This document shows, piece after piece, positions 1-58,853 of a DNA stretch of 58,853 bases. The translations under genes and the position numbers were made by a program. Within the stretch, counting starts at the first letter, position 1, and every line of letters begins with the position of its first letter. The stretch lies in IMG/VR virus record IMGVR_UViG_3300023184_006354, positions 1 to 58,853 of that record. One strand, written 5' to 3'. Below the pieces are notes generated by a model that searched no databases, was not told where the DNA came from, and was given only the letters and a program-made list of their open reading frames with translations. The DNA is from a virus (lineage: Duplodnaviria; Caudoviricetes).

Positions 1-1
1 A

Positions 2-3000
2 TTAATTGATGATGCTGGAAATTATAACTATTCTCAAATTAATTTTAGATATGATAATGGAAATCAAACTAGTGCAATAAGTTTAACAAGTAATTTAGAA
101 AACGCTACTAGTGCAGCAGATATTCCTCAAGCTTCTAGAACTTTAACGTTAGGAGATACTTTAAGATATGGAGCAGATTTTGCTAAAAATTATGATTTTA
201 AAAGTACAAATATAAGTGAATTAATAGTATCTTTAAAAATAACAGCTCTTTTTGATCAACAAAATGATCCAAATAGAGACAGAGTAACTTTTGATTTAGG
301 TTGTGGTCAAACTGCTAAAATTTCACAAACTGCAGGAGATATTAGAGATAGAAGCATAACTTATAGGTTTAAAATTTTTAAAATAACCAGTGGTGGATAT
401 GTTGAAATTCCAGATCTGCAAAGAGATGAAAAAACCGAGGGTAAAATAAGTTCTGGTATAATTGATACTTTTAAATTTGATTTAACTGGCAAATATGATC
501 CAAATGATTTAACATTTTTAGGATGGAGAGTACAAATACAAAGAACTAGTAAAGAAAGTACAGTATTAAATTTAAAAGATTCTGTAACGGTAGATTCGAT
601 TACAGAAGTTTTTAGAGAAGATTATATATATCCAAAATCTGCAATTTTTAAAAGTCTATTTAAATCAGAATATTTTCAAAATGTTCCAGATAGATCATAC
701 GATGTTCAATTATTAAAAATGAAAATTCCAAGCAATTATGATCCAATTAAGAAAACATATAATGGAGATTGGGATGGTAGATTTTCAGATGAATATCATC
801 CTTCTGGTAATGGACTTTATTGGACAGATAATCCAGCATGGTGTTATTATGACATATTAACAAATAAAAGATATGGATTGGGAAAATATATAAAAAATCA
901 ACAAGTAGATAAATGGAATATATATCAAATCGCTCAGTATTGCGATACAATTGTTGATGATGGATTTGGTGGATTAGAACCAAGATTTACTTGTAATGCT
1001 GTCATAAATGATTTTTCTGATGCATTTAGTTTATTAAATGATATGACTAGTATTTTTCGAGGAATGTCTTATTATGCTAATGGTGCAATTTTTGCAATTG
1101 CTGACATGCCAAAAGATCCTTATGTTTTATTTACAAATTCTAACGTAGAAAATGGAGATTTCAATTATTCTAGTAGTAGTAAAAAAACAAGAAATACTGT
1201 TGCAATAGTTAGATATAATGACATGAATTATTTTGCTAAACCAACAGTTGAGCATGTTGAAGATCCAGATGGTGTAAGAAAATATGGGATTAGAAAATTA
1301 GAAATTACTGCATTTGGATGTACAAGCAGAGGACAAGCTTATAGACTTGGAAAGTGGGCATTAGCTAGCGAGCAATTAGAAACAGAAACTGTTGATTTTA
1401 CTGCGGGATTAGATTCAGTATATTTAAGGCCAGGAGATGTTATCAAAATTCAAGATTCAAATAGATTACTGCATAGATTAGGAGGAAGAGTTTTAGGAAT
1501 TAATACGGGAGTTGGAGGTAAACATAAATTTGTTCTTGACGAAGAATTTAATAATATTTCTGGATATTTTACAACAAATTTTCCAGGACAAACTTATAAA
1601 TTAGAAATTCTAACACCTACATCAAGAGCAACTGGAACAAATTATTCTGATTTTATTACTGGTTATGAAAGAAGTAAAATTCAATCTGGACTTTTTCAAA
1701 TGAATTCATCTTTTGTAAATACAGCAACAGGTTATGATCCAGAAAAAACTTTAACCGAAATTAACTGCAATAAAGTATTCAATACAACTGATTATAACTT
1801 ATATACTGGAGCAATTTGGACCGCTCAAACAACTGGTAGCGGATTTGGATTAAATACTGAAACTGAATTATATAGAATTATTGGAATAACTGAAGTTGAG
1901 CCGTTTAAATACAATATAAACGCAATGGAATATAATCCAACTAAATATGCATATGTTGAATCTGGAATATCACTTGCAGATGCTCCAGTAATAACTCCAA
2001 TTTCAGCAAAAGAAGCTAGTTATCCAAGTGGTTTATTTTTATATAAAACAGAAGATCTATATTTAAATTACAAAATAAGTGGAGCGATAGATACGATTAA
2101 CAATGAGACAGCTTATTGGAAAATATATGCTAAAAGTGGAAGCGATTTTATAAGTAATGATCTTCAAATTCAATATGCTAATATTCAAGGCACGACAGTT
2201 AATGTACCAAATGAAGAGTTCTTTTTAAGTTCTATTCAAGTTCCTGATAATAATATTCCTACAAGTGGAAATTATGTTCCTACAATAAATAATCAAAATT
2301 ATTATTTTAGAGTTTATGGCATAAGTCCAAAAGGATATTATTCTAGAAATTATAGACCTGGAAATTTTTATTTTTCTTCTGATTTATTGGGAGATTATAC
2401 TAATTTAATTGAATTGAATGATTTTAAATATAGGTCTAGTTATGATGATTTAACTACGGTTCCAGTTGTAGGTGATCAACCAGGAAGATTTCAATCTGTA
2501 GCTTTAAATACTGGTAATTTAATTCATGATAAAACTTTATCTCTTCAATGGAGTATGAAAAATCTTGCGCCAAGTTTAAAAGTATGGACAAACGATGAAT
2601 TAACTTATAGATTGAGATTTGGAGTTAGAGGTTTTGATGGATCTGGTGTTAATAGTGAAACTGTTATTTATGAAAATTTTTACTCACCTAGCGCTTTATC
2701 TGCAGAATTCGCAGCATTCGTTAACTTTAGTGATGCAAATTTAAGATCATTTTTAACAGATGATGTAATTTCTGGATTTTGGATAACTATTGACGCAAGA
2801 GAAAATGGGGGAACAAAATATACATCTCAAAAAACTTTAGCTGGTACAGCTTATAATCAACCTCATGGTTATCTTTTTGGAAGATTTCAAAATGATCAAA
2901 TGACTTCTGAAAAATATGATATAAATACTGCCACAGCTATTATAAATAGTGATAATAATATATCAATAGTACTAAAAAATCCTAAAAATTATATTGGAAG

Positions 3001-3946
3001 TATTTATGTATTTTTTACTGATCAAAAGGCTGCTACTGGTTATTTAATACCAGATAATTTAAATAAAATAATGTATCAACAATTTACTAGTCCAAGTTAT
3101 ACTAGTTTTATTAAAGCCTTAGCTAACAGCGGAATCCAATTAAGAGAAGCATTTTTTAATGGAGTTGATACTTTTACAACAACTAGTAGTTTTGCTAAGA
3201 GTACTGGTGGTGGAATTCTTAAAAGTGGATATATGGCACTAAGACCATCTACTAAATTTGAAGATAATTTAATGGCACAATATGATAAAGATTTTACTAA
3301 TGGAAGCACTTATGATTTGGGTAATTACCAAAGAAATGTATTTTATACCAGATGTGAAAATGGTACTTTGGCAGGTTGTGCATCATGTTCTCCTCCATCT
3401 CCTTGTCCTGCGTGTACAGCTGGAGCGACATTTGAAATAGAACCAGGTTTTGGTGGTCGAAAACTTTGCTATAATGTTAGTTATAGTACTGTAGATGCCG
3501 TTGCAGTTGATTACCAAGCATTTCCAACTGGATTAGCTGCTACTTATAGATTTCCAAAAGTTAATAATCAAGGGACTGCTGTTGATACTGATAGACAAAT
3601 AGTTAATAATTTAGCATTCTTGCCTCAAACTAATAATATTCCAATTCCTATCAGTAACCAGTTAAGTAATATTGTTGACGCTGAACAATTATCTGGAGTA
3701 AGCGGTTATATTATTGGATTAATAAATACTTTGAGTGGCGATGCTTTTCTTAAGAGCCAAATAAATAGTGGAGACTTAAAGTTGGCAAGCGGTTATTATT
3801 TGAATTTAAGCGGTACTGGTGGACGTTTAACATTTAATCCAGATCAAGTTATAGCTTCAACAACTAGAACTTATGCCCCTTCTGGTTATTTTAGACTCGA
3901 TATAAATGGAACTGGCGTAAGAATTCCTTATTTCAAATCTCAGTAA
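2..3946 (+). CDS. Central tail fibre / host-specificity protein J-like (5'-truncated; frame open from window start)
   Basis: WTDNPAWCYYDILTNKRYGLG, YCD...GGLEPRFTCN, AFGCTSRGQAYRLGKW and LRPGDVIKIQD motifs typical of lambda gpJ. Frame +2 appears open upstream of the ATG at 719 (LIDDAGNYNYSQ...). Confidence 0.9.
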   Translation, partial: LIDDAGNYNYSQINFRYDNGNQTSAISLTSNLENATSAADIPQASRTLTLGDTLRYGADFAKNYDFKSTNISELIVSLKITALFDQQNDPNRDRVTFDLGCGQTAKISQTAGDIRDRSITYRFKIFKITSGGYVEIPDLQRDEKTEGKISSGIIDTFKFDLTGKYDPNDLTFLGWRVQIQRTSKESTVLNLKDSVTVDSITEVFREDYIYPKSAIFKSLFKSEYFQNVPDRSYDVQLLKMKIPSNYDPIKKTYNGDWDGRFSDEYHPSGNGLYWTDNPAWCYYDILTNKRYGLGKYIKNQQVDKWNIYQIAQYCDTIVDDGFGGLEPRFTCNAVINDFSDAFSLLNDMTSIFRGMSYYANGAIFAIADMPKDPYVLFTNSNVENGDFNYSSSSKKTRNTVAIVRYNDMNYFAKPTVEHVEDPDGVRKYGIRKLEITAFGCTSRGQAYRLGKWALASEQLETETVDFTAGLDSVYLRPGDVIKIQDSNRLLHRLGGRVLGINTGVGGKHKFVLDEEFNNISGYFTTNFPGQTYKLEILTPTSRATGTNYSDFITGYERSKIQSGLFQMNSSFVNTATGYDPEKTLTEINCNKVFNTTDYNLYTGAIWTAQTTGSGFGLNTETELYRIIGITEVEPFKYNINAMEYNPTKYAYVESGISLADAPVITPISAKEASYPSGLFLYKTEDLYLNYKISGAIDTINNETAYWKIYAKSGSDFISNDLQIQYANIQGTTVNVPNEEFFLSSIQVPDNNIPTSGNYVPTINNQNYYFRVYGISPKGYYSRNYRPGNFYFSSDLLGDYTNLIELNDFKYRSSYDDLTTVPVVGDQPGRFQSVALNTGNLIHDKTLSLQWSMKNLAPSLKVWTNDELTYRLRFGVRGFDGSGVNSETVIYENFYSPSALSAEFAAFVNFSDANLRSFLTDDVISGFWITIDARENGGTKYTSQKTLAGTAYNQPHGYLFGRFQNDQMTSEKYDINTATAIINSDNNISIVLKNPKNYIGSIYVFFTDQKAATGYLIPDNLNKIMYQQFTSPSYTSFIKALANSGIQLREAFFNGVDTFTTTSSFAKSTGGGILKSGYMALRPSTKFEDNLMAQYDKDFTNGSTYDLGNYQRNVFYTRCENGTLAGCASCSPPSPCPACTAGATFEIEPGFGGRKLCYNVSYSTVDAVAVDYQAFPTGLAATYRFPKVNNQGTAVDTDRQIVNNLAFLPQTNNIPIPISNQLSNIVDAEQLSGVSGYIIGLINTLSGDAFLKSQINSGDLKLASGYYLNLSGTGGRLTFNPDQVIASTTRTYAPSGYFRLDINGTGVRIPYFKSQ

Positions 3947-3947
3947 T

Positions 3948-4760
3948 TTATTTTTTAATCTTTTTAATTCTATCAATCAATTCAAATATTTTAGATTTTG
4001 GAATATCTTGAACAGAGCTAAGACCTTCTGCTCCTTCAAATTTTTCTTTAATTAATTTTTCTTTGAGATAATCAAAAGAAACACCTTTATCTTTCATAAC
4101 TTTCTCTAAAAGAACTTGTGGAGAGGTCGGATTCTCATTTGAAGCTACGGCTTCTTCAAGAAGTTTTGCATCACCTAATTCTTCTTGAGATACAATATTA
4201 ATCTTTAAAAAATTACGGACACATCTTACAAATGCTCTATTTTCTGCAATTGCTGCCAAGAAGTATCTAGCGAAACTTTTTGTATTGTTTAAAGTCGCAT
4301 CAGCAAGAGCCTCGAATTCAATAACTCTTCCATTAGTCTCATAATTAGGAATCCATGTAATTTTACAAGATGTAGCAAAATAATTTTCACTAGCTGCAAC
4401 TACTTTATATTCAACGCTAGTATAACCTCTAATTTGAGCGAGTTCTTTAATTCCACCCAAAAGAATAAGTAGATCTTTATCTTCTAGTTTAGATACATCT
4501 GTCTCTTGAGTTTTTTGTCTATTTGGAACAAGATATTCTTGCTTAACCATTTTACGCCAATTAATAGTTCCATCATCATTATATGTATAATTAGTATTTT
4601 TATCTTCAATTAAGCCGTATTTATTTCTTGTAATAAGCTTTGGAGGAACAACTTCTAGTACTGGTTCATTTAATTCTGGAATAATATTGATATTGCTATC
4701 AAAAAGTGCAGAGCTTCCAATTGAAGCGGTTTGATCTTGTTGTTTAATTTTTGGACTCAT
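3948..4760 (-). CDS. Putative Rad52/Sak-like single-strand annealing protein
   Basis: AIAENRAFVRCVRNFLKINIVSQEEL resembles the AETRAxxRAxR..LxI..S.EE motif of Rad52-like phage recombinases; has its own promoter. Confidence 0.45.
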   Translation of the reverse strand: MSPKIKQQDQTASIGSSALFDSNINIIPELNEPVLEVVPPKLITRNKYGLIEDKNTNYTYNDDGTINWRKMVKQEYLVPNRQKTQETDVSKLEDKDLLILLGGIKELAQIRGYTSVEYKVVAASENYFATSCKITWIPNYETNGRVIEFEALADATLNNTKSFARYFLAAIAENRAFVRCVRNFLKINIVSQEELGDAKLLEEAVASNENPTSPQVLLEKVMKDKGVSFDYLKEKLIKEKFEGAEGLSSVQDIPKSKIFELIDRIKKIKK

Positions 4761-4796
4761 TATTAGTATGATAGTCTATTTATATAAACTAGTCAA
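4761..4796 (-). promoter_or_regulatory. Sigma70-like promoter, leaderless
   Basis: TTGACT-17 nt-TATCAT-7 nt-ATG(4760). Confidence 0.75.
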
Positions 4797-5949
4797 CTAA
4801 AAAAGCATAATTATCTGCATGTTTCCAAAAGGTATCAGTATCAATGATTTCTTGAATGTTTTGATCAAAATCTTTAATAGGTAAGTCTTTTTCTACTGCA
4901 GCTTCACTCATGTATAATTTGCTATTACTTAATATAAAATGATTACTTTTATAGTATTTTATATTTTCATAATCATAATCTTCTTTAGATTTAAAATTGA
5001 GTTTTAGTATTAAACCTAAATCCATATAATGAATTTTAATATTATTAATATCTTCTTGATCTAATGCTGATATTAATGCAAAACTAATGTTTTCATTTTT
5101 TAATAAATTAACAAATAAAGGATCGTTCTCTTTTTCAATCTTGTATACAACTTGAGTGATATTAGCTTTATATGTCTTTATCAAATTTTCTGAAATAGTT
5201 TTGTTTGTTACAATTAAACATTTACTTTGCGCTAATTGTGCTGCTAGAAAATTTTCATTAAATTCAATATCCATTCTGACTATAACATTTGGTGCTCCAA
5301 AAGAAGCTGGATTAATAACCATATTTGGTACAAGTTCTATAGTTTTATTCATATAACTTGCGCCTATAGATTTGAATTTATTTTTAATTTTATATTTAAT
5401 ATTTAAACTATTTAAAATGTTTTGAGCTAAAATATCTGGTTTTATGTTATTTATAACCTTTGGATTCTCTTGCGGGGCATATGATGGTTTTATTTTTTCA
5501 TCAAAACCTTGAATCAAAGCTAGATCTTCTTTGTTACTCCAATAAGGTTTGTTCTGTGATGCGTAAATATTTCCATATAAACCTACAATTTTTTTATTAT
5601 AACTTGAAGCTAATTGTAATCCTAATAAATTAGAACCAATATAAACTACAGAATTTTTAATTAAATATGCTTTTTGATTTACTGTATAACCAGTTACAGT
5701 ATAAGCATTAAGTAATCTAGGATCATTCTGCCCACATATTTGCAGAATATTTATATTATTTTCTTTTAATGAAGGCAAGATTAGGCCAATGACTTCTTGC
5801 CAATAATCATAATTTTTAGATTGATATTTTGAATCATTTGTTTCAATTATTATATATTTATCAAAATTTAATGGATAGTATTTTTCATAAATATATGGTT
5901 TTGATATTTTTAAACCAGACGATGCCGCGAATGCTTCTAATACATGCAT
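4789..5949 (-). CDS. GT9 (heptosyltransferase)-like glycosyltransferase-fold protein
   Basis: KNYDYWQEVI, QKAYLIKNSVVYIGSN..LQLASSYNKKIVGLYG pattern of the GT9 C-terminal domain. Confidence 0.55.
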   Translation of the reverse strand: MHVLEAFAASSGLKISKPYIYEKYYPLNFDKYIIIETNDSKYQSKNYDYWQEVIGLILPSLKENNINILQICGQNDPRLLNAYTVTGYTVNQKAYLIKNSVVYIGSNLLGLQLASSYNKKIVGLYGNIYASQNKPYWSNKEDLALIQGFDEKIKPSYAPQENPKVINNIKPDILAQNILNSLNIKYKIKNKFKSIGASYMNKTIELVPNMVINPASFGAPNVIVRMDIEFNENFLAAQLAQSKCLIVTNKTISENLIKTYKANITQVVYKIEKENDPLFVNLLKNENISFALISALDQEDINNIKIHYMDLGLILKLNFKSKEDYDYENIKYYKSNHFILSNSKLYMSEAAVEKDLPIKDFDQNIQEIIDTDTFWKHADNYAFLVD

Positions 5950-5956
5950 ATAGATA

Positions 5957-7879
5957 TTAGAAATTTTTTATATCAAATTCAATTTTATCTTTACCATTGT
6001 GAAGATAATTTAATATTCTTTGTGTTCCAATATAAGGTAAAAATGCAATTTCAAAATAACCTTCAAAATCTTTATTTCCCTCACACCATACTTGGTTTTC
6101 CATTTGAGGAACAAAGGGTATAACTTTATGAATATTAGGATTACCGTCTAGAATATCTAAATATTCATTTTTAGTAGCAACATATAAATTGTAATCTGGA
6201 TATAATCTTTTTATAGATGGAAATAAACTGCTACTCATAAATACATCTGACTCATCTTCTGGTATAACATATAGAATTCTTTTTCCGTGATCGTCTTTAT
6301 CAAGAAGATCTTTGAATTCTACTTTTTTATTTTTTTCATTTTCTTGCCAAGCTACTTGTCTGAAATAGTTTTCAATCTGCTCTCTCTTTTGACCTTTAGC
6401 AATTTCTTGCATCCAATATTTATGACCATCATCATTCTCATCAACTTCTGGTCTTTTTAAAATTTTAGCATACAAAGCTTTTAACCATTCAGAATTATCT
6501 TCTATTGGTGGAATTTTACACAAAGGATCTTGCTCTTCTGGTTGTATTGAAATATTTTTATAATCTGCAAAGTCTGCTGAATCTATAAACTCCTCAAATT
6601 TCTTACCAATAACTTCTGATGAATAATTATCTACAGTCCATTCTCTAGCTTTTCTACCCATTTCTTTTCTTTTTTCTATGGGCATTTTCCATACTTTTTG
6701 TAATTGTTTAGCTATTGAATTTGGTAAAGTTGAGGCTTTTCTAAATTCTGTTCCATGTTCTCTGTATTCAGCCCAATCTAAAGCTAGTGAATTAGCTTCA
6801 TCCAAACACATCTCTTCTCCACAGCTATAATTCGTAACTAATGTAATTAACTCCGTCAATTTGGCTTCTTGAATTGGTATTTCTTGTCCACCACTTGTAA
6901 ATGGATGGCAGTATACATCCATCAAATTATAAACTTCATTTAGTTGTTTTTCTGTAATTCCAATTCCTACATTAGTAGTTATTTGAGATTTTTGAGCTTT
7001 ACAAAATTTACAATCAATATCTTGTCCAGTAAAATTTTTGACTTCATAATTACCACAGCTTTTACAAACATAAGTAGTTAATATTTCTTGCTTTGGTATA
7101 TTATATTCATCTGCTAACTTGTAAATATTCCAACCTTCAGACCAATGAGTATGTAGAAGTAGATAAGTATTTTTAACTTCTGGATTTCTAGCTTTCCAAA
7201 TAGCGTAACCTTCTAATAAGTTTGGAACGCTTTTCCTTAATTGATTTCTAAAAACAAAACCAATAATAAAAGCATTTGGATTAATATTATTTTTAATTCT
7301 TAAATTCTTTCTTTCATCATCAGGTAATTTATAAAAATTATTTATATCAATTGGTCCGTGCGTTGTTTCTACTGCTTTATGACCTAAATCATGTAAAGCT
7401 TTAGTAGCAAAATCACTCCAAATCCAATAATTTTTTAATTTTGACGCACAAGAAACTGCAGATGGCAATATAGGTAATGAATCTAATGTAGTCCAAATAG
7501 CGGATTTAATCTTATTGAACCAAGGCTTTCCTATGCTATAATCTACTCCCCAGATATCTTGAGCTGCGACATAAACATCTGGCTTTTCTTGCTCTATAAC
7601 TTTATCTATAAAATATGCACCATAACTAGCAAGTCTTGCTTGATTTGGGTCTTTATTTAATTGTTCTATTTCTGCTGGCGAATTGGGTAAAGCTCCTAAA
7701 GATTTCCAAGGCGTTTTTAATAAATCTGGATTTCCTTCTTGCATTCCGCAGCAATAATGAACAATATCATATTTTCCAGTTTTATATAAATAAGTTAAAA
7801 GAGACTTTGATACTCTGCCGAAGCCAGTTTTGGCTAAAGCAAAATCTGAATGATATAAAAATTTCTTTTTCCTAGACAT
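5957..7879 (-). CDS. GT4-like glycosyltransferase with CxxC-CxxC insertion and extra C-terminal domains
   Basis: TGFGRV, RNQLRKSVPNLLEG, LNEVYNLMDVYCHPFTSGGQEIPIQEA. Start taken at 7879 (TAATG overlap with upstream gene). Confidence 0.8.
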   Translation of the reverse strand: MSRKKKFLYHSDFALAKTGFGRVSKSLLTYLYKTGKYDIVHYCCGMQEGNPDLLKTPWKSLGALPNSPAEIEQLNKDPNQARLASYGAYFIDKVIEQEKPDVYVAAQDIWGVDYSIGKPWFNKIKSAIWTTLDSLPILPSAVSCASKLKNYWIWSDFATKALHDLGHKAVETTHGPIDINNFYKLPDDERKNLRIKNNINPNAFIIGFVFRNQLRKSVPNLLEGYAIWKARNPEVKNTYLLLHTHWSEGWNIYKLADEYNIPKQEILTTYVCKSCGNYEVKNFTGQDIDCKFCKAQKSQITTNVGIGITEKQLNEVYNLMDVYCHPFTSGGQEIPIQEAKLTELITLVTNYSCGEEMCLDEANSLALDWAEYREHGTEFRKASTLPNSIAKQLQKVWKMPIEKRKEMGRKAREWTVDNYSSEVIGKKFEEFIDSADFADYKNISIQPEEQDPLCKIPPIEDNSEWLKALYAKILKRPEVDENDDGHKYWMQEIAKGQKREQIENYFRQVAWQENEKNKKVEFKDLLDKDDHGKRILYVIPEDESDVFMSSSLFPSIKRLYPDYNLYVATKNEYLDILDGNPNIHKVIPFVPQMENQVWCEGNKDFEGYFEIAFLPYIGTQRILNYLHNGKDKIEFDIKNF

Positions 7880-8430
7880 TACCAAAGCTCGCCATCATTA
7901 TCAGTTTTGGCATCGTTTTGATTATCGTCATTATCTTCTTTTTTAGAATTTTTAAGTTTTTTAATTGTTTCTATCCTTTGACATTCAAATACAGAATCTA
8001 ATGCATAAGATAAAAACTGCTTTAATAGACGAGCTTCATTAAAATAAAAACCAATTAGATATGATTGTTTATTTTCGCTATTTTGCTTATCTGTTTTAGA
8101 TACCATATAAGAGAATCCAACCTGCTTTTCATCCCTAAGATATGGAGATAATTTGATTTGAGTAGATTGCTTTTCTGAAGTATGGTATGCAGAAAATTCA
8201 ATATTTCTTTCTAAAGCGTCTAAAAGACCAGCAGCTTCTGTTAGAGAAAATTTAATCTTAACACTTTTATTTGGATTATTTTGATTTTCAGAAAATGAGC
8301 CAATTTTCTTAGCCTCGTTCCAAGAGGATTGTTTAATTAACGAACTCCAAATTGAGGCATCTTTTGAATTTACTGTAAAGCTGCAAGCTGTTCCAGTATT
8401 TTTACTATTAGGTTTGTAGAATGATATCAT
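7879..8430 (-). CDS. Putative ssDNA-binding protein (Whirly/PC4-like) with acidic tail
   Basis: KIKFSLTEAAGLL resembles the Whirly F.LS..E.G.L motif; acidic C-terminus DNDGELW; next to the DNA polymerase gene. Confidence 0.4.
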   Translation of the reverse strand: MISFYKPNSKNTGTACSFTVNSKDASIWSSLIKQSSWNEAKKIGSFSENQNNPNKSVKIKFSLTEAAGLLDALERNIEFSAYHTSEKQSTQIKLSPYLRDEKQVGFSYMVSKTDKQNSENKQSYLIGFYFNEARLLKQFLSYALDSVFECQRIETIKKLKNSKKEDNDDNQNDAKTDNDGELW

Positions 8431-8465
8431 ATAGTGATGATATATTATCTTTAATAGAATGTCAA
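8431..8465 (-). promoter_or_regulatory. Sigma70-like promoter, leaderless
   Basis: TTGACA-17 nt-TATCAT-6 nt-ATG(8430). Confidence 0.75.
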
Positions 8466-11023
8466 ATCTTTTTAATTTCGCTAAGTTTCATATATATATC
8501 ATGATCTTGAATTGCTACTAGATCAGCAAATATACAATCTTCTTTTTTAATGCCTTTAACTATCACAATATTCTTTTCGTCTGGATTCTTATTACCATTA
8601 AGAGTTTTGCAGTTTTCTATTTTATCATTAAATAATAATACAGTAATATCGCCAGTTTCATCTGATACTTTAAGTCTTAGGTATTTCGTCTTCTTTTCAT
8701 TCTTTGATGTTCCAGAATATACATCTGTTATTTCTCCAACTAATGCTACTTTTTGATTTACTGGTAAATCGATAATTTCATTAATAAGTAATAAATCTTC
8801 TCTTTTTTCATGAAAAATATCTTTTAATGTTCTTTCGTAAGTATAACCAAGAAGTCTTTTTTCGTAATACCAATTAGCGAAACTTTCACTTTTGCTATTT
8901 TGGTTATAGATCTTAAGATAAGGTTCGTATTTAGATTTAATCGTATCTAATCTAGAACTCTTAATTATTACTTTATTCTTTTCATCAGTAAATACATTTA
9001 AATGTTTAATTATTCTAATAAGATCATAATCAAATTGCTCTGCAAATGAAATCGCATACTTCTTTTCTTTTGCTGTTAATATATTCCAAAGTTGGGCTTC
9101 TAGTACTATTTTACTTCTAGATTGTTTGAATCCAGTTAAAGCTCCAGCTTGAATCAATGAGCATAATACTCCAATATTAAGATCTGCTTCTTCTGCTGCT
9201 TGAAAAATTTCAAACTTATTAGAATACTTGTTTCTAAATCCGTTTAGCTTTTCAATTGATTTATCTGAAATGCCTTTAATTGATAATAGTCCAAATCTGA
9301 TATCTGAACCTTCTATAGAGAAATCCATTTCAGATTTAATAATATGGGGCTTTAATAATTTAATATCAAAATGTCCCATTTCTTTTTGAATCTTAGATAT
9401 TTCACCAATTGGATCTGGTTCGTTTCTGGTCATCTTTAATAAAGACAAAAAGAATTGTTGAGGATAATTAAACTTCAAATAAATAGTAATCGCGGCTAAG
9501 GCTGCATAAGCAATTGAATGGGATTTATTAAATGAATAGTTCGCTGAATCCTCCAAGATTTTCCATAAGATTTCTCCTACTTCTTTTGGAAGTTTATTTT
9601 GTTTAATCTTATCTTCAATCTTCTTCTTCCAAGCTTTAATTTCTTCTGTTTTCTTTTTGCCTACAATTCTTCTTAAGATTTCTGCTTCATCCAGCGTGAA
9701 TCCAATCTTATTAGCCATCTTCATTAATTGCTCTTGATATAAAGCTACTCCACCAGTATCTTTTAATATATCATCAAAGAATGGATGAATACTTTCGGAT
9801 TGTTGAAAATTAGTATGAGCAGCATATTTATCGGCAAATTGCAAAGCTCCAGGTCTAGCTAAGGCTAAAACTCCACTTAATTCTTCTAGATTCTTTGGCT
9901 TAACTTTTTGACAAACTTTAAAATTAGTTTCTGCTTCGATCTGGAATAGACCATGAGGATTTCTTAAGTCTTGTAGATTTCTATAGATCGATTCATCATT
10001 CAAATCAATGTCCGTTATTTTTTTACCAATACTTTTACAAACGTCATCTACTACAGAAACACTTCTTAAACCTAGAATGTCGAGTTTAATATTAAATAAT
10101 GAAACCCAGCTCATGTCAAAACTTGATACTGCTTCTTTATCTCCAGATAATTCAGTTGGACAAGAATTCTCTAGATCATTATAAGACAATAAAACTCCAG
10201 ATGGATGAACACCTTTATTTTTAATTAAGTTCCTTAGTCTAAGAGCGATAGCATAAATATCTTTATTATTGTCACACCATTCTTTAAATTTAGGTACATC
10301 GTCGTAAGCTGTGGTGATATCTTTAACTTGTCCGAAGATTTTAGGAATCAAAGATGATACTTCTGTCATCTCCTGTTCTGATTTTTCTCCAACAATTTTT
10401 CCACACTCTTTAATCAATAATTTTCCGCTCAATGTATTTAATGTTAAAATCTTGCTAGTCTTACCTTTGAATTGTTCTTCTAAATATTGTAAAACTTTAT
10501 GTCTATTATAATAACAAATATCTAAATCTACGTCACACATCAAACTGCCATCTAAATAGGTTACCCCATCAACAACTTGCTTTTTAGCTCTAATCTTGGA
10601 TATAAATCTTTCAAAATAAAGATCATATTTAACTGGATCAATTTGAGTGACTCCAATCAGGTATAATATAAGAGAACCAGCTGCCGAACCTCTACCTAAT
10701 CCAACTGGAATATTATTCTTGTTGCAATAATCAATAACGCTCCAAACTAAAATAATATAATCAATAAACTCTAGTTCTTTAAGAGTTTCTAATTCGTACT
10801 TTGCTCTTTCAATATATTTTTTATATAAATCTGAGTCTTTTTTAAGATTTAACTTTTTAAATCCTTTTAAAGCTAATGCTCTAAGAAATTCGTAATTTGA
10901 TACATCTTCACTTACTTCTAAGTCGTGCTTGTATTCATTATCAATTTTAAACTCTGGAAGTCTTACTCCATAAAGAGGTAAGTCTACTTGATCAAACAAA
11001 CTATTAAAATCTTTATTCGTCAT
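8462..11023 (-). CDS. dnaE: DNA polymerase III alpha, catalytic core (no PHP domain)
   Basis: GLGRGSAAGSL, YDLYFERF, DVDLD, HPSGV, KLDILGL, YQEQLM, YSFNKSH, RFGLLSIKGI, C-terminal OB fold. Confidence 0.95.
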   Translation of the reverse strand: MTNKDFNSLFDQVDLPLYGVRLPEFKIDNEYKHDLEVSEDVSNYEFLRALALKGFKKLNLKKDSDLYKKYIERAKYELETLKELEFIDYIILVWSVIDYCNKNNIPVGLGRGSAAGSLILYLIGVTQIDPVKYDLYFERFISKIRAKKQVVDGVTYLDGSLMCDVDLDICYYNRHKVLQYLEEQFKGKTSKILTLNTLSGKLLIKECGKIVGEKSEQEMTEVSSLIPKIFGQVKDITTAYDDVPKFKEWCDNNKDIYAIALRLRNLIKNKGVHPSGVLLSYNDLENSCPTELSGDKEAVSSFDMSWVSLFNIKLDILGLRSVSVVDDVCKSIGKKITDIDLNDESIYRNLQDLRNPHGLFQIEAETNFKVCQKVKPKNLEELSGVLALARPGALQFADKYAAHTNFQQSESIHPFFDDILKDTGGVALYQEQLMKMANKIGFTLDEAEILRRIVGKKKTEEIKAWKKKIEDKIKQNKLPKEVGEILWKILEDSANYSFNKSHSIAYAALAAITIYLKFNYPQQFFLSLLKMTRNEPDPIGEISKIQKEMGHFDIKLLKPHIIKSEMDFSIEGSDIRFGLLSIKGISDKSIEKLNGFRNKYSNKFEIFQAAEEADLNIGVLCSLIQAGALTGFKQSRSKIVLEAQLWNILTAKEKKYAISFAEQFDYDLIRIIKHLNVFTDEKNKVIIKSSRLDTIKSKYEPYLKIYNQNSKSESFANWYYEKRLLGYTYERTLKDIFHEKREDLLLINEIIDLPVNQKVALVGEITDVYSGTSKNEKKTKYLRLKVSDETGDITVLLFNDKIENCKTLNGNKNPDEKNIVIVKGIKKEDCIFADLVAIQDHDIYMKLSEIKKI

Positions 11024-11249
11024 CTTCTTCCTCTTCTTCTTTTCTTATTTTATCTATTTCTTTATCAAAAGCCGATAATCCAGTAGCCAGAATTCTCATA
11101 GAGGACTTATCTTTTAAATGAAAGAATACATCTGCTTTGCCTTGCTTTTTCCCCTTTTGAACGGTTATAAGAAGATACTCTATGCCATTATCTTCTAGCT
11201 TTTGCGTCAAATCATATACATCATCTAAAGATCCCATATTATAACTCAA
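11013..11249 (-). CDS. Hypothetical protein
   Basis: ORF overlapping both neighbours in the operon; acidic tail. Confidence 0.65.
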   Translation of the reverse strand: MSYNMGSLDDVYDLTQKLEDNGIEYLLITVQKGKKQGKADVFFHLKDKSSMRILATGLSAFDKEIDKIRKEEEEEDDE

Positions 11250-11877
11250 TTTGCCACTTTAATTTATTCCAAACTTTTAAGTTAAGATCAAGATCGTTAA
11301 TTGCATCATGCAATTTATCATAGTCATGATCTATACTATTCTCTTTACCAAGGAATGTCAAGCTACTTTTTACATCTTTTCGTTTTGTATGATACGTTTT
11401 ATATTGATATTCTAATAAATCAGTATTGGGTTTATATGGAGTTCCATACTTTATCCCTCTAGCTATACAATTAGTATCAATTATCTTATTCATTAAATGA
11501 TCCCAATGACAACCCATAGATTCATATAATTCTTTAATTAAGAAAATATCAAAACCAAGAATATTGTGTCCAATAATATAATCTGCATGATCTAACCAAT
11601 CTTTGATTGTGGGAAAAGCTTCTTTAATATCAAGACCTTCCTTTTGAACTTTCTTGTGGTCGTATCTTGTTATTCTTGCTGCATTATCACTAATTTTCAA
11701 ATCAGTATTCCACTTAATATAAAAATTCTTGCTATCAGTTTTAAAATCACCTTTAGCTTTTATCATTCCAATTTGCCAAGGTAGATTATGGCAGAAATTC
11801 AAGCAAAGATTAAATGTTTCTAAATCAATAAAAACAAAAGTTTTAATCTTGTCGTATCTTAATAAATGTTCGTCCAT
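11239..11877 (-). CDS. DEDDh 3'-5' exonuclease (DnaQ/epsilon-like)
   Basis: FIDLET (ExoI), GHNILGFD (ExoII), LHDAINDL (ExoIII). Confidence 0.9.
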   Translation of the reverse strand: MDEHLLRYDKIKTFVFIDLETFNLCLNFCHNLPWQIGMIKAKGDFKTDSKNFYIKWNTDLKISDNAARITRYDHKKVQKEGLDIKEAFPTIKDWLDHADYIIGHNILGFDIFLIKELYESMGCHWDHLMNKIIDTNCIARGIKYGTPYKPNTDLLEYQYKTYHTKRKDVKSSLTFLGKENSIDHDYDKLHDAINDLDLNLKVWNKLKWQIEL

Positions 11878-11878
11878 A

Positions 11879-12397
11879 TTATCCTAAATCTGCGAATGGA
11901 TCATCAATTGATTTATTTTGATCATGTTTTTCATATATCTGATATGGAATTTTCATGTCTCTAATATTGTAATGCCATTCTAGATGCTCTAATTTGTTTT
12001 GTTTAAACCAGTTTCCATTGTCTTCTGTAAGATTATACATATGAAATGCGTTAAGATTTTCTGCAAAAGCAACAATATAAACTGGAGCTTTTAACAAATT
12101 TCCAAACCAAACGCTCATATATTTTTGCTGATCTCTTTTACAATATCTTGTCAAAATTGATTCAAAATATTTTGGCGAAGGTGCGCGAGTATAGTCGTCA
12201 ATTCTAGTTAATTCTAAAACCGCTTTAGCTTCTGGTATCTGATTTTTAAATGTTACGCAGATCAAGTCTTGATCTATGGCATATAATCCATTTTCACCAT
12301 AAATCATATTCCTATATAGAAGAGTTCTATCTTCATTATCTTTTCTTTGACGAACTTTATTTCCATACTCATTAACAATTTTTTCTATAGTTTTCAT
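11879..12397 (-). CDS. Hypothetical protein, possibly PD-(D/E)XK-like fold
   Basis: YAIDQD...AVLELTR weakly resembles the D...E-x-K nuclease core. Confidence 0.5.
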   Translation of the reverse strand: MKTIEKIVNEYGNKVRQRKDNEDRTLLYRNMIYGENGLYAIDQDLICVTFKNQIPEAKAVLELTRIDDYTRAPSPKYFESILTRYCKRDQQKYMSVWFGNLLKAPVYIVAFAENLNAFHMYNLTEDNGNWFKQNKLEHLEWHYNIRDMKIPYQIYEKHDQNKSIDDPFADLG

Positions 12398-13152
12398 TTG
12401 TTTTTAGTAGATAAGCTTTCAAAAGAAAATCGATTGCTGGTCATATGTGATAATTCTGGTTTATTCAAAGTGGTTCGATTGTTAATGCATCTGAATGTTA
12501 AATATGCTTTAAAATCCTTGCCGTTTTTATAGTAGATGCTTTTAGTATTTAAGGTTTCTAGTTTATTAGCTTTGGCGTAAGCTAAAACTTTAGCCTTAAT
12601 AATATGATCAAATGGAAGACTATTATTTTCAATGAATAATATTGGTTTAGTAAATTCTAAATCTGGCACACAAACTGTTCCTCTTAATGTGTTATTAAAA
12701 ATGAAAGAATCATAAAATGGAATACATAATATTAAATTCTTATCACTCCATAATGATTTTAAAGTTTTGAAATCTATTCTTGGTTCGTAATAAAAACCAT
12801 CTTTTGCAGCAATTGAAAATATTTTAATTAAATCTTTGTAGCCTTGTTCGTTCTTAAAAAATATAACTACTTTAGAAGTTTTTTGACGAGATTCTTCTGA
12901 CCTTTCATTCATATCATCGTTTATAGAAATCCTTAATCCATATCTTAAGTTAATATTATATTTCTTGGTATTAGTATAAGCTTGCAAAAATGAAGTCATA
13001 TTATCTTCAACTAGACTGACTTCTTTCAAGTTATTATCTTTTGCTATATCTATAATAGAATCTGGTTGATTCTCTTCTTTCTCTTCGTCTTCAAGAGTAA
13101 GAATAGATCTTCCAATACTAAAATGAGACTTAAATAATGGCATTACTTCCAT
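12394..13152 (-). CDS. Stand-alone PHP domain of DNA polymerase III alpha
   Basis: LFKSHFSIGRSIL, KNEQGYKDLIKI.S.A..DGFYYEPRID match the DnaE N-terminal PHP domain; metal ligands look degenerate. Confidence 0.85.
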   Translation of the reverse strand: MEVMPLFKSHFSIGRSILTLEDEEKEENQPDSIIDIAKDNNLKEVSLVEDNMTSFLQAYTNTKKYNINLRYGLRISINDDMNERSEESRQKTSKVVIFFKNEQGYKDLIKIFSIAAKDGFYYEPRIDFKTLKSLWSDKNLILCIPFYDSFIFNNTLRGTVCVPDLEFTKPILFIENNSLPFDHIIKAKVLAYAKANKLETLNTKSIYYKNGKDFKAYLTFRCINNRTTLNKPELSHMTSNRFSFESLSTKNK

Positions 13153-13187
13153 TTGGATATTATAATTAATATATGTTATGGTGTCAA
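13153..13187 (-). promoter_or_regulatory. Consensus sigma70 promoter, leaderless
   Basis: TTGACA-17 nt-TATAAT-6 nt-ATG(13152). Confidence 0.85.
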
Positions 13188-13190
13188 TAG

Positions 13191-14144
13191 CTAATTTAAA
13201 TCAGCAAAAGCATCATGATTTTCACCTTGCTTAAGTTGTGGCCATTTTGGACAGCCTTCATATTTTCTAGTTTCTACTTTAAATCCTTTGATATCTTTGA
13301 AATTATTCTCTAAACTAGTTTCAACTACTTCGCCTTTATCATTTAATTTAACATAATATTCATAAGGATCTTTATATGGACATTTCCAGCCACCTACTTT
13401 GCACATCCATTTATTCTTTTCGTTATCTATTGCGAAGTTAGCTTTAGCAGAATTTTCATCAAACTTATTAACATAATCATTGATATGCTCTAAGTAGTGT
13501 TCAAAGCCAGTAATTTGTTCATCTGTAAAAGTTAACTCTTGAATAGGTTGCTTTGGAAACCTAAGAAACAAGAACTTTACAATAGGCTTTAATTTGGGCC
13601 ATAATTTTTTACTTGCTAGACTATACATCATGGCTTGAATATTGGCTTCAAGGTCATCACCCCTAAACTTGTATTTGGAGCTCTTATAGTCGATTATATG
13701 CATTTCTTTTTTGGTTTTAATAGGCTTATCTATAAAACCTCGAATATGGTATTTAGGCTCTTGACTTTCAATATTAAAGGAATATTCTGGTTTAACTATA
13801 TCTCCATGCTCACCAAAGAAATCATGCTTTAAACCCACTAAAATCATATCATTTAATAGCTTATAATTACTATCATCTAATTTAACTTTTTTAGCTAATT
13901 TTTTAACTAATCTATCGACACCTTTATCACCATCAATTGCGTTCTTTTTTATTATTCTCTTATAATTTTCAAGATGTCTCTTGTTTAAAAGTAGTTCAAA
14001 AACTGTATGGCAAATAGTACCACGATCACTTCCATCATTAGATCTTTGTGGAACTTTAGTATGATAGTTATTCCAATAAACCCAAGAACAAGTTTCAAGG
14101 GTTTTTATTCTTGAAGCGGATAAAATTTTATTTTGTTGTGTCAT
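13191..14144 (-). CDS. PD-(D/E)XK exonuclease (RecB/Cas4-like)
   Basis: LSASRIKT..C, RGTICH, RGFIDK, IIDYKSS, QAMMY, C-terminal C..W.CPY. Confidence 0.88.
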   Translation of the reverse strand: MTQQNKILSASRIKTLETCSWVYWNNYHTKVPQRSNDGSDRGTICHTVFELLLNKRHLENYKRIIKKNAIDGDKGVDRLVKKLAKKVKLDDSNYKLLNDMILVGLKHDFFGEHGDIVKPEYSFNIESQEPKYHIRGFIDKPIKTKKEMHIIDYKSSKYKFRGDDLEANIQAMMYSLASKKLWPKLKPIVKFLFLRFPKQPIQELTFTDEQITGFEHYLEHINDYVNKFDENSAKANFAIDNEKNKWMCKVGGWKCPYKDPYEYYVKLNDKGEVVETSLENNFKDIKGFKVETRKYEGCPKWPQLKQGENHDAFADLN

Positions 14145-14892
14145 AAATTTTTAATTCTTTCATTTTTCTTATTTTGGCTTTAATCGCTTCTTTTCTTGAT
14201 CTAAATCTTCCTAGGTGAAATGTTTTATTATTAAATCTTAATCTAGCTTGCCATTTTTTTCTTTTTGGGTCATAATATAAATTAGATTCTTCTTTAGAAG
14301 TTTTTTTAATAAAGAAATTATAAAAATTTTTTAAATTTTGTCTTGACCATTTATTTTTTTTATTTTTATGATTTATAATTGCTTCATTCCCATATAGAAA
14401 CAAAACCATTTTATCATATGCTATGGACGCTTTGATTTCTGAAGAAAATGCTTTTTTATATTTAATATTTCTATGTCTTAATTCCGCATGTATAGAGTTT
14501 TTATCTTTATAAACTCCAACATATTTAGATGTTTTATTTTTACTTTTTAGTTTACCTTGATTGCTTTTACTCATTTTTTCTATAGAAATTTTAGTTAAAA
14601 TTCTATTGGGTTGATATATTTCCAAATTATATCCATTTGGTGATAAAGTATTATATTTTAATATATTTTTTGTTTCTAATTTTGGAAGATTTTTATTATT
14701 AGATTTCAAGATTGGTTCAAATTTAAAATTTTGGTATCCATATTTTTTAATAGCAAATTCTATTGGTGTTCTTGGGCTTTTGTTAGCTTTACTTTTATGT
14801 TCTGTCCACCTTCTAGTGGGATTTTCTGCAGTAGTTTTACCAATATATATTTTATTATTGATTAAATTTGTTATTTTATAAATATATCCCAT
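14128..14892 (-). CDS. GIY-YIG homing endonuclease with AP2-like DNA-binding domains
   Basis: GYIYKITNLINNKIYIGKT, RW.EH, NGYN; TSKYVGV..AIAYD and KKWQARL...HLGRF..EA (AP2). Confidence 0.88.
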   Translation of the reverse strand: MGYIYKITNLINNKIYIGKTTAENPTRRWTEHKSKANKSPRTPIEFAIKKYGYQNFKFEPILKSNNKNLPKLETKNILKYNTLSPNGYNLEIYQPNRILTKISIEKMSKSNQGKLKSKNKTSKYVGVYKDKNSIHAELRHRNIKYKKAFSSEIKASIAYDKMVLFLYGNEAIINHKNKKNKWSRQNLKNFYNFFIKKTSKEESNLYYDPKRKKWQARLRFNNKTFHLGRFRSRKEAIKAKIRKMKELKIYDTTK

Positions 14893-14935
14893 AAAAATTA
14901 TTACACTACTTTTACCCTTTTTGCTCCATTATATT

Positions 14936-15844
14936 TTAAAGATTGTTTTTCCATTGTAATATTTCTTCGGAACTCATTTCTCCGAAATCTTTCTTGGATG
15001 GTAATTTAATCTCTAATTGCCTTGAATCAAAATATCTTAATAATTTATTATAAGCTTTTTCTGACGCAATATTCCCAGCGCTATTTTTTTCTTGATCATT
15101 ATTAAATGATATATAAATTTTAGTAGGATCAACTTTTAGTAAAACATTTAGAATTGATACGCTAACCTCTAATCCAAAAGTAACTATAGTATTTTTAATT
15201 CCAGCTTCCCATAGAGATAAACAATCACCAATACTTTCCACCAAGAATACTTCTTTAGATTTTTGAATGTCATCAATATTCAAGAATAAAGGATAACACC
15301 AATTAATCTTTTCTCCCAAGTGTTTCCATTTGATCTTGCTTTGAGAATTTAAATCTCTTCCAGAAAATCCTACGATATCTTTTTTACTATTAAGAATTGG
15401 AAATACGTATCTATTTTTCATTTTGCCATTATCTGCTACTCCGCCTAAAAACAAGTTTAAGGTTTCTTGTGATACTCCTCTATTAATCCAATAAGCGTGA
15501 TCTTTTTTTAGTTTTAAAAGTAAATCTTTATCAAAAGTTTTTGCGGATTTAATCTTTGGTTTTTCGTCCTTAAGAACTGTGCTTCCAACAAAATTCTTTT
15601 CTTTAAGCCATGTTTTTGCTTGGTCTTGGGTTTCTAATTTTAGACTAAGTTTAATTAAAGTAGCAAAATCGCCACTTATATTTTCTTTAAAATCAACCCA
15701 GTTTCCAGAGTCTTTATAAATCCTTAAAACAGAATCGTTATCGCTATCTCTATAGATTGGTCTTGCTCTATATTCTTTTCCACAATCTTTGAGTGAGTAA
15801 CCTATATTGGTTAACACTTCGTGAATATTTATTCCACTTTCCAT
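14936..15844 (-). CDS. DnaG-like primase
   Basis: RYVFPI...VGFSGR, TOPRIM VESIGD, KDFGE; N-terminal domain lacks the CHC2 cysteines. Confidence 0.85.
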   Translation of the reverse strand: MESGINIHEVLTNIGYSLKDCGKEYRARPIYRDSDNDSVLRIYKDSGNWVDFKENISGDFATLIKLSLKLETQDQAKTWLKEKNFVGSTVLKDEKPKIKSAKTFDKDLLLKLKKDHAYWINRGVSQETLNLFLGGVADNGKMKNRYVFPILNSKKDIVGFSGRDLNSQSKIKWKHLGEKINWCYPLFLNIDDIQKSKEVFLVESIGDCLSLWEAGIKNTIVTFGLEVSVSILNVLLKVDPTKIYISFNNDQEKNSAGNIASEKAYNKLLRYFDSRQLEIKLPSKKDFGEMSSEEILQWKNNL

Positions 15845-16488
15845 TGTAATGCCTCACTTATTATAGGAAAATTTTGAATAAAAATATTCTTACATTCATC
15901 TGCAATTAATCTATGTTCTTTTTGAGTATTCTGTTCTGTTCTTAAATCAAGATAGTGAACCCAACTTCTAAGTGACCCCTTCATGTACATTGTGGTTTCG
16001 GTTGTTAATGGAAGAATCATTCGTGCTACTTCTTTTGCGATTCCTCCTTGAATCATCTTATCATAAGCTGCAGTTGAAGCTTCTATCGCTTGTTTTACTG
16101 AGCTATATAAATCTGCATATCTTAAATCTGTTGGGTCTAATAAATTCTCTCCGACTTGACGATTTTTATCTCCTTGTAATCTAAATTCAATATCTTCAAA
16201 AGCTGTTGCGACGCTATATCTTTGGCTAAACTCTTGAAAACTAAATGATCTATGTCTTAAGATTTGCGCTGCAATTGCCCTGCTAGTTTTAATTTCAACT
16301 GTCATATCAACCATTTCAAATGGACTCCAATGCTTATGTTTAATTAAAAAGCTAAGTAATTTGGGCGCAGATTCAGAATTCATTTGATTTGATGGATTGC
16401 TGACTCTAGCGCAATACGCAACTAGATCTTCTGCGTTTTTTAATCCTTCAATATCTGGTTTGGTTATAGATATTAATTTTACGTTCAC
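15829..16488 (-). CDS. thyX: Flavin-dependent thymidylate synthase
   Basis: HWSPFE, QILRHRSFSFQEFSQRY, EVARMILP, LRT...TQKEHR. Confidence 0.96.
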   Translation of the reverse strand: MNVKLISITKPDIEGLKNAEDLVAYCARVSNPSNQMNSESAPKLLSFLIKHKHWSPFEMVDMTVEIKTSRAIAAQILRHRSFSFQEFSQRYSVATAFEDIEFRLQGDKNRQVGENLLDPTDLRYADLYSSVKQAIEASTAAYDKMIQGGIAKEVARMILPLTTETTMYMKGSLRSWVHYLDLRTEQNTQKEHRLIADECKNIFIQNFPIISEALQWKVE

Positions 16489-17969
16489 AATAATTCTCCA
16501 TCATTTGCACTTTGATCATTTAATTGATATTGCTCTCTTTGTCTCGTAGCAATATCGTGCAAAGATCCTCGCTCTTCAATCTTAAAGTTTTGTACATTGT
16601 AATTTAAATAATTTTGCGCCCATGTTTCTTTGCCAGTAGCATCTAGTCTTCTAACCAAATCTTGATGACCCGCTGCTTCTCTACCTTGGAATCTAGTCTT
16701 AGTTGGGATTAACTTATGAGTTCCAAATTGTTGACCATCCAAAGCTAATTCATCTAATGTTTTTCTTCTAAAAATCGCTACGAATGAAGCAAACCATTGT
16801 AGTCTATCTGATAATGAAATAGCTGAACTGTCATCAACAACTGCTGAAGCGTTTCTATTAAAGTTTTCTCCAGTTCTATTAAGCTGCATAGCAGTTACGA
16901 TTGGACAATTAATTTCTTCTGAAATTCTTTTTAGCTTATCAATTTTATCTCCAATCGCTTGATGTTCTGCCCAATTCTGACCAACCTTTTCTCCAGTTAG
17001 TTTGATATAATCATAAGCAATCAAAGCTTGGTTTCCTCTGCCTACTTTAGACAAATACCATCTGCGAATCATAGAGCAGATTTGATCAATGTTTTTACTA
17101 CCAACATGATAGTGATAATGTTCATAATTTTTAACATGCGCCCAAGCTGCTCTAACTTTTTTAGTCATGTCTTCATTTTTACGCCAATTTCCAGTTTCAA
17201 GATACCACATGGGTACATCTGATATAGAAGATACCATTCTTAATTGAATATCAAAAGTCTGCATTTCTGTATCTAAAATTAATGTTTTTACTTTGTTCTT
17301 TGGATTCTTTGCTACATTAAAACATATATCATTTATCCAAGTGGACTTTCCTTGACCTGGACGACTTACGATTGCATAAATGTTTCCATTCTTTAAACCA
17401 CCATAAAGTCTGTTAAACTCTGGATAACCAGTAATTAAACCAGAATCTTCTCTAGGATTATTTCCTAATTCCTCAATTATATCCTCGACTCCTTCAAATA
17501 AATTGATTGGTTCATCCTTCGAGATATAAGATGAAATTTTATTATTATAAATAGAATCTGCTTCGGCAATGATTTTATCAATTGCATCATCACCATTTTT
17601 TGTTACGAAAGATTTTAATTTATCTGCTGTTTGAATTATCTCTCTACGTATTCTTAATTTCATTAATTCTTTGCAAGCATTCATTGTGGCTTCTTCTGTG
17701 ATCTGAGAGAATGCCAAGTTTTCGATGTAGTCAAATATATTAATATCATCTTTAAAAGATATACCAAGATTTTTAATCTTTTCTGCTAAAAGTACTTTAT
17801 CTACTTTTTCGCCTTTATGAGCTATGCTTTTATAAACAGAATATATTGTGGAATGAACTTCATTAAAGAAGTCGGTATCATTTAAGAAAATATCTACTTC
17901 TGCAAATAAATTTTGATATTTAATTAAACCACTTAATACATGTCGTTCTACTTGAATAGAATAAATCAT
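16485..17969 (-). CDS. dnaB: Replicative DnaB-like helicase
   Basis: Walker A SRPGQGKS, DTEM, YDYIK, AMQLNR. Start at 17969 fits TTGACT-17-TATCAT-8-ATG. Confidence 0.92.
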   Translation of the reverse strand: MIYSIQVERHVLSGLIKYQNLFAEVDIFLNDTDFFNEVHSTIYSVYKSIAHKGEKVDKVLLAEKIKNLGISFKDDINIFDYIENLAFSQITEEATMNACKELMKLRIRREIIQTADKLKSFVTKNGDDAIDKIIAEADSIYNNKISSYISKDEPINLFEGVEDIIEELGNNPREDSGLITGYPEFNRLYGGLKNGNIYAIVSRPGQGKSTWINDICFNVAKNPKNKVKTLILDTEMQTFDIQLRMVSSISDVPMWYLETGNWRKNEDMTKKVRAAWAHVKNYEHYHYHVGSKNIDQICSMIRRWYLSKVGRGNQALIAYDYIKLTGEKVGQNWAEHQAIGDKIDKLKRISEEINCPIVTAMQLNRTGENFNRNASAVVDDSSAISLSDRLQWFASFVAIFRRKTLDELALDGQQFGTHKLIPTKTRFQGREAAGHQDLVRRLDATGKETWAQNYLNYNVQNFKIEERGSLHDIATRQREQYQLNDQSANDGELL

Positions 17970-18007
17970 CAACAATTATGATACTATATTAAAAATTAAA
18001 AGTCAAG

Positions 18008-18274
18008 TTAATCTTCGTCTTCTTGGTCGTCTTCGTCATTTTTTCTGGCAATTAAATCTGTTGTGGCTTCTAGATTAAGTTGATCTACGCTTTGACTCCA
18101 AGTATTTAAATAATATAAAAGTGCCATAGCATTTATTTGATTATCAAACTTTGTGAATACTTGAGGTTCGCCTTTATTTGAAAAATTAAAAAGAACATAT
18201 CCACCGAAACTGCATTCATCAATTTGCTTTAAAAGTGCATCTGGAAAATTGAATTTTTTCTTATTAGTCACCAC
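18008..18274 (-). CDS. Hypothetical protein
   Basis: ORF with GTG start preceded by the GTGTAA motif (18281-18286). Confidence 0.65.
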   Translation of the reverse strand: MVTNKKKFNFPDALLKQIDECSFGGYVLFNFSNKGEPQVFTKFDNQINAMALLYYLNTWSQSVDQLNLEATTDLIARKNDEDDQEDED

Positions 18275-18286
18275 CTAATTTTACAC

Positions 18287-18706
18287 TTAAATAATTAAAA
18301 TTCCACACTTTTCTTCTATATATTGTGGTGATAAAGTTTTTAGATCAGATTCGTAGACTTGAAGGAATTTAAATTCATTCATTTCAAGCCATTTTTCTTT
18401 TTTAACATCTCTTTTAATACTTTGAAGATATTTAAATCTAGAATTATCATGGAAGAACTTGTTGAATGATTCGTGTTGATCGCCTTGTATCTCGACTGCT
18501 ATCTTTTTTGTTGCATTTAATAAATCAACTTTAAGCATGCTTCCATAAACTGGAAACTCTTCATATACAATGTGATTTTTCCAATAAGGATAAAAGAATT
18601 GTTTGAATTTAAATTGTAATTTACTTCTGGATTTTCCATTCCAATTTACTAGATATTTACTTACATTTTTGTTAACGAGAGTTCCGTTAACATTTAATAA
18701 TCTCAT
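18287..18706 (-). CDS. Vsr/DUF559-like endonuclease
   Basis: VYEEFPV..LKVD....KIAVEIQGDQH...RD..K..W. Confidence 0.75.
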   Translation of the reverse strand: MRLLNVNGTLVNKNVSKYLVNWNGKSRSKLQFKFKQFFYPYWKNHIVYEEFPVYGSMLKVDLLNATKKIAVEIQGDQHESFNKFFHDNSRFKYLQSIKRDVKKEKWLEMNEFKFLQVYESDLKTLSPQYIEEKCGILII

Positions 18707-19845
18707 GAAGCAAGGGTTTGAATAAATTTATTATAAAAATAATCAACGATTGGTTTATTTTCTTCTAGATAGGATCTTAGATTATCTATACCTTGGTGTT
18801 GCTTTTTTAGTTCTAAATTTTGTTCTTTTAGTTCAGCAATGATTTCATCTGAGAATGTTACCCATGCTCCTTTAGCTGATGCAAATTCCCAAGAAAGAAT
18901 TTGATCAATTACTTCATACTCCTTCCAAACTGATGAACCATCTTTGCGACCATATTTAATTGGATATTGAACTTTTGAATTTGTGGATTCATTAGTGGAT
19001 TTCTTAATAGCGATTTTTACATTATGTCCAATAATCTTATTCTTTACTGGGTCATATCTATCATTTGGTTTTTCAAGAATAAGGTCTTTATTAAACTTTG
19101 GTTCGAATTCGAGAATCCAATTAGCAAAATGCAATAACGCATTTCCACCAGTTGCAGTAGTTTGACGAATATCCTTATTCGCTGCATAAGGGTCAAGTTT
19201 AATATCTGATCTAACTTGACTAATAAAGATTGCCATATGACCACGTTTAGAAAGAGCGAGAGAAATCTTCTTCATCAACATTGATGAGATAACTGCTCCT
19301 CCAGCAACCTTAGTTGCTTCAGTCATGCTTTTTTGGGCATCACCTTTTGTCATCAATCCGTCAACCGAATCAAGAATAAAGATGTACCTTTTATTCTCGT
19401 CATTAGATTGAATAAGATCCTTCATTAATTCTGAAACAGTTTCAAAAATATTACATTCAAATACGAAACAAGTTCCATCTACCCACTCTTTAGGATCAGT
19501 TACAAACTTAATTCCAGAACGCTCTTTGATTTCTTTGCTTAATCTTCCTTCTGCTTTAAAAAGTAAAGCTCTAGAATTTTCTACTGATTTCAAAAAGTTC
19601 TTTGTTACTTCTAATGCTTCTGAGGTTTTACCACCTTCATTCATTCCAATAAATCTATGCAACCCTGGGCATAAACCACCACCTGTAGCGATATCCAGGT
19701 TTAAGCTACCAGTAGATACTTTATAATATATTTCATCTTCAAAATTGTAATGATCTTCTTTATTGTCTTTTAAAAACGATAATAGTCTATCTGATGCACT
19801 TGGGCCAGATGATTCAATAATTTCTTCTTTAGATTTTTTTGCCAT
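18703..19845 (-). CDS. RecA/UvsX-like recombinase
   Basis: STGSLNLDIATGGG, GMNEGGKTS, ILDSVDGL, FISQVR, TGGNALLHFA. Confidence 0.92.
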   Translation of the reverse strand: MAKKSKEEIIESSGPSASDRLLSFLKDNKEDHYNFEDEIYYKVSTGSLNLDIATGGGLCPGLHRFIGMNEGGKTSEALEVTKNFLKSVENSRALLFKAEGRLSKEIKERSGIKFVTDPKEWVDGTCFVFECNIFETVSELMKDLIQSNDENKRYIFILDSVDGLMTKGDAQKSMTEATKVAGGAVISSMLMKKISLALSKRGHMAIFISQVRSDIKLDPYAANKDIRQTTATGGNALLHFANWILEFEPKFNKDLILEKPNDRYDPVKNKIIGHNVKIAIKKSTNESTNSKVQYPIKYGRKDGSSVWKEYEVIDQILSWEFASAKGAWVTFSDEIIAELKEQNLELKKQHQGIDNLRSYLEENKPIVDYFYNKFIQTLAS

Positions 19846-20170
19846 ATGTAATAAATTCTAACAGACTTTTAGGCTTTTGGCAAACTTTTTTATCTTCACC
19901 TATTTTATTTTCTTCTAATTGGTATTTTTGAGGTTTAGGTATAACTACTTTATCTTTTATTGCTTCTGTAGCCATAAAGCATTTTCCCTCTTCTGTTAAG
20001 AACCAAGCTAGGCTAGGTAATTTTAAATCTTTTAAATTATTCCAGTAAGAATAGCTCTTATATGTTTTAATAAGTTTTTGAGCTATTTTGATTTCCCTTG
20101 CCCAATTGATTTTATCTTTTATGTATTTTTTAACTATAAATTGGCAAAGTTTATGGTTTGTAATTTTCAA
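19829..20170 (-). CDS. Hypothetical protein
   Basis: ORF overlapping neighbours in the operon. Confidence 0.6.
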   Translation of the reverse strand: MKITNHKLCQFIVKKYIKDKINWAREIKIAQKLIKTYKSYSYWNNLKDLKLPSLAWFLTEEGKCFMATEAIKDKVVIPKPQKYQLEENKIGEDKKVCQKPKSLLEFITYGKKI

Positions 20171-21323
20171 TATCCCATTCTACCATCTTTTTTACTAAAT
20201 TGTCAAATGAAATTTTGGGTTTCCAGTTTAATTCTTCTCTTGCTCTAGTAGAGTCTCCAAGAAGCAGTTCGACTTCTGCTGGTCTGTAAAATTTTGGATT
20301 AATTTTAACTAAAGTTTCATATTCTCCATTTTCTTTTTTTCTGCAAAAGATTTCGTCTTCTGCTCTCGCATCTGGATCTACATAAATCCAAGATCCAGTA
20401 ATACCAGCATATTTAAATGCTTTTTCTACAAATTCTCTAATAGTGTGAGTTTCATTTGATGAAAATATATATTCATGTGGAATTCCATTATAACCTTTAT
20501 TGTAAACATCTTGATTCAACATCATCCAAACTCCTTCTATAAAATCTTCTGCATCACTCCAATCTCTCTTGGCTTCTATGTTACCTAATTCTAATGGAGC
20601 AAATTTTTGATTACTTTTTATTGCATGAATTATTCTGGCTATATTTTTAGTAATTTTTCTGGTAACAAATTCCTCACCTCTTCTTGTGCCCTCATGATTA
20701 AATAACCATCCTTGAATTGCGTATAAATTATAAGAATCTCTATATACTTTAACCAATTGCCTAGAAGCAGCTTTACTTGCTCCATATGGGCTTCTTGGTC
20801 TTAGTGGGTGTTTTTCATCTTGTGGTGCATATAAGATATTGCCGAATTCTTCGCTTGATCCAGCTTGATAAAGTCTGCAAGAAGGTTTGTAAAGTCTAAT
20901 AGCCTCTAAAATATCCAAAACTGCCGTTGAATTTGTAGCCCAAGTTTGTCTTGAAAAATCCCAGCTACTTGCAACAAAACTTTGCGCAGCAAAATTAATA
21001 AAATAATCTGGTTGAAGTTTTTCCATAGTTCTAGATATTGCGTGTGAATCAGTTAAGTCAAAATTAATTAAATGAAATCTATTAGAATGAATATGTTTTA
21101 AATTTTCATGATTATAGACACTGAGCCTTCTGACTCCGCCAAAAATTAAGAAGTCCGTATTTTTTAATAAAAAATCAACCATATGACTTCCATCTTGTCC
21201 AGTTACTCCAGTTATTACTACGACTTTTTTATCCTTAATTAATTTACTAGCATCTTCAATATTTAAAATATTGGCAGTATCTATCTTTTTGCCATAATAC
21301 GCTTCTTGAATATTGTTGCTCAT
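20151..21323 (-). CDS. gmd: GDP-mannose 4,6-dehydratase
   Basis: ITGVTGQDGS, AAQSFV, YQAGSSEEFG, PRSPYGASK, LFNHE..RRGEEFVTRKI, KRDW, YRPAEVELLLGD. Confidence 0.95.
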   Translation of the reverse strand: MSNNIQEAYYGKKIDTANILNIEDASKLIKDKKVVVITGVTGQDGSHMVDFLLKNTDFLIFGGVRRLSVYNHENLKHIHSNRFHLINFDLTDSHAISRTMEKLQPDYFINFAAQSFVASSWDFSRQTWATNSTAVLDILEAIRLYKPSCRLYQAGSSEEFGNILYAPQDEKHPLRPRSPYGASKAASRQLVKVYRDSYNLYAIQGWLFNHEGTRRGEEFVTRKITKNIARIIHAIKSNQKFAPLELGNIEAKRDWSDAEDFIEGVWMMLNQDVYNKGYNGIPHEYIFSSNETHTIREFVEKAFKYAGITGSWIYVDPDARAEDEIFCRKKENGEYETLVKINPKFYRPAEVELLLGDSTRAREELNWKPKISFDNLVKKMVEWDIENYKP

Positions 21324-21329
21324 TAGTGA

Positions 21330-22106
21330 TTATATGACATTATCTTTTATTTTTCTAAAAGTATTTTCTATTCCCTTATTTAATCCTATAGTTTCTATTG
21401 GCAAATTACTTATTCCGCAATAGTTTTGAAGTAGAACGTCTTTTTCTAAAGTAATTGGAACTTCATATTTATCAAGAGTATTAATGAAATTGGCTATTTC
21501 TAAAAGGCTTTTTTTGTTTTTATAAGAACAATCTATCTCTTTTGGAGGATTTTCATTAGATATATAATAATGTATTAAAGCCTCAAGGTCTTTCATATAA
21601 AAAAAATCCATTAATTTATTCGCATGAATTAATATTGATTGTTTATTTATATATCTTAAGAGGTTTGATTTTATGAATCTTGTATTTGATTCATTTTCGT
21701 CAAAGACGGCGAAAATTCTTATATTATAAAAATTAGATTCTTTTTGAATTATATTATTTATAATGTTTTTGCTTTTACCATAATATGTTTCTTGCATATA
21801 AATTTCCGCACCAGAACCAAAAGATATGAATTTTTTAAATTTATCTTTGTTGGCTAAAAGATTATTAAACATTTTTAAATTACTATGTAAAATTGATTCA
21901 TCTTCTAATTTTAACCTAGAGCCGCCTTTGATAGCTGTATGAATTAAAATGTCAAATTTTTTATTTTCAAACCATTTATTTGTGGCGTTAATATCTTCTA
22001 AGTCGAAATCGGCTCTAGAAATATTTATTATATTATAAAACTTAGATAAAGAGTTATTGATTGATTTGGCTATATATCCATTTCCACCAGTTATCAATAT
22101 ATTCAT
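21330..22106 (-). CDS. NAD-dependent epimerase/reductase (extended SDR)
   Basis: ILITGGNGYIA, FGSGAE, YGKSK. Confidence 0.85.
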   Translation of the reverse strand: MNILITGGNGYIAKSINNSLSKFYNIINISRADFDLEDINATNKWFENKKFDILIHTAIKGGSRLKLEDESILHSNLKMFNNLLANKDKFKKFISFGSGAEIYMQETYYGKSKNIINNIIQKESNFYNIRIFAVFDENESNTRFIKSNLLRYINKQSILIHANKLMDFFYMKDLEALIHYYISNENPPKEIDCSYKNKKSLLEIANFINTLDKYEVPITLEKDVLLQNYCGISNLPIETIGLNKGIENTFRKIKDNVI

Positions 22107-22861
22107 TTTTTTCTGAAAACAGCCAAGTAATTTATTTTATGTTTGTCTAAGACCATTTCTATTAATTGAAAATTATCATTAATATCTTTAATTTGTTTAT
22201 TATTTAAAAAATGAGTCCAGAATGTACCATAAGATAAAGATTTTAAAAGATCTTCGGCTAAAAGAGAGTTGTCATATTTAAATTTTCCTCTAGATTTTTC
22301 TGGATTTTGTATATCCTCCATAAAAAAATAACCTCCAGACTTCATCATATTGCAAGCTTGCCATAAAGTAACAGCCATATGATTAGGCCAATGACTACCA
22401 TCTTCTATCAAATAGTCAAAATCATTTGGAGTTTGTTGTTTCAATTCATTCCAATCACAAAAATTTCCTTGATCTGCATATATAAAATTTATTCCTAGGT
22501 TATTTAAATTTTTAACATCTTCAGCTTTATCCTGAAGATAATGTCCCCAAAAATTATCAACGCAATATAAATCTATATTTTTAAAATAAGATAACCATAA
22601 TTTGGTTGAAGCATATGGAAATCTTTGATCGCATATACCAATCTCAAATAATTTGATAGTATTTTCCCTGTTTTTCTTCATGTATCTCTCATAAGTTTCT
22701 GTATACCCCATAGTCTCATGCCCTGGCCAATCTTTCCCCCAAGATAAAGTCATTTTATCCGCTGTACCTTTATCTGTTTCAAATTTATTTGCTAGAGTTG
22801 ATAATGATTCGTCAGGTGAATAAAAAACATTTTCTTCTGTATTCTTTTTAAAAAAAGTCAT
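22103..22861 (-). CDS. Class I SAM methyltransferase-like protein (sugar O-methyltransferase type)
   Basis: TDK..H..Y..YE, LFEIGI, ADQ, FDYLIEDGSH, GGYFFMED. Confidence 0.7.
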   Translation of the reverse strand: MTFFKKNTEENVFYSPDESLSTLANKFETDKGTADKMTLSWGKDWPGHETMGYTETYERYMKKNRENTIKLFEIGICDQRFPYASTKLWLSYFKNIDLYCVDNFWGHYLQDKAEDVKNLNNLGINFIYADQGNFCDWNELKQQTPNDFDYLIEDGSHWPNHMAVTLWQACNMMKSGGYFFMEDIQNPEKSRGKFKYDNSLLAEDLLKSLSYGTFWTHFLNNKQIKDINDNFQLIEMVLDKHKINYLAVFRKK

Positions 22862-22901
22862 TTGTTTATTATTATATTTTATTAGAATATATATTTCTAA
22901 T

Positions 22902-23912
22902 TTATATAATATGCTCTAATTCTTTTAAGTTAACTGGTATTTTCTGAAATTCAAATGAATTATTCATAAGTATCATATTAATATTTGAATCACTAGTGTT
23001 TTTTTTATCTTTCTTAGTTTTTTGTATTAAGCTGTCCTTATCAAGAGATTGAAGAATATCAGAATTAATTCCAGCTTGTTTAATAATATTGATTAATATT
23101 TGATAAATATCTTTCATTGTATCCTCGCTTAAAAGTCCAATTTTATTTGAAATTTTATTTGCTAAAATAATACCAAAGACAACTGCTAATCCATGAGGTA
23201 TTTTGTAGTTTGTTTCGCTTTCTATTGCATGACCAAAAGTATGACCAAAATTTAAAATTTGTCTTTTATTTAAATCTAACTCATCTTGTTCTATAAATTG
23301 TTGCTTAATATATAGGCATCTTTTTATAGAATCTTGAAGTTCTATAAGATTTTTATTTATTAATTTATCAATAGTTAAATTTAATTGTTCGAAAGACAAC
23401 GGCCCGCCTATTAAATGTAATTTCACTATTTCGCCAAGACCACTAAAATAGTCTTTATTTTCCAATGTTTTTAAAAATTCAGAATTTATTATAATTTTAG
23501 ATGGAGGATAGAATGTCCCAATGATATTTTTATAAGAATCTAAATTTAAAGAAGTTTTGCTTCCAATGCACGAATCAGCCTGAGATAAAAGAGTAGTTGG
23601 TATATAAATCCAATCTATTCCTCGAAATAAAATATTCATTGCAAATCCACAAATGTCTTGAGTAATTCCACCGCCAATTACAATTACTTTAGTATTCTTT
23701 TTTATGTTTTTTTTGAGCAGTTCTTGGCATACATAAATAGATGAATTAATATTTTTTTTACTTTCTATCGCTTCAATCAATATGGGTTGTTTATAAAATT
23801 TATTTGAATATAAATTATATACATTCTTATCTGCAATTATAAAATCATTATCTAAATTTAGATCTGACTCAAAAGAGACAGAGTAGTTCTTATAAAAAGA
23901 GTTTACTAACAT
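22902..23912 (-). CDS. 3-dehydroquinate synthase / sugar-phosphate cyclase family protein
   Basis: IGGGITQD, PTTLLSQADSCIGSK, KNIIGTF, SGLGEIVK, LNFGHTFGHAIE, HGLAV. Confidence 0.9.
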   Translation of the reverse strand: MLVNSFYKNYSVSFESDLNLDNDFIIADKNVYNLYSNKFYKQPILIEAIESKKNINSSIYVCQELLKKNIKKNTKVIVIGGGITQDICGFAMNILFRGIDWIYIPTTLLSQADSCIGSKTSLNLDSYKNIIGTFYPPSKIIINSEFLKTLENKDYFSGLGEIVKLHLIGGPLSFEQLNLTIDKLINKNLIELQDSIKRCLYIKQQFIEQDELDLNKRQILNFGHTFGHAIESETNYKIPHGLAVVFGIILANKISNKIGLLSEDTMKDIYQILINIIKQAGINSDILQSLDKDSLIQKTKKDKKNTSDSNINMILMNNSFEFQKIPVNLKELEHII

Positions 23913-24559
23913 ATAGATAATCCTCCGTCTACGGATATAATCTGACCAGTTATTTTTGTATTTAAACTTAAATTATAAACTGCTTCTGCAATTTCTTCTG
24001 GTTTTAAAAATCTTTTAATTGGAATCATCTTTTTAATTTCTTCTATTTGTTCTAAAGAATTATTTTTATAAGTCAATTCTGTTTCTACATAACCTGGGCA
24101 TATGCTATTGACTTGTATGTTATGCTCTGCTAATTCCAGCGCAGAACTTTTTGTTATTGAATCTAGAGCTGCTTTTGAAGCAGAATATATAATTCTGCCT
24201 TTTTTTGCTGTATAACTTAAAATAGAGCTAATATTAATAATATGACCTTTTTTATTTTTAATCATATTTTTTAAAAGATTTTTGATCAATAAAAGAGGGG
24301 CTACAGTATTTACTTGAAAAGTATTTGTTATATTTAAAATATCCACATCTATTAAATCGGATACGTCATTTATACCAGCGTTATTAATTAAGATGTCAAT
24401 ATCTTCTGTAAATGTTTTGCAATATTCTTGTATAGAATCAAAATCTATTAAATTTAATTCTGTTCTACTCGGAGAATAGACTTTATAATTTTCTTTTTTG
24501 AATTTATTTTTTATTGCCAATCCTATACCTTTAGATCCGCCAGTTAAAAATACATTCAT
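23906..24559 (-). CDS. Classical SDR oxidoreductase (FabG-like)
   Basis: TGGSKGIG, NNAG, YSASK, VNSICPG, TGQIISVDGG. Confidence 0.92.
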   Translation of the reverse strand: MNVFLTGGSKGIGLAIKNKFKKENYKVYSPSRTELNLIDFDSIQEYCKTFTEDIDILINNAGINDVSDLIDVDILNITNTFQVNTVAPLLLIKNLLKNMIKNKKGHIINISSILSYTAKKGRIIYSASKAALDSITKSSALELAEHNIQVNSICPGYVETELTYKNNSLEQIEEIKKMIPIKRFLKPEEIAEAVYNLSLNTKITGQIISVDGGLSIC

Positions 24560-25641
24560 AATCCTCTTTGATATATACTTTTTTTAAGATTTTCATTCTT
24601 AGAATATTCACAATCAATATCATCGATCATCATTGATGCATCTTTTTTACAATCTTTATTTAATACAAATCCATAATCTCCTAGCATTAATTCTCTAACT
24701 GATATCTGTCCTTTTTGTATTGGGATTGCTAAATAAATATCATCTTTCTTAATCGTTTGACCAGCTTTTAGATTTCTTTTAAAGTAAACTCCTCTGATAT
24801 AATTATCTAAAAAATTAGATTCCTCTTGAAGTGGTAAAATTCTTTCCATAGAAGAAGATCCACAAATTATTTTTGCTTTATGCCAAGCTTTAACCCATTC
24901 ATCTATTTCTTGTGGTAATGCGGAATACTTTGAAATTTCTTTGCCATCAGAATTAATATCAATATGTTTTTCAAATATTCTTGCTCCTTTCGCATAAGAT
25001 ACTAACATTGAATCGTGAGACGATCCTTGTTCATGGGTAGATAAACCTATAGTATTTAATGGATACCTATTTATTAAATAATCAATTTGATTTAATTGAA
25101 GATCTTGAATTTTAGTTGGATATGTAGCTATACAATGATTTAGCGCTAATGGAATATTTCTATTGGCAAAAAATTTAACTAAATCATCGGTATCTTTTAG
25201 TGACAATCCTCCTAATGAGACTATTACTGGTTTTCTAAGTTCTGCTATTTTATTTAATAAAACCCAATCGTTATTGTCTGCGCTGGCGACTTTAATAATT
25301 GGCAAGTTCAATTTATCACAAAAATCTACAGATTTTTCATCAAATGGAGTAGACATAGGAATCATGCTATGATGCTTAATGCTATCTACCAATAATTCAT
25401 AATCTTTATCGGACATTTTTGTTTCAATTGTCCTTTTTATGTATCTTATGTCTTTTCTGTCTTTAAAATCTTTATGAATAAAATTATCTACATCTCTAAA
25501 TTGAAGTTTTATGGCGGCTTTTATATTATTAAATTTAACTACTTTAGAAAATTCGCTTATAATTTTTAATCCACGCTCCAAAGATCCTAAGTGGTTATTC
25601 GTCATTTCAAGCACGAATAGGTCTTCAAATATATTATTCAT
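24556..25641 (-). CDS. NeuB-family (sialic/nonulosonic acid synthase-like) PEP-dependent synthase with SAF domain
   Basis: LEMTNNHLG, KLQFR, STPFD, KVAS, HC..YPT, GLSTH, EKH, C-terminal SAF-like region. Confidence 0.88.
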   Translation of the reverse strand: MNNIFEDLFVLEMTNNHLGSLERGLKIISEFSKVVKFNNIKAAIKLQFRDVDNFIHKDFKDRKDIRYIKRTIETKMSDKDYELLVDSIKHHSMIPMSTPFDEKSVDFCDKLNLPIIKVASADNNDWVLLNKIAELRKPVIVSLGGLSLKDTDDLVKFFANRNIPLALNHCIATYPTKIQDLQLNQIDYLINRYPLNTIGLSTHEQGSSHDSMLVSYAKGARIFEKHIDINSDGKEISKYSALPQEIDEWVKAWHKAKIICGSSSMERILPLQEESNFLDNYIRGVYFKRNLKAGQTIKKDDIYLAIPIQKGQISVRELMLGDYGFVLNKDCKKDASMMIDDIDCEYSKNENLKKSIYQRGL

Positions 25642-25667
25642 AATAGATTATAGTTGATAAATTATAA

Positions 25668-27413
25668 TTAATCAAAACTTTCTGAAATAAACATGTCGGT
25701 CAATTCTCCAGGAATTATTCTACCATTATCATCTATGCCCTTTGGCACTACTTTTGGTTCAAAAGCTTCATTATCGTGAGCAAATATTTCACATAATATA
25801 GGCTCATTTAAAGATAATGCTTTTTTAATATTTTCATCTATTTGATTATTGGTTTTTATAGATAAATACTTAATATCAAAAGCATAAGCTATTTTTTCAA
25901 AAGAAGGAATTGATACTCCATTATTTGGGCCAGAAGCATATTCATTTCCGTTAAAGAATAATTTTTGCGTTTGTTTGATTGAGAAATATCCATTATTATT
26001 GATAATAAATAATTTAATAGGAAGATTATAATACTTCAAAGTCTGAAGTTCTTGCAGATTCATCATAATACTTCCATCACCTTCTATACAGATTATTTCT
26101 TTTTTATTATTTGCAAAGCATGCTCCAATAGCTGCTGGCAATCCATATCCCATAGAAGCACATCCAGTATTAGTAAAGAGTCTTTGATTTTCTTTTAATC
26201 TTATAGATTGTTGAGTAACTACATGTGCTGCGCCATCGCTTGTGACAATTGGAATATTAGTTGGTAAAATTTTGCTTAATTTTTCTATGAAAACATATAT
26301 GCTAGTTTTATCTTTTAAATTATAATGCTTATCAAAAACAAAACGATCTTTATTTCTTAAATTTTTACAATACTCTATCCATTCTTTAATTTCTGGTTTT
26401 TGAATTGATTTATTGATTAAAGTTAAGAATTTCTTTATATCTGTATTAACTTTAATATCTATATTGAACTTGTGTTTGTCTATTTCATTTTGATCTATAT
26501 CAACTATAACTTTTTTAGCATTTTTAGCAAATAAATTTAAATTATATCCTGTAGTTTTTAATATAAGTCTAGAGCCTAAGACCAACAATAAATCACATTC
26601 TTGAATGATTTGATTTGATGATCTTTGCCCTAAGATTCCATGTCTGCCAGCGTAATACGGATAACTCTCATTTACTGTATCTATTGCGCTATGGCAACTA
26701 GTCATAATTGGTATTTGAGTTATTGATAAAAATTTATTTAAATCATCTATAGCATTAGCAGATCTAACTCCACTTCCTACTACTATTAAAGGTTTATTAG
26801 CAGATTTAATTAAAGATAAAATATTTTCTATATCAGAAACCTTGATTGTTTCGTTAATTTGATCTGGAATAAAAGATTCTAATTTATCTGGATTAATGTC
26901 TGATCCTTGTATATCTAAAGGTATATCAATCCAAACTGGTCCTTTTCTTCCATTCGTAGCTTCATAATAAGCTCTTTCTAAATGGTATCTTATTGTATTT
27001 TTGTCAGTAATCATTACTGCGTATTTTGTCATTGGTTTTACAGATTCAATAATTGGATATTCTTGATCTCCTATTTGTCTGCATTTAGTATTTTGAATAG
27101 TTTGATTTAAACTAACTTGTCCAGATAAAAATAAACAAGGAATAGAATCTGTCCAACATCCAAATACTCCATTCAAAGCATTAATACCTCCAGGCCCAGT
27201 AGTTACCAATGCAACTCCTATATTTCCATTTATTCTAGAATAACCTTCTGCAGCAATAGCAGAAGCTTGTTCATGATGATTGCATATATATGTTATATTT
27301 TTATTTTTTCCTAATGAATCGATTAAATGTATGCATCCTCCACCTGAGACAGTAAATATATCTTTTACTCCCTTTGAAACTAAAAACTCAATAATGAAAT
27401 CTGAAACTTTCAT
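25668..27413 (-). CDS. ThDP-dependent carboligase (acetolactate-synthase-like, YerE-type context)
   Basis: HHEQASAIAAEGY, TTGPGG.N, GPVWIDIPLD, SMGYGLPAAIG, GDGSIMMNLQEL..NNGY. Start at 27413 (TAATG overlap). Confidence 0.92.
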   Translation of the reverse strand: MKVSDFIIEFLVSKGVKDIFTVSGGGCIHLIDSLGKNKNITYICNHHEQASAIAAEGYSRINGNIGVALVTTGPGGINALNGVFGCWTDSIPCLFLSGQVSLNQTIQNTKCRQIGDQEYPIIESVKPMTKYAVMITDKNTIRYHLERAYYEATNGRKGPVWIDIPLDIQGSDINPDKLESFIPDQINETIKVSDIENILSLIKSANKPLIVVGSGVRSANAIDDLNKFLSITQIPIMTSCHSAIDTVNESYPYYAGRHGILGQRSSNQIIQECDLLLVLGSRLILKTTGYNLNLFAKNAKKVIVDIDQNEIDKHKFNIDIKVNTDIKKFLTLINKSIQKPEIKEWIEYCKNLRNKDRFVFDKHYNLKDKTSIYVFIEKLSKILPTNIPIVTSDGAAHVVTQQSIRLKENQRLFTNTGCASMGYGLPAAIGACFANNKKEIICIEGDGSIMMNLQELQTLKYYNLPIKLFIINNNGYFSIKQTQKLFFNGNEYASGPNNGVSIPSFEKIAYAFDIKYLSIKTNNQIDENIKKALSLNEPILCEIFAHDNEAFEPKVVPKGIDDNGRIIPGELTDMFISESFD

Positions 27414-28369
27414 TACCAAATGAATTTATTTTTATAATAATTAACAATTGGAGAAATCTCTTTATCAAAAATTGCTTCAGATTTCCAGCCTAACATTTTT
27501 AATTTATCATCATTTAGCGCGTATCTTACGTCTTGTCCTGCTCTTGAAAATGAGAAGTCAACATAATCATTAATATTAAAATCGCTAGAATTTAAAAATG
27601 CACTAATTATTTTTCTTGCAGTTTCTAGATTTGACTGTTCAAAACCACCTGATATATTATATATTTGATTTTCTTCTTGTGAATCTATTATTTTTATTAC
27701 AGCTTTGGCTGTATCTTCAGCATGCAACCAATTTCTAATTGGTGTTCCGTGATTATGCAAAGGAATTTTTCTTCCCAAATTTAAATATTTACATGTTTTA
27801 GGGATAAGTTTTTCTACATATTGACCTATTCCATAATTATTTGTTGGTCTTACTATAATATATTTAAGATTATAAGTTCTAGCCCAAGCTAAAACTAACA
27901 TATCTGCCGCAGCTTTTGTTGCGGAATATGGATTGGATGGTTTTAAAATATCCGTTTCTATATGTATGCCACTGCTAATATCTCCATATACTTCGTCTGT
28001 ACTAAAATGTAATAGTATTGGTTTTTTATTTGATTCTTGTCTATAATTTTTTATTAAATTTAAAATATTATGTACGCCATTAACATTTGAATGAATGAAG
28101 TCATCACTATTAGTTATAGAATTTCCAACATGAGTTTCTGCTGCAGTATTAATAATATAATCGCAATCATATAAAAATTTAAGATCATTTATATCACAAT
28201 GTACGAATGAAAAATTTATATATTTATTAAATTCTTCTAGTAAATCTTTATTCGCTGCATATGTGACTTTATCCACACCTTTTACATACCATCCTTTTTT
28301 CAAGCAAAGTCTGGTTATGTATGAACCAATAAATCCAAGACATCCAGTTATATATACAATTTTATTCAT
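27413..28369 (-). CDS. rfbB: dTDP-glucose 4,6-dehydratase-like
   Basis: TGCLGFIGS, DKVTYAA, AAETHV, STDEVYG, PSNPYSATKAA, NNYG..Q..EKLIP, RNWLH, R.GQD.RY. Confidence 0.9.
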   Translation of the reverse strand: MNKIVYITGCLGFIGSYITRLCLKKGWYVKGVDKVTYAANKDLLEEFNKYINFSFVHCDINDLKFLYDCDYIINTAAETHVGNSITNSDDFIHSNVNGVHNILNLIKNYRQESNKKPILLHFSTDEVYGDISSGIHIETDILKPSNPYSATKAAADMLVLAWARTYNLKYIIVRPTNNYGIGQYVEKLIPKTCKYLNLGRKIPLHNHGTPIRNWLHAEDTAKAVIKIIDSQEENQIYNISGGFEQSNLETARKIISAFLNSSDFNINDYVDFSFSRAGQDVRYALNDDKLKMLGWKSEAIFDKEISPIVNYYKNKFIW

Positions 28370-28374
28370 TTATT

Positions 28375-29193
28375 TTAACCATGTAATGCTTCACAATAAG
28401 TCGCGTAAGGTAAATTTAGATTACGATAAATAGCATAATAATTAACATTTGAGTGTGGTAAGCATAATAAAAAATTGCTCATAGACATTAAATGTGCTTC
28501 TATAATAACATCTTCTCCAGCTCTATACTTTGTTTCAGATATTGGATAAAATTGCCCATGGAGTGGAGATGTAGATGAGCTTTTGAGGCTATCATACGTG
28601 ATTACTTTATCTCCAAAAGTTTGTTTTACTTGATTATATCTTTCAAATTCATCTGTAGAAATATAAATTAAATCATATGAGTCTGCATATTTTTTTATTT
28701 GTTCTATAGATTTTTCTATTGAAACTTTATATGGATGATCCGTGCCTCTCATATGTACGCCTAGTACTTTTTTATTTAAAAAATTATTATTATAAAAATT
28801 ATCTATTTTTGATTGAATATTCGAATTTAAAACACAATATTTTGATATAAGATTATTATATTGTAGTCTTCTTGAATATTTTTTTTCATCAGGTAAATTT
28901 CCATAATTAGGATCATGAGGATTATATACGTAATAGAAAATTTCATCTGGATCAAGTTGTTCAACATAATTTGAATAGTGAATATTTTTAATTTTATTTG
29001 GGCTTTTTTCTATAAAGGGTTGTTTAAAAAAATAATCCCAAACATTATCTCCTAATTTTTTTTGATATATGCTTTGAGTCCAATCAATATATATGCTTTC
29101 GTTTTGATTTGCTTTAATCATTTTTAATGTTTCCCACATATAGCTAAACATGCCAGCGTGATGATTTGGGCAAATTACAATATATTCATCCAT
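28375..29193 (-). CDS. NodZ/GT23-like fucosyltransferase
   Basis: AGMFS, NVWDYFF, LGVHMRGTDH, IYISTD, GEDVIIEAHLMS. Confidence 0.75.
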   Translation of the reverse strand: MDEYIVICPNHHAGMFSYMWETLKMIKANQNESIYIDWTQSIYQKKLGDNVWDYFFKQPFIEKSPNKIKNIHYSNYVEQLDPDEIFYYVYNPHDPNYGNLPDEKKYSRRLQYNNLISKYCVLNSNIQSKIDNFYNNNFLNKKVLGVHMRGTDHPYKVSIEKSIEQIKKYADSYDLIYISTDEFERYNQVKQTFGDKVITYDSLKSSSTSPLHGQFYPISETKYRAGEDVIIEAHLMSMSNFLLCLPHSNVNYYAIYRNLNLPYATYCEALHG

Positions 29194-29201
29194 ATTGTAG
29201 A

Positions 29202-29879
29202 TTATAATGTTGTATTCTCTAAAAGTCTACATTTTTCTTGAAATTGATAATATTCTCCATCATGAACGCTAATATCTTCTGGACGACCCCTGCCATGAAA
29301 ACCAAAACAATTATTTAAATTATATTCACATTCTGGAATTTTAGACTCTAAAGAAAACTTCATAGCAACTTCTACTGGAGCATATTTGCAACCATAATTA
29401 GTAAAATAATCATAATATACATTTGTTAGTTCTCCATCTTCGTGCGAGCCTAAATATTTTATATTTCTAGTTAATTGTATAAATTTATTACTTTTTAAAA
29501 CAAATCCGCCATTTCCTACCCTGTTTCTTAATCCATAAATTTTCCAAGGTGCACCAATGTAGTCGTAATTCAAGAAATCATCGTCCCATAAATGTGGATT
29601 GATAACAAAACCATCATCATGAATACCTAGCATGAATTCTGTATTTATTATATTTGGTAATTCTGTATATGTAAATGAATTTGCACTATAATGAGTTTTT
29701 GGCTCAGTATATATGTATTTTATATTTTCTGGTAATTTTTCTGGTTTTGTGTCGCTAACTAATATTAACTCTCCAAAATCTATATCTTTAGAGCTATATA
29801 ATAAAGCTTTTACGCTTTGAATAGGATTTGTACAATTCAGAGAAAGTAATGTTATATTTTTAAGATTTAATTTATTCAT
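29202..29879 (-). CDS. DUF5672-like glycosyltransferase-associated protein
   Basis: HDDGFVINP..W...FLNYDYIGAPW, VGNGGF, ED, A.KFS.E, FGFH. Confidence 0.75.
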   Translation of the reverse strand: MNKLNLKNITLLSLNCTNPIQSVKALLYSSKDIDFGELILVSDTKPEKLPENIKYIYTEPKTHYSANSFTYTELPNIINTEFMLGIHDDGFVINPHLWDDDFLNYDYIGAPWKIYGLRNRVGNGGFVLKSNKFIQLTRNIKYLGSHEDGELTNVYYDYFTNYGCKYAPVEVAMKFSLESKIPECEYNLNNCFGFHGRGRPEDISVHDGEYYQFQEKCRLLENTTL

Positions 29880-30634
29880 GATATAAAATTAATATGTTTA
29901 TCTATTTGATCATACTCTATATGCGGATTAGTCATTAAAACATACCCCGCTACATTACTAGCAGTAATCAATATTTTTTTACATTTAGTCAGTGATAAAG
30001 CGTCCATCATAACATCTGACGTTAATTTTTCTTTATCTATTTGATTGCTATAATGAATCCCAATGCTTCCATTCGATCTGACGATATTTTCATTATAAAA
30101 AAGCCTATTTCCATATCTGTTTTTAAATTTTATAATAGTATTAAAATCATCTGTAGCAAGAAAAATATTTTCATATTTATCTTTATTCAAATTTTCATCT
30201 ATTTTTGAAAAATAATATTCATCAGGTAGAAGTTCTCCGTGTCTTGAGTGATCTGTTCTACGAACATGAACTCCTAAAGAGCTTGGTCTTTCTATAGATT
30301 TATTTTTTATTTCAATAAAAAATTCATTATTATAACAATCATAATGATTCATAACCATATTTAACTTGCGAAATGTTTCTATTGGAGTAACGAAATGAAA
30401 CATAAAAACGCTTAAATCATGAGCTGTATGAATTAAATCAAAATCAGAATATATTTCTTGTTTATAAAAGTATCTATCAAACATATTGTACTTTGTATTT
30501 TGATACAAAGGATTTTCCCATACAACATTAAATTCTTTAATATTTTTTTCGTACATGCTATAAAGACTCCCAGCAATCAAATTAAAATTTGAAAAAAATC
30601 CTTCTCTTCTGTTTTCTACTATCAAGTGCCTCAT
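29876..30634 (-). CDS. NodZ/GT23-like fucosyltransferase (second paralogue)
   Basis: EGFFSNF, LGVHVRRTDH, IFLATDD, D...L.KC......SNV. Confidence 0.75.
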   Translation of the reverse strand: MRHLIVENRREGFFSNFNLIAGSLYSMYEKNIKEFNVVWENPLYQNTKYNMFDRYFYKQEIYSDFDLIHTAHDLSVFMFHFVTPIETFRKLNMVMNHYDCYNNEFFIEIKNKSIERPSSLGVHVRRTDHSRHGELLPDEYYFSKIDENLNKDKYENIFLATDDFNTIIKFKNRYGNRLFYNENIVRSNGSIGIHYSNQIDKEKLTSDVMMDALSLTKCKKILITASNVAGYVLMTNPHIEYDQIDKHINFIS

Positions 30635-31353
30635 AGAAATTGTTTGAGCGTGGTTTTCAACATATCTACTCTCTCTTGATTTGAACAGCCAGTTAAATGT
30701 GCTAAAAAACAGTCTTCATTCCATGGAGATATAATTTGCGTTCTATTTTTATCTGATCTCCACGTTTTTGTTTCCGCAACAAAACTAGGAACTGCATTCA
30801 AAAATTTATGTTCTAATATTTTTATAGTATTTTTTTCATTTAAATTCCTGTAAATATAATTTAATGTTTCTTGCTCTTGCAGAACTCTCCCGCTAAATTG
30901 ACTTCCTATTTGCAGGAATAGGTCGAATAATAATTTATATTCTGGTGTGCGTTGAATTATAAAATTTCCAGTACTAAAAGATTGTCTCCATGCCCAATCA
31001 TAAGATGCGCAAAAAGTTTTTTGTTCTATCGGGAAATCACTTATAGGTATATCATTTGTTATTATTGCGTCTGCGTCTATCCACATAACTAAATCGTAGT
31101 GTGCTAGCATTTCAAACGCTCTTGTAACTCTCAAAAATCCTAAATCTACGTCTTTATTAAATCCATATATATTGCCATTCTTAAATGAACGAATTGTTAA
31201 TAAATCATAATTATATTTTTTTGCATATCTTTCTTTTGAAGGTAAGGCTAAGTCGAATACTTCTTGCATTTTTACACCATTCTCATGAAATAGATATTCA
31301 TCAGTCGTACCAGTTAATATTAAAACTTGTTTATTCATTTTTGAGTTATGCAA
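30631..31353 (-). CDS. GT34-like (galactosyl/xylosyl) transferase
   Basis: YAKKYNY, WIDADA, TGNFII, EQETL, FLN, FLAHL. Start may be 31338. Confidence 0.75.
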   Translation of the reverse strand: MHNSKMNKQVLILTGTTDEYLFHENGVKMQEVFDLALPSKERYAKKYNYDLLTIRSFKNGNIYGFNKDVDLGFLRVTRAFEMLAHYDLVMWIDADAIITNDIPISDFPIEQKTFCASYDWAWRQSFSTGNFIIQRTPEYKLLFDLFLQIGSQFSGRVLQEQETLNYIYRNLNEKNTIKILEHKFLNAVPSFVAETKTWRSDKNRTQIISPWNEDCFLAHLTGCSNQERVDMLKTTLKQFL

Positions 31354-32650
31354 AAAATTGATTTAAAACATATTCAATGTAGTCTATCTGCTGGTCTGTA
31401 ATGACTGGACTTGTTCCTAAGAAAAATGTATCAGTAGTAATTTTTCTAGCAATTGGAAAATTATTAATAACTTCATTTTGATCCATTAAACCTTCGTAAG
31501 CTGGTTGTAGCATAATATTCCCAGCAAAATATGGTCTTGTTTGAATTTTAGAACTTTCAAAATAATCTACAATATCTTTTCTCTTGAATTTATTGTTATT
31601 TTTAATTGTAAGTGCAAACGCAAACCAACTTGGATCAGAATTTTTTGTTGCTTTTGGAATTATAAAATAGTCTTCATACTTTGAAAATATTTCGGACAAT
31701 CTTTTATGATTGTGTTTTCTGAGGTTAATTATTTCTGGTAATTTTTTAATTTGAGCTAATCCCATAGCCGCTTGTAAATCCGTAGGTTTTAAATTATAAC
31801 CAATTTCATCATAAACATATTTATGATCAAAAATTTCATCTGGAAGAGATGGAAGCCAATTTGAAAATCTATTATTGCAACTTCCATTTTTTAAAAGATT
31901 AGCTTTAAGTCCAACACAATAACATCCTCTTCCCCATTCTCTAAAACTTCTAGCTACAATTTCTTGTTGTTTTGTATTGCAAGCTACAAAACCTCCTTCT
32001 CCCATTGTCATATGGTGCGCTGGATAAAAAGAACAACTTGAAAACTCACCAAAACTACCAAGTAGTTTATTATTATAAGTCGAACCTAAAGCGTCACAAC
32101 AGTCTTCCAATAAAATTAAATTATATTCTTTGATAATCGCCATCAATTGATCCATGTTTGGAGGATTACCTAATACATGTGCAAATGTTATTACTTTTGC
32201 ACCTTGTTTAGCTTTTTGTTCAACTTGTTCTAAATTTAAATTTAATGTATCAAGATCTATATCAACAAAAACAGGTTTAAACCCAATTTGGAATATTGGA
32301 TTAATTGTTGTTGGAAAGCCAGCTATGGGGGTTATTACCTCTGTTCCTTTCGGAAAATTATATAATCTTTTTGATGCTAAAGCAGACATCATTATTAAGT
32401 TAGAGCTACTTCCGCTATTTGTTAATATACCATATTCTTTACCAAGTTCTTTTGGGAAAATATTTTCAAAAGTAATTCCATTTTTACCCAATACTAACCA
32501 GCCATTTAAGAGCGCTTTTGTGGATTCTGTATATTCTTCAGTTCCAAAAAATGGTCCAGCATATTGAACCCAATCTTTTCCAGGAATCCATTCTTTTTTT
32601 GATTTCTCTTGATTAATATAGTCTTCAATTAATTTTAATATTTGTTCCAT
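31346..32650 (-). CDS. rfbH: PLP-dependent CDP-4-keto-6-deoxyglucose 3-dehydrase (RfbH/DdhC)
   Basis: NSGSSSNL, FPTTINP, FAHVLGNP, EDCCDALGS, SFYPAHHMTMGEGG (His in place of the usual Lys, as in E1), RSFREWGRGCYC, DHKYVY..IGYNLKP. Confidence 0.92.
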   Translation of the reverse strand: MEQILKLIEDYINQEKSKKEWIPGKDWVQYAGPFFGTEEYTESTKALLNGWLVLGKNGITFENIFPKELGKEYGILTNSGSSSNLIMMSALASKRLYNFPKGTEVITPIAGFPTTINPIFQIGFKPVFVDIDLDTLNLNLEQVEQKAKQGAKVITFAHVLGNPPNMDQLMAIIKEYNLILLEDCCDALGSTYNNKLLGSFGEFSSCSFYPAHHMTMGEGGFVACNTKQQEIVARSFREWGRGCYCVGLKANLLKNGSCNNRFSNWLPSLPDEIFDHKYVYDEIGYNLKPTDLQAAMGLAQIKKLPEIINLRKHNHKRLSEIFSKYEDYFIIPKATKNSDPSWFAFALTIKNNNKFKRKDIVDYFESSKIQTRPYFAGNIMLQPAYEGLMDQNEVINNFPIARKITTDTFFLGTSPVITDQQIDYIEYVLNQFFA

Positions 32651-32652
32651 AA

Positions 32653-33486
32653 TTAATGTATATTCATTCCCCAATCATTTAAATTTGGAATTCCATATTT
32701 ATTTATATGATCTTTGATAAATTTATATTTATAATTCATTTCAATTGGTTGATTATCGTATATATCATATCTTATTTTCAAAGGAAAGTCAAACTCTTCG
32801 TACTCCCAATTAAAATTATTAATTGATTCATCATAGGCTGTTACTGGAACAGTTTTTATATTAAATTTTAATCTATTAACATAGTCTGTGACTTTCCAAA
32901 AGTATTGTTTAATTGCTACTGATTTTTTATCTATCCATTGTAAGTGCGCAATAAAAAGAAATGGTTTGTCTATTATTAAATTTTTACCAGTATGAGGTAA
33001 ATGCGTAGAATGCATTTGTGCTGGTTGAAATATTGCTCTATTTTCATAAGAGCCTATCCTGTCTTTAAAATTAGTTTTCCAAGGACCGTCTACTCTTATT
33101 TGATTTCTATCAGTATATTGAATCCAATGTAAGTAAAAAACTGTATCTTTATTTGAATCTAATACTTTCTCTAAATCTTTTTTTAATAATGTTCCGTCTA
33201 GATATTCATCTGAATCTAAACATATTATATTATTAGAATATTTTAATGCTTCATCATAAAGGCGTTGCCTTAAGTCTGTTTCTATGACAAGTTTATCATT
33301 ATCAATATTAGTTTTTAGAATGCTTAAAATATTATATTTTTCTTTATTCTCTATTAAAAATTCATATGTTCCATCTGTTGATCTATCATCTAAAAATACA
33401 AAACCATCAGCATAGTCTTTCCAAACCTCTAGCATTTCTTTTATAAGAAATAATTCATTTCTTGTCATTGTTATCTGTACAATCAT
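32653..33486 (-). CDS. GT2-like glycosyltransferase
   Basis: TRNE, DDRSTDGT, LDSDE. Confidence 0.8.
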   Translation of the reverse strand: MIVQITMTRNELFLIKEMLEVWKDYADGFVFLDDRSTDGTYEFLIENKEKYNILSILKTNIDNDKLVIETDLRQRLYDEALKYSNNIICLDSDEYLDGTLLKKDLEKVLDSNKDTVFYLHWIQYTDRNQIRVDGPWKTNFKDRIGSYENRAIFQPAQMHSTHLPHTGKNLIIDKPFLFIAHLQWIDKKSVAIKQYFWKVTDYVNRLKFNIKTVPVTAYDESINNFNWEYEEFDFPLKIRYDIYDNQPIEMNYKYKFIKDHINKYGIPNLNDWGMNIH

Positions 33487-34172
33487 TTGTATTTTTCCTG
33501 TATCTCTTTATCTTCCGCTTGAGCTACTTCTAACCCTGCTACAGAAACTGAATCTTCTCTTTGATAAAATGAGCCTATAATATCTGAGATTTTTTTAAAT
33601 TTAAAACCAAATTTAGATAGCTTCAACCACATATCATAGTCTCCAGAAGATTTATAATTTTCATTAAAATATCCAACGCTTTCTATCGCTCTTTTTTTTA
33701 CTAATGGAAAAGGACCACAATAACAAAATTTTAAAAGCAAGTCGTGAGAATAATCTGGCCAATTTCTTAGTCCTACTATAGAATCATAGCTTTGAGAATT
33801 TATAATACAACATGGACTATAAAATAAATCTATTTCTGGATATTTGTTTGCATAGTTTGAATAAGTTTGAATTGCCGATGGATAAATAAGGTCATCAGTA
33901 TTCCAATTCATTACATAAGGATTAGAAGCATTTTTTATACCAATATTCCAAGCATTATATATCGTAATTCTTTCTGAATTCTTTATAATTTGTTTACTAA
34001 TCCCTTTCCTAAAGTTAAAATTATTAATAATGTCTACTGAGTTATCTGATGAATTTGCGTCTATAAAAATAATTTCAAATTCTTTTTCAAATTGATTGTT
34101 TACGCAATTAAGGTAAACATCTAACCATTTAGAAGAATTATATACCGAACAGATAACCGAAATCAAATTCAT
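33483..34172 (-). CDS. GT2 glycosyltransferase
   Basis: ISVICSVYN, IDANSSDNS, IYNAWN.GI, NTDD, GDYDMWL. Confidence 0.9.
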   Translation of the reverse strand: MNLISVICSVYNSSKWLDVYLNCVNNQFEKEFEIIFIDANSSDNSVDIINNFNFRKGISKQIIKNSERITIYNAWNIGIKNASNPYVMNWNTDDLIYPSAIQTYSNYANKYPEIDLFYSPCCIINSQSYDSIVGLRNWPDYSHDLLLKFCYCGPFPLVKKRAIESVGYFNENYKSSGDYDMWLKLSKFGFKFKKISDIIGSFYQREDSVSVAGLEVAQAEDKEIQEKYK

Positions 34173-35035
34173 TAATTTAAAATTTTATTCCAAAAAATTT
34201 CTGGAGCATTTTTACAATTTTCAATAAATTTTTCTTTACCTAATTCTCGAAATTCGTGCATGCATCCTATAATATTTGAGCTAGAGGACATTAATTTTAT
34301 TCCACATAATATGCCTTCGCCAACAGATCTGCAAAATGGTTCTGGTATAATTGGGCTATAAAAAAGTGTTTCATATTTATTTAAAAGTTTAGGCATTTCT
34401 TCGTGACGGACTGTTCCTAGATATTCTACATTAGGAGTATTCCTTGCTAGAAAATCAAAAACTCTTGTTCCCCATCCAGCAACTACAAATTGTAATTGAG
34501 GATTGTTCATAACGAATTCAAAAAATGATAATGTACCTTTTAATTCATGCATAAATCCAACGTATAAAATCTTGTCTTCTCTTTCTTGGTTTTGATTATA
34601 GAATAAATCTATATCTATAGGATCCGCTACGATTTCTACATTATTAAAAATATCTCCATAATTATTAATAAATAACTGATGATGAAAATTAGTTAAAAAT
34701 ACTGTCTTTTTGCAAGATCTAAAAAGTTTTTCTCTGTCTTCTTGTTTTAAATATCTATTTGAATCATGTTCAAGTCTAACATGATACTTGTGAGAAGCTA
34801 TTTTATCTATAATATTGGGATATAATTTATATATCGCTTCTAAGTTAGATGAAATTAATATATCGTATTGATTAAAATCTTCAATATCAAAATTAAAGTT
34901 ATAATTTGCTTCTAATATAGATAACTCTAATTCTCTGCCTTTTTGAATAATTATATCGTTACTTCTTTGAGCTCCTCCAGCAGAGTGAGATAAATTATAA
35001 TCAGATATCCATAATATCTTTTTTTGAGTTACCAT
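34172..35035 (-). CDS. GT4-like glycosyltransferase
   Basis: GGAQRS, LYVG..HELKG, EPFCRSVGE; promoter TTGACA-17-TACCAT-5-ATG. Confidence 0.8.
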   Translation of the reverse strand: MVTQKKILWISDYNLSHSAGGAQRSNDIIIQKGRELELSILEANYNFNFDIEDFNQYDILISSNLEAIYKLYPNIIDKIASHKYHVRLEHDSNRYLKQEDREKLFRSCKKTVFLTNFHHQLFINNYGDIFNNVEIVADPIDIDLFYNQNQEREDKILYVGFMHELKGTLSFFEFVMNNPQLQFVVAGWGTRVFDFLARNTPNVEYLGTVRHEEMPKLLNKYETLFYSPIIPEPFCRSVGEGILCGIKLMSSSSNIIGCMHEFRELGKEKFIENCKNAPEIFWNKILN

Positions 35036-35079
35036 AGATAATGGTAATCTATTATTATAAAAATGTCAATTAATTTTAA

Positions 35080-35754
35080 TCAAACTAGGGTTAATAGATA
35101 TTTTAATTGATTTAAAGAACCAAGAATTTCATCTCTAATATTTAATAAATCTGAGTCTTTTGAAGCGTCAAGCATATTAGATAAGCCAATTAAAAATTCA
35201 ATATATTTATCTGTAAGAGCCATAAAATCTGTATCTTTGTAATTAGCTAAAGTAATATTAAATGTATTTGTAGCAATTACTCTGCCGTATTTACCCATAT
35301 AAGTTTCAATGAATTCATCAGTATTTTCTACTAGACTGCTTACTATTTCATCAAATGATTTATGTTGTGAAAATGAAGTTGTTTGCCAATGTAAAATTTT
35401 ATATTGGTGTTGCATTTGAAGAAGAGTTGTTTGAATTAATTCACCCTTACCATCAGTTTCTGCTTTAATTTGACTTTTTACTTCTTCTGCTTTAGTTTCT
35501 TCAACTGGTGCAGTTACGGCTGTATGAGTTGGTTCTTCTATTTTAACTTCTTGTTTATTCATATTTTTAATTTGTTCTGAGAAATCAATTTCAACTTCTG
35601 CCTTGCTTTTCTTTTTAGGATTATTATAAGTGTTGAGACAAATTGCAACTTGTTGTTTATTTTCCATTTTTGGATTATCTTTATTGACCTTATGCATGCA
35701 ACGACCCATGTAATCGTTTTGTTTTTCGTTATCTTTTGGCTGGGGTATTGGCAT
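35080..35754 (-). CDS. Ferritin-like (DUF5856-type) protein with short N-terminal phage motif
   Basis: HWQT.S..QHK..D, D.FIETYMGKYG, DLLNIRDEILG.LN.LKYLLTL; N-terminal MPIPQP..E...YM.RCM...AIC. Confidence 0.7.
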   Translation of the reverse strand: MPIPQPKDNEKQNDYMGRCMHKVNKDNPKMENKQQVAICLNTYNNPKKKSKAEVEIDFSEQIKNMNKQEVKIEEPTHTAVTAPVEETKAEEVKSQIKAETDGKGELIQTTLLQMQHQYKILHWQTTSFSQHKSFDEIVSSLVENTDEFIETYMGKYGRVIATNTFNITLANYKDTDFMALTDKYIEFLIGLSNMLDASKDSDLLNIRDEILGSLNQLKYLLTLV

Positions 35755-35762
35755 GTATAGTA

Positions 35763-35768
35763 TTACAC
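35763..35768 (-). promoter_or_regulatory. GTGTAA motif 8 nt upstream of start codon (putative phage-sigma promoter)
   Basis: Same motif with similar spacing at seven starts (see findings). Confidence 0.55.
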
Positions 35769-35829
35769 TTAAAATAAATAAATAAATACATATAAGATAT
35801 TATAGTTAATATAATTAAATAAATTTTAT

Positions 35830-35858
35830 TTGACAAAATATATTGATTCATATATTAT
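35830..35858 (+). promoter_or_regulatory. Sigma70-like promoter driving the structured RNA and possibly nrdAB
   Basis: TTGACA(35830-35835)-17 nt-TATTAT(35853-35858); predicted start near 35865. Confidence 0.75.
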
Positions 35859-35864
35859 AGTACG

Positions 35865-36150
35865 ACATCTCGCTGCAAAGCGAAAAGGTTTGCCATACTC
35901 CTCAAAATGGTGAGTTAGATTAGTTCTTAACGTCGGGCAACGCTATCAAAGCTTGCGCCCCGAGAAACCAGAAGAAATTCTGGGAGTGTAGGTGTAAGGG
36001 CTAACACGCGATGGATGATCCTACCGACATCCGATAAGTGTTAGGTGGCCGAAAGGCTTACGGACTCAATTGGGAAATAGAACTAATGGCTCGAGCAATC
36101 CTGTAGTAAAATACAGGGAAAGCTTTGCTTTGTAAGGAGCTCATTGGGAA
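35865..36150 (+). ncRNA. Unidentified structured non-coding RNA (~280 nt) with GNRA hairpins and a pseudoknot
   Basis: GC-enriched island with no ORF in the track; many complementary helices found by eye (detailed in findings); GNRA loops on the + strand. Confidence 0.75.
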
Positions 36151-36283
36151 ATATTTATTAAGAAAAGATATAAAATCAGTACACTTGTTTAGTATGATAT
36201 AAAGTTATTAACACTAGTTTGATTATTTTTCTTTTATAAAAATTAAAAACACTGTAAACTATTCTTTACCTTAGAAACAAAAT

Positions 36284-38545
36284 ATGAGCAAAAATGTTAT
36301 TATAAAGAAAAGAAATGGTGCAACAGAAAAATTTGATGTAGAAAAAATAAATAAAGTAATCAACTGGGCAATTGATGGTTATTCTGGAGTCAGTTTAACA
36401 GATATTGAAATCAATGCAAAAATAAACATACATGATGGTATCACAAGCAAAGAGATACACAACCTATTGATTGAAAGTGCAGCTAATCTTATTTCAACTG
36501 AAAAACCAAATTATCAATTTGTCGCAGCGAGGCTTTTGAATTACCAACTAAGAAAAGATGTTTGGAAAGGTAAGCATGCTCCAAGGCTATCAGAGTTTTT
36601 AAATCAAGGCATAAAGAATAAAGTATACGATACTTCAATTCTAGAAAATTATTCTGAAGACGAAATAAATAAAATCGGAGAGTTCATTGATCACGAAAGA
36701 GATTTTACTTTCACTTATGCTGGAATTAAACAGCTTTGCGATAAATATTTAATTAAAAATAGAACCACTGGTCAAATTTATGAAACTCCACAATTTGCTT
36801 ATATATTAATTGCATCTTATGCTTTTGCAAAATATCCAGTAGATTCAAGATTGAATTATGTAAGAAAATTCTATGACGCGATTAGTAAGCATAAAATTAA
36901 TTTACCAACGCCAGTAATGGCTGGAGTAAGAACTTCTAGTAGGAATTATGCTAGTTGTTGTTTAATTGGGGTAGACGACACAAGAGAAAGTATTACAGCT
37001 AGTGCAACTGCTGTTAGTATGGCTACAGCTAATAGATGTGGAATTGGTATTGATATTAGTAAGATTAGAGCTATTGGATCACCAATCAAGAATGGCGAAG
37101 TTGTTCATACTGGTTTAATCCCATTTTTAAAAATCTATGAAAGTAGCGTAAAAGCTTGGCAACAAAATGGCTTAAGAGGTGGTAGCGCAACTTGCAATAT
37201 TCAATGGTGGCATTATGAAATTGAAGATATTGTTGTACTAAAGAATAATGCTGGAACAGATGACAATCGAGTTCGTAAGCTTGATTATACTGTTGGCATG
37301 AGTAAATTATTCTATGATCGAGTTTTGAAAGATGAAGATATTACATTATTCAATAATTCAGAAGTTCCAGAGCTTTACGAAGCTTGGGGAACCAAAGACT
37401 TTGATAAAGTATATAAAGAATGCGAATCTAAAAAATTAAAATTAAAAAAGAAAGTATCTGCTAGAAAATTATTCTCTTTGATAATTAAAGAAAGAGTTGA
37501 AACTGGTCGTATTTATATTCTTAATGTAGATCATGCTAACGAGCATGGAGCTTGGTCTGATAAAGTTACGATGAGTAATCTTTGCACAGAAGTTATCCAT
37601 CCAACTATTCCATTAAACGATTACAATGACAAGAATGGGGAAATTGGAATGTGCATTCTTTCGGCAGTAAATATGCTAGAAATAAAAAACTGGCAGGATC
37701 TTGAAAAGACTTGCGATCTTATCGTAAGATTTCTTGATGAAATCATTGAACTTCAAGATTACTTTAATGTTGCTGCTGAAAATTTTGCTAAAAAACGTAG
37801 AAGTCTTGGAGTTGGTATTACTAATCTTGCAGCTTTTCTTGCTAAAAATGAATTAAAATATAGTTCAGATAAGTCACTACCAGTAATTGATGAATGGATG
37901 GAATACTTTCAATATTATCTTTTAAAGAGTAGTCTAGAATTAGCCAAAGAAAAAGGTAAGTGTGAAAAATTCAATCATACAAAATATTCTAAAGGCATAT
38001 TACCAATTGATACTTACAAAGATAAAGTAGACGAAATATGTAAAAGAAAACTATCTCTTGATTGGGAAAAGCTAAGAAAACAAATTAAAGAACATGGTTT
38101 AAGACACTCAACATTATCTTCCTGTATGCCTTGTGAAAGTAGTTCGGTTATTCAATCCTCCACAAATGGTGTTGAACCTATTCGTAGTCTTATTACTTAT
38201 AAAACTAGTAAAATGGGCAAGCTTCCAGTAATGGTTCCAGGAATTGGCAAGTATGATGATAATTATGAATTAGCTTATGATCTTAAAGATAATAATGGAT
38301 TATTAAAAATAAATGCAGTAATTCAAAAATATATTGACATGGCTATATCAACTAATGTATACTACAACTATAGTCATTATGAGAATAATATATTACCAGA
38401 CGCTAAAGTAATGAAAGAAATCATGTACGCATATAGTCTTGGCTTAATTAGTCTTTATTATAATAATACAGATGATGGAGATAGAGAACAATCCCTAGAT
38501 CAAAAAGAAGACGGAGATTGTTCTAGCGGTGCGTGTAAGCTATAA
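36284..38545 (+). CDS. nrdA: Ribonucleotide reductase class Ia alpha subunit with ATP cone
   Basis: IKKRNG ATP cone, PTPVMAG, SCC, SNLCTE, CIL, MPCESSS, NGVEP, SLYY, C-terminal CSSGAC. Confidence 0.97.
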   Translation: MSKNVIIKKRNGATEKFDVEKINKVINWAIDGYSGVSLTDIEINAKINIHDGITSKEIHNLLIESAANLISTEKPNYQFVAARLLNYQLRKDVWKGKHAPRLSEFLNQGIKNKVYDTSILENYSEDEINKIGEFIDHERDFTFTYAGIKQLCDKYLIKNRTTGQIYETPQFAYILIASYAFAKYPVDSRLNYVRKFYDAISKHKINLPTPVMAGVRTSSRNYASCCLIGVDDTRESITASATAVSMATANRCGIGIDISKIRAIGSPIKNGEVVHTGLIPFLKIYESSVKAWQQNGLRGGSATCNIQWWHYEIEDIVVLKNNAGTDDNRVRKLDYTVGMSKLFYDRVLKDEDITLFNNSEVPELYEAWGTKDFDKVYKECESKKLKLKKKVSARKLFSLIIKERVETGRIYILNVDHANEHGAWSDKVTMSNLCTEVIHPTIPLNDYNDKNGEIGMCILSAVNMLEIKNWQDLEKTCDLIVRFLDEIIELQDYFNVAAENFAKKRRSLGVGITNLAAFLAKNELKYSSDKSLPVIDEWMEYFQYYLLKSSLELAKEKGKCEKFNHTKYSKGILPIDTYKDKVDEICKRKLSLDWEKLRKQIKEHGLRHSTLSSCMPCESSSVIQSSTNGVEPIRSLITYKTSKMGKLPVMVPGIGKYDDNYELAYDLKDNNGLLKINAVIQKYIDMAISTNVYYNYSHYENNILPDAKVMKEIMYAYSLGLISLYYNNTDDGDREQSLDQKEDGDCSSGACKL

Positions 38546-38549
38546 GCAT

Positions 38550-39614
38550 ATGAAAACAGTATTAAATTTCAAAAATATAGATACTACTAAACAACCATTG
38601 TTTCTTGGCGAAGATCTTAATCTTCAAAGATATGATCGTTTTAAATATCCAATATTTTTTGAGTTATTTAAAAAGCAAAATGAAAATTTTTGGTGGCCTC
38701 ATGAAATAGCTTTAGGAAAAGATCGCAGTGATTATAATAACCTAACAGAAACAGAAAGATTTGTTTTTGATAGTAATTTAAGATTTCAAACTCTTGGCGA
38801 TAGTATGCTTTCTAGGAGTATTCATTCTCTTAAAGATTATGTAAGTAATCCAGAACTTGAGATTTGTATGAATACATGGGCTCAATTCGAAGGTATTCAC
38901 AGTTATTCTTATTCTTATCTTTTGAATAATGTATATCCAGATGCTACTAAATTCTTCGATAGCATTATGGAAGATAAAGAAATTACAAGCCGTGCAGAGT
39001 TAATTAGAAATAATTTTGATAAAATTCTTGGAGATGACGAGAAAAAAGACCCAAAACAAAAGATTTTTGACGCTATTCTTTCTATTAATGTAATGGAAGG
39101 TCTTGTATTTTATGTTTCTTTCGCTTGTTCTTTCTATTTTGGATATAGAGGTAAGATGGAAGGCAATTCTAAAATTATAAAATTCATTCAACGTGATGAA
39201 GCTCTTCATTTTGCAGTAAGTCAAAATTTACTTAAAATATTAAGAGACGAAGATAAAGAAGGTTTTACAAGTATAGTCAAGAAAAGTGAAGATAAAATCT
39301 ATGCTTTTTATGAACAAGCAGCCAAGAACGAAAGTGAATGGTCTAAGTATCTCTTCAGTAATGGTAGTCTACTTGGATTAAATGCAGAGGTTCTAGATGG
39401 CTACTCTAAGTGGCTTTGTGATAGCAGACTAAGAAGCTTAGGTTATAAGAAGATATTTAATCAAAAAGATAACCCTATTGGGGGATGGCATGATAGTTAT
39501 CTAGATAGCAGCAAAGTACAAGTCGCGCCTCAAGAAACTGAGATTTCTAGCTATAAAGTCGGTGCAAGAAAGACTGATATAGAAGACGAAGATTTTGGTG
39601 ATTTAAAACTCTAA
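38550..39614 (+). CDS. nrdB: Ribonucleotide reductase class Ia beta subunit
   Basis: FWWPHE, EGIHSYSY, EGLVFYVSF, RDEALH, QVAPQETEISSY. ATG at 38550. Confidence 0.96.
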   Translation: MKTVLNFKNIDTTKQPLFLGEDLNLQRYDRFKYPIFFELFKKQNENFWWPHEIALGKDRSDYNNLTETERFVFDSNLRFQTLGDSMLSRSIHSLKDYVSNPELEICMNTWAQFEGIHSYSYSYLLNNVYPDATKFFDSIMEDKEITSRAELIRNNFDKILGDDEKKDPKQKIFDAILSINVMEGLVFYVSFACSFYFGYRGKMEGNSKIIKFIQRDEALHFAVSQNLLKILRDEDKEGFTSIVKKSEDKIYAFYEQAAKNESEWSKYLFSNGSLLGLNAEVLDGYSKWLCDSRLRSLGYKKIFNQKDNPIGGWHDSYLDSSKVQVAPQETEISSYKVGARKTDIEDEDFGDLKL

Positions 39615-39643
39615 TAATTATATATTAATGTGTAATTATCTAT

Positions 39644-39973
39644 GTGAATTTAGATATTACAATATTATTTAATGTCATTTTAGGAGCTTTATCCTTTCTT
39701 GGAGGATGGTTATTTACTAGAGTGTTCTCTCTTTTTGATAAGCAAGAGAATCTTATGAAGGAAATTAATGATAAAACCTTTAGTGATTTTATTACCTTAA
39801 GAAAAGAAATGGAGCTAGAAGGAAGAAAGCATCAACAAGAAATAGCGGATTTAGCTTTAAAAATAAGTACTACGTATGTTACTAAAGAATCTTTTGAAGT
39901 TTATTTTGATAGAATCGAAGCTAAATTAGATCGTAATTTTGATATAATACAAAACCATTTAAATAAAAAATAA
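39644..39973 (+). CDS. Membrane-anchored coiled-coil protein (holin/hemolysin-XhlA-like architecture)
   Basis: N-terminal TM helix, YVTKE.F....DRIE.KLD; preceded by GTGTAA-N8-GTG. Confidence 0.55.
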   Translation: MNLDITILFNVILGALSFLGGWLFTRVFSLFDKQENLMKEINDKTFSDFITLRKEMELEGRKHQQEIADLALKISTTYVTKESFEVYFDRIEAKLDRNFDIIQNHLNKK

Positions 39974-39974
39974 A

Positions 39975-40325
39975 TCAATCAGTATGTGATTTAGGGTGTT
40001 TTTTACCATTACGTTTTTTACTCCAGTCTTTAAAATATTTATTTTTAACTGGATCTTTACCATAGAGTTGTTGTCTCTTTTCAGAAAGCTCTTTGCTTCT
40101 GTCAAAAAGATCACCAACATTTCCTTTTTGGGAAGAAGTTACTCTAGCGAAGTCTTTATCACTTGAATTTGCTGATAGTTTTTCTTGGGTATTAATTTGT
40201 GGGCTAGTAAATAATCGATTCCATTTTACACCCTTTACGTCAATATATTGGTGCTTATCATTGATTCCTTGTATCAAACAAATTGTTCTTCCATCAGTAG
40301 GATGTTGATACATATATTCTGGCAT
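39975..40325 (-). CDS. FmdB-like small protein lacking the zinc-ribbon cysteines
   Basis: MPEYMYQHPTDG resembles MP.Y.Y.CxxCG; DPVK..YF. Confidence 0.5.
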   Translation of the reverse strand: MPEYMYQHPTDGRTICLIQGINDKHQYIDVKGVKWNRLFTSPQINTQEKLSANSSDKDFARVTSSQKGNVGDLFDRSKELSEKRQQLYGKDPVKNKYFKDWSKKRNGKKHPKSHTD

Positions 40326-40326
40326 A

Positions 40327-41412
40327 TTATTCCATTAATTTTAATATTTGTGACATTGTGTTTTCTATCGTATATTGTTCTTGTAATTTTAGTCCATTGG
40401 TATTAACTCTACTAGACTCAAATCTTTTAATTGCTTTTTCGCATCCATCAATAAAATCATCATCTTTGAATGTATAGATATTCCCTTGATTTGTGGCTGC
40501 TCCTTTATGAAAGAACATATTATCATATGCTTCTATTTTAGCAGAAGGATTAACTAGGCATGAATTTTCTTCATTTGCCCAATCTTTATATACATGAGCA
40601 TTTAGAATTACTGCGTGTTTACCTAAAGCTAATGAATGAAACTCTGGTAATCCCCAACCTTCTCCGCCACTCATACCGATAATAATATCACCACTATTTA
40701 GATAATCATTATAAGTTTCATTACTTTGCATAAAGCCTAAGAAAGATATATTGAAATATCTTTTTCCATCCATCATTGAGTTTATTAAATTTTGTTGATC
40801 TTCTGGTTTTAAAAATGGATTAAAAATAGAGCATTGAAGAAAATATTTTGGATTGTTACCATATTTTTTAAGCCAAGATTGTATCACAATTTTATGATTC
40901 TTTCTTTTCTCTAATTTACCTACTAAATTAAATGTTATTCTTTCGTCTTGAAAGAATTGCTTTTGCTTTACATTAAAATTATTTTTATCAAAAAATAATG
41001 GAACATATTCTATGTTTGAGCATCCACTATTTTTGAAAATTTCACATGTATATTTAGATGTAAATATAGTCTTATGGTTATTTTTAACAATATTTACTTC
41101 TTCTTTAGTTGGAGAATCCAACTCATAAAATGAAAGAAGAATTTGTTTTTCAGAAAAACTTTCTAAACTACCCATTAAGTGCCAGAGTTTAAATATTTTT
41201 TCTTTTCTAGAGAAAGAAGATAATGACCCATCTATAGATTTTTTAATCCATAAATTAAGATCATTATCAACTTTCTGACTAGAAAGATCAATGTTATTTC
41301 CTATTGGAAATATTTTAGCATTAAAATTCCTTTCATATAAGTTTTTAAGCAAAGCAAATGAAGTTTGCCCAAAACTTAAATTATTTAAAGGAATATTAAG
41401 AGCTATATCCAT
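40327..41412 (-). CDS. GT4-like glycosyltransferase
   Basis: LSFGQ, GKLEKRKN, SGGEGWGLP. Confidence 0.82.
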   Translation of the reverse strand: MDIALNIPLNNLSFGQTSFALLKNLYERNFNAKIFPIGNNIDLSSQKVDNDLNLWIKKSIDGSLSSFSRKEKIFKLWHLMGSLESFSEKQILLSFYELDSPTKEEVNIVKNNHKTIFTSKYTCEIFKNSGCSNIEYVPLFFDKNNFNVKQKQFFQDERITFNLVGKLEKRKNHKIVIQSWLKKYGNNPKYFLQCSIFNPFLKPEDQQNLINSMMDGKRYFNISFLGFMQSNETYNDYLNSGDIIIGMSGGEGWGLPEFHSLALGKHAVILNAHVYKDWANEENSCLVNPSAKIEAYDNMFFHKGAATNQGNIYTFKDDDFIDGCEKAIKRFESSRVNTNGLKLQEQYTIENTMSQILKLME

Positions 41413-41413
41413 T

Positions 41414-41737
41414 TTACAATAGATCTTCTTCTACTTCTTGTACTTGCTTTACTTGAGGTTTTTGTACTTTAGCTTTAACTGGTTGTGGATTTTCTGTAGT
41501 TTTTGCTGCAGATGAAGATCCATTAGTATCCTTAGAAAGATAAACTCTAAAGTCTGGAGCTTTTGCATTTTCACCTTTGTACTTATTGGTGAATACTACG
41601 ATCTCTACTTGTTCTCCGAGTTCATCTTTGAAATATCCAGAAAGATATTTACCACTCTTACCTTCTCTTTTCCATAGAGCTCCAATATCTCTTTTAGACC
41701 ATTCATTGCTTTTGTTGTTTGTTTGATTTGTATTCAT
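41414..41737 (-). CDS. DUF736-like small OB/ssDNA-binding protein
   Basis: IGALWKR.GKSGKYLSG, KAPDFRVY; acidic tail; promoter TTGACT-17-TATAAT-8-ATG. Confidence 0.55.
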   Translation of the reverse strand: MNTNQTNNKSNEWSKRDIGALWKREGKSGKYLSGYFKDELGEQVEIVVFTNKYKGENAKAPDFRVYLSKDTNGSSSAAKTTENPQPVKAKVQKPQVKQVQEVEEDLL

Positions 41738-41778
41738 ATTTTATGATTATAATGGCTTTATTATAAAAAGTCAAGAAA

Positions 41779-42363
41779 TTATATTTGATCGTTAAAATTA
41801 TTTTTGAAAGATTTTACTTTTAAAAAATCAATATGTTTATTATATATATTAATAACAGTCTGGGTGCTTATATTCAATTTTTTTCCAATAGCATTCCAAG
41901 AACGATTTTTCTTTTTAGGAGAATAAAAGCGCATTTTGAATATTTTATATGCTCTTTTATCTTTTAAAGATTTTAAAATATTAAGGAAATAATCGCAATT
42001 TTCCTTTTTCATATCTTCTTTCTGATCTTGAGAATTCTCTATCATATTCTGGAGGTATTCATTATCTGTGGGCAAGAATTTAGCATTTTTATTCAAAAAA
42101 TTCAAACAATGATATCTAGCTTGATTACCTAACCAAGTAGAAAATTTTACATTTTTATCTTCATTAAAAGACAGAGCGGATTGATATACAATAACATCTT
42201 TATCTTCGTAAAGATCTTTTGGATCATGTCCTTTTTGAGATATGAAAGATTGATATCTTTTTACAATCTCGCAAAAAATACCACTATGGCGATGTATTAA
42301 ACATTTTAATGATTCGTTATCTTTGTTATTTTTTATATTTTTAATTAAGTCTAAGTCTGTCAT
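41779..42363 (-). CDS. Phage-encoded sigma70-family RNA polymerase sigma factor
   Basis: Region 2 (LI.RH.GI..., FNEDKNVKFSTW) and region 4 HTH (IFKMRFY...SWNAIGKKLNISTQTV). Confidence 0.8.
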   Translation of the reverse strand: MTDLDLIKNIKNNKDNESLKCLIHRHSGIFCEIVKRYQSFISQKGHDPKDLYEDKDVIVYQSALSFNEDKNVKFSTWLGNQARYHCLNFLNKNAKFLPTDNEYLQNMIENSQDQKEDMKKENCDYFLNILKSLKDKRAYKIFKMRFYSPKKKNRSWNAIGKKLNISTQTVINIYNKHIDFLKVKSFKNNFNDQI

Positions 42364-42925
42364 ATATATTCCTTAAGTTTTTCTGCATTAGTTCGTACAA
42401 GAAGTTTGTATCTTGACAAGTTTCCCAGCATATAGAAAAATCAGCAACAGCTTTTAATTTATTATCATTTGCTTTTTCTTCAATATTAGCTGGAGGAATA
42501 ATAGATCCATCATCTAGTTTTCTAGATAAATGAATTAATATACCATTACGAGATTTCAACCAAGAATATTCATCATCCCTATATTCTATATATCTTACAT
42601 CAGTAACAATAGGAATGATATTGTCTTTCAATAAATTTTCTACTTTTATATCTAATTTAGAAGTCCAATACTTTCCCTCGGTCTGACTTCGTCTACATTT
42701 TCCATAAGCTACCATTAATGGTCTTACCAGTTCTTTATCTGTGCCATCACATTTAAATAAATCTATATTAAATTTATCTTTAGTAAAACTATTTAATTCA
42801 TTTTTTAAATCATCTGCAAAAGCCAACCTTTGAGATTTTAATTGTTTTTCTTCTAGAAATTTTTTAAGAATAGAGTAAAAAGTGTCTTTGCCACATCTAG
42901 CTACTCCAGTTATACCTATAATCAT
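42341..42925 (-). CDS. Deoxynucleoside monophosphate kinase
   Basis: IIGITGVARCGKDT, AFADDLK, RPLMVAYG, TDVRY. Start at 42925 from TTGACA-17-TATAAT-7-ATG. Confidence 0.85.
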   Translation of the reverse strand: MIIGITGVARCGKDTFYSILKKFLEEKQLKSQRLAFADDLKNELNSFTKDKFNIDLFKCDGTDKELVRPLMVAYGKCRRSQTEGKYWTSKLDIKVENLLKDNIIPIVTDVRYIEYRDDEYSWLKSRNGILIHLSRKLDDGSIIPPANIEEKANDNKLKAVADFSICWETCQDTNFLYELMQKNLRNIYDRLRLN

Positions 42926-43045
42926 AACAATCATTATAATAAGAATAAAATATCTTGTCAAGTCATTAATTTTATGGTAATATAACTGCATGGAATTAAA
43001 ATTTATTTTGATTATTCTATTTTCAGTTTATTTGTTTTATAAATT

Positions 43046-43456
43046 ATGAGAAGAATATCATTTGAAGAGTTAGCAATTAATATTGCTACAGAATGTGCCA
43101 AAAGATCAGAAGATCTTCATAAAAAGGTAGGATGCTGTATTTTGAATAAAGAAGGCAGGGTGTTATCGACTGGATACAATGGACTTTTACCAAAAGTAAA
43201 TATGGACGAAAGCTTTTGGCTAGATCGAAATTTAAGAAGAAAATACGTCATACATGCTGAGATAAATGCTTTATCAAGAATAAAAAGAGAAGAACAACCT
43301 TACATTTTAGCTACAACTTTATTACCCTGTTCTGCTTGCGCTTCAAATATAGCCTCATATGGAATTAAAAAAGTGATTTATAAAGAAGACTATCATATGG
43401 ATAAAGGATCTTTTGACATTTTTAATTTCTATAAAATTGAACTTATTAAACTTTAA
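43046..43456 (+). CDS. dCMP deaminase
   Basis: KVGC, TGYNG, HAEINA, PCSAC. Confidence 0.92.
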   Translation: MRRISFEELAINIATECAKRSEDLHKKVGCCILNKEGRVLSTGYNGLLPKVNMDESFWLDRNLRRKYVIHAEINALSRIKREEQPYILATTLLPCSACASNIASYGIKKVIYKEDYHMDKGSFDIFNFYKIELIKL

Positions 43457-43848
43457 TGAAAGACATAATCATACCATTACATAAGACAAGCAGAAATGCT
43501 ATTGAACCAGATAAAATATCAAATAATATTTTTAAATTTTATTCTGATTTTGATTATGAAGTTTTACCAGAAAGAAATAATATAATAAAATCTGGCTTCT
43601 ATTTAAAAGGTATTGATTTTTTAGTTTCTCCAACAAATATATATTCCAAATATAACTCAATAGCTTCTAGTTTTGCATCAAATGACTCACATTTAGATAT
43701 CAATATATACTGTTATACCTTAAAAGATAAGAATAATTTTCATTTTGCTGAAATGGGCAAAATTCTTCAAAAAAAGTCTTGCATTTTTTATTTAAGTCTA
43801 GTAGTATCAAATTATGAAGAAAATTATATATTTGATATTATTAACTAG
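43456..43848 (+). CDS. Hypothetical protein, possibly degenerate trimeric dUTPase fold
   Basis: N-terminus (K.S.NA..P...YS..DY.V.P....IKSG) echoes dUTPase, but the catalytic motifs are absent. Confidence 0.4.
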   Translation: MKDIIIPLHKTSRNAIEPDKISNNIFKFYSDFDYEVLPERNNIIKSGFYLKGIDFLVSPTNIYSKYNSIASSFASNDSHLDINIYCYTLKDKNNFHFAEMGKILQKKSCIFYLSLVVSNYEENYIFDIIN

Positions 43849-44110
43849 CATCTCCACCCTAAGCTTAAAAGCTCAAACGTCTCAAGGTACTTATATTTAT
43901 AGAAATTATAAAGATTCTATAGTAAGAGTTCCATACCCATCTTATGTGGTTCAAGGTAGTTATATCTATAGAACATATCCAAAGTCAATCGTAAGAGTTC
44001 CATATCCAGAATTTACAATTAAAGGTGATGACATTTATAGAACATACCCAAAGTCTATTGTTCGTACTCCATATCCAATAGGTAAAATCGGTAATGGAAT
44101 ACCTGAATAA
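43814..44110 (+). CDS. Secreted protein with three 23-aa repeats
   Basis: Signal peptide, then YIYR.Y..SIVR.PYP three times. Confidence 0.7.
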   Translation: MKKIIYLILLTSISTLSLKAQTSQGTYIYRNYKDSIVRVPYPSYVVQGSYIYRTYPKSIVRVPYPEFTIKGDDIYRTYPKSIVRTPYPIGKIGNGIPE

Positions 44111-44438
44111 TATACTATTATCAGTTTTTTTAAATACTACTATACTGGTAGTATGGTTTTTAACTAACGCTTATTACGAATATGTATCTAAAGTAATACC
44201 ATGCCTATTCACTTCATATAAATCTTACATAAAAGATAATAATTTCTTATATTACGCAGATTTTCTAGAGAAAAGAAATACTTTCGTATCCAAACTGTTT
44301 TCTTGTCCATTTTGTTTAGGTTTTTGGTCAGCTTTAACCTGCGCTATGATTTATAATGTTTTATTTTATATTTGTGTAATATATATTGTATCATTGATTT
44401 TATTCTTTGGTATAAAATATATATGTTGCAACAATTAA
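44094..44438 (+). CDS. DUF1360-like membrane protein
   Basis: LFSCPFCLGFW motif with TM helices. Confidence 0.6.
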   Translation: MEYLNNILLSVFLNTTILVVWFLTNAYYEYVSKVIPCLFTSYKSYIKDNNFLYYADFLEKRNTFVSKLFSCPFCLGFWSALTCAMIYNVLFYICVIYIVSLILFFGIKYICCNN

Positions 44439-44695
44439 TATTAAAAACAAGTTCCGACTATACAGCTTTCTTTAATAAGTTATCAACTTTAAAACCAGAA
44501 GATCAAGCCGTTAAACAAATCTTAAATTCTTTATTTAATCTAGAGAATGGATGTTCTTGCAAAAGAAAAGGCAGATACAAAAACTGCGGTAATCAAATAC
44601 AATTTTATTTGTCTAATCTAGAAACTACATACATAGATCAATTAAAAAATCTATATCAAACAGAAAATTTTATATTTGAATTTTTAATATCTTGA
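44423..44695 (+). CDS. Hypothetical protein (GCSC motif)
   Basis: ORF fills the gap before the guaC-like gene; ATG at 44423. Confidence 0.55.
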   Translation: MLQQLILKTSSDYTAFFNKLSTLKPEDQAVKQILNSLFNLENGCSCKRKGRYKNCGNQIQFYLSNLETTYIDQLKNLYQTENFIFEFLIS

Positions 44696-44729
44696 CTTAT
44701 TTTAAATCATAGACTATAATAATAGTCAT

Positions 44730-45836
44730 ATGAAACAAGAGTTTAAAGAAGCACTCAGCTACGACGATATTTCACTTTTACCAAATTTTTCAGACATTTC
44801 ATCCAGAAAAGAAGTTGACACAACTACAAAAATAAGCAGAAACAAATACATTGATATACCTATTGTTCTTTCTCCAATGGATACAGTTTCTTCTGTAAAA
44901 TCTTGCGTTAAGATAAATAAAATAGGTGGAGCTGGAGTTTTACATCGTTTTATGTCCATAGAAGAGCAAATGAAAAAAGCCAAAGTAATTAGAGATGAGA
45001 GTAATTTTTGTATTACAGCTATTGGTCTAAAGGACGCAGTAGAAAGAATTAGAGATACTTCATTATATACTGATATTTATTTTGTAGATACAGCAAATGG
45101 ATTAGCTAAAAATGTAGAAGATTTTTTAAGATGGTATAAAACATCTGGATACAAGCAGGATATTATTGTTGGCAACACTTTGACAAAAGAAAGCGTTTAT
45201 AGACTTGCTAATTTAAAAGCGGATGGTTTTAGACATTTAATTGGTCCAGGTTCTATGTGTTTAACTCAAGTTAAAACTGGGATTGGTTGTCCAAGTTTGA
45301 CTGGAAATTTTTATGCTTGGCAAGCCGTAAGAAATTGGGAGTTATCACAAGTAGATTTATTTAAACAAGACGAACCTAATCCAGAGCATAGACCAAGCAT
45401 ACTTGCTGATGGTGGTATTCGTTATCCAAAGGATTTAGTTAAAGCTATAGCAAGTGGTTGTGATGCTGTAATTTGCGGAAGAATTTTTGCTGGATTACTA
45501 GATACGACTGATGATGAAAATATTATTGAAAAAGACGGAAAAATATATGCAAAATATAGAGGAATGGCCAGTCAAGACGTAGTGGAAGATTATGAGTTAT
45601 ACGATGGAACAAAAAAGAATCTTTTCGTAGAAGGAGATAATACTTTGATCCCAATTATAGAGAATAAAACTATAGAAGATATTGTATATGATTTTACAAA
45701 TGGTCTTAGAAGTGCAATGAGTTATCTTGGTTTTAGGTCTATAGATGAAATGCGAGGTGGATTATGGACGAATAAGATACGAGCAGTAAGAAATAGTCCA
45801 AATAGCATGTACGAAGGATTTGCTCATGGAAAATGA
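44730..45836 (+). CDS. IMPDH/GMP reductase family protein (no CBS domains)
   Basis: LSYDDISLLP, SPMDTV, GVLHRF, IGPGSMCLT, ADGGI...D..KA, YRGMAS, VEG, GLRSAMSY. Confidence 0.9.
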   Translation: MKQEFKEALSYDDISLLPNFSDISSRKEVDTTTKISRNKYIDIPIVLSPMDTVSSVKSCVKINKIGGAGVLHRFMSIEEQMKKAKVIRDESNFCITAIGLKDAVERIRDTSLYTDIYFVDTANGLAKNVEDFLRWYKTSGYKQDIIVGNTLTKESVYRLANLKADGFRHLIGPGSMCLTQVKTGIGCPSLTGNFYAWQAVRNWELSQVDLFKQDEPNPEHRPSILADGGIRYPKDLVKAIASGCDAVICGRIFAGLLDTTDDENIIEKDGKIYAKYRGMASQDVVEDYELYDGTKKNLFVEGDNTLIPIIENKTIEDIVYDFTNGLRSAMSYLGFRSIDEMRGGLWTNKIRAVRNSPNSMYEGFAHGK

Positions 45837-46572
45837 ATGGCAACAACAAGCGAAGGCGCATGCAATAAAAAACAAAACTGAAGAAGTTTGTGGTTTAATA
45901 GTTTCGAAAAATAACAATTTGTTATATATTGGAGCAAGAAATATATCTGAAAATAAAAATACTAATTTTGCTGTAGATCCTAATAGTTATATGTATGCGG
46001 CTAGTATTGGTAAAATTATAGCTTGCTTTCATTCTCATGTTAAAAATACTTCATTTTCTTGGAGTGATATAAATAATAGTTTTAAATTGAATTTACCATA
46101 TTATCTATATAATCTTAAACAAGATAAGATTAATTATTTTTCTCCTACAGAGCATAAAGAATATAAAAAATACTTATATTTAAAATTTATTTATGGTAAA
46201 GATGATTGTTTCTCTTTAATAAAAAATTTTTACAAAAATGAATTAAATATTGAAATTTCAGATCCAGAACAAGATAGAGCTACTAAATATACCCCACCAG
46301 ATAATTGTCTGATTTGGAATAGACAAAAATATAAACAATGGGGAGATGAAAACAGTCTTATAGATATAGACGTAGACAATATTTCTCAACTTAAAAAATA
46401 TGATATATTAGTTTTTAATGGTTTTAATAAAGGTGAGCCAAGTCACGGCATGTTATATATTGGAAATGAATTAGTTTTGCATCATCCATTCAATGATATA
46501 TCTAAAATAGAATCAATTAGAAAAGCTCATTTTAAATTTTTAAAATTTGTAATTAGACATGAAAAATTTTAA
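45826..46572 (+). CDS. Tail-tip gpK-like protein (JAB/MPN + NlpC/P60), copy 1
   Basis: EEVCGLI, FHSH...S..D, then DCFSLI..FY and HGMLY...LHH. Confidence 0.82.
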   Translation: MENEWQQQAKAHAIKNKTEEVCGLIVSKNNNLLYIGARNISENKNTNFAVDPNSYMYAASIGKIIACFHSHVKNTSFSWSDINNSFKLNLPYYLYNLKQDKINYFSPTEHKEYKKYLYLKFIYGKDDCFSLIKNFYKNELNIEISDPEQDRATKYTPPDNCLIWNRQKYKQWGDENSLIDIDVDNISQLKKYDILVFNGFNKGEPSHGMLYIGNELVLHHPFNDISKIESIRKAHFKFLKFVIRHEKF

Positions 46573-47314
46573 TACAATAGATCAAATTACTTTAAACAAA
46601 ATAAAAGAATATTGTTTAATAAATAAAAATCAAGAATCTTGCGGGTTTATATATGAAAATAACAATATTTTAAATATTTATAAATGTAAAAATATAGCTT
46701 CTGATCCAAAAAAATACTTCCTAATAAATGATGAAGATTATGAAAAATGCTCTTTTAAAGGTAATATAATATATTGTTTTCACTCACATATAAATGACAA
46801 AGGTTTTTCAGCAGAAGATATTTCAAACAGCCTATCTAATGAAATGTCATATTTAATGTATAATATAAAACAAGATGAATTTTATTTTTTTGATTACAAT
46901 AAATATTCTTATTATAAAAAATACATAGGACTACCTTACAACGATAGAATAAATGATTGTTGGTCTACTCTGTCAAGATTTTATTACGACCAATTAGGTT
47001 TAAAAATTCCAGATCCAGAACAATCTAGAACAAATTTTTCTTGGGACTATCAATTAAGAAAAGCTTGGGGTGAAAGCGTAGACTTATTAAGAGTAGACCC
47101 AACACCAAAAACTTTAACAGAATTAAAAACATATGATCTTTTGATTTGCAAAGATATAAAAGATAAAGAACCTGCTTATGGTTGTATTTATTTAGGTAAT
47201 GGGTTAATACTTCATCAAGCTCATCACAAACCATCTAAAATTGAATCTATAAGAAAAGGGCATATAAAACTACTAGCTTACGTTGGAAGATTTAATAAAA
47301 AGCTTGATATTTAA
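46559..47314 (+). CDS. Tail-tip gpK-like protein (JAB/MPN + NlpC/P60), copy 2
   Basis: ESCGFI, FHSH...FS.ED, DCWSTL; YGCIY in place of the catalytic His. Confidence 0.8.
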   Translation: MKNFNTIDQITLNKIKEYCLINKNQESCGFIYENNNILNIYKCKNIASDPKKYFLINDEDYEKCSFKGNIIYCFHSHINDKGFSAEDISNSLSNEMSYLMYNIKQDEFYFFDYNKYSYYKKYIGLPYNDRINDCWSTLSRFYYDQLGLKIPDPEQSRTNFSWDYQLRKAWGESVDLLRVDPTPKTLTELKTYDLLICKDIKDKEPAYGCIYLGNGLILHQAHHKPSKIESIRKGHIKLLAYVGRFNKKLDI

Positions 47315-47340
47315 TTATACATAGTATATAATCTTTAAAG

Positions 47341-47550
47341 ATGAAACAAAAAAATACACAAAAACTAAATGTTCTTAAAAGAATGCTAGGAAAAAGAGTA
47401 GCAGTTATAACAAATTATAATACTCTTGATCATTTTTATGGGGAAGTATTAGAAGTAATTGATGAAACTAATGTTGTAGTAAAAAGTGATAGAAATGAAG
47501 ATTCTAAAGTTTCAATTTTTGATATTAGAAATCCAGCGCAAGAGTTATAA
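47341..47550 (+). CDS. Small protein, possible Sm/LSm-like fold
   Basis: LKRMLGKRVAV......FYGEV..V.DETNVVV resembles the Sm1 motif; promoter TTGATA-17-TATAAT-8-ATG. Confidence 0.45.
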   Translation: MKQKNTQKLNVLKRMLGKRVAVITNYNTLDHFYGEVLEVIDETNVVVKSDRNEDSKVSIFDIRNPAQEL

Positions 47551-47795
47551 TGGAGCAAGATAATCAACAAGAATCGGCTGAAGTTGGACTATATGTTCAA
47601 CCTTATTTTAGAGGACCAATTCGAAGATTAGCTCCAAAAATGCAAAGAAATGATCTTTGCCAAATCAATAATAAAAAATTTAAAAAATGTTGTGGTGCAG
47701 ATGGAAGCAATTTTTGTAAAAAACTTCTTGGCGATTATTTGAATGAACTTCAAAAAGCTCAAGAACAATTAACAAAAAATGATCAAAGCAGTTGA
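47550..47795 (+). CDS. SEC-C motif protein
   Basis: KMQRNDLC.....KFKKCC. Confidence 0.65.
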   Translation: MEQDNQQESAEVGLYVQPYFRGPIRRLAPKMQRNDLCQINNKKFKKCCGADGSNFCKKLLGDYLNELQKAQEQLTKNDQSS

Positions 47796-48771
47796 TATTA
47801 TCTTTGGATTAGCTTGGGGCGATGAAGGCAAAGGCAAGATAAGCAATGCAATATCTAAAAATTATGATATTGTTTGTCGCTGGAATGGTGGTCCCAATGC
47901 AGGTCACACAGTTTATCTTAATGATAAAAAATATAAAACTCATCTCATTCCTTGTGGCGTTTTTCAAAATAAACTTAGTGTCATCGGCCCAAATTGCGTT
48001 ATCAATATTGATAAATTTTTTGATGAGATAGAATATCTAAAAAGAGAGGGATTTGACACATCCTTAATTAAAGTAAGTCCCAAAGCTCACATTATTACTG
48101 AAAAGCATATTCAGTACGATCTTAAATTCTTAAAACCTAAACTCGGAACTACTGGACAAGGAATTGCCCCAGCTTATGCTGATAAAGCCCTACGAACTGG
48201 TAAACTTGCTGGAAATTATTTAGATAAACAGTATCTTTGGGATGGAGAGCTTTATGGAGAAATTCTTTGCGAAGGCGCGCAAAGCTTTTGGTTAGATTTA
48301 AATTATGGAGATTATCCATATGTTACAAGTAGTGAGACTCTACCATACTCTGCTTGTTCTTTGGGCTTTAGTCCCAAAAAAATAAGAGAGATAATTGGAG
48401 TAGCAAAAATTTACGATACAAAAAGTGGAGTAGATCCATTATTTCCAGAATCATTGTGGCTCGATGAAGAATTAAATAAAATAATAGATTTAGGTAAAGA
48501 GTACGGGACAACAACTGGCAGAAAAAGACTTGTCAACTGGCTTAATTTTAATAAATTATTAAATGCGATAAGAATATCTGGAACAACTAAATTAATAATC
48601 AATAAATGCGATATCCTGCAAGAGTTAAATATATTTAAAATAAGACTAGATAATGAACTTGGACCTAATTTTATTAAGTTTAATGATTTTGATAATATGA
48701 AAGAGTATATATCTAGAGAATTAAAAGATTATTGCGATGTAGTATTTTCTGGTGACAAAAGTATAATTTAA
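47779..48771 (+). CDS. purA: Adenylosuccinate synthetase (short form)
   Basis: WGDEGKGK, GGPNAGHT, HLIP, GTTGQGI.PAY.DK, EGAQ, YPYVTSS, EYGTTTGRKR, NKCD. Confidence 0.95.
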   Translation: MIKAVDIIFGLAWGDEGKGKISNAISKNYDIVCRWNGGPNAGHTVYLNDKKYKTHLIPCGVFQNKLSVIGPNCVINIDKFFDEIEYLKREGFDTSLIKVSPKAHIITEKHIQYDLKFLKPKLGTTGQGIAPAYADKALRTGKLAGNYLDKQYLWDGELYGEILCEGAQSFWLDLNYGDYPYVTSSETLPYSACSLGFSPKKIREIIGVAKIYDTKSGVDPLFPESLWLDEELNKIIDLGKEYGTTTGRKRLVNWLNFNKLLNAIRISGTTKLIINKCDILQELNIFKIRLDNELGPNFIKFNDFDNMKEYISRELKDYCDVVFSGDKSII

Positions 48772-49322
48772 TTATTTTTAATTAAATTAATAAAATCGAC
48801 CATCTCTTCTTTAGTGAAATCATTTTTCATTACATTAACACAATAGCATACAAATTCAACATTACCCTTAAAATAGCCTATATTTGGGTCAATCCTATCA
48901 AGACTTAATTTAGTTGGGCTTTTTTTAATGTCTTCATCTTGAGAACTTCTTGGCATTTCCATGATTATGTTTGTGTAGGTACATAAACCATTTTGGTTTT
49001 CCCAGATTTCTTTTAAGTATTCTAGAGTTAAATCTGTTTCTTCGCCTCTTTCTTTGCTTCTTGATCTAGCTTTATTTAAGGAGTATTTAAAAGAACTATA
49101 TTCATCTAATCTATTAGCTTCATAACCTTTTAGTAAACTAATATTACCCTTGTTTTTTTCTAATTTACTTGGATTGTTTTTATGATCAGCTTTTCCAGAA
49201 CACTTTAAACTACAATAAAATTTTTTTTGGCCAGCTTTAATTTTTCTATTATAATCACTTTGCCTTATTTCATGCTCGTTGCCACATTCGGCACAAATTA
49301 TTTTTGTCTTTTTTATCTTCAT
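48768..49322 (-). CDS. HNH-like homing endonuclease with N-terminal zinc finger
   Basis: CAEC, YCS.KC, Q.G.C.YT, SLDRID...GY.KGNV.FVC..VN.MK. Start 49322 fits TAGACA-17-TATGAT-6-ATG. Confidence 0.8.
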   Translation of the reverse strand: MKIKKTKIICAECGNEHEIRQSDYNRKIKAGQKKFYCSLKCSGKADHKNNPSKLEKNKGNISLLKGYEANRLDEYSSFKYSLNKARSRSKERGEETDLTLEYLKEIWENQNGLCTYTNIIMEMPRSSQDEDIKKSPTKLSLDRIDPNIGYFKGNVEFVCYCVNVMKNDFTKEEMVDFINLIKNN

Positions 49323-49389
49323 GTAAGTATCATACATGGATATTATTGTATTGTCTAGTAAAAAATGCAGACACAGGGATTCGTTTGCT

Positions 49390-49809
49390 TGGACCCGAGA
49401 GGAATTGAACCTCTGTCTTTTAAAAATCTAAATTAAAATACTACAAGTTTAGTTTATTCCGTTAGTTCGCTAAAGAGTCGAATAAACAATTGGTTTTTAG
49501 CTATTCATTTAATAATAAATTTAACCTTGGTCAAATTCATCCCTAATAATTCTTATAAAAAATCAAATGAAAAGGATTATATAAGAATACATCTAATAAC
49601 GCAATATTCCAGTAGATGTGTCGTGGATATCACGCTGTAACTTAGGCTACAGATTCGGTCATCTCAACAAGAGAAACTCTTGCAGAAATATGACCTTTAT
49701 ATTTTGCTGTTTTGGCAGTTAATATAAGTGAAACTTTTTTAGGAGTCCTCGATTCAACCTCCACTTGCATTTCAATTTATTTTCTTAAAATCGAAACCAT
49801 TACGGGCCC
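49390..49809 (-). ncRNA. ssrA: tmRNA (transfer-messenger RNA)
   Basis: 5' GGGCCCG-TAATGGTTTCGA; 3' T-arm AGAGG-TTCAATT-CCTCT then CGGGTCC-A; G3.U alanine determinant; internal tag ORF 49716-49642 after TTAACT; CCA not encoded. Confidence 0.92.
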
Positions 49810-49880
49810 AATGTTAAAGAACTATAATGTATATTACATTAGATTTTGACTTTTATCAATATTTTATGTATAATAGTAGT

Positions 49881-50042
49881 ATGGAAAAGATATATATTTT
49901 ATTAGATCAAATTATTGAAAAAAATATTTGGGAAGATAATATGAGCAAAGATAAAGATGCTACTGGCGACAATTGGGATGTGCATCATTTAAAATTATTA
50001 AGAGCCTTATTAGAACAATATGAAAAAGAAAAAAGCTCATAA
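49881..50042 (+). CDS. Hypothetical protein
   Basis: Start moved to 49881 on the basis of TTGACT-17-TATAAT-6-ATG. Confidence 0.65.
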   Translation: MEKIYILLDQIIEKNIWEDNMSKDKDATGDNWDVHHLKLLRALLEQYEKEKSS

Positions 50043-50286
50043 AGTAAAAGATTTTACAGATAGATCGAATTATTGTATTGCCACTTGTGAGTGGATTGCT
50101 AATAAAGCTTTTAATATCTTGTCTAAACTAGATGAACTAGATAACGATAAATTTTCTTCATCTTATAATAAAAAATTTGAAGAGTACATGAAAGAATTAA
50201 AATATTTATTAAACAAAAGCGATAAAGAAATGCAAACAATGGATAACCTAGAAAAAGAATTAATAGCTCTTCAAAAGAAAAAATAA
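50020..50286 (+). CDS. Hypothetical coiled-coil protein
   Basis: ORF track; co-oriented and overlapping. Confidence 0.6.
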   Translation: MKKKKAHKVKDFTDRSNYCIATCEWIANKAFNILSKLDELDNDKFSSSYNKKFEEYMKELKYLLNKSDKEMQTMDNLEKELIALQKKK

Positions 50287-50287
50287 C

Positions 50288-50452
50288 ATGCCCAAAACCA
50301 AAAGAAAAAAATACTACGCAATCTTATCAAAGAACGATAATTTTCTTCATGGAGTATTTCCCCTATCAAAAGAAGGATATAAAGAGGCGAAAACCTACAT
50401 ACAGAAAATTTCACCAAAAAACCATAAAAATTTCTATATACAAGAAAAATAA
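50288..50452 (+). CDS. Small basic hypothetical protein (54 aa, not in ORF track)
   Basis: MPKTKRKKYYAILSKNDNFLHGVFP...; starts 1 nt after the upstream stop and fills the gap. Confidence 0.6.
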   Translation: MPKTKRKKYYAILSKNDNFLHGVFPLSKEGYKEAKTYIQKISPKNHKNFYIQEK

Positions 50453-50483
50453 TATTATATAGCCCAATAGTGTAAATTATTAT

Positions 50484-50690
50484 GTGAAAGCAGAAATAGC
50501 AATTTGTCAAGAGTTTTCAAATAAGATTCATTATAAAGAGTCAGAAAAAAGTATATTAGTTTTAGTTGATGAAAAATATTTCGAAGACCTAAAGACTCAA
50601 TTAGATAAATTGAACTATAAAGTAATAAGCAAAACTAACCAAGGAACCTCTACTGTAGTCGAGTTTGTTAAGATACATAAAGTTCATTAA
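50484..50690 (+). CDS. Hypothetical protein
   Basis: GTG start preceded by GTGTAA-N8. Confidence 0.6.
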   Translation: MKAEIAICQEFSNKIHYKESEKSILVLVDEKYFEDLKTQLDKLNYKVISKTNQGTSTVVEFVKIHKVH

Positions 50691-50718
50691 TTAAGCTTTT
50701 TTTCGTGTAATAATAGTC

Positions 50719-51021
50719 ATGCCAAGACTATATAGATACGATGGATTTGAAAATGTTGCATTAACAGCAAGCTCTTCTATAAATGGATCATTAATTATAG
50801 CTGCACCTGGAGTAGGATTGAGTATATACTTACTTGGAGCTTCTACTTTTGATGATATCAGATTACATGAAACAAATGGCTCTGGAGCAAATATAGTAAA
50901 TATTGGCGGAGGAATGTCCGATTTTCCATCTACAATAAAAGTAAGAGAAAATACAGGAGTTTGGCTTGTGGCAAGTGCAAGCGCTGGAGTAACTCTTTTT
51001 TATTATATAGATGAAGCTTAA
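50719..51021 (+). CDS. Small beta-rich protein, possibly virion-associated (paralogue of next gene)
   Basis: R.DGFE.VA...IYLLGA...FP.TI.V...V.LFYY shared with 51040-51339; GTGTAA-N8-ATG. Confidence 0.65.
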   Translation: MPRLYRYDGFENVALTASSSINGSLIIAAPGVGLSIYLLGASTFDDIRLHETNGSGANIVNIGGGMSDFPSTIKVRENTGVWLVASASAGVTLFYYIDEA

Positions 51022-51039
51022 AGGTGTAATAATAATATT

Positions 51040-51339
51040 ATGACAGTATTTTTTAGAGATGCAGGTTTTGAAAGCGTAGCTCAAGTGGCTAATACACTTT
51101 TATCTGGAGTAGTATTATCTGGACAAGGAGCAAATACTACAATTTATTTATTAGGAGCAAATGCTCATGCAAATACTACTTTAAAACAAAACGATAATAA
51201 CGGAGCAGTAATAGCTTACGTTCCAGCTGGCAATAATAGTTTTCCTTGTACAATAGCAGTTACTGGAAATAATCATATATTCACTACAACAAATGATGCA
51301 GTTTCTTTATTTTACTACGTTGAATCTGGAATGTTATAA
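51040..51339 (+). CDS. Small beta-rich protein, paralogue of previous gene
   Basis: Same motifs; GTGTAA-N10-ATG. Confidence 0.65.
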   Translation: MTVFFRDAGFESVAQVANTLLSGVVLSGQGANTTIYLLGANAHANTTLKQNDNNGAVIAYVPAGNNSFPCTIAVTGNNHIFTTTNDAVSLFYYVESGML

Positions 51340-51342
51340 TAC

Positions 51343-52473
51343 ATGAAAAATTTAGAAATTGATTTCACTTCTATTTTAGCAGAAAAGAAAAAAGGTAAAG
51401 CTCCACTTAATAAACCATTTAGACTTCCAGCTGGAAGCAAAAAGAAATTCGGTGTTTATGTTAAAAACGATAAAGGTAATATTGTAAAAGTTACTTTTGG
51501 TGATCCAAATATGTCTATCAAAAGAGATAATCCAGAAAGACGAAAGTCTTATAGAGCAAGACATGGTTGTGATAATCCTGGACCAAAATATAAAGCTAAT
51601 TATTGGAGTTGCAAAATGTGGAGCGCAAAACCAGTTAGCAAAATTACTGGAAGTGAAGAAGAAGTTACTTTAGAAGCAGACATTCAAGCTAAAAATAAAG
51701 GTCTTTGGTATAACATTCAACAAAAGAAAAAAAGAATGGGTAAAAATTATCGCCCAGCAAAACCAGGATCTCCAGATCGCCCAACTCCAGAAGCACTTAA
51801 AAAAGCTCAAGCAGAAGATTATTTTAATGAAGAATATGAATGGGATGGTGAAACAGAATTTAATCAAGCTGATCTAATTGGTCCAGAATTAAATAATATA
51901 GAAGAAGTTGATTCTCCAGAGGAAGAATTGCAAGATTATAAAGAAGATTTTTATGGTATGATTGTTGGTTCAATTACCTCAATTCAAGTTCACGCACAAA
52001 ATATTTTAAATAAATTAAATGATCCAATGGTACAAGAAAATCTAACAGAACCATTCTTACAACAAATGGCCGCTCTTGCAGAAGATTATATGATCACAAT
52101 TCATAACTATGTAATGTTTAATAAAGAAGAAGCTCAAGCACAAGAAATGATGAATGGTCCAATGGATCATCATTGTATGTTTAATGTTGGAGATAAAGTT
52201 AGAAATATTAATGCTATGTGCAAGCATTATGGCAGCGAAGGCACAGTCAAAGAAATTCGCCAACTTCCAGAAGATATGGGTTATGGAGTTGTATACGAAT
52301 GTTCAAATAATGGATCAACTTGGAAAGCTGGCGATATGCTTGCTAAAACAGAAGTACAACTTCAAAAAATTAGCGAAGCAAAATGGACAAAAGAATACAA
52401 AGACAGCATAGATTGCAATAATCCAAAAGGCTTTTCTCAAAGAGCGCACTGCCAAAGTTTAAAAAAGAAATAA
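51343..52473 (+). CDS. Mosaic protein of short phage modules (DUF6321-like N-terminus)
   Basis: LNKPFR...KKF.VYVKN..G....V.FGD..M.IK..NP.RRKS.RARH.C....YWSC; GLWYNI..K; KW..YK.SIDC.NPKGFSQRAHC. Confidence 0.65.
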   Translation: MKNLEIDFTSILAEKKKGKAPLNKPFRLPAGSKKKFGVYVKNDKGNIVKVTFGDPNMSIKRDNPERRKSYRARHGCDNPGPKYKANYWSCKMWSAKPVSKITGSEEEVTLEADIQAKNKGLWYNIQQKKKRMGKNYRPAKPGSPDRPTPEALKKAQAEDYFNEEYEWDGETEFNQADLIGPELNNIEEVDSPEEELQDYKEDFYGMIVGSITSIQVHAQNILNKLNDPMVQENLTEPFLQQMAALAEDYMITIHNYVMFNKEEAQAQEMMNGPMDHHCMFNVGDKVRNINAMCKHYGSEGTVKEIRQLPEDMGYGVVYECSNNGSTWKAGDMLAKTEVQLQKISEAKWTKEYKDSIDCNNPKGFSQRAHCQSLKKK

Positions 52474-52509
52474 TATAGAATATACTATAATAACTATATA
52501 TCATATATA

Positions 52510-53247
52510 GTGATAATATATCAAGCCACGCAAGGAAGATTATATCCTAAAGTAGTAGATGCAATTTTAAACAATATTCCTTTAGACATAAAATTCACTG
52601 AATTTCATTATCATTTATTAATTGAAGATAATCAATACGAAAATTCAAATAACGTATTGAAAATGATACCTAAAGATGTAAAACATAGTAGATATGATGG
52701 ATTTTTATATGGCGTTTTTCCTTCAACACAATTAAATAGACGACAAAATGATTTTGTATTTACAATAATTGGACATCCAGTTAAGAAAATATATGATCTT
52801 TATGCGTATTGGATTTTTACAAGAAAACAATTTGGACCAAGAGAGGTTAATTATGTAACAGAAGCTGAAAGAAAAAATCCAGCTAAATTATGGTCGGCAG
52901 AAGCAGAAGTTTTTAAATATGGAGAAGATTATTCTTTAGAAAAATACATAGATGAGGTTTTAGAAGGAAAGCAATTCAATATTCAATACAAAGATGTTAA
53001 ATATCAATTTATTTCAGAATTATTTTATGGACATACAAGTTATAAGGATTTTGATTATGTTGGATCATTTGATAATTTAAAATTGACTTTTGAAAAATTA
53101 AGCAAAGTTTTTAAAAAAGATATGCCACATCCAACAGATAATAGAGCATATTCATATAGTGGAGAACTTTACAGACTAAAAGATTTAGAAAATATGTTTA
53201 AAGAAGAAATTAAATTTTATGATCATATATCAAGCAATGGCTGGTAG
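52510..53247 (+). CDS. Sulfotransferase-family-2-like protein (divergent), paralogue 1
   Basis: FVFTIIGHPV...Y..Y and FDYVG..DNL...F..L resemble the F.F..VR.P..R..S.Y and FDFIG..E.L motifs. Confidence 0.5.
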   Translation: MIIYQATQGRLYPKVVDAILNNIPLDIKFTEFHYHLLIEDNQYENSNNVLKMIPKDVKHSRYDGFLYGVFPSTQLNRRQNDFVFTIIGHPVKKIYDLYAYWIFTRKQFGPREVNYVTEAERKNPAKLWSAEAEVFKYGEDYSLEKYIDEVLEGKQFNIQYKDVKYQFISELFYGHTSYKDFDYVGSFDNLKLTFEKLSKVFKKDMPHPTDNRAYSYSGELYRLKDLENMFKEEIKFYDHISSNGW

Positions 53248-54001
53248 ACTATATCCAAAAGTTACTTACAGCATTTTAAATAGTATACCTAGCATTATGC
53301 AAGTAACTGAATTTCACTATCCATATCAATTAATAGACTCAAAATTCTATACAGATGCAGATAATATTATGGAAATGATACCGAGAGATCTTAAACATTT
53401 AAGGCATGATGGATTTTTATATGGAGTTTTTCCAACTTGTAATTTAAATAAAAAAAATGAAGATTTTCTATTTACTATTTTAAATCATCCAGTAGATAAT
53501 ATATATGAACTTTACACTTATTGGAAATTTACAAGGAAAGGCGAAGGACCAAGAGTTACAGAAAAAGTTATATGGGATTCACAATCAAAAGAAACTACAA
53601 TAGAAAAAGGATGGAGGCCATTATATACGCCAGAAAGAAAAGTTTACAGAAGTAGCCAAGATTATTCCTTAGAAGAATATATTGAAAAAATTTTAAATCA
53701 TGAAATTATTATTTTACAGTATGGTAATGTACAATATGAATTCATGAAAGAAATGTTTTACGGATTTGAAAATATAAAAAATTTTAATTTTATTGGAAAA
53801 TATAGCGATTTAAATCATTCGTTTAAAAAACTTTCAAAGATTTTTAATTGTGAAATAAAAAATTTACCACATCCATTTTCTAAAAACGATTCAAAAACTA
53901 ACGCTTATATTGGAGATCAATATAAAAGAAATGAATTAGAAGAATTGTTTAAAAAAGAAATAGAATTCTATAACAACTTAAATGAAATTTTCCCTGAATA
54001 A
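53219..54001 (+). CDS. Sulfotransferase-family-2-like protein (divergent), paralogue 2
   Basis: Clear paralogue of the previous gene (MIIYQA..GRLYPKV, DGFLYGVFP, DYSLE.YI). Confidence 0.5.
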   Translation: MIIYQAMAGRLYPKVTYSILNSIPSIMQVTEFHYPYQLIDSKFYTDADNIMEMIPRDLKHLRHDGFLYGVFPTCNLNKKNEDFLFTILNHPVDNIYELYTYWKFTRKGEGPRVTEKVIWDSQSKETTIEKGWRPLYTPERKVYRSSQDYSLEEYIEKILNHEIIILQYGNVQYEFMKEMFYGFENIKNFNFIGKYSDLNHSFKKLSKIFNCEIKNLPHPFSKNDSKTNAYIGDQYKRNELEELFKKEIEFYNNLNEIFPE

Positions 54002-54776
54002 AGAAAACTCTTTAATAAAAGAAGATATAAAAATTGAAGCTTTTTTTGTTTATAAAAACGAAGAAGAAATGAATTATTATAAAAAATTTATAGTGCCAGC
54101 AGACTCAAAAAGAGAATGGATGAATGAAGATTCTATTAAGTTTATTTATAATTGTATTCCAGTAGTATCTGCAAATAGTATGGGTTGGTGGATTTTAAAT
54201 AATCAAGATATAGAAGTCAGATGGAACGGAGGAGCATCAGCATCTGATATAGAGATAAAAAATTTAACAGAAGAAAAACATTACCAATTATGTTCAAGTC
54301 ATTTTGGTTCTGGAATATTAACTTTTAATATGGCAATTCTTTTTAAAACTCCTCCAGCTTGGGGCTTATGGGTAGGAGGCCCATCTAATATATTTATAGA
54401 TGGATTATTTGCGTTAGAAGGTATAGTAGAAACAAATTGGTCGCCTTTCACTTTTACAATGAATTATAAAATAACTAGAGCTAATCATTGGATTAAAATA
54501 CCTAAACTTCATCCAATTTGTAGAATTATGCCAATCCCACTTAATTTAAACGATAAGTCAAAATTAGATTTAAAACATTTAAAAGAAAATTCAAATTTAG
54601 AACAAAAACATTTTGAATGGCTTCATGCCAGAAAAAAACATATTAAAGATATGGATGAAGGAAACACTAACGAAAGAATGAATCATTATAAAAATGGAAC
54701 AGATGTAAAAGGGTGTCCATTTCTTGGAATGCATAAACTTTTATATAAGTACTCTAAACCAAATGATAATATCTAA
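53982..54776 (+). CDS. DUF6065-like protein
   Basis: REWM....Y.C.P...AN..GW, SHFG.GILTF, F.TP..W.L...GP.N, LEG.VET.W.PFTFTMN. Confidence 0.75.
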   Translation: MKFSLNKENSLIKEDIKIEAFFVYKNEEEMNYYKKFIVPADSKREWMNEDSIKFIYNCIPVVSANSMGWWILNNQDIEVRWNGGASASDIEIKNLTEEKHYQLCSSHFGSGILTFNMAILFKTPPAWGLWVGGPSNIFIDGLFALEGIVETNWSPFTFTMNYKITRANHWIKIPKLHPICRIMPIPLNLNDKSKLDLKHLKENSNLEQKHFEWLHARKKHIKDMDEGNTNERMNHYKNGTDVKGCPFLGMHKLLYKYSKPNDNI

Positions 54777-55116
54777 TAAAATTAAATTTTTTGGCTTTTA
54801 TTTTTATGATTGTGATTATGATAAAAAAAATCATAAATTTAATATACTTTTAGCAGGAAGCAAAAGTGCAGATGAAGGCTTTATATTAAGTCAATTCACA
54901 TCACGAGCAGATATAGAAGAAAATACAAATTATGCTTATCATGCAATAAATCTAAAAATGCTTCATGAAATATTAGATGAAATTTTTAATAAAATAAAAA
55001 ATCCTAAAAATAAATTCATTTTAATGTGTGAAGATGATATAGATATGGATAAAATGACCAATATACTTGACAAATGGAGAAATGATATTATAATGTTAAA
55101 TAGGGAAAATGTTTAA
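54763..55116 (+). CDS. Hypothetical protein
   Basis: ORF track; ATG at 54763 chosen to minimise overlap. Confidence 0.55.
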   Translation: MIISNKIKFFGFYFYDCDYDKKNHKFNILLAGSKSADEGFILSQFTSRADIEENTNYAYHAINLKMLHEILDEIFNKIKNPKNKFILMCEDDIDMDKMTNILDKWRNDIIMLNRENV

Positions 55117-55119
55117 TTT

Positions 55120-55191
55120 TCCCAAATAGCTCAATGGTAGAGCACTTCGCTGTTAACGAGGCTGTTCTAGGTTCAAATCCTAGTTTGGGAG
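55120..55191 (+). tRNA. tRNA-Asn (GTT)
   Basis: Acceptor TCCCAAA/TTTGGGA, D-arm GCTC..GAGC, anticodon loop CTGTTAA, T-loop TTCAAAT, discriminator G; no CCA. Upstream promoter TTGACA(55067)-16-TATAAT. Confidence 0.92.
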
Positions 55192-55193
55192 CT

Positions 55194-55280
55194 GGGGCGA
55201 TGGTTGAGCGGTTTAAAACAGCAGTTTACTAAACTGCCGATGGAGAAATCCATTCGTAGGTTCGAATCCTACTCGCCCCG
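55194..55280 (+). tRNA. tRNA-Ser (ACT), class II with long variable arm
   Basis: Acceptor GGGGCGA/TCGCCCC, anticodon stem GCAGT/ACTGC with loop TTACTAA, variable arm ATGGA-GAAA-TCCAT, T-arm GTAGG-TTCGAAT-CCTAC, G73. Confidence 0.9.
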
Positions 55281-55324
55281 AAATTTATTAGAGATTTTTT
55301 ATTGTTTCTTATATAATAATTAAT

Positions 55325-55618
55325 ATGAATAAAATTAAAACATTAGCATTAATTGCATTACTCTCAGTCTCTTTAGGGCTAGCTGATACAGGTACTCAAG
55401 ACGAATCTACTCCAGTAGCAGATGGTTTTTTATGTGCTGGCGATCTAGTATTTGTTCGTCCAATTTCAACCGCAGCAACTATTGGTGCATTTGGAATCTT
55501 TGCGGTAGTAGCACCATTTACTGAAATGGCTGGATGCACAGAAGAAACTTACGAAGGTCTTGTAGAAAAGACTGGAAAGTTTTCTTTTGATCGTGATCTT
55601 GGCGATTTCAACAAGTAA
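55325..55618 (+). CDS. Exported/membrane protein
   Basis: Signal peptide; DLVFVRP..AAT.G...F.V..PF hydrophobic hairpin. Confidence 0.65.
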   Translation: MNKIKTLALIALLSVSLGLADTGTQDESTPVADGFLCAGDLVFVRPISTAATIGAFGIFAVVAPFTEMAGCTEETYEGLVEKTGKFSFDRDLGDFNK

Positions 55619-55645
55619 TATTTACTAACAAAAAAATCCCAAATA
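55619..55645 (+). repeat. 27-bp motif copy (TATTTRYKAAC-N10-CAAATA)
   Basis: TATTTACTAACAAAAAAATCCCAAATA differs at 2 of 27 positions from the copy at 56231. Confidence 0.65.
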
Positions 55646-55687
55646 TATAAAACTTGACAAAGTTTATATATTCTATATAATACTTTT

Positions 55688-55867
55688 ATGAGATATATTT
55701 TGTCTTATGGATTGTACATTATAGGAGATATAATAAGCATGACAATTATGAATTGGGGTGATGGATATGGGTATAAAATTTATAATAAAGTTATGCTTTG
55801 GAGCGTTAATCTAGATGAAGAAGGCAGAATTTGGAAACGAGTTAAAAGTAAAAAGAAAAAACTATAA
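55688..55867 (+). CDS. Small hypothetical protein (59 aa, not in ORF track)
   Basis: TTGACA-16-TATAAT-6-ATG; MRYILSYGLYIIGDIIS...KKKKL. Confidence 0.65.
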   Translation: MRYILSYGLYIIGDIISMTIMNWGDGYGYKIYNKVMLWSVNLDEEGRIWKRVKSKKKKL

Positions 55868-55868
55868 A

Positions 55869-56165
55869 ATGAACTGGATTAAGATATTAAATTTTATTGA
55901 TGGAGTTTTTGAAGAAGAAAAAGAACAACCAATCTTAGGAACTCTTTATAAGATTAAAGGGGAAGATCTTCCATTTAGATATATTAGATTTATGAATGTT
56001 AATTACTCAAATAAGCCAGTATATCATTTCAAACATCACCAATTGAAAGAATATAAGTTTAATGATTTATCTAAAGTAGAAAGAAAAGCTAATCAAAAAG
56101 AAATAAATATTTATAATGATATCAAAGATCATGTAAATGAAATTGCAAAAAATTTTAAAAGTTAA
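55869..56165 (+). CDS. Hypothetical protein
   Basis: ATG 1 nt after the upstream stop (MNWIKIL...). Confidence 0.6.
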   Translation: MNWIKILNFIDGVFEEEKEQPILGTLYKIKGEDLPFRYIRFMNVNYSNKPVYHFKHHQLKEYKFNDLSKVERKANQKEINIYNDIKDHVNEIAKNFKS

Positions 56166-56257
56166 TTTGTGAACCTGATTTTTGCAAATAAAGAGCTATT
56201 TACGAACACGAAAACGCCAAATAAATAGTCTATTTGCTAACGAAAAAATCCCAAATA
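56164..56257 (+). repeat. Three tandem degenerate 27-bp motifs (33-34 bp period)
   Basis: Copies start at 56164, 56197 and 56231. Confidence 0.6.
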
Positions 56258-56433
56258 TGAACACAAATGAGCCAAATAAAGGAGCTGGAAAAGGTGATAA
56301 ACCTCGAAATTGTTTCTCTGATAGGTTTAAGAAAAACTATGACAGCATAGAATGGAAAAATGAAAATCATAAGTCATTGATTAAAAAAGAATTAAAAAAC
56401 CATAATGGTTCAGCTACATACATTTACAAATAA
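56257..56433 (+). CDS. Small hypothetical protein (GKGDKPR motif)
   Basis: MNTNEPNKGAGKGDKPR...F..NYD.I.W; ATG at 56257. Confidence 0.6.
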   Translation: MNTNEPNKGAGKGDKPRNCFSDRFKKNYDSIEWKNENHKSLIKKELKNHNGSATYIYK

Positions 56434-56479
56434 TATATAGAGTATTGACAGATTTGACAAAAAGTAATATACTCTTACT

Positions 56480-57379
56480 ATGAGAAAAGGAGTTTGTTGT
56501 ATTGTATTAAGTCTAACTGAACAAGATAATCCTATCAAGTTCAATACTATGACTTATGCTCGTTTTTCTGCTATGTCTAGATCAGAAGCGTTATCTACTC
56601 TTTCTTCTAGAATATTAAACAATATGCTTACTACATATCACTATATCAAATATTGTGCTGACCATAATCATACTTATAGAATTTCTTCTGATCTATTTCC
56701 TCTTATTACTTATGACAAAGCAAATGTAAAGCTAGAAGATTTACCAGACTATCATAAAATATTAGTATCATTTGATAGTATCAAACATCTTATTCAATCT
56801 AGGAATGTAAGAGTATCTTGCCATCCTAGTGAATTTAATGTTCTTGCAAGTGACAACGAAAATGCAATCACTAAAACAATCAAAGAATTAAATCACTATG
56901 GTTGGTTTATGACTCAAATTGGTTGTCCACTAAACTATGATGCACCTATGAATATGCACATACATAATTCCAAGGGCAATCTAAATGATATAGTAAAGAA
57001 GTTTATGAGCAACTTTCAAAGACTATCAGATGATGTTAAGTCTAGATTAGTAATTGAGAATGATGATAAAGATACTTGCTGGTCAGTTAAGAAACTTATG
57101 AAGTATTTTCATTCTGTATCTAATATTCCTATTACCTTTGATTATCTTCACCACAAATGCCATCCAGATAATCTATCAGAGGAACAAGCATTTCATCTTG
57201 CACGAATTACTTGGGGCAATCATACTCCACTATTTCATTATTCAGAAAGCATTGATGGTCATAAGAATCCACGCAAACACGCAGACTACGCAAAGTCCTT
57301 GCCAAATACTTATGGTTATGATAATATAGATGTCGATTTTGAATTAAAGATGAAAGAACAATCTTTTGCTAAATTATGA
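56480..57379 (+). CDS. uvsE: UV damage endonuclease (UvsE/UVDE)
   Basis: YRISSDLFP, SCHPSEF.VL.S, RLVIENDD, PITFDYLHH, PLFHYSE, HADY, ELK.KE; promoter TTGACA-17-TATACT-6-ATG. Confidence 0.92.
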   Translation: MRKGVCCIVLSLTEQDNPIKFNTMTYARFSAMSRSEALSTLSSRILNNMLTTYHYIKYCADHNHTYRISSDLFPLITYDKANVKLEDLPDYHKILVSFDSIKHLIQSRNVRVSCHPSEFNVLASDNENAITKTIKELNHYGWFMTQIGCPLNYDAPMNMHIHNSKGNLNDIVKKFMSNFQRLSDDVKSRLVIENDDKDTCWSVKKLMKYFHSVSNIPITFDYLHHKCHPDNLSEEQAFHLARITWGNHTPLFHYSESIDGHKNPRKHADYAKSLPNTYGYDNIDVDFELKMKEQSFAKL

Positions 57380-57681
57380 AAAATAAAAATATGCTTAAAA
57401 AGCTACAAAAAGAATTAGAACGAGATCCTTTTATGAGATTCGCTAAACAAAAAAATCCAACAATGTATAAATCAGAACTTGATAAACTTTTTAATCGTGA
57501 AAAAAAGCATTTGAGGCAAAAAAGAATAGGACAAAAAGAAGCCGAAAAACAAATGGATTTTATGGAAGCAGAATCAAGATTCAAACATATTAATGACCCT
57601 TGGTTAAGAAAGCATTTGGCCTATAAATCGTTGCAAAAAAATAAAAAACAATCACCAAAAAATAAAAATTTTTACCTATGA
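57376..57681 (+). CDS. Basic hypothetical protein
   Basis: ATGA overlap with uvsE. Confidence 0.6.
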   Translation: MKNKNMLKKLQKELERDPFMRFAKQKNPTMYKSELDKLFNREKKHLRQKRIGQKEAEKQMDFMEAESRFKHINDPWLRKHLAYKSLQKNKKQSPKNKNFYL

Positions 57682-57767
57682 CACATAAACTATACGAAAT
57701 GTTCATAGTTATCCTTGGTGTAATTGCTAATATAGTGCTTATAATTAATGCAATACATCATTGGTAA
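57678..57767 (+). CDS. 29-aa single-TM micropeptide (not in ORF track)
   Basis: MTHKLYEMFIVILGVIANIVLIINAIHHW; ATGA overlap upstream and TAATG overlap downstream. Confidence 0.6.
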   Translation: MTHKLYEMFIVILGVIANIVLIINAIHHW

Positions 57768-58429
57768 TGAATAAATATTTAATAGTATCAGACATTCATC
57801 TTGGAGATAAACATTCCAGAGCAGATTTAGTTTTAAAAGTATTAAAAGAAAACAAAGCAAAAACAATTATAATTGCTGGCGATCTTTTTGACCACCATAA
57901 TCTTCATAGACTAAACAAAACCCATTGGAAGGTATTATCTAAATTACGCAAACTTTCTAAAAAATGCAAGATAATTTATTTGATTGGTAATCATTGTTTT
58001 CTTAAAGCAGAGTTTATGAGTATTCTTCTTGGTTTTAATTGCAAAGACGAACATATCATAGATTTAAAAGATGAAAAGGTATTAGTAGTTCACGGAGATA
58101 TATTTGATATTTACTTTACAAAATATAAATGGATTACTAATTTTATTATTAAAATATATTACCTCATTAGACATTATACTCCATTTGCAGATGATTTCTT
58201 TAAATTATTTAAACACCATACAAATGATTTTGTAGAGAAAAGTTCGGATATTAAACAAAATGCTTTGAATTATATTAATATGAATGGATACGATAAGATA
58301 ATCTGTGGTCACACTCATCTTCCAGAAGATGATGGTAAATATATAAATACTGGAAGTTTTTGCGAAAAAGAATGTGGATATGTTGTTATAGATAAAAAAA
58401 ACAAAATAAGATTGACAAAAATTAAATAA
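57767..58429 (+). CDS. Calcineurin-like metallophosphoesterase (LpxH-like)
   Basis: SDIHLG, GDLFD, GNH, HGD.FD, CGHTH, NTGS. Confidence 0.85.
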   Translation: MNKYLIVSDIHLGDKHSRADLVLKVLKENKAKTIIIAGDLFDHHNLHRLNKTHWKVLSKLRKLSKKCKIIYLIGNHCFLKAEFMSILLGFNCKDEHIIDLKDEKVLVVHGDIFDIYFTKYKWITNFIIKIYYLIRHYTPFADDFFKLFKHHTNDFVEKSSDIKQNALNYINMNGYDKIICGHTHLPEDDGKYINTGSFCEKECGYVVIDKKNKIRLTKIK

Positions 58430-58446
58430 AAGATAATATATAGTAT

Positions 58447-58853
58447 ATGGGTATGTTTAATTATATCAAAGTCGAGCAAGATTTACCTCTTAATGATGAG
58501 TTAAAAGCTCTTAACATTGATTTTAAGAAAGAAGAATTTCAAACAAAAGAATTAGAAGAAAGTCTTATGTCTACTTATATTATTCGTGATTATAGATTAT
58601 TTGAATTAAAAATAACTAGCCATTGGGAAGATAATCCAGACTATGTAAAAGATGGTAGTAGATTTGGTGAATTTTTCAATAAGAATAAATTGGTAAAAGA
58701 TAGTGAAGAAGAAGTTTTTAGAGATGATTATACTGGAGTATTTACTTTCGGTTGTTACATTTTAGGGAAAGATATTAATGACGATGATCTTTTTCCAGAT
58801 TGGAAATGTGTTGTAATTAAAGGCTTAGTAGAAGAAATGTCTCTTATTACTCC
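58447..58853 (+). CDS. Hypothetical phage protein (3'-truncated)
   Basis: MGMFNYI...FQTKEL; frame open to the window end; TTGACA element upstream. Confidence 0.7.
   Translation, partial: MGMFNYIKVEQDLPLNDELKALNIDFKKEEFQTKELEESLMSTYIIRDYRLFELKITSHWEDNPDYVKDGSRFGEFFNKNKLVKDSEEEVFRDDYTGVFTFGCYILGKDINDDDLFPDWKCVVIKGLVEEMSLIT

What the first reader, a model, noticed from the sequence alone, without database searches (positions are those of the whole stretch)
35865..36150. Unrecognised ~280-nt pseudoknotted structured RNA with its own promoter, upstream of nrdA
Seen in sequence: a GC-enriched island with no ORF in the track, in a very AT-rich genome, starting just after TTGACA-17-TATTAT. Helices found by eye: TCGCT-GCAA-AGCGA (35870-83); long-range GCCAT(35892-96) and TAGTTCT(35921-27) pairing with the contiguous AGAACTAATGGC(36079-90); TCGG..GCAA..GCT/AGC..TTGC..CCGA (35933-63); CCAGAA-GAAA-TTCTGG (35968-83); GAGT/ACTC (35984/36064); GTAAG/CTTAC (35994/36057); CTAACAC/GTGTTAG (36001/36038); GGATG/CATCC (36013/36028), whose loop CCTAC (36020-24) can pair with GTAGG (35988-92) as a pseudoknot; GCC-GAAA-GGC (36048-57); and a 3' domain closed by GAGC/GCTC containing CCTGTA/TACAGG. 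Three GNRA tetraloops point to the + strand. Inference: nested multi-way junctions plus a pseudoknot suggest a ribozyme-like or ligand-binding RNA, either a stand-alone phage ncRNA or a leader regulating ribonucleotide reductase about 130 nt downstream. I do not recognise it as any family I know. This is the best candidate for an undescribed system.
Basis: partly seen in the sequence, partly recalled or inferred. Interest (0 to 1): 0.9.

Follow-up and report, generated by a model that had tools for sequence, protein, structure and literature searches.

The report
Novel structured RNA of lake phages
The flagged stretch is a real, intricately folded RNA gene of about 290 nucleotides with its own promoter; it matches no known RNA family, occurs once in every phage examined of a freshwater T4-like group, and carries the same short exposed sequence twice, so it looks like a free-standing RNA tool rather than a switch for the gene next door.

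Summary
Window 35865-36153 (+) is a GC-rich island behind a TTGACA-17-TATTAT promoter. It has no ORF and no Rfam 15 match.

I collected 102 distinct homologues, all from IMG/VR phage contigs and none from 185,579 cellular genomes. On 27 sequences, 67 pairs in 13 helices are 97.7% paired and 32 pairs show compensatory changes; 0 of 500 shuffles reach this.

A second long-range pseudoknot, 35947-54 with 36120-27, was missed; it has 13 co-varying variants.

The link to nrdA is incidental:
- A covariance model finds exactly one copy in each of 21 contigs.
- In most relatives the gene lies elsewhere, usually convergent with its neighbour.

The most unusual feature is a single-stranded element of 10-13 nt that stands both in the central junction (36069-79) and at the 3' end (36143-53). 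It has nine sequence variants, yet its two copies are identical in 102 of 102 RNAs. I found no complement to it.

Best reading: a clade-universal, trans-acting scaffold RNA that presents two identical recognition elements. Its partner is unknown and its function is unproven.

The parts
35830..35858 (+). sigma-70-type promoter: TTGACA, 17-nt spacer, TATTAT
   Evidence: 11 of 12 matches. TTGAYA-16..18-TAnnnT is found upstream of 99 of 102 distinct homologues.
35865..36153 (+). the RNA itself, about 289 nt. The 5' end is inferred from the promoter and the 3' end from where conservation stops.
   Evidence: Homology among relatives starts just before the -35 box and stops at the second copy of the twin element. 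Covariation.
35870..35883 (+). 5' hairpin TCGCT-GCAA-AGCGA. The stem varies with compensation; the loop is GNRA here and 7-9 nt elsewhere.
   Evidence: Alignments, read by eye. The clades are out of register in A1, so this helix was not counted.
35892..35911 (+). hairpin GCCAT / ATGGT
   Evidence: helix 2: 3 of 5 pairs have changes on both sides; 100% of cells paired.
35912..35916 (+). 5' strand of the long-range helix GAGTT, pairing with 36088-36092
   Evidence: helix 3: 4 of 5 pairs have changes on both sides.
35920..35926 (+). 5' strand of the long-range helix TTAGTTC, pairing with 36080-36086
   Evidence: helix 4: 5 of 7 pairs have changes on both sides.
35933..35963 (+). stem TCGGG..CGC / GCG..CCCGA. 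Its loop carries the 5' strand of pseudoknot 2 (35947-35954).
   Evidence: helices 5-7; 13 variants of the pseudoknot.
35968..35983 (+). hairpin CCAGAA-GAAA-TTCTGG
   Evidence: helix 8: 4 of 6 pairs have changes on both sides.
35988..35992 (+). 5' strand of pseudoknot 1 (GTAGG), pairing with 36020-36024 (CCTAC)
   Evidence: Within A1 only G-C to G-U changes occur (helix 9). Across subfamilies the changes are compensatory.
36001..36044 (+). domain CTAACAC/GTGTTAG enclosing GGATG/CATCC. The inner loop holds the 3' strand of pseudoknot 1.
   Evidence: helices 10 and 11.
36048..36057 (+). hairpin GCC-GAAA-GGC
   Evidence: helix 12. In other subfamilies a longer hairpin takes its place.
36062..36079 (+). 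twin element, copy 1 (GGA-CTCA-ATTGGGAAATA), single-stranded in the central junction
   Evidence: repeat D4, 36069-79 = 36143-53.
36080..36092 (+). 3' strands of the two long-range helices (GAACTAA, GGCTC)
   Evidence: helices 3 and 4.
36100..36117 (+). variable hairpin CCTGTA / TACAGG
   Evidence: helix 13, counted in the register of RNAalifold.
36120..36127 (+). 3' strand of pseudoknot 2 (AAGCTTTG), pairing with 35947-35954
   Evidence: pairs 98-288 and 99-287: GC/AU 19/5 and 17/8.
36136..36153 (+). twin element, copy 2 (GGA-GCTC-ATTGGGAAATA), the 3' end of the conserved unit
   Evidence: Sequence beyond it is not conserved among subfamilies.

Best explanation
This is a free-standing, early-transcribed, non-coding RNA gene. 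Each phage of one freshwater T4-like (Kyanoviridae-like) clade carries one copy.

The RNA folds into a compact scaffold: a multi-way junction closed by two long-range helices and locked by two pseudoknots. The scaffold displays one short purine-rich element twice, once in the central junction and once as the 3' tail.

I think it most likely acts in trans as a bivalent adaptor or guide-like RNA. In that reading the conserved fold is the handle, for a protein or for self-assembly, and the two identical single-stranded elements are read by one and the same partner, most plausibly by base pairing.

Shown:
- the gene, its promoter, the fold, single copy per contig in all 21 contigs examined, and its independence from nrdA
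- the strict identity of the two copies.

Inferred:
- that it is transcribed and ends at the second copy
- that it acts in trans
- that the twin element is a recognition element
- the identity of the partner, which is unknown.
For: Structure:
- 67 pairs are 97.7% paired and 32 show changes on both sides. 0 of 500 shuffles reach this, and slid controls give at most 9 such pairs.
- Pseudoknot 2 has 13 variants in the 99 sequences parsed out of 101. Cognate strands give a mean of 7.35 of 8 pairs against 5.90 for non-cognate strands.
- Pseudoknot 1 has at least 5 compensatory variants.

Stand-alone gene:
- One model hit in each of 20 whole contigs, plus the window.
- Own promoter in 99 of 102.
- In the 61 contigs with the commonest form, the 3' neighbour is convergent in at least 46 (c616 in 34, c639 in 12) and is nrdA in 5.
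- A different gene follows it in L064.
- No conserved ORF.

Twin element:
- Exact repeat of 10-13 nt in 33 of 33 and 27 of 27 sequences.
- Over 102 distinct RNAs there are 9 core variants.
- The pyrimidine before the core is C in both copies (84) or T in both (18), never mixed.
- The scaffold motifs do not change with the element, so the element behaves like cargo.

Phage-only distribution: 61 viral contigs and 0 of 185,579 cellular genomes for the commonest form.
Against: - No transcript was seen. The one metatranscriptome on offer held only flanking genes of relatives.
- No complement of the element sits at a conserved place in 21 contigs. However, these are only 26-87% complete and the host is unknown.
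- No partner protein is universal.
  - A 69-aa small-barrel ORF (window 47341-47550) is in 9 of 11 contigs that have the RNA before nrdA and in 0 of 8 of the others.
  - Another 69-aa ORF (c0) is the divergent neighbour in 45 of 61 but is absent from the first group.
  - Both patterns may simply follow phylogeny.
- 75 of 102 RNAs share one element, AAAGAAAAGT, so it is not a fast-changing guide.
- A target that co-evolved with both copies should leave intermediates in which the copies differ. None is seen. That fits at least as well with a mechanism that needs identity as such (see the rivals).
Confidence: 0.4

Rival explanations
1. A self-processing ribozyme. The fold is a catalytic core and the second copy of the element marks the site where the RNA cuts itself free, since no terminator follows it. 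The internal copy occupies the substrate site in the mature RNA or is a second site.
For: - The size and the two-pseudoknot complexity are typical of ribozymes (general knowledge, recalled).
- No intrinsic terminator lies after the RNA, and the gene often runs head-on into the next gene about 25 nt away.
- Conservation stops exactly at copy 2.
- Both copies are preceded by N-U-C/U and then A, which would fit a cleavage-site rule.
Against: - No Rfam ribozyme model matches.
- No strand in the RNA is complementary to the element to hold it as a substrate (also by eye).
- Cutting at copy 1 would sever the strands of the two closing helices.
Confidence: 0.2
2. The identity of the two copies is needed as homology, not for reading. 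One possibility is that a polymerase copying the RNA jumps from one copy to the other, as in template jumping by reverse transcriptases. Another is that the upstream RNA copy pairs with the DNA template at the downstream copy, as in R-loop or primer formation. A third is that the copies are DNA recombination sites of a movable cassette.
For: - Only two-way identity is observed, with no third co-varying partner and no intermediates.
- The gene has at least five different 3' contexts, and the junction always falls just after copy 2.
- The nrdAB block appears inverted between the RNA and a lysine-rich ORF end that resembles the element (read by eye).
- An AT-rich stretch follows copy 2.
Against: - No reverse transcriptase, IS110-type recombinase or TnpB-type domain in 16 contigs.
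- The unit between the copies is 65-75 nt, varies in length, and has stops in all frames, so it is not a coding repeat.
- No DNA contig lacks the 74-nt unit (table 5; contigs hide rare forms).
- In the window's group the element changed but the lysine-rich ORF end did not.
Confidence: 0.15
3. An RNA-protein particle or protein sponge. The two purine-rich elements are binding sites for a ring-shaped or dimeric RNA-binding protein (phage Sm/Hfq-like protein, host Hfq, S1 or the like), and the fold positions them.
For: - A 69-aa ORF co-occurs with one group of the RNAs: 9 of 11 against 0 of 8.
- JGI names several members of that family snRNP-like.
- Its model (pLDDT 88) is a helix plus a small beta barrel, with Z of about 6 to Hfq chains.
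Against: - The same model scores Z 6-7.6 to Tudor, PWWP and KOW domains, so the fold is not decisive. There is no Pfam LSM match.
- The protein is absent from 2 RNA-bearing contigs that cover its site and from all 8 of the other group.
- A fixed protein site would not explain mirrored changes in both copies.
Confidence: 0.15
4. A cis-acting leader (riboswitch or attenuator) that controls nrdAB.
For: - In the window and in 25 of the 80 nrdA loci it lies directly upstream of nrdA on the same strand with no terminator between.
- All 9 further contigs found by pattern also show it next to nrdA where the context is visible, which is 8 of 9.
Against: - Most family members are elsewhere and convergent with their neighbour.
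- The nrdA-proximal leader is conserved without the RNA.
- Pairing of the element with the leader is no better than with shuffled leaders.
- Isolated pelagimyophages have primase directly before nrdA and no such RNA.
Confidence: 0.05

Closest known systems
Large orphan structured RNAs of bacteria and phages (GOLLD, ROOL, OLE, raiA, HEARO as first described). Recalled; for the first two I saw the abstract of 10.1101/2024.12.08.627333 in a search listing.
   Same: Long, GC-enriched relative to its genome, many covarying helices and pseudoknots, own promoter, no ORF, found by comparative analysis, function not evident from context. Several of these are phage-borne.
   Different: No sequence or structure match to any of them in Rfam 15. 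It is much smaller than GOLLD or ROOL and is confined to one clade of T4-like lake phages. The identical twin element is not a described feature of those classes, as far as I recall.
Guide-RNA scaffolds of mobile elements: IscB/TnpB omega RNAs and IS110 bridge RNAs (recalled).
   Same: A conserved folded scaffold carries short single-stranded segments whose sequence can change without change in the scaffold. One segment sits in an internal loop or junction and one at an end. The gene is found in several genomic contexts.
   Different: No TnpB-type or IS110-type protein domain in 16 contigs, and none next to the RNA. The two segments are identical to each other rather than specifying two different sites. 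The commonest element is shared by 75 of 102 RNAs.
RNAs in which an upstream segment is repeated downstream for a transfer step: ColE1 RNA II G-runs, the hepadnavirus epsilon bulge with DR1, and the template ends of the DRT2 ncRNA. Recalled; abstracts on DRT systems appeared in the listing.
   Same: Two stretches of identical sense in one structured RNA, one inside a folded element and one near the 3' end. This is a constraint on identity, not on complementarity.
   Different: Those repeats are 3-6 nt and work with a known polymerase. Here they are 10-13 nt plus a matching pyrimidine, and no reverse transcriptase was found in the phage contigs.
Riboswitches known upstream of ribonucleotide reductase genes: cobalamin and 2'-deoxyguanosine classes (recalled).
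   Same: In the window, its position in front of nrdA.
   Different: No Rfam match. It is far larger than purine-type aptamers, and its position is not kept in the family.

Membership tests
Any Rfam 15 family (4227 models) | cmscan score at or above the family's gathering score | tested here: not met
   In the whole window at gathering threshold, only tmRNA and 2 tRNAs matched, all elsewhere. In the region at E<=10, only a 14-bit chance match to a lncRNA appeared. Two distant relatives at E<=10 gave only chance matches.
Group I intron | Interrupts a gene whose exons join to an intact product | tested here: not met
   The locus is intergenic. NrdA is complete from its ATG, with ATP-cone, all-alpha and barrel domains. 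There is no ORF upstream on the + strand.
Group I intron | Conserved P3-P9 core with a G-binding P7 | tested here: not met
   No match to the Rfam group I model at E<=10. I made no manual mapping of a P7.
Bacterial RNase P RNA | Match to the RNase P covariance models (P4 core) | tested here: not met
   A by-eye resemblance of GGCTTA and GGGAAAG to conserved regions was recalled only and led nowhere.
Hammerhead or other small self-cleaving ribozymes | Catalytic core motifs as modelled in Rfam | tested here: not met
   No match. The N-U-H triplet before both copies is suggestive only.
Riboswitch or leader of nrdAB | Constant position in the 5' untranslated region of the controlled gene | tested here: not met
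   The 3' neighbour is nrdA in 5 of 61 contigs with the commonest form. In 21 of 80 nrdA loci the RNA is downstream of nrdB on the other strand. In L064 another ORF intervenes.
Riboswitch | Ligand binding with a structural switch | not testable with these tools
   Needs in-line probing or a similar experiment.
IS110 bridge RNA | Encoded beside a DEDD (IS110-type) recombinase | tested here: not met
   PF01548 is absent from 16 contigs, while the controls gave hits in 7 of 14 genomes. The contigs are 39-87% complete.
TnpB/IscB omega RNA | Encoded beside the RNA-guided nuclease | tested here: not met
   PF07282 is absent from 16 contigs. The neighbours are nrdA, DUF5856, c0, c616 and c639. IscB-specific domains were not searched.
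Reverse-transcriptase template RNAs (retron, DRT) | A reverse transcriptase gene in the same element or genome | tested here: not met
   PF00078 is absent from the window and from 16 contigs. A host-encoded enzyme cannot be excluded.
Type III antitoxin RNA (ToxI-like) | Tandem repeats of the whole unit next to a toxin gene | tested here: not met
   Only the 11-nt element repeats; the 63 nt between the copies are unique. No toxin family was searched.
Sm/Hfq family (for the 69-aa ORF at 47341-47550) | Sm fold (N-terminal helix plus bent five-stranded sheet) and a match to the LSM/Hfq profile | tested here: inconclusive
   Pfam gives only a weak RimP SH3 match, E 0.11. The model is a helix plus 4 strands. 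Hfq chains score Z 6.0-6.2, but Tudor and KOW domains score Z 6.4-7.6. The JGI name is 'snRNP-like'.

The most novel reading that the evidence does not exclude
The RNA is the guide component of an undescribed RNA-directed system of T4-like phages. The junction copy and the tail copy of the element each pair with a DNA (or RNA) site of that sequence, bringing two like sites together for recombination, priming or cutting by a protein of no known family. This would account for three things: the strict identity of the copies, the junction that always falls right after copy 2, and the several genomic positions and the inverted nrdAB block around the gene.
Probability: 0.1. Interest if true: 0.95.

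Novelty: categorically new. Interest (0 to 1): 0.8.

Why it matters
Large RNAs with this much tertiary structure are rare, and past examples became ribozymes, riboswitches or guide RNAs once understood. This one is well defined:
- 102 distinct sequences
- two pseudoknots proven by covariation
- one copy in each of the 21 contigs examined from an abundant group of lake phages.

It also carries a constraint I know from no described RNA class: two single-stranded copies that must stay identical while their sequence is free to change. That constraint makes the function directly testable by changing one copy, both copies, or both to a new sequence.

The result also corrects a tempting mis-annotation of the RNA as an nrdA riboswitch.

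Caveat: a catalogue of 10,006 unnamed viral RNA candidates from IMG/VR (PMC10690425; I saw the abstract, outline and a term search) may list it. Its supplements were not opened here, and its main text does not mention ribonucleotide reductase.

Tried and rejected
Searches that found nothing or gave no information:
- BLASTN of the region against 50,697 phage records: no match.
- Expression: of the 23 runs listed, 1 is on record as RNA, and 4 runs were laid. The RNA contigs cover only flanking genes of relatives and nothing at 35808-36317, so nothing can be said about transcription, ends or joints.
- Four literature searches found no description of this RNA.

Partners for the twin element:
- In cis: column scans gave only wobble-rich or chance pairings, for example with 35920-24.
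- With the nrdA leader: duplex energies are no better than with shuffled leaders, z mostly -1.5 to +1.3.
- Extra copies or complements in the window or in whole contigs: only chance matches inside genes.

Structural ideas left open or dropped:
- A closing helix between AAGGTTT (about 35887-93) and GGA.CT before copy 2, proposed by RNAalifold, is invariant in 27 sequences and not kept in other subfamilies. It is unresolved.
- Pairing of the 5' hairpin loop with the stretch before copy 2, or with copy 1, is perfect in some groups (L033, L036) and absent in others. It is unresolved.

My own corrections:
- The presence or absence of the RNA among relatives, which I first took as real from nhmmer, was wrong. 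The covariance model found the missing copies.
- The first gene-content contrast therefore compares two arrangements, not RNA-plus against RNA-minus.

Other:
- The general two-anchor pattern in viral contigs mostly gave chance matches; among the 46 loci new to that scan, 1 (L151) came from a contig not seen before.
- The c0 protein model has no fold match and no Pfam or PHROG match.
- The unit between the copies as a coding repeat: rejected, because there are stops in all frames and its length is not a multiple of three.

Full report
WHAT IS THERE

The window is an IMG/VR virus record of 58.8 kb, estimated 39% complete. It comes from lake and freshwater metagenomes: 20 of the 23 listed runs, from 10 studies, hold part of it.

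Its NrdA is closest, at 53% identity, to the pelagimyophages Mosig and HTVC008M of the Kyanoviridae. The phage is therefore a T4-like myophage distant from any isolate.

At 35875-36100 the G+C content rises to 47-49% against about 22-31% around it. A TTGACA-17-TATTAT promoter ends 6-7 nt before the island. There is no ORF of 40 aa or more. No Rfam 15 family matches, either at the gathering scores over the whole window or at E<=10 in the region. Folding energy alone is not decisive: z = -2.9 on the plus strand and -2.6 on the minus strand.

HOMOLOGUES

- Starting from NrdA I fetched 80 related loci from viral contigs. nhmmer found the RNA in 20 of them, always just upstream of nrdA.
- A motif scan that does not depend on nrdA returned 30 stretches. 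Of these, 28 are the RNA, 9 of them from contigs not yet seen, and 2 are chance matches.
- By eye I then found a far-diverged form in five more loci (L033 group).
- A covariance model of the 120-nt core changed the picture:
  - Besides 25 loci and the window with the RNA before nrdA, it found weaker but clear matches (29-45 bits) on the opposite strand downstream of nrdB in 21 further loci.
  - It found exactly one match in each of 20 whole contigs, including all 9 that I had scored as lacking the RNA.
  - It found none in HTVC008M, Mosig or a complete 217-kb outgroup contig, and only a chance-level match (E 0.41) in a second outgroup contig.
- The commonest form, defined by both copies of its twin element, occurs in 61 viral contigs and in none of 185,579 cellular genomes.
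- In total I hold 102 distinct sequences.

STRUCTURE

On 27 sequences of the window's subfamily plus L071, a structure of 67 pairs in 13 helices is 97.7% paired. Thirty-two pairs have changes on both sides. 0 of 500 column shuffles reach the observed values, and partners slid by 1-3 columns give at most 9 such pairs.

The architecture is as follows:
- a 5' hairpin
- a local hairpin GCCAT/ATGGT
- two long-range helices, 35912-16 with 36088-92 and 35920-26 with 36080-86, which close a junction
- within the junction: a stem whose loop is used for a pseudoknot, the CCAGAA hairpin, a two-tier domain (CTAACAC/GTGTTAG over GGATG/CATCC), and a GAAA-capped hairpin
- a 3' part with a variable hairpin.

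Two pseudoknots lock the fold.
Across subfamilies it is compensatory: GTAGC/GCTAC, GTGGC/GCCAC, GTGGA/TCCAC and GTAGTT/AACTAC (the parse is imperfect for some rows).
- The second one was new to this analysis. It pairs loop 35947-54 with 36120-27 and has 13 sequence variants among the 99 RNAs parsed out of 101. Cognate strands form a mean of 7.35 of 8 pairs; non-cognate strands form 5.90.

All five subfamilies share this plan, the promoter, and a start near ACATAG.

NOT AN nrdA LEADER

- The roughly 110 nt next to nrdA are conserved in loci where the RNA is not in front of it.
- In L064 a 371-aa ORF separates the RNA from nrdA.
- In the downstream arrangement the RNA converges on a 171-173-aa ORF whose stop codon is about 25 nt from the RNA's end.
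- Among the 61 contigs with the commonest form, the 3' neighbour is that ORF (c616, convergent) in 34, c639 (convergent) in 12, nrdA in 5 and c1 in 3.
- In the same 61 contigs, the 5' neighbour is a divergent 69-aa ORF (c0) in 45.
- By eye, the two main arrangements differ as if the nrdAB block were inverted between the RNA and a small lysine-rich ORF: that ORF is upstream of nrdA where the RNA is downstream, and the reverse.

THE TWIN ELEMENT

The 11 nt at 36069-79 recur at 36143-53. With their left context the two copies read GGA-N4-core.

In every one of the 102 RNAs the two cores are identical over 10-13 nt, although nine different cores exist: AAAGAAAAGT in 75, ATTGGGAAGT in 11, ATTGGGAAAT in 7, and six rarer ones. 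The pyrimidine before the core is C in both copies (84) or T in both (18), never mixed.

Copy 1 is a long single strand in the junction. Copy 2 is the last conserved stretch of the gene.

I found no complementary partner:
- not within the RNA
- not in the nrdA leader, where pairing is no better than with shuffles
- not at any conserved place in 21 contigs.

Scaffold motifs do not change when the element changes.

PARTNERS TESTED

Gene content was compared over 21 contigs.
- A 69-aa ORF (window 47341-47550) is present in 9 of 11 contigs that have the RNA before nrdA and cover the syntenic spot, and in 0 of 8 with the other arrangement. Some database copies are named snRNP-like. Its model is a helix plus a small beta barrel. 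The barrel resembles Tudor, KOW and Hfq domains about equally, Z 6-7.6, so an Sm assignment is inconclusive.
- The c0 ORF, the neighbour in the other arrangement, has a confident model with no fold match.
- Neither protein is universal, and both patterns may reflect descent.
- No reverse transcriptase, IS110-type recombinase or TnpB-type domain is present in 16 contigs.

READING

Firmly shown: this is a new, clade-universal, single-copy, phage-only gene for a complex-fold RNA with its own early-type promoter, and it is independent of nrdA.

Most likely (0.4): a trans-acting scaffold that presents two identical recognition elements to one partner.

The absence of any intermediate in which the copies differ keeps two other ideas alive. 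One is that identity as such is required, as in template jumping, R-loop seeding or recombination. The other is that the element marks a self-processing site. No expression data could be obtained, and the host is unknown.

IN PRINT

Four full-text searches found no description. The viral RNA catalogue PMC10690425 (abstract, outline and term search seen) may contain it unnamed in supplements that I did not open.

Noticed in passing
window 49389-49809 (-): The phage encodes a tmRNA (Rfam RF00023, 94.8 bits, full length), with long insertions relative to the model.
   Followed up: no
window 55120-55191 and 55194-55280 (+): Two adjacent tRNA genes (Rfam tRNA, 69.3 and 57.9 bits). The second has a long variable arm.
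   Followed up: no
window 47341-47550 (+): A 69-aa ORF with a helix plus small-beta-barrel model (pLDDT 88); JGI names some copies snRNP-like. It is present in 9 of 11 contigs with the RNA before nrdA and in 0 of 8 with the other arrangement, and always lies between gene clusters 623 and 624.
   Followed up: partly
L054 7845-8054 (+); L226 15142-15351 (-), and relatives: A conserved 69-aa ORF (c0, three conserved cysteines) is transcribed divergently from the RNA in 45 of 61 contigs with the commonest RNA form. Its model is confident (pLDDT 89, strand-helix-hairpin-helix), with no fold, Pfam or PHROG match.
   Followed up: partly
window 36170-36283; same stretch in L006, L076, L033, L008: The nrdA-proximal leader carries boxes conserved in all relatives (GTACAC, TTAACAC/TGTTAATAA, a TTTTTCTTTT tract, ACTGTAA). 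These are possibly the operator or promoter of nrdAB. In some relatives the GTACAC box lies inside the end of an upstream ORF.
   Followed up: no
window 39975-40325 (-), versus upstream of nrdA in L008, L017, L018, L026: A small ORF ending ..WSKKR.G..HP.. lies convergent downstream of the nrdAB block where the RNA is upstream, and upstream of nrdA where the RNA is downstream. This looks as if the block had been inverted. Its lysine codons resemble the commonest twin element. Read by eye only.
   Followed up: partly
window 35080-35754 (-): The divergent neighbour has a DUF5856 domain (Pfam, E 4e-17) and matches a PHROG annotated as a starvation-inducible transcriptional regulator (E 3e-15). The upstream neighbour differs among close relatives.
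   Followed up: no
L064 1790-2905 (+): In one relative a 371-aa ORF, not annotated here, is inserted between the RNA and nrdA. Several glycosyltransferase-like genes lie around this region in the window (33483-34172 is a family 2 glycosyltransferase).
   Followed up: no
L033 group, about 70-45 nt before the GTAGG motif: In that subfamily the loop of the hairpin that replaces CCAGAA/TTCTGG contains AAAAGCTT, the motif that forms pseudoknot 2 in the window's subfamily. Meanwhile its own pseudoknot 2 uses TAGGCT/AGCCTA. No explanation.
   Followed up: no
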